A stretch of DNA of 64,000 nt from a virus. Below the pieces are notes generated by a model, which searched no databases, was not told the origin of the DNA, and saw only the letters and a program-made list of their open reading frames with translations. The DNA lies in IMG/VR virus record IMGVR_UViG_3300030387_000070; one strand, 5' to 3'. The translations under genes were made by a program, and so were the position numbers. This document shows, piece after piece, positions 1 to 64,000 of this stretch (the first letter of the stretch is position 1; each line of letters begins with the position of its first letter).

Positions 1-1
1 G

Positions 2-283
2 ATTGAGTATGCAGAAGAATTAGCCGAGTGCTTTAATGAAAATTTTGATTGTAATGTACCTGAAAACGATGCGTGGAGTAACTGTATCGAAGAAGTATTT
101 AGCTCTCTTGGTAGAGTAGAAAAAATTAAACAAAAGTTGGAACGTAATGGATATTGGGTTGATGAACTTGAAAGCTCTGATGGTGATATTCGTATTTGTT
201 GTAATTGGAGTAGCCTTCCGATGTATTTTAATTCGTGGAAGGAAGTTAAAGAATGGATTGATGAGGTGGAAGGAATTGACTGA
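2..283 (+). CDS. hypothetical protein, 5' truncated at window edge
   Basis: Open frame runs from the window start to TGA at 281-283; acidic, phage-like composition. Confidence 0.4.
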   Translation: MEYAEELAECFNENFDCNVPENDAWSNCIEEVFSSLGRVEKIKQKLERNGYWVDELESSDGDIRICCNWSSLPMYFNSWKEVKEWIDEVEGID

Positions 284-509
284 TCCTTGCCGTTACTGTG
301 TGGCACCAGAGCGTTATCCTGGTTGCCACGACCATTGTGAAAAACTGAAAGCTCATCGTGAAAGTGACGAGTATAAGAAGCTGTGCGAATACAAAGAAAA
401 GTATTTCAGAAATAATATACCGAAGAATACAGTAGCTATCTATCATGATATGCGCCGCAAGAAGCACAAAGGTTTACATATGATGGGCTATAAAGGAATG
501 GGTGTTTGA
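261..509 (+). CDS. Cys/His-rich small protein
   Basis: Track ORF 147..509; start moved to in-frame ATG 261 because the 5' part overlaps the preceding CDS; CxxC and HxxC pairs present. Confidence 0.3.
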   Translation: MRWKELTDPCRYCVAPERYPGCHDHCEKLKAHRESDEYKKLCEYKEKYFRNNIPKNTVAIYHDMRRKKHKGLHMMGYKGMGV

Positions 510-723
510 TATGGACGAGAATATTTTCAATAACATAATGGATTTTTTCGATGAATGGGAAGATACGTTAAATCATCGTATCGACACTACCATTGAAATG
601 ACAAGTGGGAAACCCGAATTAAACAACCATAAAGAAAGAGTTATTAATAAAATTACGGCGCAGAAAAAATTTCTCTGGGAACTAGAAGAATCTTTCTATG
701 ATAGATTTCAAAAAAGCAAATGA
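502..723 (+). CDS. hypothetical protein
   Basis: ORF in a tightly packed same-strand array. Confidence 0.35.
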   Translation: MFDMDENIFNNIMDFFDEWEDTLNHRIDTTIEMTSGKPELNNHKERVINKITAQKKFLWELEESFYDRFQKSK

Positions 724-732
724 GGTGATAAA

Positions 733-954
733 ATGTGGGATTTAATTAAAGATGAATATTCCCCAAAATATGGAATCGGGTGTGCGACCTTTTTCCGTGA
801 CAAACAATTAAAAACAGCGATGGTTATGTATAAATATGACGGTCGTAGTGTTATGTTTTGCTATTCCGAGTACGATAATAAGATTCTATTTGACGGTGAT
901 AAAGACGAAATTGAGATGACTATCAAAAAGAAACTCAACTTTTGGAAGGATTAA
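733..954 (+). CDS. MWDL-start paralog family protein 1
   Basis: RBS GAGGTG upstream; N-terminus MWDLIKDEYSPKYGIG resembles the two following ORFs. Confidence 0.4.
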   Translation: MWDLIKDEYSPKYGIGCATFFRDKQLKTAMVMYKYDGRSVMFCYSEYDNKILFDGDKDEIEMTIKKKLNFWKD

Positions 955-956
955 CT

Positions 957-1193
957 ATGTGGGATTTAATGGGTAACAATTATTCAGAAGTATACGGTAT
1001 TGGATATGCTTTACTGAATGGAATTTCAGCTGGGTTTTATGTAAGTGTCATGTACAAGAATCTTGGAAATGAAATTTACTTCTATTATCTTGATGATGCT
1101 CCTTACGGAGAGCTCGATGATAATACCAAAAATAAAATTGAGGATATTATCTATGATGACCTTAATAAGCGTCATATTTTTGGGGAGGACTGA
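957..1193 (+). CDS. MWDL-start paralog family protein 2
   Basis: RBS GGAAGGA 6 nt before ATG 957; begins MWDLMGNNYSEVYGIGYA. Confidence 0.4.
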   Translation: MWDLMGNNYSEVYGIGYALLNGISAGFYVSVMYKNLGNEIYFYYLDDAPYGELDDNTKNKIEDIIYDDLNKRHIFGED

Positions 1194-1195
1194 TT

Positions 1196-1444
1196 ATGTG
1201 GGATTTAAGAGAAGTTCATGCACTGCACGATGGTGATGGTTGGGTTTGGAATGAATCTTTTCATCACAAGAATGTGTTCGTATGTGAGAATGAAGATCCG
1301 AAAGAAATCTTTTGGCAAGAATGTCAGATGTTCTTCCTTCAGGATTATCTGAATAAATGTGAAGTCGTGGATGATGGCGATATCCTAGAACTTCAGCTGA
1401 AAGATTCCGGTGAACCAGTTCTCGCTATGATTGTGGCAGGGTAA
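1196..1444 (+). CDS. MWDL-start paralog family protein 3
   Basis: RBS GGGGAGG upstream; begins MWDLREVHALHDGDGW. Confidence 0.4.
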   Translation: MWDLREVHALHDGDGWVWNESFHHKNVFVCENEDPKEIFWQECQMFFLQDYLNKCEVVDDGDILELQLKDSGEPVLAMIVAG

Positions 1445-1717
1445 ATGAGAATAGAGATGTTGCTTTTTAATGACGTTCTGGATGACTGCGTAGTAATTAT
1501 CAAAGATGATAATGGCAATAATAGAGTTGTTTCTGGTAGCGCTGATTCGATACTTTATGACTGGTGGCACGAATGCAATTATGTGGCAAGTAATGATTCT
1601 TTGGTTGTTTACGCAGCTTGTTTTGGAGTAGAAGTGAAATGCAAAACGTTCGGAGAATATATGGAAATGATTGATAAGATTGCCGGAAACTGCGATGGAA
1701 TTGAAAGGAAAGAATGA
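1445..1717 (+). CDS. hypothetical protein
   Basis: ORF in array. Confidence 0.35.
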   Translation: MRIEMLLFNDVLDDCVVIIKDDNGNNRVVSGSADSILYDWWHECNYVASNDSLVVYAACFGVEVKCKTFGEYMEMIDKIAGNCDGIERKE

Positions 1718-1720
1718 GTT

Positions 1721-1891
1721 ATGCAACGATATGAAATTGTATTTTACCGCAATGATATTCTTGACGAGTTAATTCCATTTAAGAAAATGAATAAGGAATT
1801 TAATTCATATCAGGAAGCAAGAGTGTGGGCACAGAATGAGTTGTACGACTTGCCTACGGCAGTCGCAATGAATGTGTTTATGGACATTTGA
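1721..1891 (+). CDS. hypothetical small protein (56 aa)
   Basis: RBS GAAAGGAAAG upstream; fills the gap between flanking ORFs. Confidence 0.3.
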   Translation: MQRYEIVFYRNDILDELIPFKKMNKEFNSYQEARVWAQNELYDLPTAVAMNVFMDI

Positions 1892-1900
1892 GGTGAGAAT

Positions 1901-2155
1901 ATGGACGCCTTACATACGATTATGAATGAGCTTAAAAGTGGAAAGATGTTTGGTAAGACCGAGCATGGTACAGTGAGTGATTACTTTCGGTGGAATGTAA
2001 TCAAGAGCGGTACATTTATCAGGTATCGCAACTTTGGACAAAGTTCAGTTGGTTGTAATCTTAAAGATCTTGCATGGGTTATTGAAGTGATTTTTAGGAC
2101 TACGCCAGAGAAGTTTCTTGAAAAGTATGAATGTATTGATTCTTGGGAGGTGTAA
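1901..2155 (+). CDS. hypothetical protein
   Basis: RBS GAGGTGAG upstream. Confidence 0.35.
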   Translation: MDALHTIMNELKSGKMFGKTEHGTVSDYFRWNVIKSGTFIRYRNFGQSSVGCNLKDLAWVIEVIFRTTPEKFLEKYECIDSWEV

Positions 2156-2251
2156 ATATGTTTAACATTGATGGTCGTAATTTCAAAGTTAAAATCTGGT
2201 CTGATTGGTACGCTTTTGAAGAAAAGGAAAGCGCATAAGAAGTGAATAGAT

Positions 2252-2437
2252 ATGAGCGACACTGAAAAGATTATCAATGCGTTAAAAGATGAATATTCTT
2301 ATTGGCAGAATATCGCTTATGAAGCACAAAAAGAAGGCGATGAAGAGGGAATGACATGGTATTATGGCAAAGCAACAGGAATAAAAAAATCTATCGAAAC
2401 AATCAAAAAAATGAAGGATTACGGAATCATTTTATAA
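2252..2437 (+). CDS. hypothetical protein
   Basis: ORF in array. Confidence 0.35.
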   Translation: MSDTEKIINALKDEYSYWQNIAYEAQKEGDEEGMTWYYGKATGIKKSIETIKKMKDYGIIL

Positions 2438-2450
2438 AAGGGATATTGAT

Positions 2451-2639
2451 ATGAATTTACTTACATTTCTTTCTTTGGTCACTGATGGCACAAGCATAGC
2501 TCTTTGGGATGACTACAAGGAGCAAAAAATCAAAGATTATTGTAAACGTGACCAGATTTCAATTTCTGAAGCCAGTCGGTACGAAGTGTCGTTCTTTACG
2601 GCAGAATGCGAAGGTATGATTACAATTTTTGTGCATTAA
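2451..2639 (+). CDS. hypothetical protein
   Basis: ORF in array. Confidence 0.3.
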   Translation: MNLLTFLSLVTDGTSIALWDDYKEQKIKDYCKRDQISISEASRYEVSFFTAECEGMITIFVH

Positions 2640-2668
2640 AAAGATTGATAAAAGGGAGATTTTAGATA

Positions 2669-3534
2669 TGAAAAACCTGTATTGCTATGATAATGAAATC
2701 ATAAAATGGACTTTACGCGACAATCTATATTGTTTGCATATTCAGCACGATGATATTGCGGACAATAATCCTCGTTGGTGGGACGAACATGATTCTGTAA
2801 TGGCCTGTTTTCATTCTCGGTATCGTCTTGGTGATAAGATTGATGCGAGTACGGCAGAAGAGTTTTGGAACAATCTTGTTTACGAGTATTGCTCTGATGA
2901 AGAAATTCTGGATGCACTTTTTAACATGAAGTTGGAAGATACCTGTGTCGTTGTTGATGAGAATTACAGTGACGAAAAACGATATACTATTTGTGGTATC
3001 GGAACTCTTTTTGATAAAAAGGTCTCTAATAATCCAATGTATGTTGGATTAAAGTATAACGAAATTGCTACATATGTTGCTGGTGAATTTTCTATTCGAG
3101 ATTGTCAGATTCTTCTTGATAAGCATATTGCATGGCTTCCTCTTTGGCTGCACGATCACTCTGGTTTATCTATGGATTGTGATACACGGTTCAGAGGTTC
3201 GTTGGATGACAGTAATGTTGGTTGGATTGTGATCGCTATTACGGATGGTTCGGATAATACCAAAAACGAAGCAGAACGAATCATGCGTAACGAGGTAAAG
3301 ACTTACAGCGATTATCTTTCTGGTGAAAACTATGGCTATACGCTTTATAAAGAAGAGCATGGAGAGTGGAAAGAAATTGACAGAGCATTCGGATTTATCG
3401 GTTCCGATGTATTTGAAAACGGTATCACATACAGCGTTGGCTGTGGCCTTGAAACAGCATTAAAGGAAGATCGGTGCCGTATCGGTGATGCAGAGAAGGT
3501 TGTGACCGTCACTTATAACTTTGATAAATGTTGA
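2669..3534 (+). CDS. hypothetical protein (288 aa)
   Basis: RBS AAAGGGAG before ATG 2669, which is internal to track ORF 2629; function not recognised. Confidence 0.5.
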
Positions 3535-3742
3535 GTCCTAAAAGGGGTTGAATAGATATGGCATATAAATACACCGAAGAAGAAGTTTGGGATGCGATTC
3601 ATACACTTTCTGATATGAGAGCTGGATTTAACTGCTTTGACGAAAATGATGTACAGAAGTATGAAGCGTGTTCAATGGGGATTGTTGCATTAAGAACGCT
3701 TGTGGACGCCGATAAAAGTTGAATTTTAGGAGGAAAATAAAG

Positions 3743-4237
3743 ATGGATAACAACATGATGGAACGTCAGATTGCTAATTATATGGTAGAGTATGGTACTA
3801 AGAATACAAATTATGGCACATGGGTGTTTGAGGTTGATGAACTGGCGAAAAAGTTCAATATTACAGAGAAATGGATTCAGGAACATGAAGACGGTATTAT
3901 GTCTGAGCTGTATCTCAGAGAAGAAGTGGCTGACGTTGAACGTGAATTAAGCGGCAATGATATGACTATCACACTTTTTGATGTGAATTTCTACACCGAC
4001 TATTGCCCTAACTACATTGAAGACAAACAGGAAAAGGATGATGACGTAAATCAGTATTGGTTTGCAGAAACACGTTGGTGTACCGATGATATTATTGGTA
4101 TTGCAAAAGACAATGGAATTAAAATGACTCCGCAGCAAGCAGAACAGTGGTGGAAGAAGAATGAAAATTGGTTCAAGAATATCATTGTAGAATATGGTAA
4201 TGAAGTGCTGGAAGATGCAGATTTTAGTGAGGTGTAA
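3743..4237 (+). CDS. hypothetical acidic Trp-rich protein
   Basis: RBS AGGAGG before ATG 3743. Confidence 0.45.
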   Translation: MDNNMMERQIANYMVEYGTKNTNYGTWVFEVDELAKKFNITEKWIQEHEDGIMSELYLREEVADVERELSGNDMTITLFDVNFYTDYCPNYIEDKQEKDDDVNQYWFAETRWCTDDIIGIAKDNGIKMTPQQAEQWWKKNENWFKNIIVEYGNEVLEDADFSEV

Positions 4238-4240
4238 GTT

Positions 4241-4477
4241 ATGTGGTGTGTTGTAGAGTGCAATTGTGACGGCGGAACTATTTTTAGCCCGGATTTTTTT
4301 GATACAAAGGAAGACGCAATTAAATTTATCGAAAATAATGCGAATGAATGCTACGAAAGTGAGTGTGATTTACCGGAAGCAAACATCTATATTGGAAATG
4401 ATGGACTTTCTGCCACAGTAAGCACTGATGAGTACAGTTGGGTATGGCAAGCATTTGATATTTCAAACAAGATTTAA
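4241..4477 (+). CDS. hypothetical protein
   Basis: ORF in array. Confidence 0.35.
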   Translation: MWCVVECNCDGGTIFSPDFFDTKEDAIKFIENNANECYESECDLPEANIYIGNDGLSATVSTDEYSWVWQAFDISNKI

Positions 4478-4492
4478 AAGGAGAGTTTTATT

Positions 4493-4651
4493 ATGAAGTA
4501 TCAGGTAACTGTAGCTCGTACTGGCTATGTTGAAATTGAAGCCGATAATGAACAAGAAGCGATGGATATTGTTGCAAACGATATGAACTCAAAAGATATT
4601 GAATGGACGTGTGATTTTACAGTAACGGATTGTGAAGAGAGTGAGGAATAA
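4493..4651 (+). CDS. hypothetical small protein (52 aa)
   Basis: RBS AAAGGAGAG upstream; not in the ORF track because it is under 60 aa. Confidence 0.3.
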   Translation: MKYQVTVARTGYVEIEADNEQEAMDIVANDMNSKDIEWTCDFTVTDCEESEE

Positions 4652-4654
4652 ATT

Positions 4655-5137
4655 ATGGCTATCGTAAATGGATTTGATACTCAGAAACTGCGGTATATCC
4701 TCTTTGGTGATAAAGGCTATGAGATATACAAGGAAAACGATTTTTACTACCTAAGTAATGGATATGGTTATAAGTATGATGAGAAAGATGGTTGGTCTGA
4801 TTCTGATATTACAATGCTCCACAAATATTTTGAATATGTAAATCCTAGTTGTTGTTCATATTGGGAAAAATTTCATGATATAAAAGAGTTTAGACGAATC
4901 TACTATCAAGAAAACCGAGATGGTTGTTTGTACACTTATCCGTGTATTGTTTGCGAGATGGACAATAGAAATAAGGCTTTACTAAATGAGAAGTATACAA
5001 ACATTCTAGCAAAAGCGAAAAAGTGGGGTTGGTTTGCAGAGTGTAAGGATAGTTTAAGCTGCGTTCACTTTATGAATAAACAGAACACTCTTGAAGCATG
5101 GATTTGTCCGATTCGTTACAAAGAAGGTGCTATCTAA
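4655..5137 (+). CDS. hypothetical Cys-rich protein
   Basis: RBS GAGGAA upstream. Confidence 0.4.
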   Translation: MAIVNGFDTQKLRYILFGDKGYEIYKENDFYYLSNGYGYKYDEKDGWSDSDITMLHKYFEYVNPSCCSYWEKFHDIKEFRRIYYQENRDGCLYTYPCIVCEMDNRNKALLNEKYTNILAKAKKWGWFAECKDSLSCVHFMNKQNTLEAWICPIRYKEGAI

Positions 5138-5331
5138 TGTTCTATCATCTTGAATACTCTGTCAGACACTTTATGTACGGCGATACATATAGAGGGCATG
5201 AAGTCTATCCCACAAAAGAGCTGCGCGATGCAGAACTTGACTGGATGAAAACGTGTTACAGCAAGCCGACAGAGCTTGTCTATACAACATATGAAACCGA
5301 AACACTTAATGAAGATAAGATAATAATATAA
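5137..5331 (+). CDS. hypothetical protein
   Basis: ATG 5137 overlaps the upstream stop (ATGA coupling). Confidence 0.35.
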   Translation: MFYHLEYSVRHFMYGDTYRGHEVYPTKELRDAELDWMKTCYSKPTELVYTTYETETLNEDKIII

Positions 5332-5344
5332 AGGAGAAAGATAT

Positions 5345-5605
5345 ATGTACAATGTTGATGAACATGATTTCAAAGTCAAAATTCATGATGGCTGGCTGAT
5401 TGCTACGGAATCGGCAGATAAAGAAAGCTTTCCGGGGATGGGAATTTTTTACTCTAAAGACGGGGAAACATTTTCATGGGACGATTTGATTACAATTGTT
5501 GAACAGGACGCAGAAAATGATAAGATTCAAACCGACCTGTATAAGAAAGGCTGCGAAGATTGTTGTTATGTTTTTAATTACGAAGATGGAGAATTGAGGA
5601 AGTGA
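5345..5605 (+). CDS. hypothetical protein
   Basis: RBS AAAGGAGAAAG upstream. Confidence 0.35.
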   Translation: MYNVDEHDFKVKIHDGWLIATESADKESFPGMGIFYSKDGETFSWDDLITIVEQDAENDKIQTDLYKKGCEDCCYVFNYEDGELRK

Positions 5606-5613
5606 GTGTTGTG

Positions 5614-5823
5614 ATGAAAAGCTGCTTCAATAGAAATTTCTTTAAATTTAAAACAAAGTCTGGGTACATTATTATTTTGACTTCAACGGATAAAAATGGG
5701 CACATGACTGCATTTGTATTTAGCTCAGTCGATGGAAAAACTTTTCATCCGTGGGATTTGATTAAGGTTTTTGATAACGAGGACGAGCGTATGGCAGATT
5801 TCAATTATGACGACATGAGGTGA
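5614..5823 (+). CDS. hypothetical protein
   Basis: ATG 5614 after GAGGAAGTGAG. Confidence 0.3.
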   Translation: MKSCFNRNFFKFKTKSGYIIILTSTDKNGHMTAFVFSSVDGKTFHPWDLIKVFDNEDERMADFNYDDMR

Positions 5824-5828
5824 GAGTT

Positions 5829-6125
5829 ATGACTAGTCGTGAGATTGCAGAAGATTTCATCAATACAATGAACCCGTCAAGGTGGGCTGGTGTTGGTCAA
5901 AAGCCTGAAAATTTTGACACTAGAATTGTTACATACACTATTGATGGTTTTCCTGAATATGAGCTTGATATTTCTTATGACGAAGACGATGAACTTGGTT
6001 ATATAGCAATGCTTGAACTGAGATGGTCAGATGATGAGGAGTTGATCTACGTCTTTGATGTCCATGAAATCAATTCTGAGGATGAAATTGAATCTTCAAT
6101 CAATTATCTTATTGATGATCTTTAA
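5829..6125 (+). CDS. hypothetical acidic protein
   Basis: RBS GAGGTGAG before ATG 5829. Confidence 0.35.
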   Translation: MTSREIAEDFINTMNPSRWAGVGQKPENFDTRIVTYTIDGFPEYELDISYDEDDELGYIAMLELRWSDDEELIYVFDVHEINSEDEIESSINYLIDDL

Positions 6126-6150
6126 TAGAATAATATAAAGGAGAATGAAT

Positions 6151-6324
6151 ATGACAAAATTTGAGAAACAGACGGTTATTAACGCATTGCATTTTTATAG
6201 CGAATATTGTTGCAACCACAGTGAAAAATCTGCGAATATGATAGCACAGAAATGTACGGCTGAAGGTTTGCTTTATACATTTCAATCTATTCTGGATGAA
6301 AATGCAGGAAGTGTAAAAATCTAA
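6151..6324 (+). CDS. hypothetical small protein (57 aa)
   Basis: RBS AAAGGAGAATG upstream. Confidence 0.3.
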   Translation: MTKFEKQTVINALHFYSEYCCNHSEKSANMIAQKCTAEGLLYTFQSILDENAGSVKI

Positions 6325-6344
6325 ATAGAATCGAGGTTTTAAAA

Positions 6345-6566
6345 ATGATTACAGTTGTTTATGACGATACGATGTGTAATGGTCCTTACCGTGTAGAGCA
6401 CAAAACAATGGAAGATGCGGTAGAGTCTGTTAATAATGATTTTGAGAGCTTGATGAAAGAATTGCGAGATGAAGGTTATGAACCTGAATGGATTCGTGAC
6501 GGTCATCATATGCTTGAGGTTTATGTTCCGAATACGTCTATTAACGCATGGTGGGATTTTGAGTAA
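6345..6566 (+). CDS. hypothetical protein
   Basis: ORF in array. Confidence 0.35.
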   Translation: MITVVYDDTMCNGPYRVEHKTMEDAVESVNNDFESLMKELRDEGYEPEWIRDGHHMLEVYVPNTSINAWWDFE

Positions 6567-6577
6567 GGAGAATTGAA

Positions 6578-6784
6578 ATGGACATTAACGAAATCAAAAT
6601 GTTTGAACAGAAGATGGTTGATAGCGCGTTTATTGACGCTGTTGATTATGATCCGAAGGTGGCTGCACGAGCTGTGGGAGCACGTAAGATGAAAATGAAG
6701 GGTGTGTGCTCCTTTAACGAATACATTGGTTATTTGCAGACGATTACCGGCAACGCAAAGTTGTTCTGGAAGTATCAGTTTTGA
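6578..6784 (+). CDS. hypothetical protein
   Basis: RBS AAGGAGAA upstream. Confidence 0.35.
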   Translation: MDINEIKMFEQKMVDSAFIDAVDYDPKVAARAVGARKMKMKGVCSFNEYIGYLQTITGNAKLFWKYQF

Positions 6785-6793
6785 GGTGATGAT

Positions 6794-7054
6794 ATGGTTT
6801 TGAAGCTTGAATTTACCGATGGTCACGAGCCATGGATATCATTTCCAATGAATAGAGAAGAGGCTTTAAACCTGTGGAATAAGCTGAGTAAGATGCCAAC
6901 GGTACGACCGGAGTTCAGGTTTGGCAAATTGAAGTGTCGCTGTGATTGTCTTGGCAACTGGTATGTTGCTCAGTGGTTTGATGGAATGCACAAGAGTAAG
7001 GAGTTCAGATATCTTGCCAACGCTTTGAAATACATGGAAAAAGAAACGGTTTAA
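6794..7054 (+). CDS. hypothetical protein
   Basis: RBS GAGGTGATG upstream. Confidence 0.35.
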   Translation: MVLKLEFTDGHEPWISFPMNREEALNLWNKLSKMPTVRPEFRFGKLKCRCDCLGNWYVAQWFDGMHKSKEFRYLANALKYMEKETV

Positions 7055-7076
7055 CGAATAGATTGTGAGGGTAAAA

Positions 7077-7337
7077 ATGTTTGTACTTATCAATACTTAT
7101 ATTGCAAAAGGTGAGAATTCATTTCTCCCAGAAGTTGTTTATAAAAAGGGTTTTAATACGATTCTTGAGGCGGAAAATGAAATGAACAAACAAGTGGACG
7201 ATATTCTTGTAAATCATTATTGTAAATATTATAAAGATGAAAGCGGTGAACAGAATTTTAGTGTTTTGCGATTAAAAGGTGATATTCGTATTGATGCTTG
7301 TGACGTATACGATTGGTGGAAAATCGTAGAGATTTGA
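7077..7337 (+). CDS. hypothetical protein
   Basis: RBS TGAGGG 5 nt before ATG 7077. Confidence 0.35.
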   Translation: MFVLINTYIAKGENSFLPEVVYKKGFNTILEAENEMNKQVDDILVNHYCKYYKDESGEQNFSVLRLKGDIRIDACDVYDWWKIVEI

Positions 7338-7365
7338 TAAAACAGTTCTTCTAGGAGGGAATAAT

Positions 7366-7557
7366 ATGATTGATAATAAGACTATGCTTTGCGCAATTGC
7401 AGGCAAACATAATATGGAAGTTCTTGAAGGGGCACTTGATACAGTCAATGAATTTTTGGATTCTGGTGCTGTTATTTATGTGAAAGTAAAAGGAAAAGAT
7501 GGTTTTGTAAAACTCGAAAAAATTGAAACCAGAGTGATGATTATGCCGTTTATTTAA
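7366..7557 (+). CDS. hypothetical protein
   Basis: RBS AGGAGGG upstream. Confidence 0.35.
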   Translation: MIDNKTMLCAIAGKHNMEVLEGALDTVNEFLDSGAVIYVKVKGKDGFVKLEKIETRVMIMPFI

Positions 7558-7579
7558 AAACATAAAGGAGTAAAACAAA

Positions 7580-8896
7580 ATGACTACTAACAATTCTATG
7601 ACCGTAATAACCTCTAAGCCCTTCGGCGCACTGAATGTGGATGTGTACCAGAATGATAAACATCAGTATTATATGACCCGTGAACAGATTGGGCGAGCAC
7701 TGGAATGTAAAGAACCTCGGAAGTACATTGCGAAGATTCATGAGCGTAATGCAGACCGTCTTGACCCGTTGAGCTCGGTCGTCAATTTGACGACTGAGGT
7801 CGGAAATTATACGCAAGAACGTCAAATATATATGTACAGTTTGCGTGGCGTAATGGAAATCTGCCGCCTTTCTCGTCAGCCGAAAGCAGATGCGTTTATG
7901 GATTTCTGCTGGGACATTATGGAATCTTTGATGCGTGGTGATTCCGTTCTTGCTACTCCTCAGATGGATGCTGCACTGAGTAAGGAGTTCATTGATGTAA
8001 GACTTCACGCTCTGTTTGATAGTGTGAAGAATCTTCAGAGTGAGCTTGATTCTACCCGGAAAAATCTTAGTGACCAGATCGAGGAGGCTCGTGCCACCAG
8101 TAATGAGGCACTGAATGTGATTAGCAGCGTATCTCAGTGTGTCCATCAGATTAAGGACAAGCAGATGGATGATGCGATTCGTTCTACCAGAAACTTCACT
8201 CCTCGTAAGGATGTGATGAGCGACTGGCGTAAGAAGATGTATGAACGTATCAATGTGATTGCCGCAATCAATGAAATGAAGGTTCAGGATGTATTTCGTG
8301 ATATTTACGAATATATGAATCGTGTCTATACCTTCGTTATTGAGGAAGAACGCAGAAAGTATTGTGCAAGAACCGGTCGCACTGGTCACATTCCTACGAT
8401 TGATATTGTTGAAGCAAGTACGATGTATAAGTCCATCTTTGGTGCTTTGGTTGAAGATTCGTATACTGAAGCAATCAATAAGAAGAAGGAAGAGACCGCT
8501 GAGCAGAAAGCTCTGCTTGAAGCTAAGGCTGTTGATGCAGCTCCTGAAGTAGATGTCTGTGTTGCTCCTGTGATTGAGGTAGAAGCTAAGGAAGTTGAGC
8601 CTGAACCGATTGTGGAGGAAAAGCCCAAGAAGCAGAGCGAAACGGCAAAAATTCTTTTCCCGATTCTGTTACCTTTGGCAGAAAAGCTTAATGATAAGCC
8701 TCAGTACAAGCACACTTATACTCTGATTTACGAGCGTATTGGCTATAAGAAAATGAATAATTTTTTTGTGGCTTACGAAAAGGCACATGGTAAGGCACCT
8801 CATCCGAAGACTAAGGTGTTTATCGAAAATGAAAAGAATCTCGCGCTGTTTAAGAAGACTGTGAAGCAGTTGATGAAAGAACAGGAGGATAAGTAA
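7580..8896 (+). CDS. phage antirepressor-like protein (Bro-N/ORF6N-like N-terminal domain)
   Basis: RBS AAAGGAG upstream; the N-terminal 120 aa (FGALNVDVYQNDKHQYYMTREQIGRALE...) resemble Bro-N/ORF6N antirepressor domains, with a Lys/Glu-rich C-terminus. Confidence 0.5.
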   Translation: MTTNNSMTVITSKPFGALNVDVYQNDKHQYYMTREQIGRALECKEPRKYIAKIHERNADRLDPLSSVVNLTTEVGNYTQERQIYMYSLRGVMEICRLSRQPKADAFMDFCWDIMESLMRGDSVLATPQMDAALSKEFIDVRLHALFDSVKNLQSELDSTRKNLSDQIEEARATSNEALNVISSVSQCVHQIKDKQMDDAIRSTRNFTPRKDVMSDWRKKMYERINVIAAINEMKVQDVFRDIYEYMNRVYTFVIEEERRKYCARTGRTGHIPTIDIVEASTMYKSIFGALVEDSYTEAINKKKEETAEQKALLEAKAVDAAPEVDVCVAPVIEVEAKEVEPEPIVEEKPKKQSETAKILFPILLPLAEKLNDKPQYKHTYTLIYERIGYKKMNNFFVAYEKAHGKAPHPKTKVFIENEKNLALFKKTVKQLMKEQEDK

Positions 8897-8956
8897 ATGT
8901 ATGTAATATCGAATGGTCACAACTATTGGAAGATTAATGAATTCGAGGTGTGAGTT

Positions 8957-9139
8957 ATGCTCAAATATGGAAATATAACGTGTAAACGTTGTGGTATTAC
9001 ATGGTATGGACCAAAATGCGGAAAGCTTTACTGTGAAGAGTGTCGTAAGGTTGTAAACAACGAGAAGAGTCTCAAATGGTACAGAAGTAATAGAGAGCTT
9101 GTTGCAAGGAATCGTGCAGAGAGAAAGGCAATGAGGTGA
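8957..9139 (+). CDS. zinc-ribbon small protein
   Basis: Contains CxxC...CxxC (CKRCG...CEEC). Confidence 0.35.
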   Translation: MLKYGNITCKRCGITWYGPKCGKLYCEECRKVVNNEKSLKWYRSNRELVARNRAERKAMR

Positions 9140-9144
9140 ATGTG

Positions 9145-9963
9145 ATGAGTGCAGTTGTTGAAAGAAAAGAAGAACAGATATCTAAATTGATCTATTTTAA
9201 TCCGAAGCCTTCTGTTCCGGCTAAAAAACGTGGTGTTACAAAAAGTAAGCAGAAGCGCAAGCGTAATATTTCTCCAATTAGAAGCTTGGATGATGTTCAA
9301 ATGATTTCGGAATACTTCTGGGATAAAAAGCAATATCGCAATTGGTGTCTATTTAATGTAGGTATTGCAACTGGTTTGCGTGCTAGTGATTTGCTCAAAT
9401 TGAAGGTTTCCGATATGTCTTATTGCCTTTATAATGGAAAGATTGAAGTGGTTGAAGACGCTGGAGTTTGCATCGTTGAAGAAAAAACATCTAAATATCG
9501 TGAAATCATTCTTACTCCAGAAGCGAGAGATATCGTTGAAACATACATTAAGATTGCGAATCTTGGATATGACGATTGGATGTTTCCGTCTCGGCAGGGG
9601 AGTTGGAAAAAGTCATTGAGGACAAATGGTGGAGATGGGAAAACTGGTATTCCTCATATTGCAGAACCCAAAAAGGCCGGTGATCCTATTGATGTTGATT
9701 CTTTTGCTCGTATCCTTCGTAATGCTGGCAGAGATTTGGGTCTTAATTACAAGATTGCATCTCATTCTTGCCGTAAGACATTTGGTTATCGTGAGATGTG
9801 TCTTAATAAGGATGACAACCAGGCATTGTCTTGGATTCAGGGTCAGTTGAATCATAGTAGTCAGGACATTACATTACGGTACGTTGGTTTTGATGAGGAT
9901 AAGGCAAAAGAATATTATAAGAAGACTTTTTATGGTGTGAATACACACAGCTTGGAAGACTGA
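9145..9963 (+). CDS. tyrosine site-specific recombinase (phage integrase family catalytic domain)
   Basis: Catalytic residues recognised by eye: Arg box GLRASDLLKLKV, HSCRKTFG (His-x-x-Arg) and LNHSSQDITLRYV (His plus the nucleophilic Tyr). Start is uncertain between GTG 9136, GTG 9142 and ATG 9145. Confidence 0.65.
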   Translation: MSAVVERKEEQISKLIYFNPKPSVPAKKRGVTKSKQKRKRNISPIRSLDDVQMISEYFWDKKQYRNWCLFNVGIATGLRASDLLKLKVSDMSYCLYNGKIEVVEDAGVCIVEEKTSKYREIILTPEARDIVETYIKIANLGYDDWMFPSRQGSWKKSLRTNGGDGKTGIPHIAEPKKAGDPIDVDSFARILRNAGRDLGLNYKIASHSCRKTFGYREMCLNKDDNQALSWIQGQLNHSSQDITLRYVGFDEDKAKEYYKKTFYGVNTHSLED

Positions 9964-9968
9964 GGTGT

Positions 9969-10655
9969 ATGATGGCTGATACTTATATTAAAATCTGGGA
10001 TACTTACGAGAGCTACTTCGAACCCCTTAGTGCTGCTGAGGTGGGGCGTCTGGTACTGGCGATGATGAAATACAAATCGTCTGGAACGGAGCCTGAACTT
10101 AACGGAAATGAGCGGTATGTTTGGCCTGCTGTGAAGAGAGATTTGGATAAAGATGCCGAATACATCGAAGGTAAGAGGATTTCTGGTAAAGCTGGTGGTT
10201 CATCAAGCAAGCGTAAGCAAAACGAAGCAAACGCAAGCAAAACAAAGCTAGAAAAAGAAAAAGAGAAAGAAAAAGATAAGATATCGTCTTCGTCTTGTGA
10301 TGAGATGACAACGACAAAACCTATCGAGGATGTTTTCCGAGAGAATATCGGGAAGCTTGGTGCTACTGGTCAAAAGGCTTTAGCAGAATATGTTAAGCGC
10401 ATGGGTGACGAACTTGTGCTTGCTGTGATTGGTAAGTGTTCTGATCTCGGCGGTAGCACATGGGCTTATGTGCGAAAAGCTCTTGATGAAGCAGAATCTC
10501 TTGGTTGCAAGACTGCTGATGATTATCGCCGGGCTTGTCCGATAGGGAGTGGTCGTAACACGAGAGTGGATAGACAATCTCCCAGTGGGAATGATTGGCT
10601 AAAAAATGCAACGAAACGTCGTTCACTAGTTAAAAGAGAACTGGAAACAGCATGA
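9969..10655 (+). CDS. putative replisome organizer / DnaD-like replication initiation protein
   Basis: The C-terminal region (GKLGATGQKALAEYVKRMGDELVLAVIGKCSDLG...YVRKALDEAESLG) is DnaD-like; a low-complexity Lys/Glu linker is encoded by DNA repeats. Confidence 0.4.
   Translation: MMADTYIKIWDTYESYFEPLSAAEVGRLVLAMMKYKSSGTEPELNGNERYVWPAVKRDLDKDAEYIEGKRISGKAGGSSSKRKQNEANASKTKLEKEKEKEKDKISSSSCDEMTTTKPIEDVFRENIGKLGATGQKALAEYVKRMGDELVLAVIGKCSDLGGSTWAYVRKALDEAESLGCKTADDYRRACPIGSGRNTRVDRQSPSGNDWLKNATKRRSLVKRELETA
10205..10280. repeat. iteron-like short direct repeats (AAGCAAA(A)C x3 plus GAAAAA x4) inside the replication-protein gene
   Basis: Seen directly: gtAAGCAAAACgAAGCAAACgcAAGCAAAACaaagc, then agaaaaagaaaaagagaaagaaaaag. 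Confidence 0.4.
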
Positions 10656-10670
10656 GTGGAGGTTTAAATT

Positions 10671-11072
10671 ATGGGACTGTTACTCGGTTTGGGTTTGCTT
10701 GGTGCAGCGTTTGGTATTGATGCAGTGAAGCAAGCACCGTTTGATAGGGCATATCGCCGTCTGGAAAATGAATGGGGAACTTGTACATCGGAAGAGAGTA
10801 AACGATGTGATGCTCTGAAATATGCCGTACAGAACGGTTTGTGCTTCGAGAATGAAAAGAAGCCTGTGATTGAGTGGCAGAAGCTGAGGGATCTTCAGTG
10901 GAAATATCAGCTGGCTGGCATCTCTTGGCCGAGAGAATCTGCGATTCGAGATGTGTGCCGTCTGGCGGCTCGTGACCGTGGATTTGAGTACAAAGGCTAT
11001 CTGCGAAACACGTTGACGTTTGGTTATATCACTGATCCGAAAAATATTTGCAAGCTTGGCATCGTAGATTGA
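10671..11072 (+). CDS. hypothetical protein
   Basis: RBS GGAGG upstream. Confidence 0.35.
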   Translation: MGLLLGLGLLGAAFGIDAVKQAPFDRAYRRLENEWGTCTSEESKRCDALKYAVQNGLCFENEKKPVIEWQKLRDLQWKYQLAGISWPRESAIRDVCRLAARDRGFEYKGYLRNTLTFGYITDPKNICKLGIVD

Positions 11073-11086
11073 AAGGAGATTTGAAA

Positions 11087-11392
11087 ATGAATAACACTCG
11101 TAGAAAAGCTATTAAGCAGACCATTGACCATTTTTGTTCCATCCGTAAGAAGCTGGAGGAACTTGTATCTGAGGTCGAAAGTGTAAAATCCGATGTTGAG
11201 GATATCCAGTGGGAAGAAGAAGAGTATCGTGATAATATGCCGGAGAACCTACAGGGAAGTGAACGGTATGACAAAGCAGATGAAGCTTGCACAAACCTGT
11301 CCGATGCTGTGGATGCTCTGGATGATATGATTGGTGCGTTGGATTTTGATTTTGGAGATGTGACTACATCTCTTGAGGAAGCAATGGAATGA
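11087..11392 (+). CDS. hypothetical acidic protein
   Basis: RBS AAAGGAGA before ATG 11087. Confidence 0.35.
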   Translation: MNNTRRKAIKQTIDHFCSIRKKLEELVSEVESVKSDVEDIQWEEEEYRDNMPENLQGSERYDKADEACTNLSDAVDALDDMIGALDFDFGDVTTSLEEAME

Positions 11393-11577
11393 TTAACAAA
11401 ACAAATCCATTGAGGAGAAATGCGTGGGCTGTGTTCTTGTACAGAGGTAGGCAAGTTTGTTCATACCTATTGCGTAATAGCAGTCTTGGTGATAAGGAAC
11501 GCATGGTAGAACTGCTGGCACGAAGGTACATGACAGAGCCTGAGAATATTGTTGTAGATATTGAATTTAGAGATTGA
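11389..11577 (+). CDS. hypothetical protein
   Basis: Start overlaps the upstream stop (ATGA). Confidence 0.3.
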   Translation: MINKTNPLRRNAWAVFLYRGRQVCSYLLRNSSLGDKERMVELLARRYMTEPENIVVDIEFRD

Positions 11578-11677
11578 GGTGATAGAGAATGACCGCATTT
11601 GTAATGTTTGCTTTTAATGTGGCACTGATAATAGCAGTGAATAATAGTCCGTTTGCGTTTTAAGTAGAGGCATGAAT

Positions 11678-11905
11678 ATGAAAGAACTGGAAGAAATTTA
11701 CAATCGATTATATGATGAATACATTGACGCTAGACGAGAGCATTTTGAGGCTGCTCTCGATATGAAAAAGAATGGTGACAGAATATATCTACATGGTAAA
11801 GTGCATGGGTTAGAAATTGCTATTAACATCGTCGATGAAGTGCTCGAAAAGGTTAAGGCAGAATATACCAAGGAAGCTTTTGACGTAGACCCATATAAAA
11901 CCTAA
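11678..11905 (+). CDS. hypothetical protein
   Basis: ATG 11678 sits 7 nt after AGAGG. Confidence 0.35.
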   Translation: MKELEEIYNRLYDEYIDARREHFEAALDMKKNGDRIYLHGKVHGLEIAINIVDEVLEKVKAEYTKEAFDVDPYKT

Positions 11906-11924
11906 ATTCTTTGGAGGATGGATA

Positions 11925-12137
11925 ATGAAGATTGAGCTAACTCTTAATGAAGCACGAGTGATTCAAGATGCACTTGATGTGACAAGTCTATGCAGGTCTG
12001 GATGTTATATGGGTTATAAGAGCGGCGACAAGGATTTGTGTTTTAGGCTTGAAAAAGATGGTAATTGGCATTGTAAGCTGATGCGAGAAATTGATTCCAT
12101 CAATGGCAAGCTTGAGGATGCAATGGACGGAAAGTGA
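11925..12137 (+). CDS. hypothetical Cys-containing protein
   Basis: RBS GGAGGATGG upstream. Confidence 0.35.
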   Translation: MKIELTLNEARVIQDALDVTSLCRSGCYMGYKSGDKDLCFRLEKDGNWHCKLMREIDSINGKLEDAMDGK

Positions 12138-12327
12138 TAAAATCCGGGTTCTTGTGGATATTTAACAAAAGGATGTGTGGACCGATGATATAACTATTGA
12201 TGACGTAGGATTATTAGTAAAATTTTGGTAATTTTGATAATTGTGTTGAATAATCTCTTTGTGCGGTGTATGCTTGAGACAACCTCAATACAAGATGGTC
12301 AAGCCAAAAGAATGTGAGGTTAATATA

Positions 12328-12462
12328 ATGTGGATTATGATAATTTTACTTATGGTATTGAATGCTGTGTGCGCATTTGGTCTGTTAGGAGCGCTTTCCG
12401 ACGCAGATGATCAGAGTGAGCGGCTGGAAATGAAACAGGGAAGGAATGGTCGAAATGGATAA
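12328..12462 (+). CDS. hypothetical small membrane peptide (44 aa)
   Basis: RBS TGAGGT upstream; hydrophobic N-terminus. Confidence 0.25.
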   Translation: MWIMIILLMVLNAVCAFGLLGALSDADDQSERLEMKQGRNGRNG

Positions 12463-12685
12463 TTTGAAACCGTGTCCATTCTGCGGTGGAGAAGTTACCA
12501 TAGCAGAGGGCGGTTATCGCCAAACACGATGGATGTATGTTACGAGAGGAAACAAAGAAAATAGGTGCAACTGCTATGTTATCATGGAAAGCAAAACTTA
12601 CGACTTTGATTCCTCTGAAATGGAAAAAGCAAAAATCAAAACCGACCTTATCGAAGCGTGGAATAAACGGATTTATAAAAACTAA
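12446..12685 (+). CDS. Lar-family restriction alleviation protein-like
   Basis: The N-terminal (M)DNLKPCPFCGG...CNC motif is the hallmark of the Lar family. Confidence 0.55.
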   Translation: MVEMDNLKPCPFCGGEVTIAEGGYRQTRWMYVTRGNKENRCNCYVIMESKTYDFDSSEMEKAKIKTDLIEAWNKRIYKN

Positions 12686-12704
12686 GATTTAGAAGGAGAT
12701 AATA

Positions 12705-12857
12705 ATGGGCGTATTAGTAGACCGGGAAACGGCAAAGAAAGTTGAAAGAATCTTTGAACATCCAAACGAAATCTACTCTGTATATCTCAAATCGTCTGAC
12801 GAAGCAGTCTGGCTCCAAGGAAAAGTTGAACTATACAAATATTTAAGAAGCTTGTAA
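12705..12857 (+). CDS. hypothetical small protein (50 aa)
   Basis: RBS AGAAGGAGA upstream. Confidence 0.3.
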   Translation: MGVLVDRETAKKVERIFEHPNEIYSVYLKSSDEAVWLQGKVELYKYLRSL

Positions 12858-12884
12858 AACTAAGTTCTACGGAGGAGATACATT

Positions 12885-13082
12885 ATGAAAAAGTTCGTTG
12901 CTCTTTTTGAAGGTTGGAATGATAAACACGATCATGAATGTATGTGCTATGTTATTGATGTGGATGATGACTTTGAAAGCATTTTGAGTGTTGAAGAACA
13001 GGCAGAGAGGATGGCTCGAAATGAATATCCTCATCTGAAAAGTTTTGAGACGCTTTACATCAAAGAACTGCTTAACAGATAA
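12885..13082 (+). CDS. hypothetical protein
   Basis: RBS GGAGGAGA upstream. Confidence 0.35.
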   Translation: MKKFVALFEGWNDKHDHECMCYVIDVDDDFESILSVEEQAERMARNEYPHLKSFETLYIKELLNR

Positions 13083-13101
13083 AACTAATCTTTTATAGGA
13101 G

Positions 13102-13680
13102 ATGACTTCGGTGATACTAACATTAGGTATCGACAATTTTGATAAAGACAAATTTGAAATTCCTCATAATTCAGAAAAATCACAGTTCTTGAATAAGCCG
13201 GCAGGAGGTTTGTGGGGTTCAACTTTTACTCCAAATTATAATTATGTAAGTGATTGGGCGATGTTTGTTTTTGAAAACGATTTTGCCACTTCTATATACC
13301 GCAATGGAATCGCATACGAGCTAAATTCTAACGCCAGAGTTTTAGACGTTGATACTCGTTATGATTTCGTCAAACTGTTGAAGAACTTTGGGTGCCTTTG
13401 GCTTCCTGGATGTGCTTTAATTTGCATTCAAAACAAACGATTTATAGATTGGGACAAGATTGTTAAGCTTTATGACGCAGTTCATTTTAGTCGAGAAGCG
13501 ATTATATCTTGTCGTTTTATAATGAATGAGGAACGATTGGATAATGGCAAAGTGTTTACTGTGTCCAATTTGTACTCGTATGATTGCGAGAGTTGGGTAG
13601 TGTGTAACCCCGATGTGATTGATATGAAATCGATTCGCAAGATCGAAATAGATAGTGAAGGACGATTGGTGAAAAGCTAA
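13102..13680 (+). CDS. hypothetical protein
   Basis: RBS TAGGAGATG upstream. Confidence 0.4.
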   Translation: MTSVILTLGIDNFDKDKFEIPHNSEKSQFLNKPAGGLWGSTFTPNYNYVSDWAMFVFENDFATSIYRNGIAYELNSNARVLDVDTRYDFVKLLKNFGCLWLPGCALICIQNKRFIDWDKIVKLYDAVHFSREAIISCRFIMNEERLDNGKVFTVSNLYSYDCESWVVCNPDVIDMKSIRKIEIDSEGRLVKS

Positions 13681-13699
13681 GTAAAAGGAGATGGCTACA

Positions 13700-14008
13700 A
13701 TGAAGCGAAGAGTAAATGGAGATAAGTTCAAACGTGCAAAACAGTACATTGACAATAATCTGGGGCCAACTGAATTTTTGGCTTTGTGTTATGACTTGTA
13801 TGATTTTGAGCATGGAGTAAATAATAAGCCGAGTGGTCCATTTAATAAGACTCTGGATGTTCTTGGAATGTGGGATGAAACAGACTCTGTGGCCGCAGCA
13901 ATCATGGACTCTGCACACAAGATGTTTGGAAAAATGGTGTTTATGCTGCTGGAAGACAATGTGACGGAATATCTGGACTATGATGTGGATTGTTTGCACA
14001 GTGATTGA
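13700..14008 (+). CDS. hypothetical protein
   Basis: ATG 13700 sits 9 nt after AAGGAG. Confidence 0.35.
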   Translation: MKRRVNGDKFKRAKQYIDNNLGPTEFLALCYDLYDFEHGVNNKPSGPFNKTLDVLGMWDETDSVAAAIMDSAHKMFGKMVFMLLEDNVTEYLDYDVDCLHSD

Positions 14009-14059
14009 TAAAACCAATATTTTTGAAAGGAAGGGATTCTTATTAACTCTAATTTGTTA

Positions 14060-14653
14060 ATGAATCGTGAGCAAAGTATTGCTATTGTGTGTATAATGTG
14101 CTTGCTGGCAGGGAATTTGATATCGAAGATTAGCCCGGTGAATCAGAACAATTCGTACCTTTATAATAGTAGTCCTCCGGCAATTAGTATTGTGCAACAA
14201 GAGGAAAAGGAACCAGAAGTCATTGTAGAGACTGTTACTGAAACGAAGGTGGTGAACTTTAGTCAGGGTAAACATGAGCTCACTGACGATGAGCGTGCTC
14301 TTGCGGAGCAGATTGTTGCTTGTGAAGCAGGTGCTGATAGTTTGGAAGGCCAAATGGCTGTGGCCCAATGTCTTTATGATTCCGCTGTGCTTGATGGTTT
14401 AACCATTCAGCAGGTCTTTAAGAAGTATGGTTATAGCTCCTTATATAATAGGAAGGTGACGGCAGAGAACGAACTGGCTGTGTCTATGGTATTTGATTAC
14501 GGCGCTAAGATTTCAGACAAACCCATTCAATGGTTTGTGACCCCGGCGTCAGCTCCCGGCAGTTGGCACGAGCGTGGAGCAACCTTTGCTGGACAATTTG
14601 GCGCACACAGGTTTTATTATGACGCGAAGCTGGTTGTGGATGATGCTGAGTAA
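14060..14653 (+). CDS. SleB-domain cell wall hydrolase with N-terminal membrane anchor
   Basis: Hydrophobic N-terminus; the SleB/Hydrolase_2-type core (ALAEQIVACEAGADSLEGQMAVAQCLYDSAVL...) is recognisable by eye. Confidence 0.6.
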   Translation: MNREQSIAIVCIMCLLAGNLISKISPVNQNNSYLYNSSPPAISIVQQEEKEPEVIVETVTETKVVNFSQGKHELTDDERALAEQIVACEAGADSLEGQMAVAQCLYDSAVLDGLTIQQVFKKYGYSSLYNRKVTAENELAVSMVFDYGAKISDKPIQWFVTPASAPGSWHERGATFAGQFGAHRFYYDAKLVVDDAE

Positions 14654-14686
14654 ATGGCATCATCTAAAATTTCGATAAATAATACA

Positions 14687-14738
14687 ACAAAAAGATGTGT
14701 AATATATTGACGAAAACAAAAAGATGTGTATAATATAT
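14687..14738. repeat. tandem 29-bp direct repeat (ACAAAAAGATGTGTA-ATATAT, two copies)
   Basis: Seen directly; overlaps the promoter at 14707-14734. Confidence 0.6.
14707..14734 (+). promoter_or_regulatory. sigma70-type promoter (TTGACG, 16 nt spacer, TATAAT)
   Basis: -35 at 14707-14712 and -10 at 14729-14734, upstream of the CDS at 14777. Confidence 0.45.
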
Positions 14739-14776
14739 CTTGAAAGTTGTTTATGTGAGCGGAAGGCGGTATTTCA

Positions 14777-15103
14777 ATGAGTGAGAAAAAGGTTTTGGAA
14801 ATTATACAGGTTGAGAACTTTTTGAAGTACATAAGAAAAAAGCGAGTGTGGGTTTGTTTTATTTGCAATGGTGTGGATGTTCACATGATCTGCAAAAAGA
14901 TGGATGACATTGGTGTAGAGACACATGGGATTGTCAAAGGCATTGAATTTTTTGGAAACGAAAGTCATGTTGAGTTGCGGCAAGAATGCTACGAAGTAAG
15001 GAGAGTTGAGTTTAGGCCGGGCGATAAAGAGAAAGCGTATGAGATGATCTTCAATAACACCAGCGTGTTTGTGTCAGAGAATCCCGAGTTGTACGGGCAC
15101 TAA
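14777..15103 (+). CDS. hypothetical protein
   Basis: ORF downstream of the promoter. Confidence 0.35.
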   Translation: MSEKKVLEIIQVENFLKYIRKKRVWVCFICNGVDVHMICKKMDDIGVETHGIVKGIEFFGNESHVELRQECYEVRRVEFRPGDKEKAYEMIFNNTSVFVSENPELYGH

Positions 15104-15122
15104 AAATATTTTCAAAAACCTC

Positions 15123-15151
15123 TTGACTTATATGGTTGTATCCTGTATAAT
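15123..15151 (+). promoter_or_regulatory. consensus sigma70 promoter (TTGACT, 17 nt spacer, TATAAT) overlapping an inverted copy of the 21-bp motif
   Basis: -35 at 15123-15128 and -10 at 15146-15151; motif copy GTATCCTGTATAATATAGCTATG at 15138-15160. Confidence 0.6.
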
Positions 15152-15194
15152 ATAGCTATGGAACGGAGCTACACTATTATAGAGGAGAAAGATT

Positions 15195-15614
15195 ATGGAC
15201 AACAATATTGACCCAAAGGTCGGAGAGGTTTGGTTGGTCGATTTGTCAAATGCGACAGGTCATCAGCAGCGCGGTATTCGACCGTTCGTTGTGACGAGCA
15301 ACAATAAGCGCAACTTCTTTAGCCCCACAATCAAAGGGAATCCATTGTCTTCCAGAATATACAAGCGCTCTCCGGTTCATGTTCTACTTTCAAAGGAAGA
15401 TTGTGATTTCTTAGAAGTTGACAGTATCGTTCTTTGTGAAGAGACTGACACGCTTAACAAAGGACAGTTCATCAAAAAACTTGGTGTCTTGTCGGAACGT
15501 CAGATGAATATGATTGCAATGGCAAGATGTAAGGATGAACCGTTTTTGCTCGCAGCATTCCTGAGCGGCGTACAACATACTATGGAATTTCAGAATTTTG
15601 CCGCATTTGCTTGA
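15195..15614 (+). CDS. MazF/PemK-family endoribonuclease toxin-like protein
   Basis: RBS GAGGAGAAAG upstream; the N-terminus VGEVWLVDLSNATGHQQRGIRPFVVTSNN and overall pattern match the PemK/MazF fold; no MazE-like antitoxin seen upstream. Confidence 0.65.
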   Translation: MDNNIDPKVGEVWLVDLSNATGHQQRGIRPFVVTSNNKRNFFSPTIKGNPLSSRIYKRSPVHVLLSKEDCDFLEVDSIVLCEETDTLNKGQFIKKLGVLSERQMNMIAMARCKDEPFLLAAFLSGVQHTMEFQNFAAFA

Positions 15615-15667
15615 TTTTTTATAATGTTTAATGGTACACTACATATAATAAGAAGGAGTGTGCCACT

Positions 15668-16594
15668 ATGCTTACTGAAGAAAAAATCAACGCTTTTGCC
15701 GAAAGGTATTCTGATAAAAGCGGTAAGTTTGTTGTATCGACACTTAACAATGTTATGATCTATGAGGCCGAGTGTGGGTATGAGTTGTTTGATTTTACAA
15801 AAAATGATTTTGTAAAGATGTTTGCAAAATACAATTGGGTGAACTCAAGTCGTTCATTTAGAAATGTGAAATCAATAATCACTGGCTACATCAAAAGTGA
15901 AGATCGTACAAGTTTGTATGACTTGGCTGAATTTTCGGAAAATGACGTAAGTTCAGACGATATGTATGCAGACAAGTATTTTGCATCGGTTGATGAATTT
16001 GTTGACTTATTAAATAAATACGAAGAGCCATATCAGATTCGTATGAACGTGATTGCTGTATTATACTGGATCGGACTTACCGCTGGTGAAATTGTTAATC
16101 TAACAATCAATGATGTTGATTTTGAATCTCGTACTGTTCTCAATAGGACTGGTATTGATGCGAGGTTGATGGATATCATCAAGCAGTGTTATGAAATGAA
16201 ACAATATGATGCTCCCAACATGGGAGGATACAGAACGTTTTATGTCATAAACGGTGATTACATCCTTCGCAAAACAGAGGACAGGACTGGAGCAGACAGT
16301 GACCCAAAGATATCTACAAATACAATTCATACCTATTTTATGAGATTGAATGATATTCTCGAAAAAAGAGGTTGTTCTAAGATTTTGGACCAAAGACATT
16401 TAACAAGAAACAACGAGTATATCAAGGTTTATGACTATTGCAAAACTCATCCAGAATTTAATCTTGTAGAACTTAGCTTCGGAAATGGTAAAGATCCTCT
16501 TGCAGACATTATCGGAAGAAAGTGTAGCAAGGTAGCCTATATTAGCTTCCGGCAAGGATACAAGGGCTGGATTGAGTATTTCCATAAAAATTAA
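15668..16594 (+). CDS. hypothetical protein (308 aa)
   Basis: RBS AAGGAG upstream. Confidence 0.4.
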   Translation: MLTEEKINAFAERYSDKSGKFVVSTLNNVMIYEAECGYELFDFTKNDFVKMFAKYNWVNSSRSFRNVKSIITGYIKSEDRTSLYDLAEFSENDVSSDDMYADKYFASVDEFVDLLNKYEEPYQIRMNVIAVLYWIGLTAGEIVNLTINDVDFESRTVLNRTGIDARLMDIIKQCYEMKQYDAPNMGGYRTFYVINGDYILRKTEDRTGADSDPKISTNTIHTYFMRLNDILEKRGCSKILDQRHLTRNNEYIKVYDYCKTHPEFNLVELSFGNGKDPLADIIGRKCSKVAYISFRQGYKGWIEYFHKN

Positions 16595-16598
16595 AAAT

Positions 16599-16621
16599 AG
16601 GGGCTTCGGCCCCTTAATTTT
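16599..16621 (+). terminator. rho-independent terminator (AGGGGC-TTCG-GCCCCT plus T-run)
   Basis: Perfect 6-bp GC stem with a TTCG loop followed by TAATTTT. Confidence 0.6.
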
Positions 16622-16628
16622 AACACGT

Positions 16629-16649
16629 TAGCTATATAATACAGGATAC
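16629..16649 (+). promoter_or_regulatory. 21-bp promoter-associated motif TAGCTATATAATACAGGATAC, direct copy
   Basis: Contains TATAAT at 16635-16640, about 20 nt before the RBS of the Pnkp-like gene. Confidence 0.5.
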
Positions 16650-16670
16650 TTATTAGAAAGGGAAATGTAG

Positions 16671-18884
16671 ATGAGAACGCTTTTGCTGTTCCGTGGAGCA
16701 CCAGGTTGTGGGAAGTCCACCTATATTAAAGAGCATAATCTTGAGCAGTATGTATTGAATGCTGATACACTTCGACTTATGTGCCAGAGCGCACAGGAAA
16801 CACCTGCCGGGCGGATGGAGATCTCTCCGCAGAATGATGATGTTGTATGGGAGATGCTTTTCAAACTGCTTGAGGTGCGTATGAGTCATGGCGAGTTTAC
16901 CGTGATTGATGCAACGAATTCCAAGACGGTCGAAATGAATCGTTATAAGAATCTTGCAAAACAGTATCGTTATCGGATGTATGTTATTGACATGACGGAC
17001 CTTCCGATTGAGGAATGCAAACGAAGAAACGCTCAGAGAGAATGGCTGAATCGAGTTCCTGAAGCGGCCATTGATAAGATGTACGCTCGGTTTGCTACTC
17101 AAAAAGTTCCTTCTGGTGTGACAGTTCTTCCTTCTACTACGGATGTGATGTCCGATTTGAACTACTGTCCGAATGACTTCAACCAGTGGAAGAAGATCCA
17201 TATCATCGGTGATGTTCATGGCTGTTATACTTGTTTAAGTGAATACCTTGGTGAGATGAAGGACGACGAACTGTATATCTTCGTTGGTGATTATCTCGAT
17301 CGTGGCATCGAAAACGTTGAGGTATTCAAGTTCTTGTGTGATGTTGTAAATAACAACCGCAAGAATGTGATCCTTTTGGAGGGCAATCATGAGTGTTGGC
17401 TAAACAAGTGGGGGCATGATGAACCGGTTCAGAGTGAAGAGTTTGCAAACTACACTCGTCCGCAGCTCTTTAAAGCCGGTATTGACAAGAACACTGCTCG
17501 TAAGATCTATTCCAGAGTAGGCCAATGTGCCTACTTTGAGTATGATGGGAAGCGGTATTTCGTGAGCCACGGTGGTTTGAGTTATCTGCCTTATTTTCTT
17601 CCTTTCGTATCTGCTGATCAGATGATTAAAGGTGTAGGTCGCTATCCTGATATGCTAACCGTGGCTGAGTCTTGGGAAAAATCGATGCCGGATAGCTACA
17701 TTCAGATCTTCGGCCATCGAAATGTGCAGGATGTTCCTATTGATATGGGGCATCGGTGCTACAATCTCGAAGGAAAAATCGAGTTTGGTGGATATCTCCG
17801 TTGCGTTGAACTTGAACACGGTCAGTCAATCAAATGTGTAGAAACCAAGAACGATGTGTTCCGAAAAGAGGAGCCAAAGACTGAAACTGCCGTTGAAATG
17901 AAAACTGAGTTCGATAACGCAGAACTTGTTAGTAAGATGCGTCAAAGCAAATATGTGTTTGAGAAGCGATTCGGAGATATTTCTTCTTTCAACTTCTCTC
18001 GTGAAGCATTTTATAAGAAGCACTGGGATGAGGTTTCTACCAAAGCAAGGGGATTGTTCATTAACACAAAGACGAATAAGATTGTAGCTCGAAGCTATGA
18101 TAAGTTCTTTGCGGTTGATGAGCGGAATGAAACGAGAATTGGAAACCTACAGAACACTTTGAAGTTCCCAGTGACTGCATATCTAAAAGAGAACGGATTT
18201 CTTGGTATCATTTCGTATGATGCAGAACAGGATGGTCTGTTCATTGCAAGTAAATCCACTCCTGAAGGGCCTTTTGCAGATATGTTCCGAAAGATTATTA
18301 TGGATACTACTTCCGATGAAGATCGTAAGAATCTGAAGGAGGTTGCCAAGGAGCATGGCTCCATCATCTTTGAGGTTATTGATCCTGTGAATGATGCTCA
18401 TATCATAGAATACAAGAAACCGCACATTGTTTTGCTGGATGTTGTTGCAAACGATATGAATTTCAGTGTGATAGATTATGATGACTTGAAACGTGTCGCA
18501 GAAAAGTGTCATCTGCAGATTAAGGAGAAGGTTAAAACCTTTGAGAACTGGAGTGAATTCTATCCTTGGTATGAGGAAGTCATGAATGAGAACTATCTGT
18601 ACCATGACATCGAGCATGTTGAAGGCTTTGTTCTGAGAGATAGTAACAACTTTATGTTCAAGTTAAAGCTTCCTTATTATAAGCATTGGAAGTTCCTGCG
18701 TGGTGTTATGAAGAGCGTCCAGAAACGTGGCTATTACGAAAACACCGCCAAGCTGTTTACGGCTGAAGATAATTTGTTCTATGGTTGGATGCGTGAGCAA
18801 CGAGAGAAAGATCAAGAGGCGTTCAGCAAGAAGGGAATCATTCAGCTGCGAAATGAGTTCTATGCAAGTCAGCAGAAGAGTTGA
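16671..18884 (+). CDS. polynucleotide kinase-phosphatase-ligase (Pnkp-like RNA repair enzyme): P-loop kinase, calcineurin-like phosphoesterase and nucleotidyltransferase (ligase-like) domains
   Basis: Walker A GAPGCGKST at the N-terminus; metallophosphoesterase motifs GDVHG, GDYLDRG and GNHE; C-terminal nucleotidyltransferase motifs KENG (KxNG), EGFVLR and KLKLPYYK. Confidence 0.65.
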   Translation: MRTLLLFRGAPGCGKSTYIKEHNLEQYVLNADTLRLMCQSAQETPAGRMEISPQNDDVVWEMLFKLLEVRMSHGEFTVIDATNSKTVEMNRYKNLAKQYRYRMYVIDMTDLPIEECKRRNAQREWLNRVPEAAIDKMYARFATQKVPSGVTVLPSTTDVMSDLNYCPNDFNQWKKIHIIGDVHGCYTCLSEYLGEMKDDELYIFVGDYLDRGIENVEVFKFLCDVVNNNRKNVILLEGNHECWLNKWGHDEPVQSEEFANYTRPQLFKAGIDKNTARKIYSRVGQCAYFEYDGKRYFVSHGGLSYLPYFLPFVSADQMIKGVGRYPDMLTVAESWEKSMPDSYIQIFGHRNVQDVPIDMGHRCYNLEGKIEFGGYLRCVELEHGQSIKCVETKNDVFRKEEPKTETAVEMKTEFDNAELVSKMRQSKYVFEKRFGDISSFNFSREAFYKKHWDEVSTKARGLFINTKTNKIVARSYDKFFAVDERNETRIGNLQNTLKFPVTAYLKENGFLGIISYDAEQDGLFIASKSTPEGPFADMFRKIIMDTTSDEDRKNLKEVAKEHGSIIFEVIDPVNDAHIIEYKKPHIVLLDVVANDMNFSVIDYDDLKRVAEKCHLQIKEKVKTFENWSEFYPWYEEVMNENYLYHDIEHVEGFVLRDSNNFMFKLKLPYYKHWKFLRGVMKSVQKRGYYENTAKLFTAEDNLFYGWMREQREKDQEAFSKKGIIQLRNEFYASQQKS

Positions 18885-19001
18885 GTTAAAATAGACATTT
18901 TATCGTGATTTTCGTTAAAATAATTAACGAAGTATCGTGATATTTATTCCTCCGAAAATGCCATGCGTGGGGCTGACAGCCGGGAAAGACCGGCGATATA
19001 T

Positions 19002-19086
19002 GCCAAGGTGCTGCAAATGGGAGACAGGGCGAGCCCAAACCTCGCTGTGGAAACACATGCGGTTTCGAATACCGTCCTTGGCACCA
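19002..19086 (+). tRNA. tRNA-Leu(CAA), type II, CCA encoded
   Basis: Hand-folded: acceptor GCCAAGG/CCTTGGC, U8, T-loop TTCGAAT, long variable arm, anticodon loop CCCAAAC with an unusual C33, discriminator A73. Confidence 0.55.
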
Positions 19087-19114
19087 GATAATTTTATGAA
19101 GAAAGGATGATTGC

Positions 19115-19798
19115 ATGGTTAATAGGGCAGAAGATCATATTGGTGATGTCTTTGATTTGTTTGAGGTGATTGATGTTATTCGAGATGAAAATAATATTCC
19201 ATCTTACAAATGTCGATGTAAAGAATGTGGATGGACAGGGCTAAAAAATATAGCTCAGGCGAGAGCGGTTAAAGTGTGTCGGCATAAACAATCGAGTGGC
19301 GATTATAGAAATTTTTCTACACGGTGGAAAAACAAAAGAATCGGACGAATCTTTCATGGAATGAAAGCAAGATGCTATGATGTTGATGATAAAAACTATA
19401 TAACGTATGGCATGAAAGGAATTTGTGTTTATCAAGAATGGTTGGATAATCCAAAGTCATTTGAAGAGTGGTCGTTGAAAAATGGATACAAAGATAGTTT
19501 GACAATCGATAGAATTGATTCGACAAAAGATTACTGTCCTGATAATTGCAGATGGATATCATTGGAAGATAATTCAAAATATAAATCCACAACTCGAATG
19601 TTAGAAGTAGATGGTGAAATACATACGGGACGTGATTGGGCGGCAGAATTAGGGCTTGGAACAAACACGATAAATAAATATGTAAGAAGATACGGAGAAG
19701 ATAATACAAAACAATTTATAAGAAGAGTATTAAAGGACCCGGATAAAGTGAATTCTCGACAAGGGAAACAAACTATCTATAATCTTTACATGAACTAA
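19115..19798 (+). CDS. HNH homing endonuclease (HNH_3-type)
   Basis: HNH signature IDRIDSTKDYCPDNCRWISLEDN; low GC relative to neighbours; sits between tRNA genes. Confidence 0.55.
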   Translation: MVNRAEDHIGDVFDLFEVIDVIRDENNIPSYKCRCKECGWTGLKNIAQARAVKVCRHKQSSGDYRNFSTRWKNKRIGRIFHGMKARCYDVDDKNYITYGMKGICVYQEWLDNPKSFEEWSLKNGYKDSLTIDRIDSTKDYCPDNCRWISLEDNSKYKSTTRMLEVDGEIHTGRDWAAELGLGTNTINKYVRRYGEDNTKQFIRRVLKDPDKVNSRQGKQTIYNLYMN

Positions 19799-19805
19799 AT
19801 TGAAA

Positions 19806-19847
19806 TGGCCCAGTGTAAAAACTGAGTACATTGGGCCAAATATTTAT
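19806..19847 (+). terminator. rho-independent terminator (TGGCCCA...TGGGCCA plus AT-rich tail)
   Basis: 7-bp inverted repeat at 19806-19812 and 19832-19838 after the HNH gene. Confidence 0.45.
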
Positions 19848-19851
19848 ATGA

Positions 19852-19935
19852 GCACCCGTGGTGAAATTGGCAACCACGATGGACTTAAAATCCATTCCCG
19901 GTAACGGGTTGCGAGTCCGAGTCTCGCCGGGTGCA
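19852..19935 (+). tRNA. tRNA-Leu(TAA), type II
   Basis: Acceptor GCACCCG/CGGGTGC, anticodon loop CTTAAAA, 15-nt variable arm, A73. Confidence 0.65.
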
Positions 19936-19940
19936 TATTT

Positions 19941-20016
19941 CTGGGCGTAGCGAAGTTGGCATCGCACCTGTTTTGGGAACAGGGGACCGCAAGTTCAAAT
20001 CTTGTCGCTCAGACCA
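19941..20016 (+). tRNA. tRNA-Pro(TGG), CCA encoded
   Basis: Anticodon loop TTTGGGA, T-loop TTCAAAT, acceptor with one G-U pair, ends ACCA. Confidence 0.65.
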
Positions 20017-20023
20017 CTACGAG

Positions 20024-20111
20024 GATTCGCCAAGTTGGTAAGGCAGCGGAATTTGACTCCGCCAGCGCTGAACAAGCGGTCACAGGTTCGAGTCCTGTAT
20101 CCTCGGCTTAT
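20024..20111 (+). tRNA. anomalous type-II tRNA with anticodon TTG (Ser-like G73 body)
   Basis: Acceptor CGAGGAT/ATCCTCG, U8, D-arm GCC-AAGTTGGTAA-GGC, anticodon arm GCGGA-ATTTGAC-TCCGC, 19-nt variable arm, T-loop TTCGAGT, discriminator G. Confidence 0.45.
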
Positions 20112-20113
20112 AT

Positions 20114-20198
20114 GCGGGTATGGTGTAACTGGCAGCCACGTCAGATTTAGGATCTGATGCCGAAAGGCGTGAGGGATCGTGCCCCTCTACCCGTACCA
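20114..20198 (+). tRNA. tRNA-Leu(TAG), type II, CCA encoded
   Basis: Anticodon arm TCAGA-TTTAGGA-TCTGA, 13-nt variable arm, A73, CCA present. Confidence 0.6.
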
Positions 20199-20298
20199 CG
20201 GTCATAGAATGGTTGCGTACCGTTTGTTGATCTCCTTTACTATTATTCCCGGCTCGCCAGTGATGGTGCAGTAGTGCTTTGTAAGCTGGGTTTTCATG

Positions 20299-20372
20299 CA
20301 GCGGTCGTACAACGGCTAGTACATCAGCCTTCCAAGCTGAGGATGAGGTTTCGACTACCTTTCGCTGCTCCA
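20299..20372 (+). tRNA. tRNA-Gly(TCC), CCA encoded
   Basis: Acceptor GCAGCGG/TCGCTGC, anticodon loop CTTCCAA, T-loop TTCGACT, ends TCCA. Confidence 0.6.
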
Positions 20373-20560
20373 ATCTTGTATGGGTAGGATCTTTAGCGGT
20401 CAGATCCAGCCGCGCCTGTGCAAGATACCACCCCGAAAGGGGCGAGATATAGGAAATGTGCATCGCTGTTATTCCTTCCTCGTCTATATGATATAGATGC
20501 AATAGTGTTTTATAAGGAAGGTCCCCAGTTGAATAGTTGCAGCTGTTTGACTGGTAATAT

Positions 20561-20634
20561 GGGATAGTAGCTCAGTTGGTCAGAGCTGGCGGCTCATAAC
20601 CGCTTGGTCGCGAGTTCAAATCTTGCCTGTCCCA
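20561..20634 (+). tRNA. tRNA-Met(CAT), elongator-like
   Basis: Acceptor GGGATAG, D-arm GCTC-AGTTGGTCA-GAGC, anticodon loop CTCATAA, T-loop TTCAAAT; the 1-72 pair is formed, so not an initiator. Confidence 0.6.
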
Positions 20635-20742
20635 CTAACCCGATAGGGTGAATACATAGAATTTGCTAGAAATTTTGTTTTATGGGCGAATAAATAATAT
20701 GACGTTGATACGTCTATTATTTTTCGCTAATTTTTAAAGTTT

Positions 20743-20763
20743 TAGCTATGTAACACAGGATAC
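20743..20763 (+). promoter_or_regulatory. 21-bp promoter-associated motif, direct variant TAGCTATGTAACACAGGATAC
   Basis: Motif copy 3 nt before the AAAGGAGG RBS of the methyltransferase N-terminal part. Confidence 0.45.
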
Positions 20764-20780
20764 GAAAAGGAGGTGGTTTG

Positions 20781-21503
20781 GTGAAACATTATGGAAGTAT
20801 TTGCGAGATTGATGGTTCTAAGATTGAGCCTGTCTCGTGTATCACTGGTGGTTCACCTTGTTAGCCAAGACCTTTCTATTGCCGGCAAGCGGGCAGGTTT
20901 GGCTGGAGAACGGTCTGGTCTATTTATGGAAATGATTCGTGTGATAAAGGAGATGAGGGAGGCCACCAATGGAGAGTATCCAAAATTTGCAATCTGGGAA
21001 AACGTCCCAGGAGCCTTCTCTTCCAACAAAGGAGAAGACTTTAGATGTGTCTTGGAAGAATTTGCACGCATTGTCGAACCAAGTGTTTCAGTTCCTCGAC
21101 CTTCGGGAAGAGAATGTAAGTGGGCAAAAGCTGGAGCAATCGCCGGAAACGGATGGTCCTTGGCGTGGAGATTATTCGACGCTAGTGGTTGGGGTGTTCC
21201 CCAGCGTAGAAAACGTCTCGCGCTTGTCATGGACCTTAGAGGACAATGTGCCGGAAAAGTATTATTTGAGCAAACGGGCGTGTCAGGGGATCTTGATAAG
21301 AGCGTCAAGACGTGGAAAACCATTGCCCGACCTTCTGAAGGATGCACTGCAGGAGATGATTCATTGGTGGGAGATGAAAGATCCTACACTTTGAAGATTC
21401 GTTCTGGCTGCGCAGGGGGGGTAAAGGAGCACTCGTGCAGAATGAATTGAGTGCGACTCTCTCCACTTTGCAAGATCAGACTTTGTTCTGTGTAAAGCAT
21501 TAA
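20781..21503 (+). pseudogene. N-terminal part of a DNA (cytosine-5) methyltransferase (motifs IV, VI, VIII) split across three reading frames
   Basis: GTG 20781 after AAAGGAGG. Frame 0 reads VKHYGSICEIDGSKIEPVSCITGGSPC then TAG at 20853-20855. Frame 1 continues (S)QDLSIAGKR...ENVPG...QRRKRLALV...SYTLKIRSGCAGG. At the G7 run 21415-21421, frame 0 reads GKGALVQNELSATLSTLQDQTLFCVKH and stops at TAA 21501. Confidence 0.55.
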
Positions 21504-21515
21504 GGAGGGAACGGA

Positions 21516-22262
21516 TTGGAAAAAGAAACCAGTTTACATAATTTAAAACAAAATATTTCCACAGCGGTATTTGAAAGCCATAGTCAGGATGCTCGATACA
21601 CTCAGCAAGGTAATACAAGCCCAGCTTGTACAGCTCAATGGGGTACTGGTGGTAATAATATGCCGCTTGTCGCTGAAAAGAAAGCCTTTGCTATGCAGCG
21701 TATTGGCGAATATAAGGAAAGCGAACAGGCCAGCACAATGAAATCTCGTGATTATAAAGATGCAACTGATCTTGTAGTTGAAGAGAAAGAGGTGAAATGT
21801 GCTGGGTTTCCACTTGGATTTAGAGCAGAAAATACGAAATGCTACGATGAAGTGGCTACTACGCTTTGCAATGGTACGCGGCCTGGATTTACTACTGGAT
21901 GTGTTCTCAATTGGATTGTTCGCCGCTTGACTCCTGTTGAGTGTGAACGGTTACAGGGTTTTCCTGATGGATGGACCGATATTGGCGAGTGGGTTGACGA
22001 AAATGGTAAAAAGCACAAGCCAGCCGATTCTCCTCGGTACAAGGCGCTCGGCAATTCGATTGCTTTGCCTCAGTGGTATTGGATTTGCCAGAAGATGAAA
22101 CCGTATATTGGTGAAAATCCTACGCTTGGCAGTCTTTTCGATGGAATCGGTGGCTTTCCGCTTGTCTTTGAAAGTACGTATGGTGATGGTACTGCTATCT
22201 GGGGATCTGAAATTGAATCGTTTTGTGTTGCGGTGACAAAGAAGCATTTTCCAGAAGACTAA
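21516..22262 (+). CDS. C-terminal part of a C5 methyltransferase (TRD, motif IX, motif X) fused to MTase motifs I and II
   Basis: RBS AAGGAGG 7 nt before TTG 21516. Contains RRLTPVECERLQGFPDGWT (motif IX), YKALGNSIALP (motif X), then SLFDGIGGFPL (motif I) and WGSEIE (motif II) before the stop. Confidence 0.55.
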   Translation: MEKETSLHNLKQNISTAVFESHSQDARYTQQGNTSPACTAQWGTGGNNMPLVAEKKAFAMQRIGEYKESEQASTMKSRDYKDATDLVVEEKEVKCAGFPLGFRAENTKCYDEVATTLCNGTRPGFTTGCVLNWIVRRLTPVECERLQGFPDGWTDIGEWVDENGKKHKPADSPRYKALGNSIALPQWYWICQKMKPYIGENPTLGSLFDGIGGFPLVFESTYGDGTAIWGSEIESFCVAVTKKHFPED

Positions 22263-22299
22263 ATCTCATAAAAGGCTAATTCAAATAAGAGGTGACACG

Positions 22300-22506
22300 A
22301 TGAACAGCAAATTTCCTATCAATGCAACCATCGACCCCGGCTCTTTGAATATTCCGGCAAGTCCTATCTTCCAAAAGGAAAAGAATACATATCTTTGTCC
22401 GTTTTGTGTGACGAAGCTGGAGAAGTTCGAGCGTGAATGTTCTGATTGTCATCGCAAGATGGATTGGAGTAGGTTTACTGAAAAGAAGGAGGAGATGTTC
22501 ACTTGA
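22300..22506 (+). CDS. zinc-ribbon small protein
   Basis: RBS AAGAGGTG upstream; CPFC...CSDC. Confidence 0.35.
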   Translation: MNSKFPINATIDPGSLNIPASPIFQKEKNTYLCPFCVTKLEKFERECSDCHRKMDWSRFTEKKEEMFT

Positions 22507-22781
22507 ATATAGATTTCTTCCAACGGCGCAAGACTCAGCTTGAAGATACGCTTCTTTTGAAAAATCAGGCGGTCGATATGCTTGATTATTTAAAGACACA
22601 TTGTATCAACAGCGACCAGTATTGTGCTATTCGAGACTACATTGAAGAAGCTGCGAAGATTCTGGAGAGTGACCTCGAATACGCAAACAACAAGTTGCAG
22701 TCCGCATTCAGACCTAAGTATGGTCGGAATAACAGATTAACTCGTGCTCAATCTAAGATGTTCCGTGATAGAGAATATTAA
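22503..22781 (+). CDS. hypothetical protein
   Basis: TTG start overlapping the upstream stop, preceded by AAGGAGGAG. Confidence 0.35.
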   Translation: MNIDFFQRRKTQLEDTLLLKNQAVDMLDYLKTHCINSDQYCAIRDYIEEAAKILESDLEYANNKLQSAFRPKYGRNNRLTRAQSKMFRDREY

Positions 22782-22798
22782 AAATGGGGTGATGCCAT

Positions 22799-23011
22799 AT
22801 GAACACATGCAAGAAAATATGTAACTGGTGTGGTCGTGAAATCAAGCCGATAGGTAGCGAGCAGGGAATCAGTTTTGAGCATCAATACTCTTATGGTAGC
22901 CAACTTGATGGTTCACTTTTGAGTTTTGATTTGTGTCCTGAGTGTTCAGAACGGTTCCCAGTAGTGCTCGGCGCAATGTTTATACATAATCCATTAAAGG
23001 ACGATTTCTAA
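22799..23011 (+). CDS. zinc-ribbon small protein
   Basis: CNWCG...CPEC. Confidence 0.35.
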   Translation: MNTCKKICNWCGREIKPIGSEQGISFEHQYSYGSQLDGSLLSFDLCPECSERFPVVLGAMFIHNPLKDDF

Positions 23012-23156
23012 CGGCGGGTGCCGTATGAAATATAAGCCATCAATAAACCAGACGGAGGATAATACATAAAATGAATAGTGCATGAATTGATTTAAGACGA
23101 TAACAGGAAACATAAGTGATTATCAATGGAACAAAATTACATAAAGGAGACTTGAT

Positions 23157-24257
23157 ATGGCAGATAGAATTTTTAATCTTCCTCAGACCCGTGGTTCTTT
23201 TGAGATGGCTGGTAAGGTCACCGGCACCCAGCGTAGTAACTTCTATAACGAGAAGGAGACTAAGAGTGGTGCTATGCGCCGTGTCCTGAGCTTTGGCGTT
23301 CAGACTTCCAACGAAAACACTTTCTACGTTGATCTGGCTGGTATGCCTCGTGATAAGGTTTACTTCTTCCGTCGTGCCGATAAGGATAAGGGCATCGAGA
23401 AGGATAAGAAGGAAGTCGCTTGGAAGGATCGTCTGACTTATATTGCACCGGAAGGCTACGACATGATTGGCGTTAAGGTCGGTGTTACTAAGAAGACGAA
23501 TGAGTCTGGTAAGGTCGTCAATGATAACAAGACTCTAACCGACTTCGATGCAGCTAAGGAGATTTCCGAGAACCTGCATGACGGTGACAACGTGTATGTC
23601 CGTGGCAATATCGAGTACAGCACCTATAACGGCAAACACCAGATTCGCTTTGTTCCTACTCAGGTTTCTCTGAGCTCTAAGGAAATCGACTTCGATGCAG
23701 AGGGTTTTGAAGAGCTGGCTCTGTTTACTCAGACCATTGTTTATACTGGTTGCCGTAAGAGCGATGAGTGCGATGAGGTAGTTGTCGATGCAAAGATCGT
23801 GAACTACAACACCATTGAGGATGCAGAGTTCTTCATTGATTATAAGGCAAACGCTCAGAATAAGGTTCTGGCTGATTCTATTCGTAAGCGTCTGAAGCCT
23901 TATACTAGCTTCGAGTGTTTTGGTCCCATCGTTAATCAGCAGAAGGTTGAGGAAGTTGAGACTGAGAATATCTGGGGTGGTCCTAACAAGATGAAGCGTC
24001 AGAGCACTCCGGCAATTCGCAAGCTGTATATCGAGGGTGTTAATCCTGATTCCTTTGATCCGAATCCTGGTGATAAGGACGCGGAGCCCACTTACACTGA
24101 GGACAATATCTCTGAAGCACGGGCAAAAATTGCTGCCAACGCTCAGGCAAAGAAGGACTTCGACGGCAAAGCTGCTGAGAACGACACTTCTTGGTGGGGT
24201 GGTTCTAACAAGTCTACTGCAACTCCTGATGATGAGGAAGATATCAACTGGGGCTAA
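23157..24257 (+). CDS. putative phage single-stranded DNA-binding protein (OB-fold, acidic C-terminal tail)
   Basis: RBS AAAGGAGA upstream; acidic DDEEDINWG C-terminus and a central OB-like segment; call based on synteny and composition only. Confidence 0.4.
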   Translation: MADRIFNLPQTRGSFEMAGKVTGTQRSNFYNEKETKSGAMRRVLSFGVQTSNENTFYVDLAGMPRDKVYFFRRADKDKGIEKDKKEVAWKDRLTYIAPEGYDMIGVKVGVTKKTNESGKVVNDNKTLTDFDAAKEISENLHDGDNVYVRGNIEYSTYNGKHQIRFVPTQVSLSSKEIDFDAEGFEELALFTQTIVYTGCRKSDECDEVVVDAKIVNYNTIEDAEFFIDYKANAQNKVLADSIRKRLKPYTSFECFGPIVNQQKVEEVETENIWGGPNKMKRQSTPAIRKLYIEGVNPDSFDPNPGDKDAEPTYTEDNISEARAKIAANAQAKKDFDGKAAENDTSWWGGSNKSTATPDDEEDINWG

Positions 24258-24270
24258 AATTTTTTAGTTT

Positions 24271-24291
24271 TAGCTAAGTAATACAGGATAC
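24271..24291 (+). promoter_or_regulatory. 21-bp promoter-associated motif, direct variant TAGCTAAGTAATACAGGATAC
   Basis: Copy located 37 nt before ATG 24328. Confidence 0.45.
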
Positions 24292-24327
24292 CGATAAAAG
24301 AAAAGATTTAGAAAGGAATTTACATAT

Positions 24328-25488
24328 ATGGCTATTGTTTGTGATGCATCTGCTATTCGTAAGAAGCTTCGTATGCTTGTGTATGGCGAGCAGGGAACTG
24401 GTAAGTCTCGATTTGCTATGCAGTTCTGCTACATGAAGACTCCTGAAGGTCGTCCGTTCCGTGTTCTGTATCTGGATACTGAGTCTGGTTCTATCGACGA
24501 TTATCGTGAGGAACTGATGGAGAATGGGCTCGACCCGATGAATCTCCGTATCGTTTACACTCAGTCTCTCGCAGAGGTACAGGATTTCATCCATACCGTT
24601 GCAGATAATGAGGACTTCGAGGATGAAGATGGTAACGTTTGGCTGGATGCAGATGGCAAGCCTTTCCGTGCCGATGCTATCGTTGTTGACTCTGCAACTA
24701 TTCTTAATCTAACCACAAAACAGGGCTTGACCAATTTCTCGCAGAAGCGTGCAAAGGTTAAGGCTGCAGCACAGGGTCTGACCGGCGACGAGAAGTCGGT
24801 GAAGATTGAGGGTGCTGGTATGGAGTTGAAGGATTATCAGCAGCTGAACTTTAAGGGTCAGTCCCTGATTCTGGATCTGAATGCAACTGGTGTGAGCTAC
24901 ATCGTTATTTGCCGTGAGAAGGATGAGACTGAAACCAAGCTGGTGAATGGTTCTTCTGTGAGCGTTTCTACCGGTCGCAAGATTCCTGATGGCTTTAAGG
25001 GTCAGGAGTATAATGTCGGCACCGAGTTCCGTATGTACCATCCCGGCGATGATAAGTCTATCAACTTTGCTTATTTTGATAAGGATCGCACCGGTGTTCA
25101 TAATGGCGGTGAGGTTGTCGAAGACCTGACTCTGCTTGAGTATCAGGAGTATCTTGACCGCTCTGCAAAGAACCGTGAGGTCATCATCAAGAATGGTCTG
25201 AATGATGCAGTTAAGACCGAGATGAAGCTTCGTGCTCGTGAACTTGGTCTTGATGACAATGATATCAGTGATGATGCTCCTGCAGAGAACACCTCCGAAT
25301 CTAAGGAGCCTTCTCTGGATGACATTAAGGCAAAGCTGAACGATCTGATTGCTTCCGCTTCTCCTGTAAAGAAGAGTGCAGCACAGAAGGCAGTTAAGGC
25401 GGCTGGCCTGTCTACCGCATTCCGTTCCATGACTGACATCGAGGAACTGAAGAAGGTTGCCGCAATCATGGAGAAGGAACTGGCTTAA
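24328..25488 (+). CDS. RecA-like NTPase of the AAA_24 / Sak4-like recombination family
   Basis: Walker A YGEQGTGKS, followed by a hydrophobic strand ending in aspartate (VLYLDTESG). Confidence 0.5.
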   Translation: MAIVCDASAIRKKLRMLVYGEQGTGKSRFAMQFCYMKTPEGRPFRVLYLDTESGSIDDYREELMENGLDPMNLRIVYTQSLAEVQDFIHTVADNEDFEDEDGNVWLDADGKPFRADAIVVDSATILNLTTKQGLTNFSQKRAKVKAAAQGLTGDEKSVKIEGAGMELKDYQQLNFKGQSLILDLNATGVSYIVICREKDETETKLVNGSSVSVSTGRKIPDGFKGQEYNVGTEFRMYHPGDDKSINFAYFDKDRTGVHNGGEVVEDLTLLEYQEYLDRSAKNREVIIKNGLNDAVKTEMKLRARELGLDDNDISDDAPAENTSESKEPSLDDIKAKLNDLIASASPVKKSAAQKAVKAAGLSTAFRSMTDIEELKKVAAIMEKELA

Positions 25489-26180
25489 TGGAACTTACCC
25501 GTAAATGCAAGATTTGCGGGAAGAACATTTTCATCGAGCGAGACCGTAGCACTTTTTTCTATGACAAGATTGGTTTTTACCATAAGGATTGTTTTGTAGA
25601 GAAAAAGAAAAATCAAAAACGCCCTTGGACAGATGACCTGCTAAGGGCATTTTTTGACAAAGTGAATGACACTACGGATAAAAAGGTCGATGATCTTCTT
25701 TCCAAAAAGAGAGAGCAAGACAAAAATCGTGAGCTTGCTCATATCAAACAGGAAGAGAAAAAGATTCTTTTCGACCATATTCGAGATACATACGCCCCGG
25801 CGGTTGTTCCTGGCAGCTTCTACTCGAAACTTACACAGTTGATTTCCGGTAATTATTACAAATATAGAGGTTCTATTCCTCCGCTAGAACTTTACGATAT
25901 GTGGGTTCTAGCGAAACCCCGACTAGATAAAATAATTGCCGAGAAAGAAGCAAAAGGCTGTGATATGAGTCAGCGATGGAATTACGACTTGGCTGTTTTA
26001 TTGGCTCAATATCCTAGTTATCTCGAACGAAAAGAAAGACTTGCTTCGATTCGCAGTGAAAGCGAAGACAAAACGAAGGAAAATCTGACTGAAACGGTAC
26101 TGAAACGAATGAAAACAGCACCGAAACAGAGTAAAAACGAGAATGAAATTGATATAAATGCAATTCTCGATGAGATATAA
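25488..26180 (+). CDS. hypothetical zinc-finger protein
   Basis: N-terminal CKICG...H..C motif. Confidence 0.35.
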   Translation: MELTRKCKICGKNIFIERDRSTFFYDKIGFYHKDCFVEKKKNQKRPWTDDLLRAFFDKVNDTTDKKVDDLLSKKREQDKNRELAHIKQEEKKILFDHIRDTYAPAVVPGSFYSKLTQLISGNYYKYRGSIPPLELYDMWVLAKPRLDKIIAEKEAKGCDMSQRWNYDLAVLLAQYPSYLERKERLASIRSESEDKTKENLTETVLKRMKTAPKQSKNENEIDINAILDEI

Positions 26181-26193
26181 AAGAGGTTGGTAA

Positions 26194-27409
26194 ATGGATA
26201 ATACAGTTCATGACGCTCAAAGATTGAAGGAGCTTCAGGCACTCCCTCTTGAGCGAAAGATTCAAATCACTCAAAATCGCATCCAGGAATGGTATATGCA
26301 CTATGATGGCGGTGTGTACGTAAGCTTCTCCGGTGGTAAGGATTCTACTGTACTTGCTCATTTGACAAAGCAGCTGTTCCCAGATGTCCCGCTTGTGTTT
26401 AGTAATACAGGCTTGGAATACTCGTCAATCCAGAAATTTGCACGAAACGCAGATGCTGTTTTTGTTTATCCCAAGATGGGATTTAGTGATGTGGTCTCTA
26501 CATATGGTTATCCTCTTATCTCTAAAGAAGTGGCTGAAGCGATTTACTACGCTAGACGAATCAGAAATAGCGGCGCAGCCACCATGAGAGAGAGAGAGAG
26601 TAAGAACAACTCTCAGGAAAAAACAAGAACTTCTGGGTTTAAGGATGAACTGTCTGGGAGGTGTCTTTAGCAACCCGTGGCTTTACGATGAAACAGGAGT
26701 CTTTCAAGGAAACAGACGGACGATTCTACTTGGTAATGAACCGGGAGCTGAAATGCAGGCTGGAACAAAATCCATGTTCAATAAGGAAAAATGGTTGCCA
26801 GCAACACAAGAACTTCCGTTTGCAATTTCTCATTACTGCTGTTCAGTTATGAAAAAAGGTCCGATGAAGAAGTACGCAAGGGCAACCAAGCGTAAACCTA
26901 TTATTGGAACGTTGACTGATGAAAGTCGTGTTCGCAAGCAAGCTTGGATTCGACATGGGTGTAATGCTTTTGATAGCAAGTCTCCAACAAGTCAGCCTAT
27001 GAGTTTTTGGACTGAGCAGGACGTGCTCACTTTCATCAAACAGTCAGGAATTCAAATTGCAGATGTCTATGGCGATATTGTTCCTACGAGTGATAAGCCG
27101 GATGCGCCATTGTGCTGTACTGGGTGTGATCGTACCGGATGCACGTTTTGCGGATTTGGAGCTCACAACAAGAATGACAATAGATTCTCAACTCTTGCAG
27201 AACTTGACCCAAAGAAGTACGAGTATAGTATGAATGGTGGTCAATGGGTAGACAATCCAAAATATGATGCAACTGCACCAGAGTATGATGGTGTATGGAA
27301 GAATTGGAACCCGAAGAAAATCTGGGTGCCAAGCAAAGAAGGTCTTGGACTGAGAAAAGTTTTCGATATGTTTAATGAACTGTATCCAAACAACAAAATT
27401 CAATATTAA
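26194..27409 (+). pseudogene. PAPS reductase-like (PP-loop SGGKDS) phage protein split into two frames at a (GA)7 tract
   Basis: Frame 1 (26194-26670) carries VSFSGGKDSTVLAHL. Frame 2 (open from 26588; track ORF 26645-27409) carries KSMFNKEKW...CCSVMKK...CTGCDRTGCTFCGF. The switch coincides with GAGAGAGAGAGAGAG at 26586-26600. Confidence 0.55.
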
Positions 27410-27432
27410 AAAATATAAAGGGAGGTGGATGA

Positions 27433-28956
27433 GTGGAACTCATTTCAAATATCCCGAACGAAATTTTATTTGTTGGTGCAATTTACAAGCATCCTGACTA
27501 TTTGGTCGAGTATGGGCATTATGTCAAGAGCAAGTACGATTTTGCCGATGAAGCAACAAAATTTTTCTACGATGCAGCGTTAATTATTTATGAAACTCGG
27601 ACTCAAGAATTTAATAAAACGTCTGTTTTAACGTTTATGGCTGAAGACGAGTCCAGATTGTCCCAATATAAGCGGCTGAAGGGCTGGTCAACCATTGAAT
27701 ACTACATGAGTCTTGCGAATGACGATGATATCAAGGGATATTTCAATATCCTGAAGAAATATTCGCTACTTCGTGAGTATCAGAGAAACGGATTTAACAT
27801 TGAAGGAATCTTGAAGCATCGACAGTTTGAAATGTTTGGTGCTCAGGACATTTACAAATTGATTCGTGGCAAGGCAGACAAGATCAATACGGTTATCATT
27901 ACAAACGATGATGCTGAGATTTTGAATAATGGTCTGCTGCCAATGGTCAATGAACGTCTGAGCGTTCCTGATATGGGCTTGCCGTTCCAGTACCCCATCA
28001 TGAACGATTTATTCCGAGGATTGAAGCTGGGCACTGTGATGTTCAATGGTATGCCATCTAACGCTGGCAAGACTAGATACATGATGGCGATTGTTGCCTA
28101 CGTCACATTAGTTCAAAAGCAAAAAGCTCTTTTGCTGCTGAATGAGATGGATCTTGAGTCAGTCCGGTATTGCTTACTGGTTACCGCCATCAACAATCCT
28201 GAATTTCAAGAGTTGCATGGTCATCGCTTCCACAAGGATGAGCGAGAAATCACTCTTGGAATGTACCGGGATGCAAATGGAAACTTCATCTTCCGAAAGC
28301 AAAACGAAGATGGAGAATACATAGAAAGCATTGATGAGTTTACCGCTCGTGTCTACGAAGAAAGCGAAGAGTACCGCAATGTGCTTGATGTTTGCCAGTG
28401 GATTGAGAGCGAATCACAAGGCTTGATTATCGCAAAGGATGTTTCAGCTGATTATAGTGATAAGTCTCTGCGATTTGAAATCCAGAAGGCAGCTCTCACT
28501 CAGGGAGTTAAGTATGTGTTCTACGATACTCTAAAGAACGATATTGCATCTATTGGTGAATGGGCAGCGTTCAAGGTCACGGCCACCGAGCTTGAAGAGA
28601 TTGCGAAAAATCTAAAGATCTTTATCTATGGTAGCATCCAGTTGGCTGAAAATGCCCATGAGTATCTTCCTGATGAGCTGAATTCAAACAACATTGCTGA
28701 GTCAAAAATGATTAAGCATGTTGCTTGGACGATGGTTTTATTCAAGGAGATTCCAAAAGATAAGTTTGCGAAGTATCAATACATCTCTCATGACCCTGAG
28801 TGGGGCGGTGACTGTGCCCATCGGCTAAATCCAGATAAGCGGTATTACGTTGGAAACATCGATAAGAACCGCTTTGGTGAGAAAAAGAAAATCATGTTTG
28901 AAGTGAATTTGAATCAGAATATTTGGAGAGAGGTCGGTGTCTGCACCAGAAAGTAA
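27433..28956 (+). CDS. DnaB-like replicative helicase
   Basis: GTG start after AAAGGGAGGTGG; Walker A GMPSNAGKTRYM; DnaB-like N-terminal region. Confidence 0.55.
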   Translation: MELISNIPNEILFVGAIYKHPDYLVEYGHYVKSKYDFADEATKFFYDAALIIYETRTQEFNKTSVLTFMAEDESRLSQYKRLKGWSTIEYYMSLANDDDIKGYFNILKKYSLLREYQRNGFNIEGILKHRQFEMFGAQDIYKLIRGKADKINTVIITNDDAEILNNGLLPMVNERLSVPDMGLPFQYPIMNDLFRGLKLGTVMFNGMPSNAGKTRYMMAIVAYVTLVQKQKALLLLNEMDLESVRYCLLVTAINNPEFQELHGHRFHKDEREITLGMYRDANGNFIFRKQNEDGEYIESIDEFTARVYEESEEYRNVLDVCQWIESESQGLIIAKDVSADYSDKSLRFEIQKAALTQGVKYVFYDTLKNDIASIGEWAAFKVTATELEEIAKNLKIFIYGSIQLAENAHEYLPDELNSNNIAESKMIKHVAWTMVLFKEIPKDKFAKYQYISHDPEWGGDCAHRLNPDKRYYVGNIDKNRFGEKKKIMFEVNLNQNIWREVGVCTRK

Positions 28957-28965
28957 GGAACTACA

Positions 28966-29988
28966 ATGGTAAATATCGCAGATCTGAAAAATTACATTCT
29001 TGAAGAACAGCAGATTGAACCGATTCTGGAGGAACTTGGTTGTCATCATATCAGTCACAAGACTGGTTATTACCAGTGTGCAAATCCAGATGGTGACAAT
29101 AGAACGGCACTCTGTATCTACGAGAATGAGAATCTTACTGCGGTAGATTACACACGAGATATTGCCAATGGAAAGACCAGTTATGATTTGATTTCTGTCG
29201 TCCAGTTCTTTCTGGAACTGTCTTTCCCAAAAGCCATTAAGCAAATCTGCGAATGGGTTGGTCTTGACTACTATCACAACTTTGAGGAAGACCTTCCTAA
29301 AAGTATGTTGATTCTAAAAGAGCTCATTGCCATGCAAAATGAAGGCGAAGAATACGAGGATGACCGTCCGATAGTCCCCATCTCCGAAGCCATTCTCGGT
29401 TATTACAAACCTTATGTGAACCAGATTTTTGCTGATGATGGGATATCTTATGAGACGCAGCAGGAGTTTGAAATTGGCTTTGATGAATTGACAAATAGAA
29501 TCACGATTCCAATCAGAGACGAAATTGGCACTCTGGTTGGTGTAAAGGGAAGATACTTCGGCAAGCCGCCTGAAGGCGAGATGAAGTACAAGTATATTGA
29601 GCCGTGTGCCAGAAACCGTATTCTGTATGGCCTGTATAAGACAGAGCCGTATATCAAGAATGAAGGTCTGGTATATGTTGGTGAAGCTGAAAAGTCTGTC
29701 ATGCAGATGTGGAACATAGATGTCTGCAACTGTGTGGCGACTGGCGGTAAGAAGGTTTCACAGAATCAAATTGAAATTTTGACACGTCTTTGCGTTGATA
29801 TTTGCTTTGTCTTTGATAAAGACGTTCAGCTTAGTGAGCTTATGGTTCTCGCCAATCGATTCGTCGATGGCGTAAGTGTGTATGCTGTAGTAGATGATAA
29901 AGGGATTCTGGATGAAAAGGAAGCCCCAACTGATAATCCTGAAAAATTTAAGGCATTGATTGAGAATTGTGTTAGGAGAATTAAATGA
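28966..29988 (+). CDS. DNA primase (CHC2 zinc finger plus TOPRIM)
   Basis: CHHISHKTGYYQCANPDG...C zinc finger; YVGEAEKSV / VATGGKK TOPRIM-like segment. Confidence 0.55.
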   Translation: MVNIADLKNYILEEQQIEPILEELGCHHISHKTGYYQCANPDGDNRTALCIYENENLTAVDYTRDIANGKTSYDLISVVQFFLELSFPKAIKQICEWVGLDYYHNFEEDLPKSMLILKELIAMQNEGEEYEDDRPIVPISEAILGYYKPYVNQIFADDGISYETQQEFEIGFDELTNRITIPIRDEIGTLVGVKGRYFGKPPEGEMKYKYIEPCARNRILYGLYKTEPYIKNEGLVYVGEAEKSVMQMWNIDVCNCVATGGKKVSQNQIEILTRLCVDICFVFDKDVQLSELMVLANRFVDGVSVYAVVDDKGILDEKEAPTDNPEKFKALIENCVRRIK

Positions 29989-31709
29989 ATGTAAAACTCT
30001 GGAAGGGGAGTAGGAACGACCTATCAGACCCGATTGGAACGATTATGGAGAACAGAGGGGTTGAGGATTATAAGACCTACATGAACCTAGATGATTCTTG
30101 TCTGAATTCTCCGTGGGAACTGGACAACATGGAAGATGCTGTCATGATGTTGAATAAACACCTTTGGAAAAAGTCTACCATCTCTATCCTTGTAGACTGT
30201 GATGTGGACGGTTTTACAAGTGCTTCGATGATGTTTCAGTATTTGAAGGCGATTGGTTATTTTAGAAAAATCAATGTTCTGTATCATAGTGGCAAGGAAC
30301 ATGGACTCTCTAAAGAAATTGAGGTTCCACCTGAAACTACTTTGCTGATTATTCCTGACGCTGGCAGCAATGATGTTGAGCAGTGTAGGGAACTCCATGA
30401 AAAGGGCATTGATATTTTGATTCTTGATCATCATATCTGCGATAGAGAAAATCCTTACGCGATAATTGTCAACAACCAGAATGGCACATATCCTAACAAG
30501 GAACTGTCCGGTGCGGGTGTTGTGTATAAGTTCCTTCAGGCTGTTGATGAAAGTAATTGGACTGATGTTGCAGACCGATATCTTGATTTGGTGGCGGTCG
30601 GAAATATTGGTGATGTAATGGATATGCACTCGCATGAAACAAAACGGCTTTGTACAAAGGGCTTGGCACGAATTGTGAATCCGATGATTTGTGCTCTGGT
30701 TGAGGCGAATAGCTTCAACATTAAGGGTGACCCTACTATCAATGATGTTCAGTTCTACATTGTCCCGATGATGAATGCACTGATTCGTGTTGGCTCATCT
30801 GAACAAAAGAAGCGGATGTTTCGTGCAATGGTCAGTGAAGAACAGACTTTCCAATACACTCCGACTCGTGGTAAGAATGCTGGTGTCACGATTGATGAAA
30901 CTCTTGCGCAGCATGTGGCTCGTGAGTGTTCCTCTTGTAAGTATCAACAGAATAAAATCAAGGACAAGGCTGTTGGAGAGCTTCAGAAGTTGATTGAAAA
31001 GCACGGTGCAGACCAGAACAAGATTCTTTTCTGCAACTCCACAGGTGTTCTTGATAACACTTTGACTGGTGTTGTGGCAATCAAGCTTGCTGAAATGTAT
31101 GCGAAACCGTGCGTGTTGCTCCGTACTTTTACTGACGAACCGGATTATTATGGTGGTTCGATGAGAAATCCTGACGGTTCTCCGATTGAAAGCCTAAAGG
31201 AATTCTTGATGAGCACCGGAGATTTTGAATCGGTTCTTGGTCATGACAATGCTGCTGGTGTGAAAATCAAGAAAGAAAATGTGTCAAAGGCTATTGCAGA
31301 CTGTGATGAGCTACTTAAAGATGTCACGATGAGTAAGGCAATCGTGGTTGACTTTGATTTTGATTACAATAAATTGAACGTTGCATTGCCGAAAACGATG
31401 TATGAGATGCACAAAATCTGGGCACAGGGTATTTCTGAGCCGTATTTCTACATTAGAAACATTCCGCTTGTTCATAGTGGATGTGCTCCGATGGGCAAAA
31501 ACGGTAATATGTGGAAGTATTCTGATGAAGAAAAAGGCATTGATTTTGTGTGTTTTAATGACAATGGCCGGATGATTGGCTGGATTAACAATGACTTCTA
31601 TGGTGGTCAAGAAGAAAAATACATCAATGCTGTATGCCGGTTGTCTTTGAATCAGTATGGAAACAAGGTGACTCCGCAGGCACAGATTGTTGATTTTGAG
31701 GTGATTTGA
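29985..31709 (+). CDS. DHH-family phosphoesterase, RecJ-like ssDNA exonuclease
   Basis: DHH motifs DCDVDG and ILDHHI. Confidence 0.55.
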   Translation: MNVKLWKGSRNDLSDPIGTIMENRGVEDYKTYMNLDDSCLNSPWELDNMEDAVMMLNKHLWKKSTISILVDCDVDGFTSASMMFQYLKAIGYFRKINVLYHSGKEHGLSKEIEVPPETTLLIIPDAGSNDVEQCRELHEKGIDILILDHHICDRENPYAIIVNNQNGTYPNKELSGAGVVYKFLQAVDESNWTDVADRYLDLVAVGNIGDVMDMHSHETKRLCTKGLARIVNPMICALVEANSFNIKGDPTINDVQFYIVPMMNALIRVGSSEQKKRMFRAMVSEEQTFQYTPTRGKNAGVTIDETLAQHVARECSSCKYQQNKIKDKAVGELQKLIEKHGADQNKILFCNSTGVLDNTLTGVVAIKLAEMYAKPCVLLRTFTDEPDYYGGSMRNPDGSPIESLKEFLMSTGDFESVLGHDNAAGVKIKKENVSKAIADCDELLKDVTMSKAIVVDFDFDYNKLNVALPKTMYEMHKIWAQGISEPYFYIRNIPLVHSGCAPMGKNGNMWKYSDEEKGIDFVCFNDNGRMIGWINNDFYGGQEEKYINAVCRLSLNQYGNKVTPQAQIVDFEVI

Positions 31710-31710
31710 T

Positions 31711-32058
31711 ATGGGAAATCGGAAGCGTGCTATTGCCATCGACTTTGATGGCACTCTCTGTGAGAATAATTATCCCGATATTGGTGAGCCAAACTGGAAT
31801 GTAATTTATGAAGCAATTCAGGAACAGAAGCATGGTGCGGGCTTGATTCTATGGACTTGCCGGGAAGGGAAGCTCTTGTATGACGCAATGGAAGCTTGCT
31901 TCGATTGGGGCATTCAGTTTGATGCAATCAATGAGAGCCTTCCTGAGTGGAAAGAGCATTTTGGCACTGCTCCTAGAAAGGTTGGAGCTGATGAATATTG
32001 GGATGATAAGGCTAAAGTTGTAAAGAATGGAGAGTTGATTGATAATGCTGATGCCTGA
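31711..32058 (+). CDS. HAD-superfamily small phosphatase-like protein
   Basis: Motif I IDFDGTLC. Confidence 0.4.
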   Translation: MGNRKRAIAIDFDGTLCENNYPDIGEPNWNVIYEAIQEQKHGAGLILWTCREGKLLYDAMEACFDWGIQFDAINESLPEWKEHFGTAPRKVGADEYWDDKAKVVKNGELIDNADA

Positions 32059-32230
32059 ACAGTTTGAAGCAGACGTTAAAGAATTTATCGCAGAATGCCA
32101 AAGCCATCCAGTGATAGATTTATCAAAAGATGATCCATGCGAAGGATGTCGCTTTGAGGACTTTTGCGATAGGTTTTATCCGGGCGATGGTAGCACATGG
32201 CATTGGCGAGTTTATGAAGGGGGCGAATGA
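32039..32230 (+). CDS. hypothetical protein
   Basis: ORF; start uncertain between 32039 and 32048. Confidence 0.3.
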   Translation: MIMLMPEQFEADVKEFIAECQSHPVIDLSKDDPCEGCRFEDFCDRFYPGDGSTWHWRVYEGGE

Positions 32231-32989
32231 ATGGTTTACATTACAGGTGATATTCATGGTGATTTTAATCGTCTCTTAAAGCTAAATAAGTTTTGCCATA
32301 AACACAATCTTGGAAGGAATGACTGGATTGTCTGCCTTGGCGATGTCGGTTTGAACTACTACGGCAAGGATGACCCTCGTGAATGGAGTATCAAGACCAT
32401 CGCCGCAGATATTCCTGCAAATCTGTTTTGTATTCATGGCAACCACGAGCGCCGCCCGTCTCGTAAGGATGGTTACAAACTAAGGAAGATTTGTGGTGAT
32501 ATTTGCGGAAGAGTGTGGTATGACCCGCAGTATCCAAACCAGTATTTTGCTATTGATGGTGAGGTTTACCAGATTTCTGCTGATATGGAAATTTTGAACT
32601 GCCTTGTTTGCGGCGGAGCTTATTCCGTAGATAAATATTATCGGTTGGAGCGGGGATATAATTGGTTTCCCGATGAACAGCCGAATGAAAAAATAAAAAA
32701 GAAAGTTGCGCAGCAGGTAAACGATAGTAATATCGATGTTGTGTTAAGTCACACCTGTCCGACACGCTACGTTCCTACAGAGTTGTTTCTTAGTTGTGTT
32801 GATCAAAGCACTGTTGATAGTTCTACGGAAGAGTTTCTTGATGATATTCTTGATATTCTGGAAGAGACTCATATTGGTAAGCCGTTCTGGTATTTTGGTC
32901 ACTTCCATGGAAATAAATACACTGACAATTATGTGATGCTTTTTGATGATGTTATTAAATTTGGAGATAAGGTGAATACGGATGACTAA
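32231..32989 (+). CDS. calcineurin-like metallophosphoesterase
   Basis: Motifs GDIHGD, GDVG and GNHE. Confidence 0.65.
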   Translation: MVYITGDIHGDFNRLLKLNKFCHKHNLGRNDWIVCLGDVGLNYYGKDDPREWSIKTIAADIPANLFCIHGNHERRPSRKDGYKLRKICGDICGRVWYDPQYPNQYFAIDGEVYQISADMEILNCLVCGGAYSVDKYYRLERGYNWFPDEQPNEKIKKKVAQQVNDSNIDVVLSHTCPTRYVPTELFLSCVDQSTVDSSTEEFLDDILDILEETHIGKPFWYFGHFHGNKYTDNYVMLFDDVIKFGDKVNTDD

Positions 32990-33305
32990 AGATAAAAGTT
33001 TACGAGTGCTTGATTATATTGATGGCAAGGAAATCCTCATTCAAATGGGTGAGGAAGGTTCTGAGCTGTCGAAAGCTGCGATAAAGTTTTATCGTGCAAT
33101 TGACATGAAGAACCCAACACCTGTAAGTATCAATGAAGCTTACGAAAATCTCGTAGAAGAATTCGGTGATGTGTTGAACTGTATCTACGCATACTATGAT
33201 GATGACGAGGATTGCATCTTAGCGTTTACATCGAAAGCGAATGAGATTGCTAACGAGAAGCGCAAGCGCTGGATTAAGCGTCTGAAGGAACGCGACCAGT
33301 TTTAA
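32982..33305 (+). CDS. MazG-like nucleotide pyrophosphohydrolase domain protein
   Basis: EEGSELSKA and EEFGDVL motif pair. Confidence 0.45.
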   Translation: MTKDKSLRVLDYIDGKEILIQMGEEGSELSKAAIKFYRAIDMKNPTPVSINEAYENLVEEFGDVLNCIYAYYDDDEDCILAFTSKANEIANEKRKRWIKRLKERDQF

Positions 33306-33323
33306 TGGTGAAAGGAGAATAGA

Positions 33324-36300
33324 ATGCCAAGTAGTCTACACACACACTCGAATTACAGTCTACTAGATGGGTACTCTTCTCCTGAAGAAAATCTAAAAAG
33401 AGCATCAGAACTTGGTTTGAAAGCCATTGCCATTACGGAACATGGTGAGGTAACAAGCTGGCCGTACTATTCTGAACTAAAAGGCAAGTATCCGAATGTC
33501 AAACTTCTTTATGGTATCGAGGCATACGAGTGCGAAGATAGGGAAGTCAAGGACAAGAATAGTAAATATTGGCATTTAATCATTATTGCCAAGAACGAAG
33601 CTGGTCGTCAGGCAGTCAATCGCTTATCTACACTCGGTCATCTTCATGGCTTTTACAGCCGTCCTCGTATCACAAAAGAGGATATCGCTAAGGAAGATAC
33701 GAATAATTTGATTATCCTGTCTGCTTGTTTGGCGAGTAGGCTGTCAAGAACGGATGATTATGACACTTGTGTCAAGCTGGTTCAAGAGTATAAGAGCTTA
33801 TTCCCTCACTATTATCTTGAGGTTCAGGCTCATGCAAACAGTGAACAAGCAAAATATAATCAGAAAATCATGCGGTTGGCAAACGATACTCATACAAAAG
33901 TAGTCGTCACAAACGATGTTCATGCTGCTACCAAAGAGGATCTTTATTATCAAGATTATTTCCTTCGTATCGCTCATGATACGGAAACCGCCACAGAAAT
34001 CTATGAAGGGTGCTACTTCATGTCTCGTGATGAGCAGCATAGAGCCCTTGATAATCAGATTGGATACGATGCGGCAGAATGGTGTATCAATAATACTGAC
34101 GAGGTTGCTGATCTGTGTGATGATGTGGATATGCCTTGGCATGAACCGGAACTTCCCAAAATTGAGATTCCGCCACAGTATTCTAATTCGGCAGCTTATC
34201 TGAAAGACCTTGTAAAAGAGGGATGTAAGAAACGTAGCATTGATAAGTTTGATGTAGAAAAGCAGAAAATCTATCGAAAACGTGTTGATGATGAGCTGTT
34301 TGTCATTGAGAAGAAAGACTTCTGTGACTACTTTTTGATTCTGGTTGATTACATCAACTGGTGTAAGAAAAATGATGTCATTGTTGGCCCTGGTCGTGGT
34401 TCTGCTGCTGGTTCTCTTGTATGTTACCTGATTGGCATTACGCAGCTTGATTCCATCAAGTATGAACTTGACTTCGGACGATTCCTTACCATTGAGCGAA
34501 AAGACCTTCCTGACGTTGATGTTGATGTCAGTGACCGTGCCAAGGTTGTCGAGTATCTGACACAGAAGTATGGAGAAGATCGAGTAGTTCAGGTTATGAA
34601 CATCGTGTACACTACTCCGGTTACTTCAATTCAAGATGTTGGTAAGGTGCTCGGTTTCCCGTATGCCGAGATAAGAAAAATCAGTGAGAAGTTCGTTCAA
34701 AAGACATGGAAAGATTGCCTTGAAGCCAACACAGAAGTAGCTGAGAATCCAAAATATAAGGAACTACTTGATATTGCAAGTCATATCAATGGTCGCCCAC
34801 GAGGATATGGTATCCATGCTGGCGGTGTTATTGTTTGCCGACATCCTTATTACGAGTATATCGGTATCCGGCATGGTACTGACGGAGAGCACGTTATTTC
34901 CGTTGATAAGGTGATGGACGAGAAGATTGGACTTGTTAAGTTTGATATTCTTGGTGTTGCGTCGCTGGTTGCCATTGATGAAGCGAAGCGTGAGGATAAT
35001 ATTCCAGACTGGGAAATTGATATCAACAATCCTGAATTTGAAAACGACAAGGCAACTTACGATTTGATTTGCTCCGGTAAGACAGACAATCTATTCCAGA
35101 TTGAATCGTCCGGCATGAAAGATCTGGTTGCGCAGCTTCAACCTAGGTCGATTGAAGAACTATCCGCTTTGATTGCTCTTTATCGCCCTGATGCAATGCC
35201 GTCCATTCCTACATACGTTGACTGCAAGTATCATCCCGAACACATTCATTATTTCCATCCTGATATGGAACCAATTTTCCGCAGTACCTATGGCGTGAAC
35301 ATCTATCAGGAACAGAGTATGAAGCTCACAAAGGTCTTTGGTGGCCGAAGCGATGCTGGTGCTGATAGAATGCGTAAGTGCTTGGCAAAGAAAAAACCTG
35401 AGAAGGTCAAGGAAGAGGTAGAACTTCTTCACGATGAAATTCTTGCAAATGGATACGATAAAGCAACCGCTGAGTATATTTGTAACGAGTTGTCAACGAA
35501 GGGCGGCTATGGTTTCAATAAGTGTATTTCTGGCAACACGAAGTTGTGGAGAATGAGAAGTGGTCGGTTTGAGCCTACTGTTGCAGAAATGTACAAGATT
35601 CGCAATGATAGGAAGTTTGCTATCTTGACAAATCACACACATCTTAGGGACAAATATAGACGATACGGTTACGGTAGTGCGTTGTCAATGTGTGATGATG
35701 GACGCATTCGGATGAATAAAATTATTGATATCAAGTATTCTGGATATCGAATGCTGTATCGTGTAACAACTGAGACCGGTGCGACCATTGAATGTACAGA
35801 TAATCATAAATTCCCGACAACTGATGGCATTAAGTTGCTTTCTGATATGAGAATTGGTGATGAGTTATATGAGATTGGTGCTTATGAGGTTTGCAGAAAC
35901 AAGTATAATCTGACGGATGGAAATTTCGAAAGCAATTTGCCGAAGCCGGGACAAATGGGGTTCCAGACGAAGGAATTTAGTGCGAATCGTCTGTTTGAAG
36001 AGACGAAAGAAAAGAATAGACTGAAAAGAAGCCCATGTGAAATTTGCGGTAGAGAATATTCCGAAGATGCTCGTTTTGAAGTACACCACAAAGATTTTGA
36101 CCATACGCATAATGTACCTGATAACTATACTTGGTGCTGTGCATCGTGTCACAAGAAACTTCATTACGCTCACGGGCGAGTAAAACAGTATGAAAAGGGC
36201 ATCCCGTCAAAGACCGCTAAGATTATTTCTATTGAGGAAATTGGTTTTGATGATGTCTATGATGTGACAATGGATGCTCCGAATCACAATTTTGTAGTGT

Positions 36301-37340
36301 CAACTGGTATTGTAACTTGCAACTCTCATTCACAAGCCTATGCTGACATCTGTCTCCAGACTGCATATTTGAAAGCCCACCATCCGCTTGCATTCTTTAA
36401 GGCTATGCTGAACCTGAATAAAGCAAAGGTCGGCAAGGTCAACAAGATTATGGTGGATGCACGCAGCTTTGATATTCAGATTCTTCCGCCGAGTATCAAT
36501 CGTTCCGGCATGGACTTTACTGTGTCAAATGGTAAAATCCTGTTTGGCTTATCTGCTATCGGTGGTATTGGCGATACGCTTGCTGAAACTATCATTGCAG
36601 AACGAGATAGAAATGGAAAATTTAAGGGACTTGATGATTTCACGAGTCGTGTTCGTGCAACGAAGGCGCAGATTATTGCATTGGTTAAATCCGGTGCGAT
36701 TCCTACAAAGAACAAACGAATATTCTTGGAAAAGTACATTACCAGCGGTCTGGAACAATCTGAGTTTAAGCCAGTCAGTACACTTCCTACCAAGGCAGTT
36801 TTGCTGAGTAAGTGGGGTATTGATACAGAGCATTATAAGGTTGGTAAAAAGGTTGACAAAGAAACCGTCTTACGGATCTATAATGAAAAGCGCCGTGTCG
36901 TACATGAAACCGAGAAGCTGAAAAAGAAAGAAGCGTATATGGACGAGCAGACCACAAAATATCTACAAGATGAAGAACTTTGGGAGTTCCAGACTTTGCA
37001 GACCTTTATCAGTGACCCGAATCCTTTCGAGAAGGCATTTACTTATATCAAGGATTTCTCTGAAATCGAAGAAGGTGATTCTTGTGTACTGGTTGGTATT
37101 ATCGCAAAGATTCAGAAGAAGAAAACGAAGACTGGTATGCAGTTTGCATTTGTAAATCTGTATTCTGGCGATGGTATTATTGAGCTGACCGTATGGCCGA
37201 GAGTCTTGTCGGATTATCAGGATTTGATTGTAAAGGGAAGTCAGGTGGCTGTGCTTGGAAAGAAGGAAGATGAATCGCACGTTATTGCAAGCAACTTCAA
37301 ACCTTACAAGCAGTGGTTGCATGATAGAGAGATAGCGTAA
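33324..37340 (+). CDS. dnaE: DNA polymerase III alpha (DnaE-family) with in-frame intein
   Basis: PHP domain HTHSNYSLLDG at the N-terminus; the GYGFNK-SHSQAYA catalytic motif is interrupted by an insert. Confidence 0.75.
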   Translation: MPSSLHTHSNYSLLDGYSSPEENLKRASELGLKAIAITEHGEVTSWPYYSELKGKYPNVKLLYGIEAYECEDREVKDKNSKYWHLIIIAKNEAGRQAVNRLSTLGHLHGFYSRPRITKEDIAKEDTNNLIILSACLASRLSRTDDYDTCVKLVQEYKSLFPHYYLEVQAHANSEQAKYNQKIMRLANDTHTKVVVTNDVHAATKEDLYYQDYFLRIAHDTETATEIYEGCYFMSRDEQHRALDNQIGYDAAEWCINNTDEVADLCDDVDMPWHEPELPKIEIPPQYSNSAAYLKDLVKEGCKKRSIDKFDVEKQKIYRKRVDDELFVIEKKDFCDYFLILVDYINWCKKNDVIVGPGRGSAAGSLVCYLIGITQLDSIKYELDFGRFLTIERKDLPDVDVDVSDRAKVVEYLTQKYGEDRVVQVMNIVYTTPVTSIQDVGKVLGFPYAEIRKISEKFVQKTWKDCLEANTEVAENPKYKELLDIASHINGRPRGYGIHAGGVIVCRHPYYEYIGIRHGTDGEHVISVDKVMDEKIGLVKFDILGVASLVAIDEAKREDNIPDWEIDINNPEFENDKATYDLICSGKTDNLFQIESSGMKDLVAQLQPRSIEELSALIALYRPDAMPSIPTYVDCKYHPEHIHYFHPDMEPIFRSTYGVNIYQEQSMKLTKVFGGRSDAGADRMRKCLAKKKPEKVKEEVELLHDEILANGYDKATAEYICNELSTKGGYGFNKCISGNTKLWRMRSGRFEPTVAEMYKIRNDRKFAILTNHTHLRDKYRRYGYGSALSMCDDGRIRMNKIIDIKYSGYRMLYRVTTETGATIECTDNHKFPTTDGIKLLSDMRIGDELYEIGAYEVCRNKYNLTDGNFESNLPKPGQMGFQTKEFSANRLFEETKEKNRLKRSPCEICGREYSEDARFEVHHKDFDHTHNVPDNYTWCCASCHKKLHYAHGRVKQYEKGIPSKTAKIISIEEIGFDDVYDVTMDAPNHNFVVSTGIVTCNSHSQAYADICLQTAYLKAHHPLAFFKAMLNLNKAKVGKVNKIMVDARSFDIQILPPSINRSGMDFTVSNGKILFGLSAIGGIGDTLAETIIAERDRNGKFKGLDDFTSRVRATKAQIIALVKSGAIPTKNKRIFLEKYITSGLEQSEFKPVSTLPTKAVLLSKWGIDTEHYKVGKKVDKETVLRIYNEKRRVVHETEKLKKKEAYMDEQTTKYLQDEELWEFQTLQTFISDPNPFEKAFTYIKDFSEIEEGDSCVLVGIIAKIQKKKTKTGMQFAFVNLYSGDGIIELTVWPRVLSDYQDLIVKGSQVAVLGKKEDESHVIASNFKPYKQWLHDREIA
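35523..36323 (+). mobile_element. intein (267 aa) with HNH homing-endonuclease domain inside dnaE
   Basis: The insert starts with Cys after GYGFNK and ends ...IVTCN before Ser (SHSQAYA); internal HNH motif CEICG...HHKDFDHTHN...CCASCH. Confidence 0.7.
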
Positions 37341-37352
37341 GAGGGTTATAAA

Positions 37353-39683
37353 GTGGCAGATAAGAAATTTAATGAAAATATGATCCGTTGCTACATTAGG
37401 ATAAAACGAGTCTTTTATCCGAAAGATGGGAAGGAGGTGGAGCCCGGCGGCTTCGCCACTTTCTCTGCCGAAGTGATAAAAGTCAAGCAGGGGAACCCCA
37501 TTATGAGCCGATACAGTGACCTCCGACTGAAAGGCAACGTCCCTAGCCTTGATATGAATAAGACTTATTCGTTCTGTGGTGAGTATGTTCACCATGAAAA
37601 GTTTGGGGACCAGTATAAAATCGTCTATATGAACGAGTTCCAAGAGATTACTGACCCAGAAGAACAGAAAAGTTTTCTCCATTTTATCTTAACAGAACAT
37701 CAGTTTGAGATGCTTTACGAAGCATTTGATAATCCGTATGAGATCATCAAGAACGGTGATATCAAGTCTCTTTGCACTGTTAGTGGTATCACAGAAGGTC
37801 GAGCACAGAAAATTATCGATGCCTTTGAAAATAACATTGATAACAGCGAAGCATACACGAAGCTGATTGAGTATGGTTTGACTCCAAGTGCAATCGGAAA
37901 ACTTGTTCATCAATATCACGGTGCAGACACTCTTGTGAAGAAAATTGAAGAGAATCCTTATGTTCTGATTGACGATGTATATGGGATTGGATGGAAGAAA
38001 GCTGACGCTCTTGCTTTGAATATGGGATTGAAGCCAAACTCTCAGTTCCGAATTGAAGCTTACGTCATGCATTTTCTTGCTGATCGTGCCGAAGAAGGCA
38101 ATTCTATCATCCCGGCAAACCAGACAATCAATAGTTGCATTAAGGAACTTGGCTTGGATGAGGGTGACCAAGAGGTTATCAAGAGAGCACTTTTCCATCT
38201 GCACGATGTCCGCGAAACGCTTTGGTGGAGTGATGATCGTCAGGAATTTGCTTTAACAAGAGTGTGGAATCTGGAAAATAAGATTTCAAAGGAAATTAAG
38301 CGTCTGGCGGATGCACCTGTCGAGCCGATTGGTCGAAACATGGATGCTGCAATCGACGAAGCAGAACATGCTCTTGGCATCGAGTACACTGAGGAGCAGA
38401 GAGATGCTATTAAAAAGGTATGCTCTAGCAACATCTGTATCTTAACAGGCTACGGCGGAACTGGTAAAAGTACCGTTGTCGCTGGTGTTCTAAAGGTTCT
38501 TCGTGGTAAGTCTTTTGCTCAGACTGCACTTTCTGGTCGTGCCGCAGCTCGTATGCAGGAGATTACTGGTCAGGATGGAAAGACCATTCACCGTCTTCTT
38601 GGCTACGACATCGAGAACGGTGGGTTTGTTCACGATAAGGACAATCCTCTGGAAGAAGACATTATCATTCTGGATGAGACCTCTATGGTTGGAGCTCAGT
38701 TGTTCTATGACTTGATTCAGGCTATCGAGACCGGAAAGCGATTCATCATGATTGGCGATGACGGCCAGCTTGAGAGTATTGGTATGTGCAACATCTTCAA
38801 GGATATGCTTGCCTCCAAGGTTGTTCCGGTTGCTCGCTTGACGAAGATTCACCGTCAGGCTGCTAAGTCAGCGATTATCACAGAGAGCATCAAGGTTCGT
38901 AATGCCACGCAGTTGGTTCCTTACGGTTGGGCTGGTAATGAGATTCGTGGTGAGCTGCGTGATTTGGAGCTAGATATCTACAAGGATGCAGGCGAGTCGT
39001 TTAACCACATCATCAATCAATACCGTACCTTATATAATAAGGTAGGGAATGACAGCGCAAAGATTCAGATTGTACTTCCGCAGAAGCTCCGTGGTAGCAT
39101 TTGCACCTACGAGGTGAATAACGCCATTCAGGAAATTGTAAATCCGAGTCGTGGTCAGGCAGAAGCAAAGGTCACAATCTACGGTGATGGCAAGGATAGA
39201 GTGTACACTCTGCGTGAGGGCGATCAGGTCATTATCAACAAGAATAACTATGAGCTTCATACATACAATCTCAAGACAAAGAAAAAGGAAGAGAAGTGTC
39301 CGGTGTTCAACGGAAACCGTGGCATTATCCGAAAGATTGAGAGTAGTTTTATTCTGGTTGACTTTGACCAGTGGGGAACTATCTTCATTCCTCATTATTT
39401 TGGTGGGAACAACATCTGGGCAACACTTGAACTCGCTTATGCTTTGAGTTGTCATAAACTGCAAGGTAGCGAAGCTCCGTATGTAATTGTCGGCATGGAC
39501 AACTCTGCATACCTGATGTTGACGAGAGAATGGCTCTATACGGCCATCACTCGTGCCAAGAAGTATTGTGTGATTTGCGCCGAAACTCATGCTCTTGATC
39601 GGGCTGTAAAGACTTCAAGAGTGCCATATAAGCGGACGTTCTTGAAGGAATTTTTACGGAAAGAATTTTCAGAAAAGCGTTGA
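37353..39683 (+). CDS. RecD2-like SF1 DNA helicase with N-terminal HhH region
   Basis: GTG start after GAGGGT; Walker A GYGGTGKST; HhH-like GITEGRAQKIIDAF and GIGWKKADAL. Confidence 0.65.
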   Translation: MADKKFNENMIRCYIRIKRVFYPKDGKEVEPGGFATFSAEVIKVKQGNPIMSRYSDLRLKGNVPSLDMNKTYSFCGEYVHHEKFGDQYKIVYMNEFQEITDPEEQKSFLHFILTEHQFEMLYEAFDNPYEIIKNGDIKSLCTVSGITEGRAQKIIDAFENNIDNSEAYTKLIEYGLTPSAIGKLVHQYHGADTLVKKIEENPYVLIDDVYGIGWKKADALALNMGLKPNSQFRIEAYVMHFLADRAEEGNSIIPANQTINSCIKELGLDEGDQEVIKRALFHLHDVRETLWWSDDRQEFALTRVWNLENKISKEIKRLADAPVEPIGRNMDAAIDEAEHALGIEYTEEQRDAIKKVCSSNICILTGYGGTGKSTVVAGVLKVLRGKSFAQTALSGRAAARMQEITGQDGKTIHRLLGYDIENGGFVHDKDNPLEEDIIILDETSMVGAQLFYDLIQAIETGKRFIMIGDDGQLESIGMCNIFKDMLASKVVPVARLTKIHRQAAKSAIITESIKVRNATQLVPYGWAGNEIRGELRDLELDIYKDAGESFNHIINQYRTLYNKVGNDSAKIQIVLPQKLRGSICTYEVNNAIQEIVNPSRGQAEAKVTIYGDGKDRVYTLREGDQVIINKNNYELHTYNLKTKKKEEKCPVFNGNRGIIRKIESSFILVDFDQWGTIFIPHYFGGNNIWATLELAYALSCHKLQGSEAPYVIVGMDNSAYLMLTREWLYTAITRAKKYCVICAETHALDRAVKTSRVPYKRTFLKEFLRKEFSEKR

Positions 39684-39708
39684 CAATCATGTTCGTATCC
39701 TGTATAAT
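39680..39708 (+). promoter_or_regulatory. consensus sigma70 promoter (TTGACA, 17 nt spacer, TATAAT) overlapping an inverted 21-bp motif copy (39695-39717)
   Basis: -35 at 39680-39685 and -10 at 39703-39708. Confidence 0.6.
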
Positions 39709-39754
39709 ATAGCTATGAAAAGTCTCCATCTCGGAGGCTTAAAATTCTCTCTTT

Positions 39755-39774
39755 AACTATATAATACAGGATAC
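39755..39774 (+). promoter_or_regulatory. 21-bp motif, direct copy AACTATATAATACAGGATAC
   Basis: Followed by the hairpin and the MACS mini-ORF. Confidence 0.45.
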
Positions 39775-39776
39775 GG

Positions 39777-39816
39777 GAAAGGAATGGCTTGCTCGTAATG
39801 GCAAGCCTTTCTTTAT
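39777..39816 (+). terminator. hairpin GAAAGG-AAT-GGCTTGC-TCGTAAT-GCAAGCC-TTTC plus T-rich tail (terminator or attenuator)
   Basis: Complementarity seen directly; the 4-codon ORF ATG GCT TGC TCG TAA (39784-39798) lies inside the stem. Confidence 0.4.
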
Positions 39817-39823
39817 TCATTAC

Positions 39824-39843
39824 AACTATATAACACAGGATAC
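39824..39843 (+). promoter_or_regulatory. 21-bp motif, direct copy AACTATATAACACAGGATAC
   Basis: Ends 6 nt before the AAGGAGG RBS of the ligase gene. Confidence 0.45.
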
Positions 39844-39856
39844 GCAAGGAGGCTTT

Positions 39857-41188
39857 ATGACAGATAAAGAGCTCATAGGTAAGCTCGATGCGATGGTAAA
39901 GGCATTGCAGAGCACGAAGAAAAAGACAGATAAGACCCGCATTTTGCTGGATGAACGAAAGGATTTTGGGGCTGAAGCTGACGAGTTGATGGCCTTCTTC
40001 CGATTCTTGCTTGATCCGGCAATCGTAACTGGACTGTCGGATGCAAAAATCAATAAGCAGGTGAGTGCCAAGCCTGAAATTGATATCCAGTATCTCAGTT
40101 GTGGATACCTTTATATTATGGGTGCTGGTCACAACACTGGTTCTGACGCATCCATCGCAACAATTCAAAATTATTTACATAAAAATCCTGAAAATGAAGA
40201 GTTTCTGAAGCGGCTGTTTACCAAAAATCTTCCGATTGGCGTTGAGGCAGCTGCCATCAATAAGGTATATGGCGAGGAAATTATTCCTGTCTGGGAAGTC
40301 CAGCAGGGATATCCAATCGATAAGGTGAAGTTGAAACCCGGCACATGGTTTAGTCTGAGTCAGAAGATGAACGGCAATAGGGGCACAATGTATCGTGGAG
40401 ATTTAATTTCTCGTCAAGCGCAGAAGTTTGAAGGACTCGATCATATTAAGAATGATCTGCTCGCTCTATATGATGGAGGTGTGGAGAGGCGAGATTCTTT
40501 GGTGTTTGATGGCGAACTCATTTATAAGAACCCTGAAGGAATGTCGGACGGAGAGGCGTTTCGTTTCGGCACTGGCCTACTTAATTCTGACAGCAAGAAC
40601 AAGACTGGAATTAAATTTGTGATTTTTGATGTAATTCCTGTTGTAGAGTTCGACTGTGAAAAGTGTGCTGTCCAGTATCAAACCCGCCGGGAATGGCTAA
40701 ATTGTCTTCGTGCGGAGATTGCTCGTAAGAATCTTGAAAACATCGAAATTGTTCCAATGGTATACGAAGGTACTGACCAGAGTGTGATTCCGAAGTGGCT
40801 TGATTATGCTGTGGCACATGATTGGGAGGGTTTGATGTTGAACACCAATGTTCCTTATCAGCGTAAGCGTCATACCGGCTGTCTCAAAATTAAGCGTTTT
40901 TACACTGTTGACCTGCGAATCACCGCGATTGAAGAGGGTCAGAATCGTCTGGCTGGTACGATGGGCGCTCTGGTTGTGGACTACAAGGGCAACGAGCTTC
41001 GTGTCGGCTCTGGTTTTGATGATGCTACGAGAGCTGCTGTGTGGGCAAATCCTGATAATTACATCGGCAAGATCGTTGAATGTAAGTACAAAGAGGTCAC
41101 GATGGATAAAAAGACCGGTCTTGAGTCTCTGCAATTCCCGACCTTTGTAAGATTTAGAGATGACAAGAATGAGGTGTCTTATGGCTGA
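39857..41188 (+). CDS. ATP-dependent DNA ligase
   Basis: Nucleotidyltransferase motifs KMNGNRG (motif I), FDGELI (III), EGLMLN (IV) and LKIKR (V). Confidence 0.65.
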   Translation: MTDKELIGKLDAMVKALQSTKKKTDKTRILLDERKDFGAEADELMAFFRFLLDPAIVTGLSDAKINKQVSAKPEIDIQYLSCGYLYIMGAGHNTGSDASIATIQNYLHKNPENEEFLKRLFTKNLPIGVEAAAINKVYGEEIIPVWEVQQGYPIDKVKLKPGTWFSLSQKMNGNRGTMYRGDLISRQAQKFEGLDHIKNDLLALYDGGVERRDSLVFDGELIYKNPEGMSDGEAFRFGTGLLNSDSKNKTGIKFVIFDVIPVVEFDCEKCAVQYQTRREWLNCLRAEIARKNLENIEIVPMVYEGTDQSVIPKWLDYAVAHDWEGLMLNTNVPYQRKRHTGCLKIKRFYTVDLRITAIEEGQNRLAGTMGALVVDYKGNELRVGSGFDDATRAAVWANPDNYIGKIVECKYKEVTMDKKTGLESLQFPTFVRFRDDKNEVSYG

Positions 41189-41528
41189 TGTTAGATTGAT
41201 TGACTCAAATAAGGCTGAAAAGGAATTTGAATCTTGCTTAAATCTTCTTTGTAAAAATCCTATAACAAGTAACACGTATGAAATGAGTTTTAGTAGGCAG
41301 ATTTGTAACGCAGCTTTACGAACTTTGCAGAACACTCCGACCATCGACCCGGAAACGCTGCGACCGGTGGCACACTGGGAGGAAATTCCAGGCTCCTATG
41401 TGAGCTGTGCTGGGAAAAACTCATGGTGTGAACCAGCAACCCGTTGCTCGAACCCAGAATGTAGAGAGGTGAACCCGTGTGGCCTCAAAACGCCATTTTG
41501 CCCGATGTGTGGTGCAAAGATGGAGTGA
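41181..41528 (+). CDS. hypothetical Cys-rich protein
   Basis: ATG 41181 after GAGGTG; C-terminal CxxC cluster. Confidence 0.35.
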   Translation: MADVRLIDSNKAEKEFESCLNLLCKNPITSNTYEMSFSRQICNAALRTLQNTPTIDPETLRPVAHWEEIPGSYVSCAGKNSWCEPATRCSNPECREVNPCGLKTPFCPMCGAKME

Positions 41529-41531
41529 ATC

Positions 41532-41843
41532 ATGGCTAAAAACAAGTTAAAAGATTCCTTTTATTGGATGGGTAAGAATGGGCAAGAATGCAATGTTGAT
41601 TTGTCGTCCGAGCGTGTAAGCCGTTATATCAATGAAGCTAAAAATAATCTAAAGAAGATCCCGAAGGGCAAAGGAGATTTTTGCTATGTTGCTGGCAAAG
41701 AGGCACTTGTTATTGGAACGGTAAATAAAGAAGGAGAACGTTCAATCTTTGTTGCAAGAGACTATTTTGAAGCGGATTACGTTCCGGGATGCGGGTGGAT
41801 AAAAGTGGAGGATGAAGATGAATCTTTCAAAGAAGACGATTAA
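41532..41843 (+). CDS. hypothetical protein
   Basis: ORF in array. Confidence 0.35.
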   Translation: MAKNKLKDSFYWMGKNGQECNVDLSSERVSRYINEAKNNLKKIPKGKGDFCYVAGKEALVIGTVNKEGERSIFVARDYFEADYVPGCGWIKVEDEDESFKEDD

Positions 41844-42090
41844 GCATATCCTTCGGATTCTGGATAATAAATGTATCGAGGTTCCTACGAAGACATCCGC
41901 TTATAGCAGCGGTGGACGTAGAATTTTGACTCGTGATTTTGAGCCAAAGGAGTCACACGGAATGAATGGCTGGCAACGAATCGTCTATGTACCGTCCGAA
42001 GGATATTTCTACGGAATTTATAACGGAAAATCGGAAGAAGATTGGGACATTCCAGATATCTGGTCTCCTGCCCAGCTTGCTGATTTATGA
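41818..42090 (+). CDS. hypothetical protein
   Basis: ATG 41818 after GTGGAGG. Confidence 0.3.
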   Translation: MNLSKKTIKHILRILDNKCIEVPTKTSAYSSGGRRILTRDFEPKESHGMNGWQRIVYVPSEGYFYGIYNGKSEEDWDIPDIWSPAQLADL

Positions 42091-42100
42091 GGTTTTTAAA

Positions 42101-42313
42101 ATGCTACTTTTAACGCTAGATGGAGAGATTATAAATCTTGACCGCATGGCAATCATTGATACCGCAAGCCTTAATGTTTATGCAAGGCAGGGCATGGGTG
42201 AGCGTGGAATTGTTCTTGGCAGCTATAACTCCGAAAGTAGATGCTATGACGTTATTGCAAATATTTTTGACTGCTATCGAAAAAATGAGAAAGCATACAT
42301 AATGCCAAAATGA
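42101..42313 (+). CDS. hypothetical protein
   Basis: ATG 42101 after TGAGGT. Confidence 0.3.
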   Translation: MLLLTLDGEIINLDRMAIIDTASLNVYARQGMGERGIVLGSYNSESRCYDVIANIFDCYRKNEKAYIMPK

Positions 42314-42549
42314 ATGATTTTAAAAAACTAGCTATCCCAAAGAAAGAACGACTTGAAGTTCAACTTACGGATGGCACAGAAGAGCACAATATATTGTACA
42401 TAATCACATCTCTAGCCACTATTAAAGGTGCTGAGATTTTTAAAAATTTTCGTTTGTATTCTGTAGGCTCCGCCGGGGAGCTCAACTTATTAGAGAAGCG
42501 AGACGGCGATCCCTACTTTGATAAGCTGAAAGGAACAGAATATGAGTAA
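42310..42549 (+). CDS. hypothetical protein
   Basis: ORF in array. Confidence 0.3.
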   Translation: MNDFKKLAIPKKERLEVQLTDGTEEHNILYIITSLATIKGAEIFKNFRLYSVGSAGELNLLEKRDGDPYFDKLKGTEYE

Positions 42550-42889
42550 TTCGATGAATCGAGAAGACCGGCGCAGAGAGCAGCGTAAGGCACGAATCCT
42601 TGCCCGGCGAATCAAAAAGGCCGGTGGTCCCGACTTTCTGGCTGGAATGCCCGCAGAGGAATGGGAGCCAAAGATTGGTGATGAGGTCACTATTAAGGTA
42701 AAGAGGATTCAGGGTAAGAAGGATTTCTTCAAGATGAGTCCTCAGTATCAGGACTTTATCAATAGCCTTGAAGACGGAAAGCCTTACAAGATTACCAGTA
42801 CCGGCATGAAGGGTCAGGTTTACGGCATTGACGCACATCCTTATTTCCAGATTTGGAAGGGTGATATGGAACCCTACAAGGAGTCCTAA
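42542..42889 (+). CDS. hypothetical basic protein
   Basis: RBS AAAGGAACAG upstream. Confidence 0.35.
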   Translation: MSNSMNREDRRREQRKARILARRIKKAGGPDFLAGMPAEEWEPKIGDEVTIKVKRIQGKKDFFKMSPQYQDFINSLEDGKPYKITSTGMKGQVYGIDAHPYFQIWKGDMEPYKES

Positions 42890-43134
42890 TGAGGATGTAC
42901 TTCAGGACGGACTATTATGCAGATGTTGGCATAGATGAAGTCGTTCGGCTTCAAAGAGGAACTACATGCGAAGTAGTTTCAGAAACTGAATTTTTTTATT
43001 TTATCGTAACTGATAATGAATCATTCAGGAAAATGTTAAACATTGTCATGATTCCAAAAGAAGACCTTGAAGATGATGTATATGTCGTGACTGGTAAGAG
43101 CGAAAAACTTGAGGAAGGAGGTGGGGTGATATGA
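42889..43134 (+). CDS. hypothetical protein
   Basis: ORF in array. Confidence 0.3.
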   Translation: MRMYFRTDYYADVGIDEVVRLQRGTTCEVVSETEFFYFIVTDNESFRKMLNIVMIPKEDLEDDVYVVTGKSEKLEEGGGVI

Positions 43135-43334
43135 TTGGTATTGACCATCGTGAGCAGGGTCGTAAGAAACGAGCCCTTGCAGAGTATTATAGGACCTTAG
43201 CTCGATATCCTGTCGAGTGTGGAGAGCCGATTACATATCAGTTGTCAGAAGAGCAGCTTAAACAGGTTCTCTGTGGAGAGGTTACTGTTGATGAGTTGAT
43301 TGAAAAAGGTGAGGTAAATGAGAGACAGAATTAA
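43131..43334 (+). CDS. hypothetical protein
   Basis: ORF in array. Confidence 0.3.
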   Translation: MIGIDHREQGRKKRALAEYYRTLARYPVECGEPITYQLSEEQLKQVLCGEVTVDELIEKGEVNERQN

Positions 43335-43482
43335 GATGTGGATCGCTTTCATTAAGATTTTTAAGGATTATCTTATTGCGGTCGGAATCATGATTGCGTT
43401 GTGGCTGTTGTCTTGCCTTATCAAATATGGGATTTCAGTATCCAACTTCCCAGATTGGTTTAAGTTTGCACTTCTAAAATAA
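43318..43482 (+). CDS. hypothetical small membrane protein (54 aa)
   Basis: RBS AAAGGTGAGG upstream; one TM helix. Confidence 0.3.
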   Translation: MRDRIKMWIAFIKIFKDYLIAVGIMIALWLLSCLIKYGISVSNFPDWFKFALLK

Positions 43483-43493
43483 AGGAGGATTAA

Positions 43494-43718
43494 ATGGTAA
43501 CCGATATTCTTAATAGAGAGATTCATGTTGGCGACACAGTTCTTAGAGCTAGAACTCGAAATGGTCGCGGAGTTCTTTGGAGCATTCGTAAAGTTGTCTC
43601 AATTATGAACGTAATGATTAAAGTTCAAGACGGAAAGTACACAACGAATGTTGCACCCAGGAATTGTATCGTAATTGACGAGAGTGACATTCCTGAAAAC
43701 TGGCAGGACGAATATTAA
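43494..43718 (+). CDS. hypothetical protein
   Basis: RBS AAAGGAGG upstream. Confidence 0.35.
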   Translation: MVTDILNREIHVGDTVLRARTRNGRGVLWSIRKVVSIMNVMIKVQDGKYTTNVAPRNCIVIDESDIPENWQDEY

Positions 43719-43728
43719 GGAGAGTTGA

Positions 43729-44445
43729 ATGACTGTTGATTTGATCGCGTACACACAGCGAGTTGTTCCTACAAGTGATAAGAATCCTTTAGATATTGTG
43801 GAGGAAGCTGCGAGTATTTGTTACGATTCTTCAATGACTGACGATTATAAGATTGCCAAGGGATGTAAGGCAAGCGGTCACTATTCTGTGCTTGAGCACA
43901 TCAATTTTACGTTTTACGTCAAAGATGTAAGCCGAGCACTTCTGGCGCAGATTAGTCGTCATCGACATATTAGCATGAGCTGCCGCAGCCAGCGTTATTG
44001 CAGCGAGGATGGATTCAAGTATGTGAACCCGTTTACCGGTGAAGATGCTGATGTTTTCGATAATATGATGTCGGACATTGATACCGATTATCAGATTCTC
44101 AAGAAGTATCACAACGCCAAAAACGAAGATGCCCGTGCAGTTCTGCCAAATGCTTGCTGTACAGAGTTTTACATTACGATGAACGCTCGTGCTTTGATTG
44201 AGATGAGTCATCTTCGACTTTGTTCTAGGGCTCAAAAAGAAATCCGCGAGATGTTTACAGAAATGAAGAAGGAAGTTACACAGATTTGTCCTGAAGTAGC
44301 AAACTGGATGGTTCCTTCCTGCGAGGCTAATCCGAAGTATCCGTTCTGCCCAGAGGGTCGTGGTTGCTGTGGCCGTCATCCTCGGTTGGCAGATGTTTAT
44401 AAGCCTATTGAAAAAAACAAGGAGGTTATTGATGCAAACACTTGA
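43729..44445 (+). CDS. thyX: flavin-dependent thymidylate synthase ThyX
   Basis: ThyX signature ISRHRHISMSCRSQRY (RHRxxxxxxxSxR). Confidence 0.8.
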   Translation: MTVDLIAYTQRVVPTSDKNPLDIVEEAASICYDSSMTDDYKIAKGCKASGHYSVLEHINFTFYVKDVSRALLAQISRHRHISMSCRSQRYCSEDGFKYVNPFTGEDADVFDNMMSDIDTDYQILKKYHNAKNEDARAVLPNACCTEFYITMNARALIEMSHLRLCSRAQKEIREMFTEMKKEVTQICPEVANWMVPSCEANPKYPFCPEGRGCCGRHPRLADVYKPIEKNKEVIDANT

Positions 44446-44926
44446 CGAAATTAAGAAGAACGTAGACCATCCAGTCCATTACGGCGGTGCAGACAATCCC
44501 TACGAAGCCATTAAAGTGTTGCGAGAGTGGCAGCTGGATAAAGATGCTTACCTTTGGAATGTTGGTAAGTATCTGAGCCGTGCAGGTCACAAAGATGGCA
44601 ATTCTCAGCTTCAAGATTTGACGAAGGCACGTTGGTATTTGGACTATAAAATCCGGCTTTTAGAGGAACAACAGAAGATTACTGAAAGTGTCGTAGATAC
44701 GCTAAAGAAGATTCCTGATGAGGCTAATGATAAGCTGACTACGATGCCGGATTGCGGAGACGTTTATATTCCTACTATTGGAAAGACAGTAAAAGAATGC
44801 GTTCAGTATGTTCCTCGTCATGCAAAGCCTGACTATACGGATGATTTGGTTTTCCGTCCAGAAATCCATGCTCCAAGCATTGAAACTGCCGTGGTTCCTG
44901 ATTGCGCCGATGAAGTCAAGTTTTAA
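44432..44926 (+). CDS. DUF3310-like phage protein
   Basis: RBS AAGGAGG 6 nt before ATG 44432; HYGGADNPYEAIKVL...GKYLSRAGHK pattern typical of DUF3310. Confidence 0.5.
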   Translation: MQTLDEIKKNVDHPVHYGGADNPYEAIKVLREWQLDKDAYLWNVGKYLSRAGHKDGNSQLQDLTKARWYLDYKIRLLEEQQKITESVVDTLKKIPDEANDKLTTMPDCGDVYIPTIGKTVKECVQYVPRHAKPDYTDDLVFRPEIHAPSIETAVVPDCADEVKF

Positions 44927-44939
44927 GAGGTTTACATAA

Positions 44940-45497
44940 ATGAGATACAACTGGAAGTTACCTATTATCGTTATTTGTGTCGTGCTGATTTCCATTCTTG
45001 GCATGACCTTTATTGTGCAGGGGCCTAAGAACACGGCCATCTCTTATGAAGAGCAGATTCAGGAAGCTAAGTCTGGCATTGAGATTCAGGAGAAGCGCAG
45101 AGCTGATCTGATTCCAAATCTGGTTGAAACCGTCAAGGCTTATGACCAACATGAGTATCAGACTTTGATGGATGTTGTGAATGCTCGTGGCACTTCCGGC
45201 CAGACCGCTCAAGAAATTACGACTCAGATTGCAGCTATTGCGGAAGCATATCCTGAACTGAAGTCTAGCGACAACTACAAGGAGCTTATGAATGAGTTAT
45301 CCGTCACTGAAAATTTGATTGCAAACTATCGTGGCGATTACAATCGCGTCGTGAAGGAATATAAGCAGAGCGTTCGTAAGTTTCCGAACTCCTTTCTGCT
45401 GGGTCTGACTGGATATGAGGTTCAGAATTATGAGTATCTGTCCTATGAGGGGAATGAGGCGGCACCGGCAGTCGGTAACCTTTTTGGAAATCTGTAA
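44940..45497 (+). CDS. lemA: LemA family membrane protein
   Basis: N-terminal TM helix; LemA-like core ELMNELSVTENLIANYRGDYNRVVKEYKQSVRKFPNSFL. Confidence 0.7.
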   Translation: MRYNWKLPIIVICVVLISILGMTFIVQGPKNTAISYEEQIQEAKSGIEIQEKRRADLIPNLVETVKAYDQHEYQTLMDVVNARGTSGQTAQEITTQIAAIAEAYPELKSSDNYKELMNELSVTENLIANYRGDYNRVVKEYKQSVRKFPNSFLLGLTGYEVQNYEYLSYEGNEAAPAVGNLFGNL

Positions 45498-45519
45498 TGC
45501 CGAAATTACTTATCGTGAA

Positions 45520-46221
45520 TTGATCGTCAGTGTTGGTATTGTGTTCATTATGCTGATACTTGGTAGCGTTATCGCTGGAAATATCACCAGAGATTCACTT
45601 GAGCAGAAAAAAGAATATAATACAGCAATTTCGATTGAGTCCGAAAATATGTTCGATTATGGAATGAGAACCAACGTAGGTAATGCTTTTTGCCAAGGCG
45701 CACTAGAAGCAGTAGATACCGTAAGCGATCCACGTATCGACGGTCAGTGGATGTATATCTATTGCGAAGAAAAGCATTACACGATGCATACACGAACTGT
45801 CACTACTACGGATAGCAAAGGCCATACAAAAACAAGAGTCGAAACGTACTGGACTTGGGACTATTACAGCTCAGAAGAGCATAGCTCCAAAAATGTAACG
45901 TTTCTGGGTAAAGAATTTAAGTATGGTGACATCAAAATGCCATCCAGCAAGTACCTGACAACTGTACAAGTCAGTTCTCATGTGAAATTCGAGTTTTATG
46001 TCAAAGATGTTCGTTATGATGGTACATTATACGCGAATTTGAGCGATAAAAGTATACATAATGCACAGTTCATTAAAAACAAAAACATTGAAGAAGCACG
46101 AGATTATATGATTTCTGCAGCTGGTACACGAGTGGTTTGGTTTTATATATTCTGGATCGCATTGATTGTAGCTGTGGTCGGAGTTTTTTATGTGGCCGAA
46201 AATCGTTGGTTGGAAGATTAA
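45520..46221 (+). CDS. hypothetical membrane protein (N- and C-terminal TM helices)
   Basis: Long open frame downstream of lemA; start uncertain (TTG 45520 or an internal ATG). Confidence 0.35.
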   Translation: MIVSVGIVFIMLILGSVIAGNITRDSLEQKKEYNTAISIESENMFDYGMRTNVGNAFCQGALEAVDTVSDPRIDGQWMYIYCEEKHYTMHTRTVTTTDSKGHTKTRVETYWTWDYYSSEEHSSKNVTFLGKEFKYGDIKMPSSKYLTTVQVSSHVKFEFYVKDVRYDGTLYANLSDKSIHNAQFIKNKNIEEARDYMISAAGTRVVWFYIFWIALIVAVVGVFYVAENRWLED

Positions 46222-46232
46222 GAGGTGATTGC

Positions 46233-48428
46233 ATGAAATGTGTGATTAAACGCGATGGAACGAAAGTTCCTTTTGATAAGAGTAAGATTGTAAATGCGAT
46301 TGAGAAGGCGATGACGAATACGACTGGGGGAGTTGATTCTCGCGTGTCTAACGCTATTGCAGACTACATCGCAGACATTCCTGATACGATGTCTGTAGAG
46401 CAGATTCAGGATGTGGTTATTGGTCAGTTGAAAAATAGCCCTCTTTCGGATGTGGCTGACGCTTATAGTCACTGGCGTATTCTTCGGCAGGAGATTCGTG
46501 AGAAGCAGCGAGCGTATGGCGAAATTCTCTCCATCTGTGATGTAGATAACGAGAAGGTCAAGCAGGAGAACAGCAACAAAAATCCTGTTGTGAATAGCGT
46601 GCAGCGCGACTATATGGCTGGCGAAGTCTCCAAAGATCTGAGCTTTAATCTGCTTCTCCCGAAAGATATTGTGGATGCTCACTATGATGGCCGAATTCAT
46701 TTCCACGATTCCGACTATTTTGCTCAGCACATGTTTAACTGCTCGTTGGTCAATCTGGAAGATATGTTGCAGAACGGCACTGTGATTTCTGGTACTGGCA
46801 TTGATAAACCCCACAGCTTTTCTACCGCCTGCAACATTGCCACACAGATCATTGCGCAGGTGGCATCCAATCAGTACGGCGGCCAGAGCATTACGTTGTC
46901 TCATCTGGCTCCTTTTGTGGATGTCTCCCGAAAGAAGATTGCGGGTGAAGTCCATGAGGAGTTTTACGACATGATTCAAAACAATGAGATTGATAAAATG
47001 CCAAATCAGGAGACTATCAATCGAATTGTAGAGAAGCGTTTACATAAAGAAATCGTTGCAGGTGTTCAGACTATTCAGTATCAGGTCATTACTTTGATGA
47101 CCACAAACGGGCAGGCTCCTTTTATTACCATTTTTATGTACCTAGATGAAGTTCCTGAAGGCCAGACCCGTGATGACCTTGCAATTATCATTGAAGAAGT
47201 TCTTCGTCAGCGCATTAAAGGTGTGAAAAATGAAACTGGTGCATGGATTACTCCGGCTTTCCCAAAATTGATTTATGTGCTGGAAGAAGACAACATTCGA
47301 GATAATTCTAAGTATTACTATCTGACTGAACTGGCAGCTAAATGTACTGCCAAGAGATTCGTACCTGACTACATTTCTGAGAAGAAGATGTTTGAGTACA
47401 AAGGTGCTTGCTACCCCTGTATGGGATGTCGCAGCTTCCTGACTCCTGATCGAACCACCGAGAATATTTCTGGTGCCATGAATTGGGAGAAGGGCCACAA
47501 GTATTATGGTCGCTTTAATGCCGGTGTTGTCACCATCAATCTGGTAGATGTTGCTTGTAGCTCTAAGAAGGATATTTCTGAGTTTTGGAAAATTTTTGAT
47601 GAGCGTCTTGAACTGTGCCATCGAGCACTTCAGATTCGGTATAAGCGATTGATGGGTACGCCTTCTGATGTTAGTCCAATTCATTTTCAGCATGGTGCAA
47701 TCGCACGTTTGAAGAAGGGCGAGAAGATTGATAAATTGCTGTTTGACGGATATGCAACCATCAGTTTAGGTTACGCAGGTCTGTATGAATGTGTAAAGTA
47801 TATGACCGGTAAGAGCCATACTGATGATAAGGCAAAACCTTTTGCTCTTGAGATTATGCAACATATGAACGACAAGTGCAGTGAGTGGAAGGTAGCAGAA
47901 AATATTGATTACAGTCTCTACGGCACCCCGCTGGAATCCACCACCTACAAGTTCGCCAAGTGCCTGCAAAAGCGGTTTGGCATCATTCCAGATGTAACCG
48001 ACCATGATTACATCACCAATAGCTATCATGTCGTGGTTCGTGAGCATATTGATGCATTCAAGAAGCTGAAGTTTGAGTCTGAGTTTCAGCAGCTGTCTCC
48101 CGGCGGAGCCATCTCGTATATCGAGTGCCCTAATATGACCAACAACATTCCTGCTGTGATGAGTGTCATCAAATACATCTACGACACTATTATCTACGCA
48201 GAGCTGAACATCAAGTCTGATTATTGTCAGGTTTGTGGTTATGACGGCGAGATTAAGATTGTCGAGGACAATGGTAAGCTTGTTTGGGAATGCCCAAATT
48301 GTGGTAATCGAGACCAGAATAAACTGAATGTTGCACGACGTACCTGCGGATTTATTGGGACTCAGTTTTGGAATCAGGGGCGGACGCAAGAGATTCGAGA
48401 TCGAGTAGTTCATCTGAGCGATAACTAA
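46233..48428 (+). CDS. nrdD: anaerobic ribonucleoside-triphosphate reductase NrdD (class III RNR)
   Basis: N-terminal ATP-cone (VIKRDGTKVPFDKSKI); C-terminal zinc-ribbon cysteines (CQVCGY...CPNCGNRDQ) followed by the glycyl-radical motif RRTCGFIG. Confidence 0.8.
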   Translation: MKCVIKRDGTKVPFDKSKIVNAIEKAMTNTTGGVDSRVSNAIADYIADIPDTMSVEQIQDVVIGQLKNSPLSDVADAYSHWRILRQEIREKQRAYGEILSICDVDNEKVKQENSNKNPVVNSVQRDYMAGEVSKDLSFNLLLPKDIVDAHYDGRIHFHDSDYFAQHMFNCSLVNLEDMLQNGTVISGTGIDKPHSFSTACNIATQIIAQVASNQYGGQSITLSHLAPFVDVSRKKIAGEVHEEFYDMIQNNEIDKMPNQETINRIVEKRLHKEIVAGVQTIQYQVITLMTTNGQAPFITIFMYLDEVPEGQTRDDLAIIIEEVLRQRIKGVKNETGAWITPAFPKLIYVLEEDNIRDNSKYYYLTELAAKCTAKRFVPDYISEKKMFEYKGACYPCMGCRSFLTPDRTTENISGAMNWEKGHKYYGRFNAGVVTINLVDVACSSKKDISEFWKIFDERLELCHRALQIRYKRLMGTPSDVSPIHFQHGAIARLKKGEKIDKLLFDGYATISLGYAGLYECVKYMTGKSHTDDKAKPFALEIMQHMNDKCSEWKVAENIDYSLYGTPLESTTYKFAKCLQKRFGIIPDVTDHDYITNSYHVVVREHIDAFKKLKFESEFQQLSPGGAISYIECPNMTNNIPAVMSVIKYIYDTIIYAELNIKSDYCQVCGYDGEIKIVEDNGKLVWECPNCGNRDQNKLNVARRTCGFIGTQFWNQGRTQEIRDRVVHLSDN

Positions 48429-48442
48429 ACAAAGGATGAAAT

Positions 48443-48775
48443 ATGGATACTACACAACAGATTTTAGAGCGAGATTGGGATAATGATTTTGTTAAAAAGA
48501 TGCAGAATCGTATTTTGGTATCTCATTATAAATATGGTTGGATGAATCAGACATATCCAGATTTGGCTCAAGCTGTAAAGGAAATTTATCCAAGAGTCAA
48601 AAAGTATTTAGAGACAGGAAATACAGAATGGCTCATTGATGTTGCTAATTTTGCAATGATTGAATATTTGCATCCTAGCGTTGTTGGAGCGCATTTCAAA
48701 GGAACAGATAGTGAAGAGTCTCCGGGACTGACAAGTGGAATCAGCTACAAAGAACTCGAAGAGAGTATGAAGTAA
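48443..48775 (+). CDS. hypothetical protein
   Basis: ORF. Confidence 0.35.
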   Translation: MDTTQQILERDWDNDFVKKMQNRILVSHYKYGWMNQTYPDLAQAVKEIYPRVKKYLETGNTEWLIDVANFAMIEYLHPSVVGAHFKGTDSEESPGLTSGISYKELEESMK

Positions 48776-48899
48776 AATTTGAATATAAGTGGTGGGTTGG
48801 TGGGATTACATATGAAAGAAATCATTGTTTTCTTCGTGATTGTATGGGTTATCGCCTATTACATTCTGAAAGACAACTATAAAGATTAAGGAGATATTT

Positions 48900-49751
48900 A
48901 TGAAGAAATTTATGGCAATTTTTGTTGCATTCCTCGTTGCAGTTGGCGCAGTGCTTTGTACCGAGCGGGTACATACTGGTTATGTTGGTGTTGTTTATTC
49001 CGCGAATGGGGTCGAGCAGCAGACTATTTCTCAGGGCTGGCACTTTATGAGTCCTCTGAAGCATGTATCTGAGTTCCCGATTATTCAGCAGCGAGTGGTA
49101 TTTTCTAACGCTCCGTCTGATTATGGCGCAAAGGAACACGCAGATTGGCACATTGATGCTCCTGCTAATGGTGGTACGATTGCAATCAACTTGACTGTCA
49201 ATTATAACTTCCTGCCGGAGCATGTTGTTGAACTGTATACCAAGTTTGGTGGCATGGATGGTGAGAGCCTGATGGAGAGCAAAATCCAGAACGACATTAT
49301 TGCTTATGTTAAGGAAGTCACTCCTCAGTTCAGTGTCATGCAGATTTATTCTGATGATCGCGCAGGTGTTAATACTGCAATCACCAACTATCTGAATGAG
49401 AAGCTGACCGCAGAGTATGGAATCAATGTCTCTTCTGCGCTGATTGTTGACGCACAGCCTGACGATACCCTGATGCAGAAGATTCGTGCCAAGGAGCAGG
49501 CGAAGCAGGATGCAGAGATTGCAGAGCTGAATAAGCAGACCGCTCTAGCTCAGGCGGAGACTGACAAGGTTAAGGCGCAGACGGAAGCTGACGTTAAGAT
49601 GATTGAAGCACAGGCCGAGGCTGATGCAAATAAGGTGCTTTCCGAGTCTATTACTCCTGAGCTGATCCAGATGAAGGAAGCAGAAGCTCGTCTGAAGCAT
49701 GGTTGGATCACCGTTCAGGGTGCAGATACAGTCGTTACCAAGGGTGAGTAA
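48900..49751 (+). CDS. SPFH/band-7 (prohibitin/HflC-like) domain membrane protein
   Basis: N-terminal TM helix; SPFH-like core and a C-terminal coiled coil (AKEQAKQDAEIAELNKQ...). Confidence 0.6.
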   Translation: MKKFMAIFVAFLVAVGAVLCTERVHTGYVGVVYSANGVEQQTISQGWHFMSPLKHVSEFPIIQQRVVFSNAPSDYGAKEHADWHIDAPANGGTIAINLTVNYNFLPEHVVELYTKFGGMDGESLMESKIQNDIIAYVKEVTPQFSVMQIYSDDRAGVNTAITNYLNEKLTAEYGINVSSALIVDAQPDDTLMQKIRAKEQAKQDAEIAELNKQTALAQAETDKVKAQTEADVKMIEAQAEADANKVLSESITPELIQMKEAEARLKHGWITVQGADTVVTKGE

Positions 49752-49784
49752 ATAAGAATTACGATAAAGATTGGAGTCTATAAA

Positions 49785-50045
49785 ATGAAACGAATGTTTG
49801 GCATGATGCCCAGTAGTGAAGTTGAATTGCGTGAAAGTTACAAAGATAATTTTGGACTGACCGTAAGAATTGAAGCTGGCAAGCATGGATGGACTATTAT
49901 GTGGGCAGATGGTGATTCTGATTACAAGGATGTCGATGCAGAATCCGCTATTGAAAATTTTAATGAAGCATTTGAGACTGCACAGAATAGGATTGGAAAA
50001 CTCGTAAAAGTGCGTTGTTGTGGTGAATGTTGCGGTGAGTGCTAA
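49785..50045 (+). CDS. hypothetical protein with C-terminal CCGECCGEC
   Basis: ORF. Confidence 0.35.
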   Translation: MKRMFGMMPSSEVELRESYKDNFGLTVRIEAGKHGWTIMWADGDSDYKDVDAESAIENFNEAFETAQNRIGKLVKVRCCGECCGEC

Positions 50046-50078
50046 GAGGTCTTATAAAATGAAAATTTTTGAAAGAAG

Positions 50079-50306
50079 GTGATTAACATAAACGCATGGA
50101 AGAAATTCTTTAAGGCACTTGGTTCTTTTCTTGGAATTGTTCTTATTCTGGTGGCTACATATTTTATCTCGTGGATTACCACGATCGGTATTATCTGGCT
50201 GATTTTTAAGCTGCTGAATATTACGTTTACCATCAAGGTCGCAACAGGTATTTGGTTGGCACTTATTTTACTTGAATGTTTCATTAAGGGCAATCGAAGT
50301 AAATAA
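50079..50306 (+). CDS. hypothetical two-TM membrane protein
   Basis: GTG start; hydrophobic. Confidence 0.3.
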   Translation: MININAWKKFFKALGSFLGIVLILVATYFISWITTIGIIWLIFKLLNITFTIKVATGIWLALILLECFIKGNRSK

Positions 50307-50346
50307 ATCAACTAGTAGGGTGGGCGTGGTGGCATGAAAGGAGCTA

Positions 50347-50526
50347 TATGGATTATTGGTCTGTTGAAGTAATGTATTACGATGACGGGCATCAGGCGTT
50401 CAATACATATATGGTAAAAGCACAGGATCAAAATGACGCCATGAACAAAGCACATCATCGTTTTGAAAAATCTCATCCCGGTACGAGCTGCATGATTCAG
50501 AATGTAGAAAAGGCAGGTGGCTGAGA
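50347..50526 (+). CDS. hypothetical small protein (59 aa)
   Basis: RBS GAAAGGAG upstream. Confidence 0.3.
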
Positions 50527-50738
50527 TGGAAGACGAAAATATCGTTTATGAAAACATCAATTCAAAAGACGATGATGAAAAATTTGTTCTAGCGCCTTGG
50601 GGTTGCCTTAATTGTGCATTCAAGGATTTCGGTTTAGAACTTCCTAAAATCTCTAGAAAGATGGCAGAAGCTTTAATGGATGATTTCTTTGAAATTATGG
50701 AAATGGCTGGCATTATAGAGAGGGAAAATGAATCTTGA
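50517..50738 (+). CDS. hypothetical acidic protein
   Basis: ORF. Confidence 0.3.
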   Translation: MAEMEDENIVYENINSKDDDEKFVLAPWGCLNCAFKDFGLELPKISRKMAEALMDDFFEIMEMAGIIERENES

Positions 50739-50808
50739 TAAAAGTGCCGTTCTATCGTGAAATTTCATCAAATTTATAACGTAGATATGTTAAATAATAG
50801 GAGGCAAA

Positions 50809-51207
50809 ATGAAGAAGTGGACAGGAAGGCTGCTCAAAGCAGAAGGCTACGAAATCCGAAATGCAGAAATCAGAAATGTTAGTCTTAGTATGGCAGATCA
50901 TGGAGTTTTGACTTCCTATTTGACATTGGATGGTCACGAATGGGGCGTTTGCTATGGCGGCTATGTTCTCGGTAAGGGATATGTCGGGAGTAAGACTTTT
51001 GAAGGATATGCTTCTGGCATGGAGGCCATTATGCGAATCATGGATACTGTTGGTTGCGACAAGTACGAAAGTATGAAAGGCAAGTATGTCCGTGTAGCAA
51101 CCAAGGGATGGGGTAGTACGGTAAAAATTATCGGCAATATTCTTGAGGATAAGTGGTTTGATTATGGATCTTTCTTTGATGACAAAGAGAAAGAGGAGGC
51201 TGGCTAA
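50809..51207 (+). CDS. hypothetical protein
   Basis: RBS TAGGAGG upstream. Confidence 0.4.
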   Translation: MKKWTGRLLKAEGYEIRNAEIRNVSLSMADHGVLTSYLTLDGHEWGVCYGGYVLGKGYVGSKTFEGYASGMEAIMRIMDTVGCDKYESMKGKYVRVATKGWGSTVKIIGNILEDKWFDYGSFFDDKEKEEAG

Positions 51208-51208
51208 T

Positions 51209-51577
51209 ATGGATGCGGATGAGTTCATTATTAACGTAATTGCAAAGAAAAACAACGGAACAATTGAACTTTCTGTTCCTGATGATGTATTCAATCAGGC
51301 TGAACGTATTCTTTTGAAAAACGAACAATGCGTATTCTGCAAGACTCTCCCAGCGGAAGCCTTTGGCAGTGATTCGTGGATTAGCGTAAAAGAAGATTTG
51401 CCCAAAACTAATCCAAAGACTTGTGAAAGCGAGCCTGTTCTTGCTTATGACCCAGAAATGGGGAAGGCGGTAGTATTTTATCACGAGGATGGGCACTGGT
51501 ATGATATTGTTGACCGTAATTGGTGTCGTGTAGAGCCAACTCATTGGATGCTTTTGCCAGATGACCCACAGGAGTAA
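51209..51577 (+). CDS. DUF551-like phage protein
   Basis: RBS AAGAGGAGG upstream; C-terminal WISVKEDLP ... VEPTHWMLLPDDP matches DUF551 hallmarks. Confidence 0.55.
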   Translation: MDADEFIINVIAKKNNGTIELSVPDDVFNQAERILLKNEQCVFCKTLPAEAFGSDSWISVKEDLPKTNPKTCESEPVLAYDPEMGKAVVFYHEDGHWYDIVDRNWCRVEPTHWMLLPDDPQE

Positions 51578-51582
51578 TTGAC

Positions 51583-51837
51583 ATGGAAAAGAAATACGTA
51601 AAAATCTTTAAATGCCGTGGATGCAATCGCGATATCATTAAAAATGATGTTGATTTATCTATTGCTGAGAAATGGACTCTTTCAGGAATGTTTCAAGATG
51701 GGTGTAAACCCGTTGAAGTGTCTGGCGGTTCTAGGCTCTCTGGACAGAATAAATTCCTGCTTCATCGGTGTGATCCAGAGAAGCTTTGTATTTGTGATTT
51801 CATTGGATGGAAAGAAATCGAGGCTAAAAATGATTAA
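51583..51837 (+). CDS. hypothetical Cys-containing protein
   Basis: ORF. Confidence 0.3.
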   Translation: MEKKYVKIFKCRGCNRDIIKNDVDLSIAEKWTLSGMFQDGCKPVEVSGGSRLSGQNKFLLHRCDPEKLCICDFIGWKEIEAKND

Positions 51838-52168
51838 CGATCCTTTTGTAGAAGATGGTATCATTTCCTGCCAGTGCTGTGGAAGTGGTGAATATCTCTT
51901 TAATGAAGATGGTAACCGAAATAACTACTGCGGCCAGTGTGGTTCTAAGATTGACTGGGTAGAAGACGAAGACGGCTGGAAGAGTAAAAATACTGACCTG
52001 CCAAAATATGGAGCGTTGTGTCAAATTAAATATAAAGATGGCCGAGAAGATACGGCTGTTTTAAATTCTTATGTTGGATGGCATACTGAAGGCGTATTTA
52101 ATACACTCAAGGAGCCAGATTATTGGCGTTATTTTACGGAGGATAACGATGAAAAAAGTGACTCTTGA
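51830..52168 (+). CDS. DUF551-like paralog (divergent)
   Basis: C-terminal ...KEPDYWRYFTEDNDEK resembles its neighbours. Confidence 0.4.
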   Translation: MINDPFVEDGIISCQCCGSGEYLFNEDGNRNNYCGQCGSKIDWVEDEDGWKSKNTDLPKYGALCQIKYKDGREDTAVLNSYVGWHTEGVFNTLKEPDYWRYFTEDNDEKSDS

Positions 52169-52496
52169 ACTTCTGGTTGATGAAAACGGAGACGAAGATA
52201 TCAACCCTATTAAAAGTGAGATCGAGAGCGCTCTTCAACGCTGTTACCACGATATGAAGTTGGTTTCATACGAAGAAGAGAAGCTCGATGTACGATGGTT
52301 TTGTGCAAAAGACGTAACTCCTCCTGTCCCAGAGTATGGTATGTGTTCTGAAGATGTCATCGTAAAATACAAGGATGGCACAGAAAGCGTTGCGTGCATC
52401 ACATTTAATGGAGTGTGGTACGATACTGATTACAATGAAGTTGCAGATGCAATAGTGTATTGGCGATACATGACGGATGACGAAAAGCCAGATTAA
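52149..52496 (+). CDS. DUF551-like paralog (divergent)
   Basis: RBS GGAGGATAAC upstream; C-terminal ...AIVYWRYMTDDEKPD. Confidence 0.4.
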   Translation: MKKVTLELLVDENGDEDINPIKSEIESALQRCYHDMKLVSYEEEKLDVRWFCAKDVTPPVPEYGMCSEDVIVKYKDGTESVACITFNGVWYDTDYNEVADAIVYWRYMTDDEKPD

Positions 52497-52531
52497 CAAA
52501 TAAAATTCCGCTTTTAACAGAAAGGAAAGGC

Positions 52532-52840
52532 ATGTTTAAGACTTTTAAAAATACTGCTGTATGCGTCCTTCTGGCAGCGATTATGCTGACTGGATGCAGT
52601 GCAAGTGTGAAAGACTCAGTAGGAAATGTAGCTGTAGAGAATGGCTGGTTCTATCGTATCAGTGATACTCCTATGGTATACGACAAAGATACACACATTA
52701 TGTATTACTTATTCTCTAAATGTACAGGCAATCAAGGCTACGGTTATATGTCTCCTTATTATAATGAGCACGGTCAGATGTGCTACTACGTTGATGGTCA
52801 GGTTATTCCAATCGAGGAGGTGCTAATCGATGCTGACTGA
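52532..52840 (+). CDS. putative lipoprotein
   Basis: Signal peptide with lipobox LTGCSAS. Confidence 0.45.
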   Translation: MFKTFKNTAVCVLLAAIMLTGCSASVKDSVGNVAVENGWFYRISDTPMVYDKDTHIMYYLFSKCTGNQGYGYMSPYYNEHGQMCYYVDGQVIPIEEVLIDAD

Positions 52841-53036
52841 GATTGTTTGGATGCTTGTTAAATCGTATATCGTTTTGATTCTTACAGCCGCAATTATCCG
52901 CTCTGAAGAAATTCTATACGATTTCTTACGTAATACTGTAATGTATGACATCAAACTTAAATATGTAAAGTGGACTGTCGTTGCACTGAATATTCTTATT
53001 ATCGTATGTGTGAGTCTATGGACAAAGGTGATTTAA
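52830..53036 (+). CDS. hypothetical membrane protein
   Basis: Two TM helices. Confidence 0.3.
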   Translation: MLTEIVWMLVKSYIVLILTAAIIRSEEILYDFLRNTVMYDIKLKYVKWTVVALNILIIVCVSLWTKVI

Positions 53037-53037
53037 A

Positions 53038-53475
53038 ATGGATACTAGCTTTAATTTAAAGCACGTTCCCGGAAGCTTTGCATGGATTATTGAGCGAGAG
53101 AATGCCGACAAAAACTGTAATAAATGTGATACCAACGGAAATGTGAATATAACATTCTTTGACGGTACTCAGAAAAAGTGGCGTTGCCCAATTTGCCTTG
53201 GATACAAAAAGGTTGTAAAAGACGTATATCGAATCAAAAAATGTAAAATCAAGAGAGTAAACATCGGAGCAAGGATTAACGAAGATGGCAATTTAACGGT
53301 AGAAGAAGAATCTATTCAACTAGAAGGAACTAACATAAGGGACAATATCGATCCTGATTTTGAGTATTACATTCGTAATATTTATGACACAGAAAGTGAT
53401 GCGAAAATTGCGGCAAACGAAATCAATAAAGCACGAGGGAACACTGATGAATTATATGAAGATTGTCCCATGTGA
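53038..53475 (+). CDS. hypothetical Cys-containing protein
   Basis: ORF; CNKCD...CPIC. Confidence 0.35.
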   Translation: MDTSFNLKHVPGSFAWIIERENADKNCNKCDTNGNVNITFFDGTQKKWRCPICLGYKKVVKDVYRIKKCKIKRVNIGARINEDGNLTVEEESIQLEGTNIRDNIDPDFEYYIRNIYDTESDAKIAANEINKARGNTDELYEDCPM

Positions 53476-54001
53476 TATAGCGAATGGTCCGGGCGTAAGA
53501 GTCACGTTATTCTGTGCTGGTTGCAATCACCATTGCCCCGGTTGCCAGAATCCTACTACATGGGACCCGAATGGTGGTCAGCCATTCACAGATGAAACGC
53601 TTGATAAAATTGTAGATTTACTTCGACCTGATTATATTCAGGGGCTTACGCTTACTGGTGGAGACCCACTGTATCCAGAGAACAGGGAGATGATTTGCAA
53701 AATTCTAATAAGAGTCAGACACGAGTTTGAAGGAAGCAAAGACATTTGGATGTGGACTGGATATACATGGGAAGAATTGATTCAACAGGCGGCAGAAGAA
53801 TTGAAATATCAAACTATTCCGACAACGGTAACAATTATTCGAAACATAAACGTGCTAGTCGATGGTCCATATATCGAATCTAAACGAGATATCTCTTTGC
53901 CGTACATGGGGAGTTCCAATCAACGTGTAATCGGCTGTAATAAGAGTTTTGCTTTACGAAGACCAGTCCTTTGGTGGACTCCAGAAGAGAAAGGAAAATA
54001 A
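53447..54001 (+). CDS. nrdG: anaerobic ribonucleotide reductase activating protein NrdG (radical SAM)
   Basis: N-terminus MNYMKIVPCDIANGPGVRVTLFCAGCNHHCPGCQN carries the NrdG-type cysteine cluster; GGDPL motif present. Confidence 0.7.
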   Translation: MNYMKIVPCDIANGPGVRVTLFCAGCNHHCPGCQNPTTWDPNGGQPFTDETLDKIVDLLRPDYIQGLTLTGGDPLYPENREMICKILIRVRHEFEGSKDIWMWTGYTWEELIQQAAEELKYQTIPTTVTIIRNINVLVDGPYIESKRDISLPYMGSSNQRVIGCNKSFALRRPVLWWTPEEKGK

Positions 54002-54002
54002 T

Positions 54003-54551
54003 ATGGATTTAGGAAACGTAACTAAGTATTTTTATGGGCATCACGGAACTGTAGAGGCTTGTTCCAGTGTTTATCGTCCAAACATCAAAATCAATAAACT
54101 GCACGAAGATGCTTATCTGCCGACTTATGGTTCTAAAAATGCTGCTTGCGCAGACCTTTATGCCTATATCGGTTTTGATGACGCAACGATGGTAAACAAG
54201 AATGGCGATCGCTGCATTATGATTCAGCCGGGTGAGACAGTTAAGGTACATACCGGTTTGCGGATGGCTCCGCCTGAAGGTTGGTATGTCGCTATTTATG
54301 CTCGCAGCGGTTTAGCAACAAAGCAGGGTTTGGCTCCTGCGAATAAAACAGGGATTTGTGATCAGGATTACCGTGGAGAATATATTGTGGCACTACATAA
54401 TCATTCTAATATCCCTCAAATGATTACTCATGGCGACCGTATTGCTCAGATGGCAGTTGTTCCGTTCTGGCAGGCTGATTTTGAAGAAGTTTCCAAATTG
54501 GACGAAACTGAGCGTGGAGCGGGCGGGTTTGGATCTACTGGAAAACAGTAA
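54003..54551 (+). CDS. dut: dUTP diphosphatase (dUTPase)
   Basis: dUTPase motifs ARSGL, GICDQDYRGE and GDRIAQM. Confidence 0.8.
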   Translation: MDLGNVTKYFYGHHGTVEACSSVYRPNIKINKLHEDAYLPTYGSKNAACADLYAYIGFDDATMVNKNGDRCIMIQPGETVKVHTGLRMAPPEGWYVAIYARSGLATKQGLAPANKTGICDQDYRGEYIVALHNHSNIPQMITHGDRIAQMAVVPFWQADFEEVSKLDETERGAGGFGSTGKQ

Positions 54552-55024
54552 TGGAGAGAATTATGGGAAAGACAATTGATACATCCGAGCTTTTATATCG
54601 GATGGGCAAGTATGCAGAAATCGATGTTGGAGAAGAAGAACATAACGCGTTTATGCATTTCATGCTTCTTTTGACTCGCACAATTGAGAAGATGCCGAAT
54701 GCTGCATTGACTCATAAAAATCCGATTGATGATGAGATTATGGAAAATCAGTACAAGTTGGTGAACGCAATCTCACTTGTGACTGGTCGCACTAGAAACG
54801 ACGGCTGGTATCTTACTTGGATTGGCATGACCATGAAGATTGTACGGTTGAAGAGTGGAGAATCAGCTGGTTTCCGGTACATCAAAGATAATGAGGGGCA
54901 TGATTATCCGGGCGCAATGCACACATCTTGTGTTGTTGATTATTACATCTCAAGTGACAAGAAAAATATTATTGTCCAGACTGAGAACACTATTTATAAA
55001 TTTGAAAAAATTGAGGAGGACTAA
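54551..55024 (+). CDS. hypothetical protein
   Basis: ORF. Confidence 0.35.
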   Translation: MERIMGKTIDTSELLYRMGKYAEIDVGEEEHNAFMHFMLLLTRTIEKMPNAALTHKNPIDDEIMENQYKLVNAISLVTGRTRNDGWYLTWIGMTMKIVRLKSGESAGFRYIKDNEGHDYPGAMHTSCVVDYYISSDKKNIIVQTENTIYKFEKIEED

Positions 55025-55027
55025 ATT

Positions 55028-55333
55028 ATGGCTAAGTATTTTTATGTTTACAATATCGCCGGTGTCGAGGATTCTATTGTAAAGATGTTCAACACTGATA
55101 CTGGCGTAATGGGTGAGAAAAGCGTCAAGAAGGATCGTATGGATGGGTTTATTGATGGTATCAAGACGAGTGGCTTTGTTTTGAACAAAGAGCTGGCAGA
55201 AGCTGACGTTGCAGAGGCCGAAGCAAAGCGTGTTCTGGCAGAGAAAATGACAGCTTATCAGGCAGCTCGCGATGACTATCACAACAAGAGTGAGACTCTG
55301 AAGAAGGTCAAGGCCAAGTACGGTATTAAATAA
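55028..55333 (+). CDS. hypothetical protein
   Basis: ORF. Confidence 0.35.
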   Translation: MAKYFYVYNIAGVEDSIVKMFNTDTGVMGEKSVKKDRMDGFIDGIKTSGFVLNKELAEADVAEAEAKRVLAEKMTAYQAARDDYHNKSETLKKVKAKYGIK

Positions 55334-55345
55334 GGAGAACACATA

Positions 55346-55657
55346 ATGAAGTATTATACGGTTGAATCTCATGCTGAGAAAGAAGCTCCATTTGGAATTG
55401 CATGGCAAGTAAAGCTGTTTGACGAGCATACTCTTTTGGAGGAATACGACCATATCTTTTATAACGAGATTGCTGGCTACTGCAAGTGTCTTGAAGATAT
55501 AGGATTCGTGGATGAGCGATGGACTTTTAAAAGGCCACAGGACGAAGACATCCATGACTTTGTTAAAATGTGCATAAAGAAAAAGGAGAATGCACTTCAG
55601 ACGGAGTGGTATGAAATGACCGGTAACTGGCCGAATGGCGCAGTGACTCTCGATTAA
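55346..55657 (+). CDS. hypothetical protein
   Basis: RBS AAGGAGAACAC upstream. Confidence 0.35.
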   Translation: MKYYTVESHAEKEAPFGIAWQVKLFDEHTLLEEYDHIFYNEIAGYCKCLEDIGFVDERWTFKRPQDEDIHDFVKMCIKKKENALQTEWYEMTGNWPNGAVTLD

Positions 55658-55686
55658 AAGGTAAATTTTACGGAGGAAGTGATTCT

Positions 55687-56019
55687 ATGGCATACGCAGG
55701 CAAAAATGGATACGATAAAGACACGGATATTTTATTTCCGATAGCTACTAATATTATTGGATGGGTAGGTAAAACAGATAGAGAAGAGATTCTTGATCTC
55801 AGTTTTGAACGAATTTCCCTTTATCAAGTAGGGAAGATCCTTGAAAAACTTGGCTATCAGAATATTGATATGAGCGAAAACGGATGGGAAATGGATTACT
55901 GGTGGGAGTACGAACTTGCCAATAACGCCAATGATATTCCAAACCTTCCTTGTCGAGTTCAAATTAAAGGAAGTTGCGCAGAGGGCACAATGATGCTTAA
56001 TGTTTTAGATAACGAATAA
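55687..56019 (+). CDS. hypothetical protein
   Basis: RBS GGAGGAAGTG upstream. Confidence 0.35.
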   Translation: MAYAGKNGYDKDTDILFPIATNIIGWVGKTDREEILDLSFERISLYQVGKILEKLGYQNIDMSENGWEMDYWWEYELANNANDIPNLPCRVQIKGSCAEGTMMLNVLDNE

Positions 56020-56045
56020 CTCTAATAGTAGTGGTGGGTGGGAGG

Positions 56046-56300
56046 AATAAATGTATGAAACGGAATATCACAATAAAACAGACTTGCAATTGTAATGGTG
56101 ATAACTGTACTCAAATTGGAATCATTCGCAACGATGAAGTATATGTCATGCAAACAAGTTCTCCGAAAAGAGAAGACCCAGCGGAATTTACGTGCAGTAT
56201 GCCTGAACAGAAACATTGTTTAAAAAATATCCTTTATAAGATTGTAGAAAAACTAAATAGTCTTATTGGATGGATTATAGATACGTTTAACGATATTTGA
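56046..56300 (+). CDS. hypothetical Cys-rich protein
   Basis: ATG 56046 after GGGAGGA. Confidence 0.3.
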   Translation, partial: NKCMKRNITIKQTCNCNGDNCTQIGIIRNDEVYVMQTSSPKREDPAEFTCSMPEQKHCLKNILYKIVEKLNSLIGWIIDTFNDI

Positions 56301-56313
56301 TCAAGGAGATTGT

Positions 56314-56532
56314 ATGAAAGCACATATTCGAGAAGAAAAGAAAACAACTCCATTAAAACTTGGTGAGGGAATATTACTTCAAGAGAAAGATGGAAAAATT
56401 TACAAGGTTTGCGATACAGTAGAATATGATGAGACGCATACCGACGATGAAGTTATAAAGGTTGCTTTATCTGAAGAAAATATGATTGTTGGATCGAACT
56501 TTTTTAATACATCGTTTGTGTTTACAGATTGA
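56314..56532 (+). CDS. hypothetical protein
   Basis: RBS AAGGAGA upstream. Confidence 0.35.
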   Translation: MKAHIREEKKTTPLKLGEGILLQEKDGKIYKVCDTVEYDETHTDDEVIKVALSEENMIVGSNFFNTSFVFTD

Positions 56533-56541
56533 GGTGTAGAT

Positions 56542-56772
56542 ATGCACAAGACTGATAGTTTGAAAAATCCGGTAATCGTATTTCCATGTAAGAATTGCGG
56601 TTGCACAACTAAGATTCGAGTGGCTTCTTTTGAAAATCCTGATTTGGACATTCCTGAGAATAATGTGATTGCGTGCTATAGATGTAGAGCGGAAGTTGCT
56701 GGGTCTGAGTTTATTTCTTGGAAAGAAGCAACTAAAACTATTTTTACCGTGGAGGTGCCAGATGGCGATTAA
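56542..56772 (+). CDS. zinc-ribbon paralog 1
   Basis: CKNCGC...CYRC. Confidence 0.35.
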   Translation: MHKTDSLKNPVIVFPCKNCGCTTKIRVASFENPDLDIPENNVIACYRCRAEVAGSEFISWKEATKTIFTVEVPDGD

Positions 56773-56995
56773 GATTATTGAACACAAACATGAGCGAAAG
56801 AAAATAAGATATGCCGTTAAATTCCTTTGTAAATGTGGATGCGTATTTTGGGCTGATGACGAAGATACGAAAATTCCAAAAGAATTTGATTGGACTGAAT
56901 ACTCACCGGTTAAACAGGCGATTTGCCCAGAATGCAACACAGAAGTTTCATCTTGTTTATCTGCAGTTCCAAGAGAAAAGATTTTTGTGGATTGA
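56762..56995 (+). CDS. zinc-ribbon paralog 2
   Basis: MAIKIIEHKHERKKIRYAVKFLCKCGCVFWADD...CPEC. Confidence 0.4.
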   Translation: MAIKIIEHKHERKKIRYAVKFLCKCGCVFWADDEDTKIPKEFDWTEYSPVKQAICPECNTEVSSCLSAVPREKIFVD

Positions 56996-57003
56996 GGTGC
57001 CAA

Positions 57004-57303
57004 ATGGCTATACGAATTGAAGTCCATGGTAAAGAAAGAGAAAAAACAAAATACTCAGTAGAGTTTAGATGTTCTAGCTGCGGTTGCGAGTTTTGGGTTG
57101 ATGCAGATTCTCTTGGAGAGTTCAAGCCAGCCAATTATTGTGATTTAAAGTATAACTGTCCTGAATGTGATTCTAGTTCTTATCCGGTTGATATTATGGA
57201 GAACAGCCGTATCTTTAATGAGCACAAATGGAAACCTGTATTTTGGCAGATTATCGAATCTCCATTTCATCGGTATTGTAGAATTTGCGATAAAGAAAAA
57301 TAA
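57004..57303 (+). CDS. zinc-ribbon paralog 3
   Basis: MAIRIEVHGKEREKTKYSVEFRCSSCGCEFWVDAD...CPEC. Confidence 0.4.
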   Translation: MAIRIEVHGKEREKTKYSVEFRCSSCGCEFWVDADSLGEFKPANYCDLKYNCPECDSSSYPVDIMENSRIFNEHKWKPVFWQIIESPFHRYCRICDKEK

Positions 57304-57358
57304 TATGCTAAAGCAAGCTTATTTTTAAGAATGTATGTTTTAAAGTGTGGTGAACGTA

Positions 57359-57757
57359 ATGGAAGTTTGGGAACTAAATCTTCTGCATGATGGGGATATA
57401 GAACAAATATGTATGTGCTCTGATGAACAACCACTATTTGAAATGGCAGTCGATAGGGCATTTAATTTATTTGCAAAAATAAATGAGTGGCCTCTCAAAC
57501 AAGAAAATTGTCATGCTTCCGTAAGTGTAAACGACAAGCTTCATTCTATTTTAGTGAAGATTAGCACACAAGACGATAATACAGTTGAACTTTGGGAGTA
57601 TAAATGGGAATGTATTTATAAAGAACCTCATGAAGACAAGTCTAGTGACACCTTACTTCAGGAAGTTGTTTCTCGTGTACGAAACATTCCAAAACTATTT
57701 TATGATTGGGCAGAGAATTTCTGCTGGAAAGCGAGAAAAAATGGCTATTTGCAGTAA
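57359..57757 (+). CDS. hypothetical protein
   Basis: ATG 57359 after GTGGTGA. Confidence 0.3.
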   Translation: MEVWELNLLHDGDIEQICMCSDEQPLFEMAVDRAFNLFAKINEWPLKQENCHASVSVNDKLHSILVKISTQDDNTVELWEYKWECIYKEPHEDKSSDTLLQEVVSRVRNIPKLFYDWAENFCWKARKNGYLQ

Positions 57758-58085
57758 ATGTCTACATAAAGAAGTATGCGCTTTTAGGAAGCAAACAAAA
57801 GATAGTTGCGCCGAATTTTGCGAAGACTTCCTCGGTTGGGTCAAGGTCATGGATGAGCGTCCGATTCCTTTAAAAGACAACATTATAATAAGCGATTATG
57901 GTAATTCATTTATCGGATATTACGATTACGATAAGCGAGATCGAGAGTACTTTTACGATGTAAACGCCCTCGAAAAAATTTATGAATGTCCATCTTACTG
58001 GCTGAAAGGACTTAATTTGCATGAGCAGGAAAAAATCGCTAACAGAGAATACAAGTGTAGGAAATCCAATATGGGACAAGTATGA
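57741..58085 (+). CDS. hypothetical Cys-rich protein
   Basis: ATG 57741 within track ORF 57585. Confidence 0.3.
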   Translation: MAICSKCLHKEVCAFRKQTKDSCAEFCEDFLGWVKVMDERPIPLKDNIIISDYGNSFIGYYDYDKRDREYFYDVNALEKIYECPSYWLKGLNLHEQEKIANREYKCRKSNMGQV

Positions 58086-58389
58086 GATTGTGGGAGTCTC
58101 TTTTGACACATCAAATAATCCAAACAAGAAGTTCTTCAAGCCGGTTTACATAATGCCGGATGGAGATGTCGTAGCTTGCGATGGGACTCACGATTTCAAT
58201 TATGATCCTAACAAAGAAATTCAAATTGTTCCAAAGGAATCTATCCCATTTTATGGCAAGCCAACAGAGCCTGCTGTTTATTGTGATGATGATGGCAACT
58301 GTGTGGATGTTGACGGTAATCCTCTCGGTATGAAATGGGACGACTCTATGGAGAAACAGTTCCGAACGGTAAAAACTAGACTTTTATGA
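58021..58389 (+). CDS. hypothetical protein
   Basis: ORF; start uncertain. Confidence 0.3.
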   Translation: MSRKKSLTENTSVGNPIWDKYEIVGVSFDTSNNPNKKFFKPVYIMPDGDVVACDGTHDFNYDPNKEIQIVPKESIPFYGKPTEPAVYCDDDGNCVDVDGNPLGMKWDDSMEKQFRTVKTRLL

Positions 58390-58399
58390 GGTAGATTGA

Positions 58400-58861
58400 A
58401 TGGACGATAGATTTTCAATCGAAAAGAATCACTGGGAAATACAAAATCCAGAATGGGAAAGCTATTCTCATTTCATCTGCACTAAAGACCATTATTGGAC
58501 TGGTGTACACGGTATCAGCAACTATTTTCTTCAATATAAGAATTTTGGCAGAAGTAAACCAGTCGAACGATTTTCTGTAGAATGGCCGAACTTCGTAGAG
58601 CACATGTGGTTTATCCATTGGCGTGGCCCATGGGATTATATTTTTGCTTCATATAAATTATCCGAAATCAAACGATTTTTAGAACTTGATATTGATGCTA
58701 TTAAAAAGAACCATTGGCCGGATGGCCGCTGCACTTGCTACAGTGTTTATGACTACGTGACGAAAAAATGGTACTATTTTAAAATCGAAAATTTGGGAAC
58801 ATTTTATGGATGCGCGTGGCCGTTGGGTGATGATACAGGGGAGGTGATTAAATGTGACTAA
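58400..58861 (+). CDS. hypothetical Trp-rich protein
   Basis: ORF. Confidence 0.35.
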   Translation: MDDRFSIEKNHWEIQNPEWESYSHFICTKDHYWTGVHGISNYFLQYKNFGRSKPVERFSVEWPNFVEHMWFIHWRGPWDYIFASYKLSEIKRFLELDIDAIKKNHWPDGRCTCYSVYDYVTKKWYYFKIENLGTFYGCAWPLGDDTGEVIKCD

Positions 58862-59345
58862 ACAAATAGGCTATTATAAATCCGACTGGTATATTATGGG
58901 CATCGACGGTAAATACAACAACGCCTGTATCTCACATACAGAATCGCAGCTTCGATATACAGTTCCAAGGTCGCCAGAATGGACCATCAATGGATTGGGT
59001 TTTGCTTACATTAGAGAACATGGATTTGAAGATTATCCTGAACTCTATGGTATTGTATTCTATGATATGGAGTGGTGGCGACGAAAACGCTATCAGGGTG
59101 ACTTTTATGTAGAGATACCAATTTGCGATTTATGTGCAGATACCTTTCATTTAAAATGGCGTTATAAGGAATTTCGTGTACATCAGTGGTCCAACTTGAG
59201 AAAAGAAACAAAGTGGGTGAAAGGCAGAAGCAACTACACTATTTGTGAGCTCGCCCATAAATTACCACATGAAGAGTTTATTGAGTATTTGAAAGACAAC
59301 GGCATCTATATTGTAAACGAAAGTGGTGTTGAACTTGGATGGTAA
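58854..59345 (+). CDS. hypothetical Trp-rich protein
   Basis: GTG start 7 nt after GGGGAGGTG. Confidence 0.35.
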   Translation: MTKQIGYYKSDWYIMGIDGKYNNACISHTESQLRYTVPRSPEWTINGLGFAYIREHGFEDYPELYGIVFYDMEWWRRKRYQGDFYVEIPICDLCADTFHLKWRYKEFRVHQWSNLRKETKWVKGRSNYTICELAHKLPHEEFIEYLKDNGIYIVNESGVELGW

Positions 59346-59376
59346 AGATGTAAAGCTTTCTCTTGGTGAGAAAATC

Positions 59377-59742
59377 TTGTTATCAATCATTGTTATATTC
59401 GCAATTCTCTTCATTGGATATTTTGTATGGGTGATTGGCGACGGTATCTATCGTCATTATAATCCGATTGAGTGGACTGCCACTATTGAAGAACTGGAAT
59501 CTGGCATCTACGGATATACATCTACTATGGTATCTAATGTCCCAGCAGAAAATTATGAGATGCTTACGGTTCTTTGTAATGGCACTTATATGAATATCAA
59601 AGGACATGTAAAAATTGTATATGATAGCAACGCTCCATATATCGAATATAAGTCAACCAATACTGTTAATACTGACTCTGTAATAATTCATGTTCAAAAA
59701 GGACAGATTAAAAATAATGGAGTTAGTACAGTAACGAGGTGA
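59377..59742 (+). CDS. hypothetical membrane-anchored protein
   Basis: TTG 59377 after GGTGAG, or GTG 59323; N-terminal TM helix. Confidence 0.3.
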   Translation: MLSIIVIFAILFIGYFVWVIGDGIYRHYNPIEWTATIEELESGIYGYTSTMVSNVPAENYEMLTVLCNGTYMNIKGHVKIVYDSNAPYIEYKSTNTVNTDSVIIHVQKGQIKNNGVSTVTR

Positions 59743-59782
59743 TTCTTATGGAAGAATTAGGGTTTTATAAAGGAGGGCGCTA

Positions 59783-59953
59783 ATGAAGGATTTTAACTTT
59801 TATAGAGCAAAGTATATTCGTGATGGGAAATGGCGAATTGAGTTTTTCGATAAAGACGAAAAGTATGTTGGTTCTATTTATAAAGTAGGGTCGGACGGCG
59901 TCCGTGGGTATTGCCAGTGTTTAAATGATCTTGGCTACAAAGCAATTTTATAA
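59783..59953 (+). CDS. hypothetical small protein (56 aa)
   Basis: RBS AAAGGAGGG upstream. Confidence 0.3.
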   Translation: MKDFNFYRAKYIRDGKWRIEFFDKDEKYVGSIYKVGSDGVRGYCQCLNDLGYKAIL

Positions 59954-59982
59954 AACTTGGATTCTTATAAAGGAGGTTCACA

Positions 59983-60810
59983 ATGATTATTGATTGCAAA
60001 TCTATTGCACAAGATATCAAAGATAAAATCAAGAATATTATCGCAGAGGCCGATTACACTCCTGTTTTACATATTTATCAAGTAGGGGATAATCCTGCGT
60101 CTAATGCTTATATTAGAGGTAAATTGCGTGACTGTGAAGAGGTGGGGATCGAAGTAGAACTTATTAAACTGCCAGAAAATATTACTGAAGATGAATTGAA
60201 TAACAAGATCTTAGAAGATTATAATTGGGAATATGTGAACGGTATCATTGTTCAGCTTCCGTTGCCAAAACATATCAATCCTAAAAATATCTACATTCCA
60301 GACGCAGTTGATGTTGATGGATTTAATTCTACATCCAAATTTCAGCCTTGCACTCCGCTGGGCGTTATGAAGATTTTTGACTCCATCGGTTACGATCTGG
60401 ATGGCAAGAATGTGCTTGTGTGTGGTCAATCTGATATCGTAGGTCGTCCGTTGGTCAATATGCTGATTAAGCGGCACTGTAATGTAATCTCTGTGAATAG
60501 TACGGGTTCCGCCATGAAAGCCACTGCCATCGGATTTGGAATAGTCAATGTTATTATTTCCGCCGTTGGTAAGCGTGACTTTATTTCGACGTTTGATTTA
60601 TTTGATACGGATGTTTGCATCGACGTTGGTATCAACTATGACGAGAACGGAAAGCAGCACGGCGATTGTACTGATGCTGTTTATGATATGAAGGATGTCA
60701 AAGTAACACCTCGTATCGGCGGAGTTGGCCTTATGACTCGCGCTATGCTCTTATATAATGTATGTGTGGCGAAATACGGGGCAGAGAAGATGGAAGAGGT
60801 GATTGAATGA
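59983..60810 (+). CDS. folD: bifunctional methylenetetrahydrofolate dehydrogenase/cyclohydrolase FolD
   Basis: RBS AAAGGAGG upstream; FolD pattern VQLPLPKHI...DAVDVDGF...QPCTPLGV...GKNVLVCGQSDIVGRPL...NVISVNSTGS. Confidence 0.8.
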   Translation: MIIDCKSIAQDIKDKIKNIIAEADYTPVLHIYQVGDNPASNAYIRGKLRDCEEVGIEVELIKLPENITEDELNNKILEDYNWEYVNGIIVQLPLPKHINPKNIYIPDAVDVDGFNSTSKFQPCTPLGVMKIFDSIGYDLDGKNVLVCGQSDIVGRPLVNMLIKRHCNVISVNSTGSAMKATAIGFGIVNVIISAVGKRDFISTFDLFDTDVCIDVGINYDENGKQHGDCTDAVYDMKDVKVTPRIGGVGLMTRAMLLYNVCVAKYGAEKMEEVIE

Positions 60811-61037
60811 AAGAACAGAAAATTCCGCTTGAACAGCAACTTATATATAACGTAGAAGAAGTAGCAACCCTCTTGAAAACTACACGCCCTGTGGTATACT
60901 CTTTAATAGAAAAGGGTTATCTTCCGAGCATTGTTCTTGGCAGACGGAAAGTGACGAGGAAGGCACTACTTACATTTCTTGATAAGAACGAGAACACTAA
61001 TTTTAGCCAAATCTTGAAATCAAAACAACTATCGTAA
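60807..61037 (+). CDS. excisionase-family HTH DNA-binding protein (Xis-like)
   Basis: Helix-turn-helix YNVEEVATLLKTTRPVVYSLIEKGYLPSIVLGRR; last phage gene before the GC shift. Confidence 0.5.
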   Translation: MKEQKIPLEQQLIYNVEEVATLLKTTRPVVYSLIEKGYLPSIVLGRRKVTRKALLTFLDKNENTNFSQILKSKQLS

Positions 61038-61049
61038 GCCATTTGGTCG

Positions 61050-61100
61050 TGCCCACAAAATTGCCCACATTTTATTTTCTGTGGGCAAACCGTGGGCAAA
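61050..61100. repeat. paired inverted repeats at the prophage right boundary: TGCCCACA x2 (61050, 61062) facing GTGGGCAAA x2 (61081, 61092)
   Basis: Seen directly; 11-12 bp spacing between direct copies. Confidence 0.55.
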
Positions 61101-61149
61101 TCGACAATTTGTTTCCAAAGAATGACGTACACACGTCAAAACTTTATAG

Positions 61150-61224
61150 ATGGCAAAGGACGAAGCCCGTCACGGCCGTGGCTTCGAGGGCCTGCTGAAG
61201 CGCTACTTCAACACCGAAGTCTGA
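61150..61224 (+). other. 24-codon ORF MAKDEARHGRGFEGLLKRYFNTEV, possible displaced 3' end of the host integration-target gene
   Basis: High GC, and followed directly by a strong host-type terminator. Confidence 0.3.
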
Positions 61225-61261
61225 TAAGGGTTCCCCGGTTATCTATGCTGCCCGCTGCAAG

Positions 61262-61300
61262 GACATTCCGCCTTGCAGCGGGCTTTTTGTGTTTCAATCG
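61262..61300 (+). terminator. rho-independent terminator (CCCGCTGCAAGG...CCTTGCAGCGGG plus TTTTT)
   Basis: 12-bp GC-rich stem followed by a T5 run. Confidence 0.65.
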
Positions 61301-61390
61301 TGGTGACGACTTCTTTCGTAAAAATGGAATCCTAAAGATGCGCAAAGCGAACGCGGTGCGCATTTAAAATCGTCCCGCTAAAAGAGGCAG

Positions 61391-61431
61391 CTGCGCAGAA
61401 TTTCGCACAGCTGCCTCTTTTGTGGTGGCTG
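61391..61431 (-). terminator. rho-independent terminator for copA (bidirectional hairpin AGAGGCAGCTGCGC...GCACAGCTGCCTCT)
   Basis: Stem and T-run immediately 3' of the copA stop on the minus strand. Confidence 0.6.
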
Positions 61432-61435
61432 AACC

Positions 61436-63994
61436 TTACTGGATGCCGGTAACAGGATAATCCTGTGCTTCCACGGCCTTCTTCAGCACCTCATCGTCCA
61501 CTTCGGCGTTCAGGGTAACGATGGCGGTACCGGCTTCGTGGCTGACAACAGCCTCGTCCACCTGCGGCAGAGCCTCCAAAGCCTTCTTGACGCGGGCTTC
61601 ACAGTGATGGCACATCATACCTTCTACGGTCAGGGTCTTTTTCATAGCAATCTTCTCCTTGTAAGTTGTATCTTCCTCCGCTGCGGGCTGCACAAGGGCA
61701 GCGGGCAGGGCAGGGACGTGTTTGGGCGGGTGGTCATGTTTTGCGCTGTGCAGGTCAAACAGGTTCAGCCGCAAGGCGTTGCTCACCACGCAGAAGCTGG
61801 AAAGGCTCATGGCAGCTGCGCCGAACATGGGGTTCAGCGTCAGTCCCAATGGAATGAACACACCGGCTGCCAGCGGGATGCCGATGATGTTATAGATGAA
61901 CGCCCAGAACAGGTTTTCGTGGATGTTGCGCAGGGCAGCACGGCTCAGCCGGATGGCGGCGGGCACGTCCGACAGCTTGGAGTTCATCAGTACCACGTCT
62001 GCAGCGTCAATGGCTACGTCTGTGCCTGCGCCAATGGCAATGCCGGTGTCAGCGCGGGTCAGGGCAGGAGCATCGTTGATGCCGTCGCCCACCATAGCTA
62101 CCTTGCCGTACTTTTGCAGCTGCCGGATGACGGCCTCCTTGCCCTCGGGCAGCACTCCCGCGATCACCTCGTCCACCCCGGCCTGTCGGCCAATGGCCTC
62201 GGCAGTGCGCTGGTTGTCGCCGGTCAGCATCACGACCCGGATACCCATATTTCGCAGCTCCCGGATGGCCTGCGGGCTGTCCTCCTTGATGGTATCTGCC
62301 ACTGCGATAACGCCCAGCAAACGACCTGCGCCACCAAAGAACAGGGGCGTCTTACCCTGTGCAGCCAGCGCGGCGGCTTCGGCTTGCAGCGCAGCGGGGA
62401 TGGCGACCTTTGCGCCGATAAAGGCCGCATTGCCGCCAAAGATCTCCTTGCCTTCCAGCGTGGCGGTAAGGCCGTTGCCCGGCAGGGCGGTAAAATCGGT
62501 AACAGAGGGCAGCTCCAGCTGCTTTTCCTCCGCATAGGCCAGCACTGCCCGCGCCAACGGGTGCTCGCTGCGGCCCTCCAGCGCGGCGGCCAGCGTGAGC
62601 AGCTCGGTCTCAGTCACGCCCGCAGCGGGCAGAAGGTCGGTGACGGTAGGTTCGCCGCAGGTGATTGTGCCGGTCTTGTCCAGCGCTACGATGCGGGTGC
62701 GTCCGGCTTCTTCCAGCGCCGCAGCGGTCTTGAACAGGATGCCGTTCTTCGCACCAAGGCCGTTGCCCACCATAATAGCCACCGGCGTTGCCAGACCCAG
62801 CGCACAGGGGCAGCTGATGACCAGCACCGAGATGCCCCGCGCCAGCGCGTAGCCCACATCCCGCCCCAGCAGCAGCCAGACAAGGGTGGTGACCACCGCA
62901 ATGCTGATGACCGCAGGCACGAAAAAGCCGGATACGGTATCTGCGATCTTTGCAATGGGGGCTTTGGTGGCGGCGGCATCGCTGACCATGCGGATGATCT
63001 GCGCCAGCGTGGTGTCCTCGCCTACGCGGGTAGCGCGGCACTGCAAATAGCCGGACTGGTTGGTGGTGGCGGCGCTTACCTTATCGCCCACGGCCTTGTC
63101 CACCGGGATGCTTTCGCCGGTCAGGGCGCTCTCGTTCACGGCGCTGCTGCCCTCCAGCACAATGCCGTCCACCGGGATGTTCTCGCCCGGACGCACCACA
63201 AAGATGTCCTCTTTCTGCACCTGCTCAATGGGCACGGTCACCTCGGCACCGTCCCGCAGCAGGGTGGCGGTTTTGGGGGCTAGCTTCATCAGGCTTTTGA
63301 GCGCATCGGTGGTCTTGCCCTTGGAGCGTGCCTCCAGCATTTTGCCCACCGTGATGAGGGTCAAAATCATGGCGGCAGACTCAAAATAGAACTCCATCAT
63401 GTAGTGCATGACTAGTTCCTCGTTGCCGTGTAGCTGCGCATCGGTCATGGCAAACAGGGCGTAGGTGCTCCATACAAAGCTTGCCATCGAGCCCATAGCC
63501 ACCAGCGTATCCATGTTGGGGGAGCGGTGCACCAGCCCCTTGAAGCCGTTGATGAAAAATTTCTGGTTGATCACCATCACGATGCCCGCCAGCAGCAGCT
63601 GTACCAGCCCCATGGCAATGTGGTTGCCGTCAAACCAGCGGGGCAGCGGCCAGCCCCACATCATGTGCCCCATGGAAAAGTACATCAGCACCAGCAAAAA
63701 GCCCAGCGAGGCGATAAGCCGCCGCTTTAGCTTGGGTGTTTCGTGGTCGGCCAGTGCGTCCAGCTCTGCGCTGGTACTGGCAGCGGCAGCAGCGGTCTTT
63801 TTAGGGCTTGCACCGTAACCGGCCTGCTCTACGGCACGGATAATGGCGGAATCTTCTGCTGTGCCCTCCACCCCCATGGAGTTTGTCAGCAGGCTTACCG
63901 AACAGCCGGTAACGCCCGGCACGCTCTTTACGGCCTTTTCTACCCGGGCAGAGCAGGCCGCGCAGCTCATGCCGGTAACGTTGAATTGTTCCAT
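61436..63994 (-). CDS. copA: copper-translocating P-type ATPase CopA (heavy-metal-binding domains at both termini)
   Basis: [13 protein letters not shown] and [12 protein letters not shown] metal-binding sites; CPC transduction motif [11 protein letters not shown]; DKTGT phosphorylation site; GDGINDAP; about 65% GC. Confidence 0.85.
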
Positions 63995-64000
63995 TGTTGT

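Follow-up and report, generated by a model that had tools for sequence, protein, structure and literature searches.

A prophage tRNA operon for codons rare in its Faecalibacterium host, with conserved structured RNAs between the tRNA genes

Phage T4 carries a cluster of eight tRNAs together with two small stable RNAs, the tRNA set including Gln-UUG, Leu-UAA, Gly-UCC, Pro-UGG and Ile-CAU. When PrrC cleaves tRNA-Lys, the T4 enzymes Pnk and Rnl1 mend it. A homing endonuclease gene, segB, has been described inside the cluster (PMC2330249). Phage tRNAs have been interpreted as codon compensation (Bailly-Bechet et al., 2007, as cited in PMC10264068), and, in mycobacteriophages, as a means of escaping anticodon nucleases (van den Berg et al., 2023, PMC10264068).

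Here we describe a tRNA operon in a 64,000-nucleotide stretch of viral DNA (the window). As in T4, a low-GC phage carries a compact tRNA operon with an overlapping set of anticodons, a homing endonuclease gene within the cluster (HNH here, GIY-YIG in T4), structured non-tRNA RNAs encoded alongside (motifs A and B below), and polynucleotide kinase/phosphatase and Rnl1-type ligase activities, predicted here from Pfam domains. There are also differences. T4 is virulent, whereas this phage is temperate and integrated, in a Gram-positive anaerobe; the kinase, phosphatase and ligase are here fused in one 737-aa protein beside the tRNAs; and one tRNA-Gln has a long variable arm. The tRNA cluster is a feature of an already known kind, and its headline, a low-GC phage bringing tRNAs for host-rare codons, is textbook phage biology. 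The new parts are the RNAs in the spacers and the long-arm tRNAs.

The GC content is 40.8% in the phage part of the window (1-61147) and 60.6% in the host part (61148-64000), a gap of about 20 points within 64 kb, which bears out the original description of a low-GC phage in a high-GC host. The prophage/host junction on the attR side (61147..61148, no strand assigned) falls inside a rubrerythrin ORF, beside copA. When the empty site L001 is aligned, identity is 100% from about 61148 rightwards, and empty sites have an intact rubrerythrin of 183 aa adjoining copA. The phage is a large temperate phage with SPbeta-like genes, integrated in the rubrerythrin gene of a Faecalibacterium (about 60% GC locally).

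The initial annotation described a cluster of seven tRNAs, and all seven are recovered at the same positions by ARAGORN, which finds exactly seven in the whole window, all on the + strand. Six of the seven pass the Rfam tRNA model RF00005, with scores of 42.6-65.7 bits (gathering score 29). In order they are the class II tRNA-Leu(CAA) (19002..19086), tRNA-Leu(TAA) (19852..19935, 54.8 bits), tRNA-Pro(TGG) (19941..20016, 61.5 bits), tRNA-Gln(TTG) (20020..20107, 51.7 bits), tRNA-Leu(TAG) (20114..20198, 42.6 bits), tRNA-Gly(TCC) (20298..20372, 55.5 bits) and a tRNA with a CAT anticodon (20561..20635, 65.7 bits). As had been claimed, four of them encode their CCA (Leu-CAA, Pro, Leu-TAG and Gly); Leu-TAA and Gln do not, and the CAT tRNA ends in CTA. 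The first gene, Leu(CAA), has no match to the Rfam tRNA model even at E≤10. Its anticodon loop is CCCAAAC, with an unusual C33; this loop occurs in 27 of 129 Leu-CAA genes of the related phage family, and the gene is conserved, with the same or nearly the same sequence in 10 related loci. Among 180 related phage loci there are 976 predicted tRNAs, almost only with the same seven anticodons. Gene order and tRNA bodies vary widely despite this constant set, tRNA-Gly for example having two very different body alleles.

The sequence signals suggest that transcription of the operon starts from sigma-70-like promoters and ends at an intrinsic terminator. The two promoter candidates, both on the + strand, lie upstream of tRNA-Leu(CAA) (18892..18921, TAGACA-18-TAAAAT, 10/12, a match to consensus only) and upstream of the block of six tRNAs (19756..19783, TCGACA-16-TATAAT, 11/12 matches). 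The terminator (20685..20727, + strand) was found by a terminator scan, which placed a stem at 20701-20714 ahead of a T run, and the RNAfold z-score for 20636-20730 is -6.0. A leader hairpin, GCCGG-GAAAGA-CCGGC (18979..18994, + strand; sequence and RNAfold), lies 7 nt upstream of tRNA-Leu(CAA), and the homologous leader in locus L017 reads GCTCG-GAAAGA-CGAGC, with compensatory changes in the stem. Between the first and second tRNAs is an HNH gene (19115..19798, + strand), which matches two HNH endonuclease families, PHROG 3377 (E 1e-37) and PHROG 374, and has no Pfam match. The gap between Leu-CAA and Leu-TAA is 765 nt with this ORF and 81-199 nt in relatives that do not have it. This is a predicted homing endonuclease gene inside a phage tRNA cluster, polymorphic for presence and absence.

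The last tRNA of the cluster was originally assigned as Met(CAT). The tRNA gene at 20561-20635 stands, but the Met identity probably does not, the most likely assignment being tRNA-Ile2, which would carry lysidine and read AUA. In two related loci (L008 and L009) the homologous slot holds a tRNA with a TAT anticodon on a homologous body, so that the slot alternates between CAT and TAT, both of which would read AUA. Of 5426 E. coli genomes, 5423 contain a match to the CAT tRNA, and all of the sampled matches with E < 1e-5 are annotated as tRNA-Ile; the one E. coli match inspected has the anticodon CAT and has its anticodon arm and variable loop in common with the phage tRNA. Its nearest E. coli relative is thus the tRNA-Ile with a CAT anticodon, and it is closer to known tRNA-Ile2 than to tRNA-Met. 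Initiator tRNAs have a run of three G-C pairs in the anticodon stem. In the ARAGORN structure of the CAT tRNA, 29-41 in the anticodon stem is C-G and the first pair is G1-C72, and the body is that of an elongator without initiator features. E. coli TilS recognises the pairs C4-G69/C5-G68, which the acceptor stem of the phage tRNA does not have. ATG is not enriched in phage genes (0.8-fold relative to the host), as against 5.2-fold for ATA. An Ile2 identity helps the hypothesis of codon compensation.

That hypothesis was put forward in the initial annotation, and the comparison of codon usage favours it. GC3 is 0.41 in the phage and 0.73 in the host. With a host sample of 21 genes and 6154 codons, all from one empty-site contig, the phage/host frequency ratios of the cognate codons are 10.2 for TTA, 6.4 for CCA, 6.0 for GGA, 5.2 for ATA, 3.4 for CAA, 2.8 for CTA and 2.2 for TTG, all seven thus being 2.2-10.2-fold commoner in phage genes, and in the host genes they occur at 0.6-7 per thousand. 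When seven anticodons are drawn at random, this enrichment is reached in 0.03% of draws (p = 3e-4) and this degree of host rarity in 0.009% (p = 9e-5). It had also been said that all of the tRNAs decode codons ending in A or U; this is not quite so, since the codon for the anticodon CAA is UUG, and that for a true Met tRNA would be AUG. Codon compensation is supported. The scarcity of host decoders is assumed from the codon usage of the 21 host genes; the host flanks scanned (L001 and L003) contain no host tRNA genes.

The operon is probably best explained as having the main job of providing decoders for codons that are rare in the host, with the spacer RNAs A and B perhaps taking part in processing or stabilising its products. 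It would supply decoders for UUA, UUG, CUA, CCA, CAA, GGA and AUA. The genes, the codon bias, the conserved anticodon set and the covariation of the RNA structures are direct observations; we infer expression, charging, the scarcity of host tRNAs and the function of motifs A and B. The likeness to the codon-compensating phage tRNAs of Bailly-Bechet et al. (2007) lies in the phage-frequent, host-rare codons and in a difference in codon usage that a GC gap drives; this case differs in its GC gap of about 20 points, in being an integrated prophage, and in its partial coverage. The codons AGA, TCA, CGA and ACA are as enriched in the phage or more so, and yet have no phage tRNA in the window, so that some anticodons are missing if compensation is the whole explanation. 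The tRNA bodies are, moreover, allelically diverse (two Gly bodies, long variable arms on Gln, CAT and TAT tRNAs, C33 in Leu-CAA), and this counts against simple compensation, which does not predict such diversity.

Directly upstream of the tRNAs is a gene, unmentioned in the initial annotation, that makes counter-defence a serious rival. It encodes a 737-aa protein (16671..18884, + strand) resembling the tRNA repair enzymes Pnkp and Rnl1, with Pfam domains AAA_33 (residues 4-142), Metallophos (175-353) and RNA_lig_T4_1 (458-670, E 1e-39). It matches PHROG 8238, 'RNA ligase', over its full length, and its closest solved relatives in the PDB are tRNA ligase domains and T4 Rnl1. The phage is thus predicted to encode healing and sealing enzymes, a kinase/phosphatase and an RNA ligase, in one ORF. 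On this explanation, which we consider doubtful as the main one although it may act together with compensation, the phage tRNAs replace host tRNAs that have been cut or depleted by host nucleases that target tRNAs (anticodon nucleases, or toxins of the VapC, PrrC, RloC or HEPN kind), and the neighbouring kinase-phosphatase-ligase heals and seals cleaved tRNAs. The C33, the long variable arms and the divergent bodies would make the phage tRNAs poor nuclease substrates, and motif A could be a decoy that mimics an acceptor end. A gene for a MazF/PemK-like endoribonuclease toxin lies nearby (15195..15614, + strand; Pfam PemK_toxin, E 2e-19; PHROG 1936). The several alleles per slot, the recurrent long-arm class-I tRNAs and the C33 are suggestive, and in relatives the position upstream of the tRNAs is occupied by differing modules, a pattern common in regions of conflict with the host. 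The hypothesis is also already published (PMC10264068): with the tRNAs of van den Berg et al. the locus has in common the C33 in Leu-CAA, the diverse bodies and the link to RNA repair, but, unlike in that mycobacteriophage case, the codons that the tRNAs cover differ in frequency here from those that they leave uncovered.

Against it, the anticodons fit host-rare, phage-rich codons very well, which a set of nuclease targets has no reason to do. The host nuclease is hypothetical, and the neighbouring proteins have no PADLOC matches. SPbeta-like and Alicyclobacillus phages also have homologues of the repair enzyme, but away from tRNA genes, and the linkage is therefore local. Codon supply remains our preferred reading. 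It is worth adding that the seven anticodons are kept in more than 100 related gut phage genomes while the bodies are shuffled, which offers a clean system for separating codon supply from nuclease evasion, and that an integrated rather than virulent phage with a very large GC gap is a useful case in itself.

The fourth tRNA had been noted as an odd TTG tRNA. It is indeed a real tRNA with an unusual arm, and can now be given a probable identity, tRNA-Gln. In the ARAGORN structure the 88-nt molecule (C1-G72, G73) has a variable region of 19 nt that forms a 4-bp stem with three unpaired bases on each side; the arm of bacterial tRNA-Ser is different from this. In three related loci (L008, L009 and L014) its place is taken by an allele of 72 nt, which shares its acceptor stem and anticodon loop but has a variable loop of 4 nt and compensatory changes in the stems, and other relatives have a second, independent long-arm Gln allele of 90 nt. 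We read the TTG tRNA, from these alignments, as probably a class-I tRNA-Gln body with an added arm and a normal 7/5 acceptor branch. Filing it as class II (Leu/Ser/Tyr type) was considered and rejected: the arm fits, but the anticodon is UUG and the body is allelic to the 72-nt class-I tRNA-Gln. Long variable arms recur on class-I tRNAs of related phages, having been found on Gln, CAT and TAT tRNAs.

A long variable arm and a G73 discriminator, both present in the 88-nt tRNA, are the main identity elements for SerRS (PMC5389517), and nematode nev-tRNAs, which combine a V-arm with anticodons other than those for Leu, Ser or Tyr, are reported to decode an alternative leucine code (PMC3333845). 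It could thus be suggested that SerRS or LeuRS charges the UUG tRNA and that a residue other than Gln is inserted at CAA, by recoding or mistranslation. We regard this as very improbable. The likeness to the nev-tRNAs (PMC3333845) and the allo-tRNAs (PMC5389517) is that of a long arm combined with the anticodon of a class-I amino acid; the phage tRNA differs in that a class-I Gln body has gained an arm, its acceptor stem and anticodon loop being shared with the normal 72-nt tRNA-Gln in the same slot, and the arm, with its short stem and unpaired flanks, is unlike that of bacterial tRNA-Ser. The codon substitutions point the same way. Of 47 CAA sites that differ in relatives with a class-I Gln tRNA, 29 are CAG; apart from a single His codon and a single stop, the others encode Lys or Arg, and Ser and Leu codons are absent. 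These alignments indicate that CAA still behaves as Gln, and ordinary Gln decoding is retained here as part of the compensation reading.

The two spacers flanking tRNA-Gly are the less ordinary part of the locus, in that apparent 'junk' between tRNAs consists of two strongly conserved, covarying RNA structures without an Rfam match. The spacers had been called GC-rich; they are richer than the phage, but only modestly so (46.5% and 44.7% against 40.8%). The further suggestion that they hold degenerate or intron-containing tRNAs fails: a search of 20199-20297 and 20373-20560 against Rfam 15 gave nothing credible at E≤10, the tRNA model included, the homologous spacer positions in 14 related loci have no Rfam match at the gathering threshold, and two kinds of conserved structured RNA are found there instead. 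The neighbouring tRNA genes are less conserved than either motif, and many pairs of the motifs are G-U on the + strand, which fits an RNA that is transcribed with the tRNAs. The precursor transcript would then carry three structured non-tRNA modules, motif A and two copies of motif B, in addition to the tRNAs.

Motif A (20373..20430, + strand) starts directly 3' of the CCA of tRNA-Gly and is, with support from covariation, a 13-bp stem capped by two covarying helices and ending in ACCA. There are 125 instances in related phage contigs, with 31 distinct sequences; in their alignment 97.9% of the cells are paired, with compensatory changes in all three helices. The two helices of the cap (15-20/30-35 and 24-29/36-41) have no linker between them, and may form one pseudoknot or represent alternative folds, that is, a switch. 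Directly 3' of the motif is a hairpin, CCCC-GAAA-GGGG (20431..20442, + strand; sequence and RNAfold), whose position is kept in relatives, with a CCCCC..UGUGGGG variant. Judged by its stem and its end, motif A is a putative CCA-ended mimic of the tRNA acceptor branch. It may serve as 'punctuation' for RNase P, freeing the preceding tRNA with its CCA end complete, or as a decoy or substrate for tRNA 3'-end enzymes.

Motif B is a pseudoknotted leader RNA present in two copies on the + strand, at 20236..20291 (covariance model R1, 74.4 bits, E 5e-15), ending 6 nt before tRNA-Gly, and at 20462..20522 (62.8 bits, E 2.5e-12); nothing else in the window scores above 10.1 bits with this model. The helices P0, P1 and P2 covary in an alignment of 31 distinct sequences, with 98.6% of the cells paired and 12 of 16 pairs changed on both sides, compared with 31-43% paired for slid partners. 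Both sides change in 5/5 pairs of P0 (columns 3-7/42-46) and in 4/7 of P1 (13-19/54-60). The strands are interleaved, with compensatory changes in both helices, and the fold is accordingly predicted to be an H-type pseudoknot. Several different tRNAs are preceded by motif B at a fixed distance; the motif, whose UUAUUC and YUUUGUAAG strands are invariant, lies 6-8 nt before the tRNA 5' ends. The pyrimidine-rich UUAUUC loop faces a helix with a purine-rich strand, and in the model a major-groove triplex is a possibility; the loop is invariant and so gives no covariation signal for one. Motif B may act through a triplex to stabilise the leader product of RNase P; it may alternatively sense a ligand or be catalytic. 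In the MALAT1/MEN-beta 3'-end module a triple helix is followed by the tRNA-like mascRNA, which RNase P cuts. By analogy, motif B is a compact structured element lying a few nucleotides before an RNase P substrate, and cleavage would leave it at the new 3' end; there is no relation of sequence or family, the setting here is bacterial or phage, and what follows motif B is a real tRNA. If motif B self-cleaves, its products would be substrates for the adjacent kinase-phosphatase-ligase. Known self-cleaving classes (hatchet, pistol, twister, HDV-like) were considered and rejected, there being no Rfam match; the hatchet ribozyme has four nested stems, P1-P4 (PMC6561176), unlike the P0/P1/P2 of motif B.

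It is very improbable that the spacers are tRNA genes that have decayed or contain introns and do nothing themselves. The acceptor-like stem of motif A, the ACCA after it and the tandem arrangement with tRNAs would fit this, but neither spacer matches the tRNA model at E≤10, both outdo the flanking tRNAs in conservation, compensatory changes keep non-tRNA helices (a pseudoknot among them) in both motifs, and motif B keeps a fixed spacing before several different tRNAs. In the preferred reading, a codon-supplying operon, motifs A and B would organise RNase P and 3'-end processing, or stabilise the products of processing, the small stable RNAs of the T4 cluster being the precedent for this. A bolder view, which we hold only tentatively, is that the non-tRNA segments represent two classes of phage RNA not described before, which have roles of their own, and that the long arms on Gln and Ile tRNAs are a third adaptation at the RNA level. 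The two spacer RNAs and the long arms could uncover new phage mechanisms for the processing, stabilisation or protection of tRNAs.

Two further hairpins lie in the spacers, both on the + strand. One lies in the 5' part of the first spacer (20200..20232, RNAfold MFE), and its sequence is invariant in six aligned loci. The other (20525..20554, RNAfold, 13-bp stem) lies between the second copy of motif B and the last tRNA; locus L014 has a different sequence at this position, which by eye also reads as a hairpin.

ARAGORN, run on the whole window, finds exactly seven tRNA genes in the 64 kb, all on the + strand: tRNA-Leu(CAA) (19002-19086), tRNA-Leu(TAA) (19852-19935), tRNA-Pro(TGG) (19941-20016), tRNA-Gln(TTG) (20020-20107), tRNA-Leu(TAG) (20114-20198), tRNA-Gly(TCC) (20298-20372) and a gene labelled Met(CAT) (20561-20635). 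These are the seven genes placed there by the initial annotation, and six of them also pass the Rfam tRNA model independently, scoring 42.6-65.7 bits where the gathering score is 29. The exception is tRNA-Leu(CAA), which has no match to that model even at E<=10. Its anticodon loop is CCCAAAC, with C at position 33; the gene is kept in ten close related loci, two of which have one loop substitution, and the same loop occurs in 27 of the 129 Leu-CAA genes of the phage family. The CCA end is encoded by four genes (Leu-CAA, Pro, Leu-TAG and Gly), as had also been noted from the sequence. Calls in relatives include 16 'tRNA-His(ATG)' and 3 'tRNA-Tyr(ATA)'. Anticodons beginning with A are unusual, and the genes in question may be mutated copies, or other structured elements called wrongly as tRNAs.

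The CAT tRNA had been read as Met, but on sequence comparison it is most likely a tRNA-Ile2, which would read AUA after a presumed lysidine modification. It is not an initiator, because the ARAGORN structure has G1-C72 and C29-G41 pairs. In two related phage loci (L008 and L009) its slot holds a homologous body with the anticodon TAT, which reads AUA. The gene finds matches in 5,423 of 5,426 complete E. coli genomes, and every match sampled at E below 1e-5 is annotated as tRNA-Ile; the single one inspected has a CAT anticodon, and has in common with the phage tRNA the anticodon arm GGCGrCTCATAAyCGCT and the variable loop TGGTC. ATA is 5.2-fold enriched in phage genes, and ATG is not (0.8-fold). 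Met is accordingly judged the less likely identity, in view of the TAT allele and the E. coli matches.

The TTG tRNA owes its length of 88 nt to a variable region of 19 nt, which has a 4-bp stem in the ARAGORN structure. The same slot in L008, L009 and L014 holds a 72-nt allele with an ordinary 4-nt variable loop. The two have identical acceptor stems (CGAGGAT/ATCCTCG) and anticodon loops, while their anticodon and T stems are changed in compensatory fashion. The gene in the window is therefore a tRNA-Gln body that has gained an arm. Long variable arms on class-I tRNAs recur in this phage family, which is out of the ordinary: there is an independent long-arm Gln allele of 90 nt (L025, L026, L054, L059, L064), and there are long-arm CAT tRNAs of 90-92 nt (L041, L048, L055, L058, L085) and TAT tRNAs of 91 nt (L037, L046, L084; 90-92 nt for the CAT and TAT genes together). 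Between alleles the stems of these arms show covariation, as in TGAGG..CCTCA and TGAGAT..ATCTCA. The anticodon arm of the 91-nt 'TAT' gene is irregular, and this gene is possibly not an ordinary tRNA. Searches of the literature on tRNA-Gln with a long variable arm and on Faecalibacterium phages gave no earlier description of these features.

A long variable arm together with G73, both present in the TTG tRNA, are the main identity elements for SerRS (PMC5389517), and for this reason recoding of CAA was examined. CAA codons in the window were compared with the differing aligned codons of phages that carry a class-I Gln tRNA. The differing partner was CAG at 29 of 47 sites and almost always a Lys or Arg codon at the remainder (one His, one stop), with no Ser or Leu codon at any of the 47. 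This pattern makes recoding unlikely and indicates that CAA is Gln in this phage.

The tRNA genes lie in a phage of low GC content integrated next to a host of high GC content, as the initial annotation had it. From 1 to about 61147 the window is phage-like, with 40.8% GC and positive GC skew throughout; the + strand carries the ORFs taken as genes and, in related phage loci, every called gene. From 61148 to the end it has 60.6% GC, and includes copA (61436-63994, - strand). At the boundary, only the last ~26 codons of a host rubrerythrin gene remain. Metagenome contigs with an identical CopA have an intact 183-aa rubrerythrin adjoining it and no phage, and the window from ~61148 rightwards is 100% identical to one such empty site. 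The GC jump is therefore a true integration junction, an assembly chimera being ruled out. Public sources assign the EF-Tu and rubrerythrin proteins of contigs with the empty site to Faecalibacterium (F. prausnitzii). So very large a GC gap is out of the ordinary for a prophage integrated in a keystone gut bacterium. In the protein cluster of rubrerythrin there is also a 152-aa variant, on 61 contigs, which may be the gene as truncated at the other junction.

Codon usage was compared between 102 phage ORFs (18,338 codons) and 21 host genes (6,154 codons) from L001, a contig with the empty site. The phage has a GC3 of 0.41, and the host one of 0.73. All of the codons cognate to the seven tRNAs are enriched in the phage, by 2.2- to 10.2-fold, in agreement with the initial proposal. 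In codons per 1000, phage against host, the values are 7.6 and 0.6 for TTA (ratio 10.2), 7.8 and 1.1 for CCA (6.4), 16.1 and 2.6 for GGA (6.0), 6.4 and 1.1 for ATA (5.2), 8.6 and 2.4 for CAA (3.4), 4.7 and 1.6 for CTA (2.8), and 16.1 and 7.3 for TTG (2.2). Of random draws of seven codons, taken from the 45 for which there is a plausible anticodon with Watson-Crick pairing, 0.03% reached the mean enrichment of the cognate codons in the phage and 0.009% their rarity in the host. The description of the set as decoding "A/U-ending" codons is loose, in that UUG ends in G and none of the seven tRNAs is specific for U-ending codons.

The restricted set of anticodons, matching codons rare in the host and abundant in the phage, is kept across the family. 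In 180 related loci ARAGORN predicts 976 tRNAs with almost only these anticodons (TCC 175, TAA 145, TAG 145, CAA 129, TGG 125, TTG 109, CAT 107, TAT 19), while the order, spacing and bodies of the tRNAs vary. The decoding set is clearly under selection. Both the codon fit and the kept anticodon set argue for compensation of codon usage, as first suggested, and we consider this the probable main function of the cluster, although AGA, TCA, CGA and ACA are equally or more enriched in the phage and have no phage tRNA. Such an explanation of a phage tRNA cluster is well known and ordinary.

A less probable main function, which we would regard as doubtful, is evasion of host nucleases that cut tRNA. 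Directly upstream of the tRNAs (16671-18884) is a gene for a 737-aa protein with AAA_33 polynucleotide-kinase, calcineurin-like phosphoesterase and RNA_lig_T4_1 domains; among solved structures this protein is closest to tRNA ligase domains and T4 RNA ligase 1. The three domains are the healing-and-sealing set by which T4 repairs tRNA cut by anticodon nuclease, an established system cited in PMC10264068. In addition, the several alleles per tRNA slot, the C33 of one Leu-CAA allele and the added variable arms make up more diversity than would be expected if the cluster did no more than supply rare decoders. On the other hand, the linkage does not extend to SPbeta-like and Alicyclobacillus phages, in which homologues of the ligase do not adjoin tRNA genes, and no protein near the operon matches a PADLOC defence model. 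The case for evasion is therefore one of genomic context. The slot directly upstream of the operon is also variable: in L008, L009 and L011 the ligase gene is swapped for a two-gene module (7307-9775 in L008) encoding a 690-aa protein (DUF8224 on record) and a 127-aa protein, with no Pfam or PADLOC match for either. The two functions are compatible, and the larger share is given to compensation because of the codon fit. Readings as recoding or as junk carry only small confidence.

The operon is predicted to have two promoters, one upstream of tRNA-Leu(CAA) (18892-18921) and a better one (19756-19783; 11/12 matches) upstream of the block of six tRNAs, and a strong hairpin terminator with its run of T lies 3' of the last tRNA. 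Between the first tRNA and the other six is an ORF (19115-19798) that matches HNH endonuclease PHROGs (E 1e-37) and has no Pfam match. The gap between Leu-CAA and Leu-TAA is 765 nt in the window and 81-199 nt in many relatives, and therefore this putative homing endonuclease gene is an optional insertion. The T4 tRNA cluster likewise contains a homing endonuclease, segB (PMC2330249).

It had been suggested that the spacers at 20199-20297 and 20373-20560 hold degenerate or intron-containing tRNAs. This is ruled out, since they give no match to the tRNA model at E<=10 and covariation supports folds that are not those of tRNA. No other Rfam family matches them at E<=10 in the window, nor do the homologous positions in 14 related loci match at the gathering threshold; weak matches to YrlA, Plastid-ycf2 and CRISPR-DR overlap tRNAs or are at chance level. 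The spacers are better conserved across relatives than the adjoining tRNA genes. They contain two predicted structured RNAs, here called motif A and motif B, which are absent from Rfam 15 and are the new part of the finding. The literature searches, none aimed at motif A or B directly, turned up neither.

Motif A (20373-20430, + strand) starts directly 3' of the CCA of tRNA-Gly, and in relatives it directly follows the CCA of whichever tRNA precedes it (125 of 125 instances). The search pattern required the CCA, and earlier unconstrained extractions show the identical arrangement. Positions 1-13 pair with 42-54 in a 13-bp stem that leads into ACCA. Two helices (15-20/30-35 and 24-29/36-41) cap the stem, and a CCCC-GAAA-GGGG hairpin is always present on the 3' side of the motif. 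In 28 distinct sequences the paired cells amount to 97.9%, against 26-47% with slid partners. Six pairs are changed on both sides, two per helix, for example G26-C39 to A-U in three backgrounds and G27-C38 to A-U. The cap helices interleave without a linker, and the cap would be either a strained pseudoknot or two alternative states. We call motif A tRNA-like because the acceptor/T branch of a tRNA has just this form, a helix of ~12-13 bp that ends in NCCA, and motif A may be recognised by RNase P or other enzymes. A scan of 185,579 species genomes gave one match, on a 12.5-kb contig (L094; CAUDRX010000058.1) binned into an 'uncultured Peptococcaceae' MAG. The Leu/Gly tRNA array recurs on this contig, which probably comes from a phage and was mis-binned. 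Motif A is essentially phage-specific.

A covariance model finds exactly two copies of motif B in the window, both on the + strand (20236-20291 and 20462-20522; 74 and 63 bits), and nothing else above 10 bits. The layout is 5'-[P0, 5 nt] UUAUUCY [P1 5' strand] C [P2 hairpin] GCAR [P0' 5 nt] YUUUGYA A [P1 3' strand]. Because P0 and P1 interleave, this is an H-type pseudoknot with an inserted hairpin. In 31 distinct sequences the paired cells amount to 98.6%, against 31-43% with slid partners. Twelve of the 16 pairs are changed on both sides, including all five of P0, whose variants include CACUA/UAGUG, GUCAA/UUGAC, CCUUA/UAAGG, GUACG/CGUGC and CUCUA/UAGAG. Many of the pairs are G-U on the + strand, which fits an RNA made together with the tRNAs. 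An invariant loop rich in pyrimidines is opposite a helix in which one strand is rich in purines, and for this reason a major-groove triplex is possible. In the family, motif B stops 6-8 nt short of the 5' end of a tRNA (Gly, Gln, Leu and others), or else one further hairpin comes between motif and tRNA. The architecture differs from that of hatchet (PMC6561176) and of the other small ribozymes in Rfam, and with no Rfam match a hatchet, pistol, twister or HDV-like ribozyme is rejected. Just upstream of the first copy, at 20229-20240, is GAUCUCCUUUAC, with variants GAACUCCUUUG and ACCUCCUUUCU (L017) recurring in relatives. It resembles the anti-Shine-Dalgarno 3' end of 16S rRNA, GAUCACCUCCUUU.

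In the mechanism that we propose, the operon would be transcribed as one or two precursors, and RNase P would cut the 5' end of each tRNA and also that of motif A, the latter cut releasing tRNA-Gly with a finished CCA. Motif B would be left at the 3' end of leader fragments, as a stabiliser, as a processing guide or with a function of its own. The mature tRNAs would raise the supply of the seven presumably scarce decoders in lytic growth. Small stable RNAs are encoded in the T4 tRNA cluster, and provide a precedent for this model.

Other structured RNAs are found within a few kb of the tRNA arrays of related contigs, namely a full-length tmRNA (L039, 8577-8963; 96 bits) and a type-P5 twister ribozyme (L058, 1675-1765; 46.8 bits, above the gathering score). 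Two neighbouring ORFs in the window, 20791-21450 and 21516-22262, each match a portion of the profile for C5 cytosine DNA methylases (positions 72-131 and 252-322). In relatives this position is taken by one methylase gene of 440-481 aa, and the gene may be split or decayed in this prophage. In the early region, 1 kb upstream of the RNA repair gene, is a MazF/PemK-like toxin gene (15195-15614); the 108-aa ORF that precedes it (14777-15103) is without a family match and could be an antitoxin.

The phage family consists of gut-metagenome contigs of ~50-160 kb, and more than 100 viral contigs carry elements of the tRNA locus. Several phage genes resemble those of SPbeta-like Bacillus phages, which also have the best phage homologues of the ligase fusion (44% identity, genomes of 124-134 kb), and L012 has a YorF-family protein on record. 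The prophage in this Faecalibacterium may be a distant member of the large temperate SPbeta-like phages. Two small tyrosine-recombinase-like ORFs, of 275 aa (9136-9963; Phage_integrase) and 308 aa (15668-16594; weak MrpR/integrase matches), are in the prophage interior, far from the junction in the window. The last large phage gene (59983-60810) encodes a FolD-like methylene-THF dehydrogenase/cyclohydrolase with both Pfam domains, a possible auxiliary metabolic gene, and is followed by a small ORF (60808-61038) with the look of a helix-turn-helix protein or excisionase. At the right prophage end (61040-61230; junction ~61147/61148), GTGGGCAA/TTGCCCAC motifs are repeated at 61050-61100 and have the appearance of arm sites for a recombinase.

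Follow-up and report, generated by a model that had tools for sequence, protein, structure and literature searches.

The tRNA cluster and its prophage setting

The analyzed window, a 64,000-nucleotide stretch deposited as IMG/VR virus record IMGVR_UViG_3300030387_000070, consists mostly of phage DNA with a GC content of approximately 40%. Standard-code open reading frames tile its plus strand, and no stop-codon recoding was seen in the window. The phage genes include those encoding DNA polymerase III alpha with an intein, NrdD, RecJ, and a RecD-like helicase. From approximately position 61148, the window continues as 62% GC Faecalibacterium chromosome; the flanking P-type ATPase exhibits 98% protein identity to its F. 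intestinale counterpart, and the DNA is 93–97% identical. The joining of phage DNA to the Faecalibacterium chromosome indicates an integrated prophage, which agrees with the phage or lysogen setting proposed in the first-pass annotation.

The genes preceding the tRNA cluster form an RNA-centred block on the plus strand. A gene encoding a PemK/MazF-like endoribonuclease toxin (15195–15614; Pfam PF02452, E = 2e-19; phrog_1936) lies approximately 1 kb upstream of a gene (16671–18884) whose 737-aa product is a fusion of polynucleotide kinase, phosphatase, and RNA ligase (Pnkp-Rnl), an RNA/tRNA repair enzyme (Pfam AAA_33, Metallophos, and RNA_lig_T4_1; phrog_8238, E = 1e-224). The Pnkp-Rnl gene is located directly upstream of the tRNA cluster. 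Its product is 44% identical to the corresponding proteins of SPbeta-like Bacillus phages (124–134 kb), and a search with this protein found no phage relatives in species-representative genomes.

ARAGORN called seven tRNA genes in the window, all on the plus strand, in the order Leu-CAA, Leu-UAA, Pro-UGG, Gln-UUG, Leu-UAG, Gly-UCC, and Met/Ile2-CAU. The first, tRNA-Leu(CAA) (19002–19086), is split from the others by an HNH homing-endonuclease-like open reading frame (19115–19798, plus strand; phrog_3377, E = 1e-37) that is present in some relatives and absent in others. The remaining six genes form a run at 19852–20635, called by both ARAGORN and Rfam, in which the Gln gene is accompanied by tRNA-Leu-UAA (19852–19935), tRNA-Pro-UGG (19941–20016), tRNA-Leu-UAG (20114–20198), tRNA-Gly-UCC (20298–20372), and tRNA-Met or Ile2-CAU (20561–20635). 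A promoter-like site (19756–19783) and a terminator-like site (20701–20714), both of which are consensus matches only, flank these six genes. Phages that are nearly identical elsewhere differ at each tRNA slot, where several highly divergent alleles occur, a pattern resembling the shuffling of cassettes.

The fourth gene of the cluster is a tRNA-Gln(UUG) gene with a long variable arm (20020–20106, plus strand), which comprises 87 nt through discriminator G73 and does not encode the CCA end. ARAGORN called it as tRNA-Gln(ttg) at 20020–20107, and the Rfam tRNA model RF00005 matched it at 20020–20106 with a score of 51.7 bits (gathering score, 29), higher than the score of the adjacent tRNA-Leu(UAG). 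The first-pass annotation had reported an 88-nt gene at 20024–20111; the gene was recovered by both programs, but these coordinates were 4 nt too high, and the length through the discriminator is 87 nt. The score above the gathering threshold, the ARAGORN call, and a cloverleaf as the minimum-free-energy fold place the gene in RF00005, a family that is also defined by conserved U8, A14, G18G19, U33, a GTTCRA T loop, and C61.

The minimum-free-energy fold was a five-armed cloverleaf with an extra arm (-31.2 kcal/mol, z = -2.2). Its geometry is 7/5, with a 7-bp acceptor stem (CGAGGAU/AUCCUCG) followed by U8 and with a 5-bp T stem closing the T loop UUCGAGU. The D arm (20029–20044, plus strand; GCCAAGTTGGTAAGGC) is 16 nt long and of the compact Gln type, without the 20a/20b expansion, and its stem pairs GCC with GGC and contains A13.A22. 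The anticodon stem (GCGGA, 20046–20050; TCCGC, 20058–20062) closes the 7-nt loop ATTTGAC (20051–20057), in which the Rfam alignment and ARAGORN both place the anticodon TTG (positions 34–36) at 20053–20055. As RNA, the loop AUUUGAC provides U33, UUG, and A37 and thus the canonical 7-nt loop of tRNA-Gln, whose anticodon is UUG or CUG. The variable region (20063–20081, plus strand) is the 19-nt sequence CAGCGCTGAACAAGCGGTC, given with the fold as CAGCGCUGAACAAGCGGUC; it forms a hairpin with the stem CGCT/AGCG (CGCU/AGCG in RNA), the loop GAACA, an outer A-U pair, and a G.G mismatch, and it ends with C48. This hairpin occupies the place of the variable loop of 4–5 nt expected of a type-I tRNA-Gln. 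The acceptor stem, U8, 3-bp D stem, 19-nt variable arm with its own stem, T loop, and G73 listed in the first-pass annotation were each found in the Rfam alignment and the fold.

The type-II-shaped tRNA with the anticodon UUG that had been reported is therefore genuine, both programs agreeing on the only register with a 5-bp anticodon stem. The first-pass annotation had also raised the option of a mis-registered tRNA-Ser(UGA), since moving the reading of the loop from TTG by 1 nt toward the 3' end gives TGA. The probability that the call reflects such a mis-registration or a software artefact is negligible. The 5-bp anticodon stem, 7-nt loop, U33, and purine at position 37 are present in the UUG register only, and a shift of 1 nt breaks the stem and places C at position 37. 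In related phages, genuine Ser(UGA) genes show the loop CUUGAAA and are unrelated in sequence. ARAGORN returned the Gln(ttg) isotype and no canonical Ser anticodon, and its agreement with the Rfam model, an independent program, rules out an artefact of software. The same gene was found in two independent IMG/VR contigs (L032/L174 and L210), and a metagenome contig (L450) carries a variant with two substitutions in which the stem is preserved; a chance match and a fault of assembly are thereby both rejected. No blastn match to the window tRNA was found in E. coli genomes.

Ancestry of the long-arm gene

A long variable arm is limited, in the textbook account, to Leu, Ser, and Sec tRNAs and, in bacteria, to Tyr tRNAs, and for SerRS it is the main handle on the tRNA. 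The first-pass annotation had read the gene as a Ser-type architecture that closely parallels tRNA-Ser. We retrieved 80 related IMG/VR loci by using the ligase protein, which was 88–100% identical among them, and compared the slot between Pro-UGG and Leu-UAG. The results revealed that the slot contains tRNA-Gln(ttg) in 78 of the 78 related loci that cover it. The slot gene is 71–77 nt long in 69 of these loci and 87–90 nt long in nine; the long alleles comprise one of 88 nt that is identical to the window gene (L032), one of 87 nt (L066), and seven of 90 nt. Relative to a 72-nt allele (L025), the window gene has 15 nt inserted in its variable region and is substituted at a few positions; two of the substitutions are compensatory changes in stems.

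Body identities were computed with the variable region removed. The body of the window gene was 87% identical to that of the type-I Gln allele L025 and 94% identical to that of another long-arm Gln allele (L236), as against 56–59% for four Ser tRNAs (three from phages and one from Oscillospiraceae), a value equal to the background, and 49–55% for the Leu tRNAs of the window itself. In a blastn search of INPHARED, the annotated features among the matches listed were all tRNA-Gln, with the arm appearing as a gap, and two matches fell under hypothetical-protein annotations; no tRNA-Ser annotation occurred among the listed matches in these cultured phages. Slot synteny, body identity, and the blastn annotations together indicate common descent with recognised tRNA-Gln genes.

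Two features of class II tRNA-Ser, the long variable arm (19 nt) and G73, are present in the window tRNA. The enlarged D arm and loop of that class are absent. The D arm of the window tRNA measures 16 nt, and this arm was 15–16 nt long in 76 of 82 long Gln tRNAs, compared with mostly 17–19 nt in the Ser tRNAs and 17–20 nt in the Tyr tRNAs of the same loci. Relatedness in sequence and a Ser anticodon are likewise absent, given the body identity of 56–59%, the anticodon UUG, and the unrelated sequences of the co-resident Ser(UGA) genes in related phages. The likeness to Ser tRNAs extends to an arm of similar length, G73, the 3-bp D stem, G2:C71, A3:U70, and C11:G24, whereas the anticodon, the compact D arm, C:G at 1:72, and an arm unrelated to those of these co-resident Ser tRNAs set the window tRNA apart. 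An origin of the arm by copying from a neighbouring Ser or Leu tRNA was rejected because the arm sequences are unrelated.

With canonical type-I tRNA-Gln(UUG), as found in T4-like and Vibrio phages and in the 71–77-nt sister alleles, the window gene shares the genomic slot, the D arm GCCAAG..GGUAAGGC, the loop NUUUGAC, G2:C71, G10, and C48, and G73 is common to most of that class. It differs in its 19-nt hairpin, in place of a variable region of 4–6 nt, and in C1:G72 and A3:U70. The 3-bp D stem and G73, which had been taken as Ser-like, are equally features of tRNA-Gln, as are A13.A22 in that stem and the sequence of the D arm, and the syntenic sister gene is an ordinary tRNA-Gln; the Ser reading of the architecture was not upheld. 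As judged from its sequence and position, the window gene is a tRNA-Gln ortholog and not a Ser tRNA.

Recurrence and codon use in gut phages

We scanned IMG/VR for a Gln-type D arm, the loop NTTTGAC, and a variable region of at least 12 nt. This pattern was fitted by 92 stretches, 91 of which were called by ARAGORN as tRNA-Gln(ttg) with lengths of 84–95 nt. At least 120 metagenome contigs also fitted the pattern, mostly from human gut and some apparently from rumen, and the IMG/VR and metagenome matches listed contained at least 81 distinct long sequences. Dozens of contigs from a 45-kb phage group encode an 84-nt version, either alone or with one or two further tRNAs. Among cultured phages, two other long-arm alleles matched type-I tRNA-Gln only, and the sole long-arm match was an unannotated human faecal contig. 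Sporadic long arms were also observed on CAU, UAU, CCA, GUG, UCU, and GAA tRNAs in phage arrays.

Among the matches listed, distinct phage tRNA-Gln(UUG) sequences numbered 81 with a long and 103 with a short variable region, and we compared the two sets. The length of the variable region was bimodal, with 13–26 nt in the long and 4–6 nt in the short set and a single intermediate of 8 nt. The two sets were otherwise alike in G73 (84% of long and 76% of short sequences), U1:A72 (70% and 66%), G2:C71 (93% and 90%), the loop CUUUGAC (77% and 83%), and C48 (100% and 99%), and the D arm was mostly 15–16 nt in both. The Gln identity nucleotides of the long class thus match those of normal phage tRNA-Gln.

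Alignment of 22 long-arm sequences with MAFFT and RNAalifold recovered the four standard stems and revealed compensatory changes in 14 of the 20 pairs of the core cloverleaf. The arms differ in both length and sequence and could not be aligned, so we scored the structure of each arm individually against shuffled sequences. A hairpin of at least 3 bp was found in 55 of 59 distinct variable regions, and 12 unrelated arm clusters (edit distance of more than 40%) were more stable than their shuffles (mean z = -1.4; Fisher p = 2e-4). In the family of the window gene, which has the acceptor CGAGG..., the arm retains a GCU/AGC core and the outer A-U pair with a G.R mismatch. True covariation in this arm is slight, and its fourth pair is C-G, U.G, U.U, or A.C.

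The content of the phage tRNA arrays was consistent with a role of the long-arm tRNA in reading CAA. In near-complete arrays of 20–25 genes, in which hardly any amino acid lacks a tRNA, no Gln tRNA with the anticodon UUG other than the long-arm one is present, and in several of them (L185, L191, L200, L222, L252, L393, and others), the long-arm gene is the sole Gln tRNA. The same arrays contain an adjacent canonical 93-nt Ser(UGA) with the loop CUUGAAA, the sequence of which is unrelated to that of the long-arm Gln tRNA. Where both Gln isoacceptors are present (L243, L449, L485/L489, and L409), the CUG tRNA is short and the UUG tRNA is long.

Codon use was examined in the carrier phages and their relatives. 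CAA is not avoided in the carriers, in which it accounts for 18–73% of Gln codons. In the window phage, 27% of Gln codons are CAA, compared with 11% in the host flank, and the codons read by the other tRNAs of the cluster (UUA, UUG, CUA, CCA, and GGA) are enriched 2- to 5-fold in the phage relative to the flank; both comparisons depend on crude gene calls for the host. Across the ligase genes of 79 sister phages, CAG was the commonest alternative to CAA (14 columns), GAA/GAG and AAA/AAG behaved alike, and no Ser codon alternated with CAA. CAA use was similar in long-arm and short-arm phages. NrdD contains only four CAA codons, none of which fell at a column conserved with six distant homologs. 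Throughout this population of phages, CAA retains the meaning Gln. Annotation pipelines and tools for inferring the genetic code should not classify long-arm tRNA-Gln genes as Ser tRNAs or interpret them as a sign of codon reassignment.

The gene belongs to a known kind, tRNA-Gln, with an arm in the style of class II. Among uncultured gut phages, this combination is widespread, and its function, the reading of CAA as Gln, is probably ordinary. Of the cases already described, the allo-tRNAs and the V-arm tRNAs of nematodes come closest. We found no description of a type-II tRNA-Gln in the literature searched, a non-exhaustive selection that included a review of non-canonical tRNAs (PMC7609411). 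The long-arm tRNA-Gln(UUG) therefore looks like an undescribed yet widespread variant of phage tRNA.

Charging, function, and possible roles of the arm

The window gene is probably a functional phage tRNA-Gln(UUG), a type-I tRNA-Gln ortholog that acquired a 15-nt hairpin insertion in its variable loop. This reading is carried by the orthology, the structure, the recurrence of the design, the conservation of Gln identity nucleotides, and the normal usage of CAA. We infer that the gene is expressed: it would be cotranscribed with the adjacent genes of the prophage tRNA cluster, and the transcript would be trimmed and receive its CCA end from the host. The tRNA would then be charged with Gln, either directly by GlnRS or through GluRS and GatCAB, and may read CAA, supplementing decoding for an AT-rich phage in a GC-rich Faecalibacterium host. 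Class I synthetases approach a tRNA with its variable region facing the solvent. From this general structural knowledge, the extra arm would project from a face that these enzymes do not touch, so charging could tolerate the arm while the grip of other proteins on the tRNA changes.

In E. coli, the identity set of GlnRS comprises U1:A72, G2:C71, G3:C70, G73, G10, U35, G36, A37, and U38. The window allele has G2:C71, G73, G10, U35, G36, and A37 of this set, which may not be that of the host, and it departs from the set in C1:G72, A3:U70, and C38; we counted these departures against Gln charging of a functional tRNA. The window allele also has G73, G2:C71, A3:U70, and C11:G24, which, together with the long arm, make up most of the E. 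coli SerRS identity set. A Gln tRNA with such an arm, in at least 81 distinct versions across gut phages, raises the question of how mischarging by SerRS is avoided and whether GlnRS, or GluRS with GatCAB, accepts the substrate.

The window tRNA could, alternatively, be loaded with Ser by SerRS through its long arm and G73, such that CAA would be read partly or wholly as Ser, either as a decoding trick of the phage or as a missense tRNA that damages the host. SerRS recognizes the long arm and G73 and does not read the anticodon (PMC7609411), and Ser insertion in E. coli has been reported for an allo-tRNA that carries G73 (PMC5389517). The 19-nt hairpin of Ser-like length, the Ser-compatible pairs of the window allele, and the presence of A73 in the type-I sister allele against G73 in the long-arm allele are in line with this proposal. 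Nonetheless, we consider it very unlikely. The body is that of a tRNA-Gln ortholog and is not derived from Ser tRNAs, the D arm lacks the enlarged class II loop, and pair 1:72 is C:G instead of G:C. The Gln identity set is as conserved in the 81 long sequences as in the short ones, and the discriminator varies between G and A within single families (L201 and L220; L165 and L237). CAA usage is normal in the carriers, and long- and short-arm sisters share genes that are 88–100% identical, in which CAA and CAG alternate as synonyms. In full arrays, moreover, a proper Ser(UGA) stands beside the long-arm gene, the only Gln tRNA with the anticodon UUG.

A tolerated insertion without function would instead make the gene a working or decaying tRNA-Gln with a neutral indel, spread by recombination or kept because it disrupts the DNA target of a homing endonuclease. 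The slight covariation in the arms of the closest family, the HNH endonuclease within a cluster whose alleles are shuffled as cassettes, and the sporadic long arms on other phage tRNAs favour this explanation, which we regard as unlikely but of some weight. It does not readily account for the sharply bimodal lengths, with almost nothing from 6 to 13 nt, or for the hairpins in 55 of the 59 distinct arms, with a stability exceeding that of shuffled controls. Unrelated arm clusters, at least 12 in number, are spread over varied tRNA-Gln bodies and phage types, the arm is kept on the single tRNA of the 45-kb group, and the intact tertiary nucleotides argue against decay. The pseudogene option of the first-pass annotation is similarly unlikely in view of these conserved nucleotides, the recurrence of the design, and the lack of any other UUG-anticodon Gln tRNA in near-complete arrays. 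It is highly improbable that the RNA acts outside translation, as a decoy for a tRNA nuclease or as a substrate that the nearby RNase cleaves and the nearby ligase rejoins. The genes for these enzymes, the MazF-like RNase and Pnkp-Rnl, do adjoin the cluster, but the full set of tertiary and identity nucleotides of a tRNA is conserved, and otherwise complete arrays have no other Gln tRNA with the anticodon UUG. As read from the sequence, the arm contains neither paired cleavage motifs nor a bulge-helix-bulge motif, and, in a comparison of tRNA occurrence, the class spans many phage types. The related idea of an intron-like arm, excised with the help of the nearby RNase and ligase, was set aside on the same grounds, namely the absence of paired cleavage motifs and the presence of the design in many other phage types.

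For a functional tRNA-Gln(UUG), why phages retain the arm is a further question. The most plausible selected role of the arm would be escape from tRNA-cleaving host defences or from the RNase of the phage itself, as suggested by the adjacent RNA-repair enzyme, the MazF-like RNase, and the hypervariable tRNA cassettes. We put forward an adaptive role of this counter-defence type only tentatively. The homing endonuclease inside the cluster may also be listed as a sign of an arms race over tRNA integrity. On a broader reading, which is possible but which we doubt more than we favour, the long-arm tRNA-Gln(UUG) would be a distinct selected class, apparently specific to phages and the fifth class-II-shaped species, with an adaptive arm that alters the set of proteins able to bind the tRNA and most plausibly shields the CAA decoder from tRNA-cleaving defences of the host, Gln charging being unaffected. 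Within this reading, a dual Gln/Ser identity conferred by the arm appears improbable. If the arm blocks defence nucleases that target tRNAs, it would represent a new structural counter-defence strategy, unlike the described point mutations in anticodon and variable loops.

Published work makes a counter-defence role plausible: phage tRNAs are known to evade anticodon nucleases through loop changes (PMC10264068, PMC11555353, PMC11464382). Loop changes that confer escape from nucleases of the host can also lie in the variable loop, and the tRNA region of T-even phages contains a homing endonuclease (PMC13096335, PMC10264068, PMC11464382). The defence-evading tRNAs, such as the T5 tRNA-Tyr against Retron-Eco7/Septu, the T5 tRNA-Lys against PARIS, and the anticodon-loop variants of mycobacteriophages, resemble the window tRNA in being phage-encoded replacements. 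They differ in that their sequence changes lie in existing loops, whereas the window gene adds a whole arm to a type-I tRNA and has no known cognate nuclease. The allo-tRNAs are compatible with bacterial translation, and Ser can be attached to those that have G73 (Mukai et al. 2017, PMC5389517). Their acceptor/T-stem geometry is 8/4 or 9/3 and their D arms are Sec-like, unlike the standard 7/5 geometry (7-bp acceptor and 5-bp T stem) and Gln body of the window tRNA. Long-arm tRNA-Gln genes are also natural candidates for orthogonal tRNA scaffolds. The nev-tRNAs of nematodes, which have a noncanonical V-arm, likewise carry a long arm on tRNAs with type-I-family anticodons (Gly and Ile; Hamashima et al., cited in PMC5389517). 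They are eukaryotic, are reportedly charged with Leu, and have no known link to phages.

Allele shuffling and a possibly mobile HNH gene in the tRNA cluster

We compared the tRNA cluster of the window with those of the related IMG/VR loci retrieved through the ligase protein (L001-L080), in most of which the cluster lies at about 8300-9800. The anticodon was constant for each tRNA slot across L001-L080, yet each slot contained several very divergent alleles, despite the flanking gene being 88-100% identical between the same phages. Across the slots of these loci, the alleles occurred in cassette-like combinations.

An HNH endonuclease gene (19115-19798, plus strand) separates tRNA-Leu(CAA) from tRNA-Leu(UAA) in the window. 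The gap between these two tRNAs was 766 nt in the window and in L032. Many relatives among L001-L080 had a gap of approximately 200 nt, some had a shorter one, and in certain others it reached approximately 850-1050 nt. These differences in gap length suggest that the HNH gene is mobile and has been gained and lost among the relatives.

The tRNA called Met(CAT) at 20561-20635 (plus strand) is probably an AUA-reading Ile2 tRNA with a modified C34 rather than a Met tRNA; the same slot is occupied by tRNA-Ile(UAU) in L019, L026, L064, and L073. About 17 relatives (L010, L017, L022, L036, L041, L042, L045, L047-L053, L058, L072, and L078) have, in the interval from Leu-UAG to Gly-UCC, a 74-nt tRNA-like gene that is missing from the window; it is called 'His(atg)' and has an irregular anticodon loop (UGAUGAA, with G at position 33).

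Long variable arms on other tRNAs

Long arms were also identified in phage arrays on further tRNAs expected to be type I, and the phenomenon may be wider than Gln. Long-arm versions were found of Met/Ile(CAU) (92 nt; L033, L043, L055-L057, L059-L063, L206, and L422), Ile(UAU) (88-93 nt; L182, L185, L222, L400, and L425), and Trp(CCA) (92 nt; L214), as well as of His(GUG) (84-86 nt), Arg(UCU) (89 nt), and Phe(GAA) (95 nt). L409 and L476 were also among the loci with long arms on non-Gln tRNAs. In the arrays carrying both Gln isoacceptors (L243, L449, L485, L489, and L409), the UUG tRNA was long-armed and the CUG tRNA was short. The long-arm search pattern demanded a UUG anticodon, and its matches thus cover UUG versions.

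RNase and RNA-repair genes beside the tRNA cluster

One block of the window comprises an RNase gene, an RNA-repair enzyme gene, and the tRNA genes. The RNase gene encodes a PemK/MazF-like endoribonuclease toxin (15195-15614, plus strand), for which no antitoxin partner was identified, and precedes the RNA-repair fusion gene, and with it the tRNA cluster, by approximately 1 kb. The fusion (16671-18884, plus strand) is a single protein of 737 aa combining a polynucleotide kinase, a metallophosphatase, and a T4 Rnl1-type RNA ligase; its homologs, with 38-44% identity, occur in SPbeta-like Bacillus phages, an Alicyclobacillus phage, and Staphylococcus phages, Twort and Sep1-type phages among them.

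Other phage genes and the prophage end

A C5 cytosine DNA methyltransferase is apparently split into two ORFs (20791-21450 and 21516-22262, plus strand) matching distinct portions of the Pfam model, and the pair represents either an interrupted gene or a two-part enzyme. An intein that includes an HNH-like endonuclease segment (residues about 747-998) is present in the alpha subunit of the phage's DNA polymerase III (33324-37340, plus strand). The prophage/host junction region is at about 61148-64000: similarity to Faecalibacterium chromosomes begins at 61148, and the GC content climbs from 40% to 62%. On the minus strand, this region contains a gene for a copper/heavy-metal P-type ATPase, and a FolD-like gene (59983-60810) is located on the phage side, close to the prophage end.

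What the first reader, a model, noticed from the sequence alone, without database searches (positions are those of the whole stretch)
20781..22262. Circularly permuted, frame-fragmented C5 cytosine methyltransferase immediately downstream of the tRNA block
Reading conserved C5-MTase motifs, the DNA order is: IV (GGSPC / QDLSIAGKR, then RSGLFMEMIRVIKE), VI (ENVPG), VIII (QRRKRLALV), then a separately initiated ORF (AAGGAGG + TTG 21516) carrying IX (RRLTPVECERLQGFPDGWT) and X (YKALGNSIALP), and only then, fused in frame, I (SLFDGIGGFPL) and II (WGSEIE) before the stop. That is IV-X followed by I-II, a permutation break between motifs III and IV. It differs from the IX/X-first arrangement described for M.BssHII and from the VI-X/I-IV order of plant DRM enzymes. 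The upstream part cannot be read in one frame. A +1 shift is needed at TAG 20853-20855, which falls at or immediately before the invariant Gln of the PCQ motif. Deleting the single nucleotide t at 20853 rejoins the frames as GGSPC-S-QDLS, with one extra Ser before the Gln. A -1 shift is also needed inside the G7 run 21415-21421. A TAA at 21501 then sits 12 nt before the coupled TTG start. The locus is therefore either a two-polypeptide permuted MTase whose first gene is phase-variable or decayed, a tandem-duplication remnant, or a product of sequencing indels.
Basis: partly seen in the sequence, partly recalled or inferred. Interest (0 to 1): 0.85.

Follow-up and report, generated by a model that had tools for sequence, protein, structure and literature searches.

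The report
Permuted, recoded phage cytosine methyltransferase
This gut-phage gene encodes a DNA cytosine methyltransferase whose parts come in a rearranged order not previously reported in nature; its apparent breaks are inherited features (a conserved frameshift site at the catalytic cysteine, a variable G-run and a deliberate split into two genes), and a second conserved protein is written in another reading frame inside it.

Summary

- **Permutation.** The locus is a real circularly permuted C5-MTase with order III-IV-VI-VIII-TRD-IX-X-I-II. The break lies between motifs II and III ("Type B"). A 2018 survey found no natural enzyme with this topology. At least 567 IMG/VR relatives exist, and 77 of the best 80 are intact in one frame.
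- **TGT-TAG-C in the PCQ motif.** This is a conserved +1 recoding site. It is identical in 9 independent assemblies and occurs 148 times in fetched loci, always as TGT TAG A/C/T. Codon-position variability switches frame exactly there.
- **TAA, AAGGAGG, TTG.** This is a fixed cassette that splits the gene in two.
- **G7 run.** It varies from G6 to G11 between assemblies, and only G8 or G11 is in frame. It is probably a phase switch.
- **Embedded ORF.** A +1-frame ORF (20969-21394) overlaps motifs VI-VIII and is under purifying selection. It is conserved as far as P1 dmt and Vibrio, Streptococcus and Mycobacterium phages. Its function is unknown. It may be a trans subunit, and many relatives carry a clamp-binding-like N-terminal motif.

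The gene is neither a pseudogene nor a sequencing artefact.

The parts
20767..20783 (+). Ribosome-binding site AAGGAGGTG (20767-20775) and GTG start (20781-20783) of the first MTase gene (alpha)
   Evidence: Sequence. In most of the 148 TAG-site loci the upstream frame starts at a GTG exactly 27 codons before the TAG.
20781..20861 (+). Alpha segment 1, frame 0: 27 codons VKHYGSICEIDGSKIEPVSCITGGSPC. It holds motif III and the first half of motif IV, including the catalytic Cys codon TGT 20859-20861.
   Evidence: It aligns with M.HhaI 58-81 through P0099. Window versus L093 shows 8 nucleotide changes, of which 7 are synonymous in this frame. Codon-position entropy is 0.53/0.35/1.14 in frame 0.
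20847..20868 (+). Conserved +1 recoding site GGT GGT TCA CCT TGT TAG C CAA. The in-frame TAG is at 20862-20864 and reading resumes at AGC 20863 / CAA 20866.
   Evidence: Identical in L085-L093. It recurs in 148 loci, always TGT TAG A/C/T. Third-codon positions upstream are nearly invariant (TGT 84/84, TCA 81/84, CCT 78/84), whereas relatives without the TAG vary freely (TGT 39 / TGC 33; Ser mostly AGY).
20863..21420 (+). Alpha segment 2, frame +1: (S)QDLSIAGKR...ENVPG (motif VI)...QRRKRLALV (motif VIII)...SYTLKIRSGCAGG
   Evidence: Downstream codon-position entropy is 0.47/0.31/1.36 in the +1 frame.
20955..21394 (+). Embedded +1-frame ORF 'B': GAGGGAGG at 20955-20962, ATG at 20969, 141 codons, TGA at 21392-21394. 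It overlaps motifs VI-VIII of the MTase frame. Its conserved tail is LSWTLEDNVPEKYYLSKRACQGILIRASRRGKPLPDLLKDAL.
   Evidence: AF2 is confident only for the C-terminal helical hairpin. No Pfam or NCBIfam family matches.
21415..21421 (+). Poly-G tract (G7 here, out of frame; G8 or G11 would be in frame)
   Evidence: Across 20 contigs with this same tract the lengths are G6 x1, G7 x10, G8 x5, G9 x1, G10 x2, G11 x1. Relatives have GGAGGCGGG at this position. Poly-G runs of 7 or more recur at two hot spots in the family.
21420..21503 (+). Alpha segment 3, frame 0: GKGALVQNELSATLSTLQDQTLFCVKH, then TAA 21501-21503
21501..21518 (+). Gene-splitting cassette: TAA overlapping AAGGAGG (21502-21508), then TTG start at 21516
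   Evidence: Fixed in all close assemblies. Sister lineages read straight through (..QDQTLICLADNTSLHN..), and the window lineage has about 24 extra nt that carry the stop, SD and start. The exact 248-aa product is on record in 50 collection blocks.
21516..22262 (+). Second MTase gene (beta), 248 aa: rest of the variable region, motif IX (21921-21977), X (22038-22070), linker QKMKPYIGENPT, motif I (22131-22163), II (22200-22217), stop 22260-22262
   Evidence: The C-terminal 42 residues of relative P0099 align with M.HhaI 16-55.

Best explanation
[quoted passage not shown] - alpha: 20781-21503, motifs III-VIII plus the first variable-region module;
- beta: 21516-22262, the rest of the variable region, then IX, X, I and II.

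Making full-length alpha needs two events.

1. A conserved +1 recoding event at UGU-UAG-C, placed between the catalytic Cys and the Gln of PCQ. I infer that ribosomes pause at a poorly terminated UAG and a fraction continue in the +1 frame, giving PC-S-QDLS. This would keep enzyme output low or make it dependent on RF1.
2. Either a G8 allele or a -1 slip at a hypervariable poly-G tract that acts as an ON/OFF switch. G7, the state in this window, is OFF.

A separate +1-frame ORF ('B') embedded in alpha is also translated. It probably starts at its own ATG, and its conserved C-terminal helical hairpin probably works with the enzyme.

Shown: the motif order, conservation of both frames at the TAG, fixation of the TAA/SD/TTG cassette, tract-length polymorphism, and selection on frame B.

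Inferred: the ribosomal mechanism, the regulatory purpose, subunit assembly, methyl-transfer activity and B's role.
For: **Permutation**
- All 120 best database homologues of the TTG ORF have X followed by I-II.
- Intact one-frame proteins exist, such as P0099 at 429 aa.
- There are 567 confirmed IMG/VR relatives, and 77 of the best 80 are in one frame.
- P0099 aligns with M.HhaI as 4-88 to 58-135, 128-148 to 149-169, 312-335 to 267-290, and 387-428 to 16-55.
- Engineered Type B permutants were the most active ones made (PMC5944983).

**Recoding**
- The same TGT TAG C is present in 9 independent assemblies.
- All 148 sites found read TGT TAG A/C/T, never TGC, TAA, TGA or TAGG.
- The variable codon position changes phase exactly at the TAG.
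- Synonymous positions are frozen in the 15 nt upstream, but not in relatives without the TAG.
- TAG-site proteins are as little as 50% identical to each other, and the state changes about 4 times on a tree.
- The site is present in an Oscillibacter isolate genome and in Oscillospiraceae MAGs.
- TAG is an ordinary stop elsewhere in the window.

**Split**
- The stop-SD-start cassette is fixed in the lineage and absent from sister lineages.
- In L092 (G8) the frame-A ORF is unbroken from ATG (window 20791) to the TAA (237 aa), directly followed by beta; L092 still carries the TGT-TAG site.

**Poly-G**
- Lengths run from G6 to G11 across 20 contigs.
- Toutatis has G9 and Lelie G14 at another tract.
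- Only G runs occur, at two hot spots.

**Frame B**
- Codon-position entropy inverts after motif VIII (pos1 0.9-1.1, pos3 0.16-0.28).
- Over the same 93 nt in 8 distant phages, frame B is 65% identical and the MTase frame 33%.
- It is the +1 frame in P1 dmt, CP-T1, Javan108, Porcelain and NV1.1.1.
Against: - No protein or expression data exist for any step.
- UGU to GUU gives no tRNA re-pairing, so this is not a classical slippery +1 site. The SD-like GGUGGU lies 6-7 nt from the shift codon, not the 3 nt seen in prfB.
- The simple +1 product inserts Ser (Arg in other lineages) between the catalytic Cys and the conserved Gln, which might impair catalysis.
- G7, the out-of-frame state, is the commonest consensus. 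The enzyme may therefore be off in most populations, or assemblers may miscount G runs.
- Stop-codon depletion of frame B is only modestly significant per locus (p 0.0005-0.08).
- The AF2 model of the MTase was unusable (pLDDT 39), so the fold was not confirmed structurally.
Confidence: 0.72

Rival explanations
1. Decaying pseudogene: a once-functional permuted MTase that has collected a 4-nt insertion, a 1-nt deletion and a nonsense mutation and is no longer expressed.
For: Three disruptions fall within 1.5 kb. One sits inside the catalytic PCQ motif. G7, the out-of-frame state, is the commonest consensus.
Against: - The TAG insertion is kept in lineages only 50% identical, with purifying selection in frame 0 upstream and frame +1 downstream.
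- The TAA comes packaged with a consensus SD and a start codon.
- The 248-aa product is identical across 50 collection blocks.
- In-frame G8 and G11 alleles exist.
Confidence: 0.06
2. Sequencing or assembly indels in a normal single-ORF gene.
For: Homopolymer G runs are error-prone. The isolate phages Toutatis and Lelie differ only in G-run length at their break (G9 versus G14).
Against: - TGT TAG C and the TAA cassette are identical in assemblies from different studies and assemblers and in a cultured isolate genome.
- A 4-nt insertion and a 24-nt cassette are not typical sequencing errors.
- At most this could explain part of the poly-G variation.
Confidence: 0.03
3. The N-terminal 27 codons are not joined to the rest. 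The protein starts at ATG 20791 in the +1 frame (MEVFARLMV...QDLS...), lacks the catalytic Cys, and acts as a non-catalytic DNA-binding or regulatory protein. A related possibility is that the recoding yields an enzyme with altered chemistry.
For: An ATG-initiated ORF runs 20791-21450, and gene callers report such proteins, for example P0114. The +1 product would have a distorted PCQ motif.
Against: Upstream of the TAG the +1 frame is not conserved: 7 of 8 changes are non-synonymous between window and L093, and entropy peaks at its second codon position. Frame 0, by contrast, keeps motif III/IV sequence and a fixed GTG start 27 codons upstream in divergent lineages.
Confidence: 0.1
4. TAG is read as an amino acid, either through an alternative genetic code or a phage suppressor tRNA, rather than by frameshifting.
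For: TAG read as Gln would restore P-C-Q. A seven-tRNA block lies directly upstream. TAG-recoded gut phages are known (from memory).
Against: - After TAG the reading frame is still off by one (CCAAGAC).
- No tRNA in the window has a CUA anticodon.
- TAG ends 22 of 118 long ORFs, and treating it as sense adds little coding coverage.
- Many TAG-site phages are 35-60 kb contigs from other lineages.
Confidence: 0.04

Closest known systems
[quoted passage not shown] 2018, PMC5944983)
   Same: The new N-terminus lies between motifs II and III, and motif X is joined to motif I. These were the most active of all engineered topologies.
   Different: [quoted passage not shown] Here it is a large natural phage family, with a multi-module variable region and extra recoding features.
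Natural circularly permuted C5-MTases of Type H (M.BssHII, M.Alw26I, M2.Eco31I, M.Esp3I, M2.BsaI)
   Same: They are C5-MTases in which motif X precedes motif I within one polypeptide.
   Different: Their break is in the variable region, giving IX-X-I-VIII. Here the break is between II and III, so both structural domains are cut differently.
Heterodimeric C5-MTases: M.EcoHK31I (beta chain encoded in another frame inside the alpha gene, PMC2836561) and M.AquI (split in the variable region; from memory)
   Same: The enzyme is made from two polypeptides split in the variable region (window TAA/TTG). A second protein is encoded in an alternative frame inside the MTase gene (ORF B). In many relatives B is the N-terminus of a beta-type ORF that carries TRD-IX-X.
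   Different: M.EcoHK31I beta supplies motif IX. ORF B contains no canonical motif, the MTase frame already holds all ten, and B overlaps motifs VI-VIII rather than the variable region.
prfB (RF2) programmed +1 frameshift, CUU UGA C (from memory)
   Same: An in-frame stop sits at the shift site, the 4th base gives weak termination (C or A), a purine-rich SD-like element lies upstream, and both frames are conserved.
   Different: The stop here is UAG (read by RF1). The P-site codon UGU cannot re-pair in +1. The SD-like spacing is 6-7 nt rather than 3. The gene is not a release factor, so no autoregulatory logic is evident.
Phase-variable DNA methyltransferases (phasevarions; poly-G/C tracts in type III mod genes, cited in PMC3711429)
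   Same: A homopolymeric G tract inside an MTase ORF varies in length between isolates and toggles the frame.
   Different: Those are bacterial type III N6-adenine mod genes. Here it is a phage orphan C5-MTase, and within-population switching has not been shown.
Normal-order phage C5-MTases of the P1 Dmt C5 domain / Streptococcus Javan / Vibrio CP-T1 gp12 type
   Same: They share sequence blocks (GSPCQDLS, WENVPGAFSS, WGVPQRRRR, RRLTPxECERLQGFPD) and the same +1-frame ORF B.
   Different: They have the canonical I-X order in one polypeptide, and the examples examined have no TAG site.

Membership tests
C5 cytosine DNA methyltransferase (PF00145) | Conserved motifs I (FxGxGG), IV (PCQ with catalytic Cys), VI (ENV), VIII (QxRxR), IX and X are present | tested here: met
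   All are found. Pfam PF00145 scores E 1e-15 on the first half and 5e-10 on the second. Four blocks align with M.HhaI. In the window, PC and Q are separated by TAG plus 1 nt.
C5 cytosine DNA methyltransferase (PF00145) | Transfers methyl from AdoMet to cytosine C5 | not testable with these tools
   No biochemical or methylome data are available. The AF2 model of P0099 was too poor to inspect the active site.
Type B circular permutation (termini between motifs II and III) | The protein starts at motif III and ends just after motif II, with X joined to I | tested here: met
   P0099 residue 4 aligns with HhaI 58 (GDITQV) and residue 428 with HhaI 55. The window's ..TKKHFPED* and VKHYGSICEI match the continuous ..RMPEVKHLGD.. 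of normal-order Javan108.
Type H circular permutation (M.BssHII-like) | The N-terminus lies in the variable region, and IX-X precede I-VIII | tested here: not met
   IX-X follow VIII and the TRD, and only I-II are moved. The definition is taken from PMC5944983.
Plant DRM-type rearrangement | Order VI-X followed by I-V | tested here: not met
   Motifs III, IV and VI are N-terminal here.
Split (heterodimeric) C5-MTase | Two separately initiated polypeptides that together hold all the motifs, split in the variable region | tested here: met
   TAA 21501, AAGGAGG and TTG 21516 are fixed in the lineage. Alpha holds III-VIII and beta holds IX, X, I and II.
Split (heterodimeric) C5-MTase | The subunits assemble into an active enzyme | not testable with these tools
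   This needs co-expression and a methylation assay.
Programmed +1 ribosomal frameshift (prfB-like) | In-frame stop at the shift site with both flanking frames under purifying selection across divergent homologues | tested here: met
Programmed +1 ribosomal frameshift (prfB-like) | The P-site codon allows tRNA re-pairing in the +1 frame | tested here: not met
   UGU would shift to GUU, which does not pair with tRNA-Cys (GCA). The invariant TGT gives only a G:U wobble in the zero frame. This would fit a Ty3-like mechanism without slippage (from memory).
Programmed +1 ribosomal frameshift (prfB-like) | Nucleotide-level stimulatory signal: SD-like element upstream and a weak termination context | tested here: inconclusive
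   The 4th base is A in 47, C in 34, T in 3 and G in 0 of 84 unique sites. GGT GGT TCA CCT is frozen at synonymous positions. The spacing of 6-7 nt differs from prfB.
Programmed +1 ribosomal frameshift (prfB-like) | A trans-frame protein product is observed | not testable with these tools
   No proteomic or reporter data are available.
Phase-variable (contingency) locus | A homopolymeric tract inside the ORF varies in length between independent samples, giving in-frame and out-of-frame alleles | tested here: met
   G6 to G11 across 20 contigs, with G8 and G11 in frame. Other tracts show 7/8, 8/9 and 9/14.
Phase-variable (contingency) locus | Switching within a clonal population at high rate | not testable with these tools
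   This needs read-level data or passaging.
Functional overlapping gene (ORF B) | Purifying selection on the alternative frame beyond what the main frame imposes | tested here: met
   Entropy inverts after motif VIII. Frame B is 65% identical versus 33% for the MTase frame over the same 93 nt in 8 distant phages. AGG is used at EMR in 62 of 92 segments against 13% gene-wide, which preserves a GAGG upstream of the +1 ATG.
Functional overlapping gene (ORF B) | Translation of the alternative frame is demonstrated | not testable with these tools
   This needs ribosome profiling or mass spectrometry, for example in P1-infected E. coli.

The most novel reading that the evidence does not exclude
The +1-frame ORF B is an unrecognised, ancient overlapping gene of a whole clade of phage C5-MTases, reaching from P1 dmt to gut, Vibrio, Streptococcus and Mycobacterium phages.

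Its conserved C-terminal helical hairpin (KYYLSxxACxGILxRAxxRGKxLPxxLxxAL) would act as a trans-acting, or in beta-type genes cis-linked, module of the enzyme's small domain. Its N-terminal GQ[LM]S[LI]FD motif would be a sliding-clamp-binding motif that tethers methylation to the replication fork, a bacterial-virus analogue of DNMT1-PCNA. The window's own B lacks this motif.

Together with the UGU-UAG-N site, which would be a new non-slippery, RF1-sensitive +1 frameshift signal at the catalytic cysteine, and the poly-G tracts that toggle between reading-frame combinations, the locus would be a multi-layer recoding hub controlling phage DNA methylation.
Probability: 0.3. Interest if true: 0.92.

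Novelty: new variant of a known kind. Interest (0 to 1): 0.8.

Why it matters
1. **A predicted topology exists in nature.** Protein engineers found the II|III ('Type B') permutation to be the most active C5-MTase permutant, and noted with surprise that nature did not seem to use it. This locus shows that it is abundant in gut phages. These natural enzymes can be used to test ideas about AdoMet affinity and domain evolution.

2. **A possible new class of +1 signal.** The stop-codon frameshift site sits exactly at the catalytic cysteine and is kept in proteins only 50% identical. It has a non-slippery UGU P-site codon and a UAG stop. It would also be a way for phages to throttle or time an orphan methyltransferase.

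3. **Annotation errors.** The 'broken' MTase genes that pipelines report in hundreds of phage contigs are mis-annotations, not pseudogenes. These include Faecalibacterium phages Toutatis and Lelie and mycobacteriophage Porcelain.

4. **An overlapping gene in a tractable model.** The conserved +1 ORF inside these genes is also present in the classical model phage P1. It is therefore directly testable in a genetically tractable system.

Tried and rejected
- **AF2 of the intact relative P0099.** With an 8-sequence alignment it gave pLDDT 39, so it could not be used for fold or active-site checks.
- **Fold search of the ORF-B model against PDB.** No match better than E 3.
- **Family searches with ORF B.** The PDB sequence profile, Pfam and NCBIfam gave nothing. 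PHROGs gave one weak hit to a 139-position 'DNA methyltransferase' profile.
- **Alternative genetic code (TAG as sense).** Rejected.
- **Suppressor or odd tRNA in the upstream block.** None has a CUA anticodon.
- **Promoter and terminator scan of 20500-22600.** Nothing above shuffle expectation except a small hairpin at 20701-20714.
- **Megablast of 24 kb of the window against GenBank phages.** No related phage was found.
- **Synonymous-codon shuffling as a test of frame-B openness.** Only modest significance per locus, so I do not rely on ORF length.
- **Literature searches.** I looked for an overlapping ORF, or a frameshift, in phage C5-MTases or P1 dmt and found nothing relevant.
- **A 4-bp hairpin GGTG/CACC upstream of the TAG.** I considered it and dropped it. 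It would lie inside the ribosome, and the few variants do not covary.
- **T4 gene-60-style hopping.** Rejected, because no in-frame matching landing codon exists.
Full report
**What is in the window**

Downstream of a block of seven tRNA genes (19002-20635) lie three collinear MTase pieces.

1. Frame 0, 20781-20861. A GTG preceded by AAGGAGGTG opens 27 codons, VKHYGSICEIDGSKIEPVSCITGGSPC, ending at TAG 20862-20864.
2. Frame +1, from 20863. This reads (S)QDLSIAGKR..WENVPG..QRRKRLALV..SYTLKIRSGCAGG, up to a G7 run at 21415-21421.
3. Frame 0 again. This reads GKGALVQNELSATLSTLQDQTLFCVKH, then TAA 21501, then AAGGAGG and TTG 21516. The TTG opens a 248-codon ORF carrying IX, X, a short linker, then I and II.

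Pfam PF00145 hits both halves. All other coordinates are right.

**The permutation is real, natural and of a type not reported in nature**

- All 120 best database homologues of the TTG ORF have motif X followed by I-II and end ..AVTKKHFPE.
- Intact single-frame proteins exist, for example P0099 (429 aa) and P0058.
- A scan of IMG/VR confirmed 567 relatives. Of the best 80 loci, 77 carry the whole permuted gene in one frame, at 390-557 aa.
- The cultured Faecalibacterium phages FP_Toutatis and Lelie have the same order.

P0099 aligns with M.HhaI as follows:

| P0099 | M.HhaI | Motifs |
|---|---|---|
| 4-88 | 58-135 | III GDITQV, IV, VI |
| 128-148 | 149-169 | VIII |
| 312-335 | 267-290 | IX |
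| 387-428 | 16-55 | I-II |

The window's ..TKKHFPED* and VKHYGS.. match the continuous ..RMPEVKHLGD.. of normal-order Javan108. The X-to-I linker keeps an internal Met (QKMKPYIGENPTLGSLF). This fits origin by tandem duplication and in-frame fusion, which is an inference from the established model.

Slaska-Kiss et al. 2018 (PMC5944983) reported that every natural permuted C5-MTase in REBASE is permuted in the variable region. [quoted passage not shown] I found no later report. This family is that missing type.

**The TAG break is a conserved recoding site**

- Relative to Toutatis and Lelie, the window has a 4-nt insertion, TGT|TAGC|CAA.
- The same sequence is present in 8 independent assemblies that encode the exact 248-aa protein, and in the more divergent L093.
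- Between window and L093 the 27 upstream codons differ at 8 nucleotides. Seven are synonymous in frame 0, and seven are non-synonymous in the +1 frame.
- A pattern scan found 62 IMG/VR contigs with TGY TAG C CAR GAY. All 148 sites in fetched loci are TGT TAG followed by A (83), C (62) or T (3). None has TGC, TAA, TGA, TGG or TAGG.
- The sites belong to clearly different MTase lineages, with pairwise identity down to 50% and about 4 state changes on a tree. They include one normal-order enzyme (L151), an Oscillibacter isolate genome and Oscillospiraceae MAGs.

Over 84 unique segments, codon-position entropy is 0.53/0.35/1.14 upstream in frame 0 and 0.47/0.31/1.36 downstream in frame +1. The coding phase therefore switches at the TAG.

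Synonymous positions in GGT GGT TCA CCT TGT are almost invariant at TAG sites. In the 72 relatives without the TAG they vary freely (TGT 39 / TGC 33, Ser mostly AGY, three Pro codons).

The window uses TAG as an ordinary stop and has no CUA-anticodon tRNA.

My inference is a programmed +1 event at UGU-UAG-N, in competition with RF1 termination. Weak +4 bases (A or C) are preferred. The predicted product is PC-S/R-QDLS. The mechanism is not classical slippage, because UGU cannot re-pair as GUU.

**The TAA is a gene-splitting cassette**

Sister lineages read ..QDQTLICLADNTSLHN.. without interruption. The window lineage has about 24 extra nt..TTCTGTGTAAAGCATTAAGGAGGGAACGGATTGGAAAAAGAAACC.., which supply a stop, a consensus SD and TTG in the same frame.

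The cassette is fixed in all close assemblies. The exact beta product is on record in 50 blocks of the collection, on contigs of 55-160 kb. In L092 the frame-A ORF from ATG (window 20791) to the TAA is unbroken (237 aa) and is directly followed by beta; L092 has the in-frame G8 tract but keeps the TGT-TAG site. This resembles naturally bisected MTases that are split in the variable region.

**The G run is hypervariable**

At the window's tract, 20 contigs show G6 (1), G7 (10), G8 (5), G9 (1), G10 (2) and G11 (1). Only G8 and G11 are in frame.

Toutatis and Lelie differ as G9 versus G14 at another tract between motifs VI and VIII, and neither is in frame. Across 244 loci, homopolymers of 7 or more are always G. 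They cluster at two places (about P0099 positions 100-120 and 180-207), and several are polymorphic in length.

This fits contingency-type switching. Read-level proof is lacking, and assembler error cannot be excluded for part of the variation. A -1 P-site slip on GGG GGG G would also restore the conserved ..AGGGKGALV.. sequence.

**A conserved +1-frame ORF inside the gene**

The window ORF 20969-21394 (141 aa) overlaps motifs VI-VIII in the +1 frame.

- Its peptide gives tblastn hits in 137 phage records.
- In Vibrio CP-T1 gp12, Streptococcus Javan108, P1 dmt, Mycobacterium phage Porcelain and Sinorhizobium NV1.1.1, the hit is always +1 relative to the annotated MTase frame.
- In all 78 loci tested, the +1 frame is open for 135-222 codons from a fixed ATG. 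The +2 frame is open for only 9-86 codons.
- In 72 unique intact genes, third-position entropy falls from about 0.9-1.1 to 0.3-0.55 from that ATG onward. After motif VIII the pattern inverts, with position 1 at 0.9-1.1 and position 3 at 0.16-0.28. Selection there acts on frame B.
- Over the same 93 nt in eight distant phages, frame B is 65% identical, the MTase frame 33%, the +2 frame 28%, and the nucleotides 59%.
- The Arg codon of EMR is AGG in 62 of 92 segments against 13% gene-wide. This keeps a GAGG upstream of the +1 ATG.
- AF2 is confident (pLDDT about 90) only for the C-terminal helical hairpin. The first roughly 90 residues look disordered.
- B matches no Pfam or NCBIfam family.
- 4196 cluster representatives match it. 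Many are stand-alone 'hypothetical proteins'. Many others are 250-620 aa ORFs in which B is followed by TRD-IX-X(-I-II), which is an overlapped alpha/beta arrangement.
- In 54 of 120 diverse representatives, residues 3-11 read GQ[LMV]S[LIM]F(D). The shuffled-control rate is 1.8%. This resembles the beta-clamp-binding consensus QL[SD]LF (from memory).
- The window's own B (MESIQNLQSGK) lacks this motif.

The nearest precedent is M.EcoHK31I, whose beta chain is encoded in another frame inside the alpha gene (PMC2836561). That beta chain carries motif IX, and B does not.

**Verdict**

The locus is not a pseudogene, an artefact or a duplication remnant. It is a natural Type B permuted phage C5-MTase. 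Here it is split into two genes and carries a conserved +1 recoding site, a probable poly-G switch and an embedded conserved ORF.

Activity, subunit assembly, the frameshift mechanism and B's function remain inferences.

Noticed in passing
window 20969-21394 (+); also L242 2159-2650 (P1 dmt), L084 1315-1710, L083 1264-1725, L243 1135-1614: A +1-frame ORF is embedded in the MTase gene and is under purifying selection from gut phages to P1, Vibrio, Streptococcus, Mycobacterium and Sinorhizobium phages. It matches no Pfam or NCBIfam family. Its C-terminal helical hairpin is confidently predicted. Many relatives have an N-terminal GQ[LM]S[LI]FD motif that resembles a sliding-clamp-binding motif, but the window's copy does not.
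   Followed up: yes
window 20020-20107 (+): This tRNA has a long variable arm (class II shape, 87-88 nt) but a UUG (Gln) anticodon according to ARAGORN. Rfam tRNA scores 51.7 bits. The combination is unusual, and its identity is unclear.
   Followed up: no
window 19115-19798 (+); L086 1677-2153, L090 1750-2154: An HNH-type endonuclease ORF (227 aa) sits inside the tRNA block. Close relatives carry different HNH/NUMOD4 ORFs at other positions in the same block, or none. This suggests mobile homing-endonuclease insertions.
   Followed up: partly
protein P0003 (relative of window 21516-22262): In one relative the beta ORF carries an in-frame insert of about 176 aa with HTH and HNH_3 domains, placed between ..ERLQGFP and GWTDIGEW of motif IX. 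It could be an intein-less homing-endonuclease insertion or an intron read through by the gene caller.
   Followed up: no
L001 (FP_Toutatis) about 2660 and L002 (Lelie) about 2660: The two cultured Faecalibacterium phages differ by G9 versus G14 between motifs VI and VIII. In-frame needs G10 or G13, so GenBank annotates two MTase CDS in one phage and a truncated 'hypothetical protein' in the other.
   Followed up: yes
proteins P0023-P0034, P0265, P0255; tract contexts GACGTGATA-Gn-CAATTCCTA and TCCGCATCA-Gn-CTGTGACGG: One extra G at a second tract (..DRGGxSY..) fuses frame B to the downstream TRD-IX-X-I-II. Other database ORFs combine frame A, then B, then the downstream part. Because both frames are open, an indel gives a long ORF instead of a truncation.
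   Followed up: partly
L243 966-2166 (Mycobacterium phage Porcelain gp116/gp117): The normal-order MTase is annotated as two overlapping CDS, the second in the +1 frame and carrying IX-X. This may be another split or frameshifted member of the same clade.
   Followed up: no
L246 (Oscillibacter sp. 1-3, NZ_KE159710.1) about 5053-5079: A cultured isolate carries the TGT TAG C site in a prophage-like MTase gene. That gene is truncated shortly after motif VI.
   Followed up: no
window 22300-23011 (+): The small ORFs downstream of the MTase (68 aa and 70 aa) each carry paired CxxC motifs that look like zinc ribbons. Their function is unknown.
   Followed up: no
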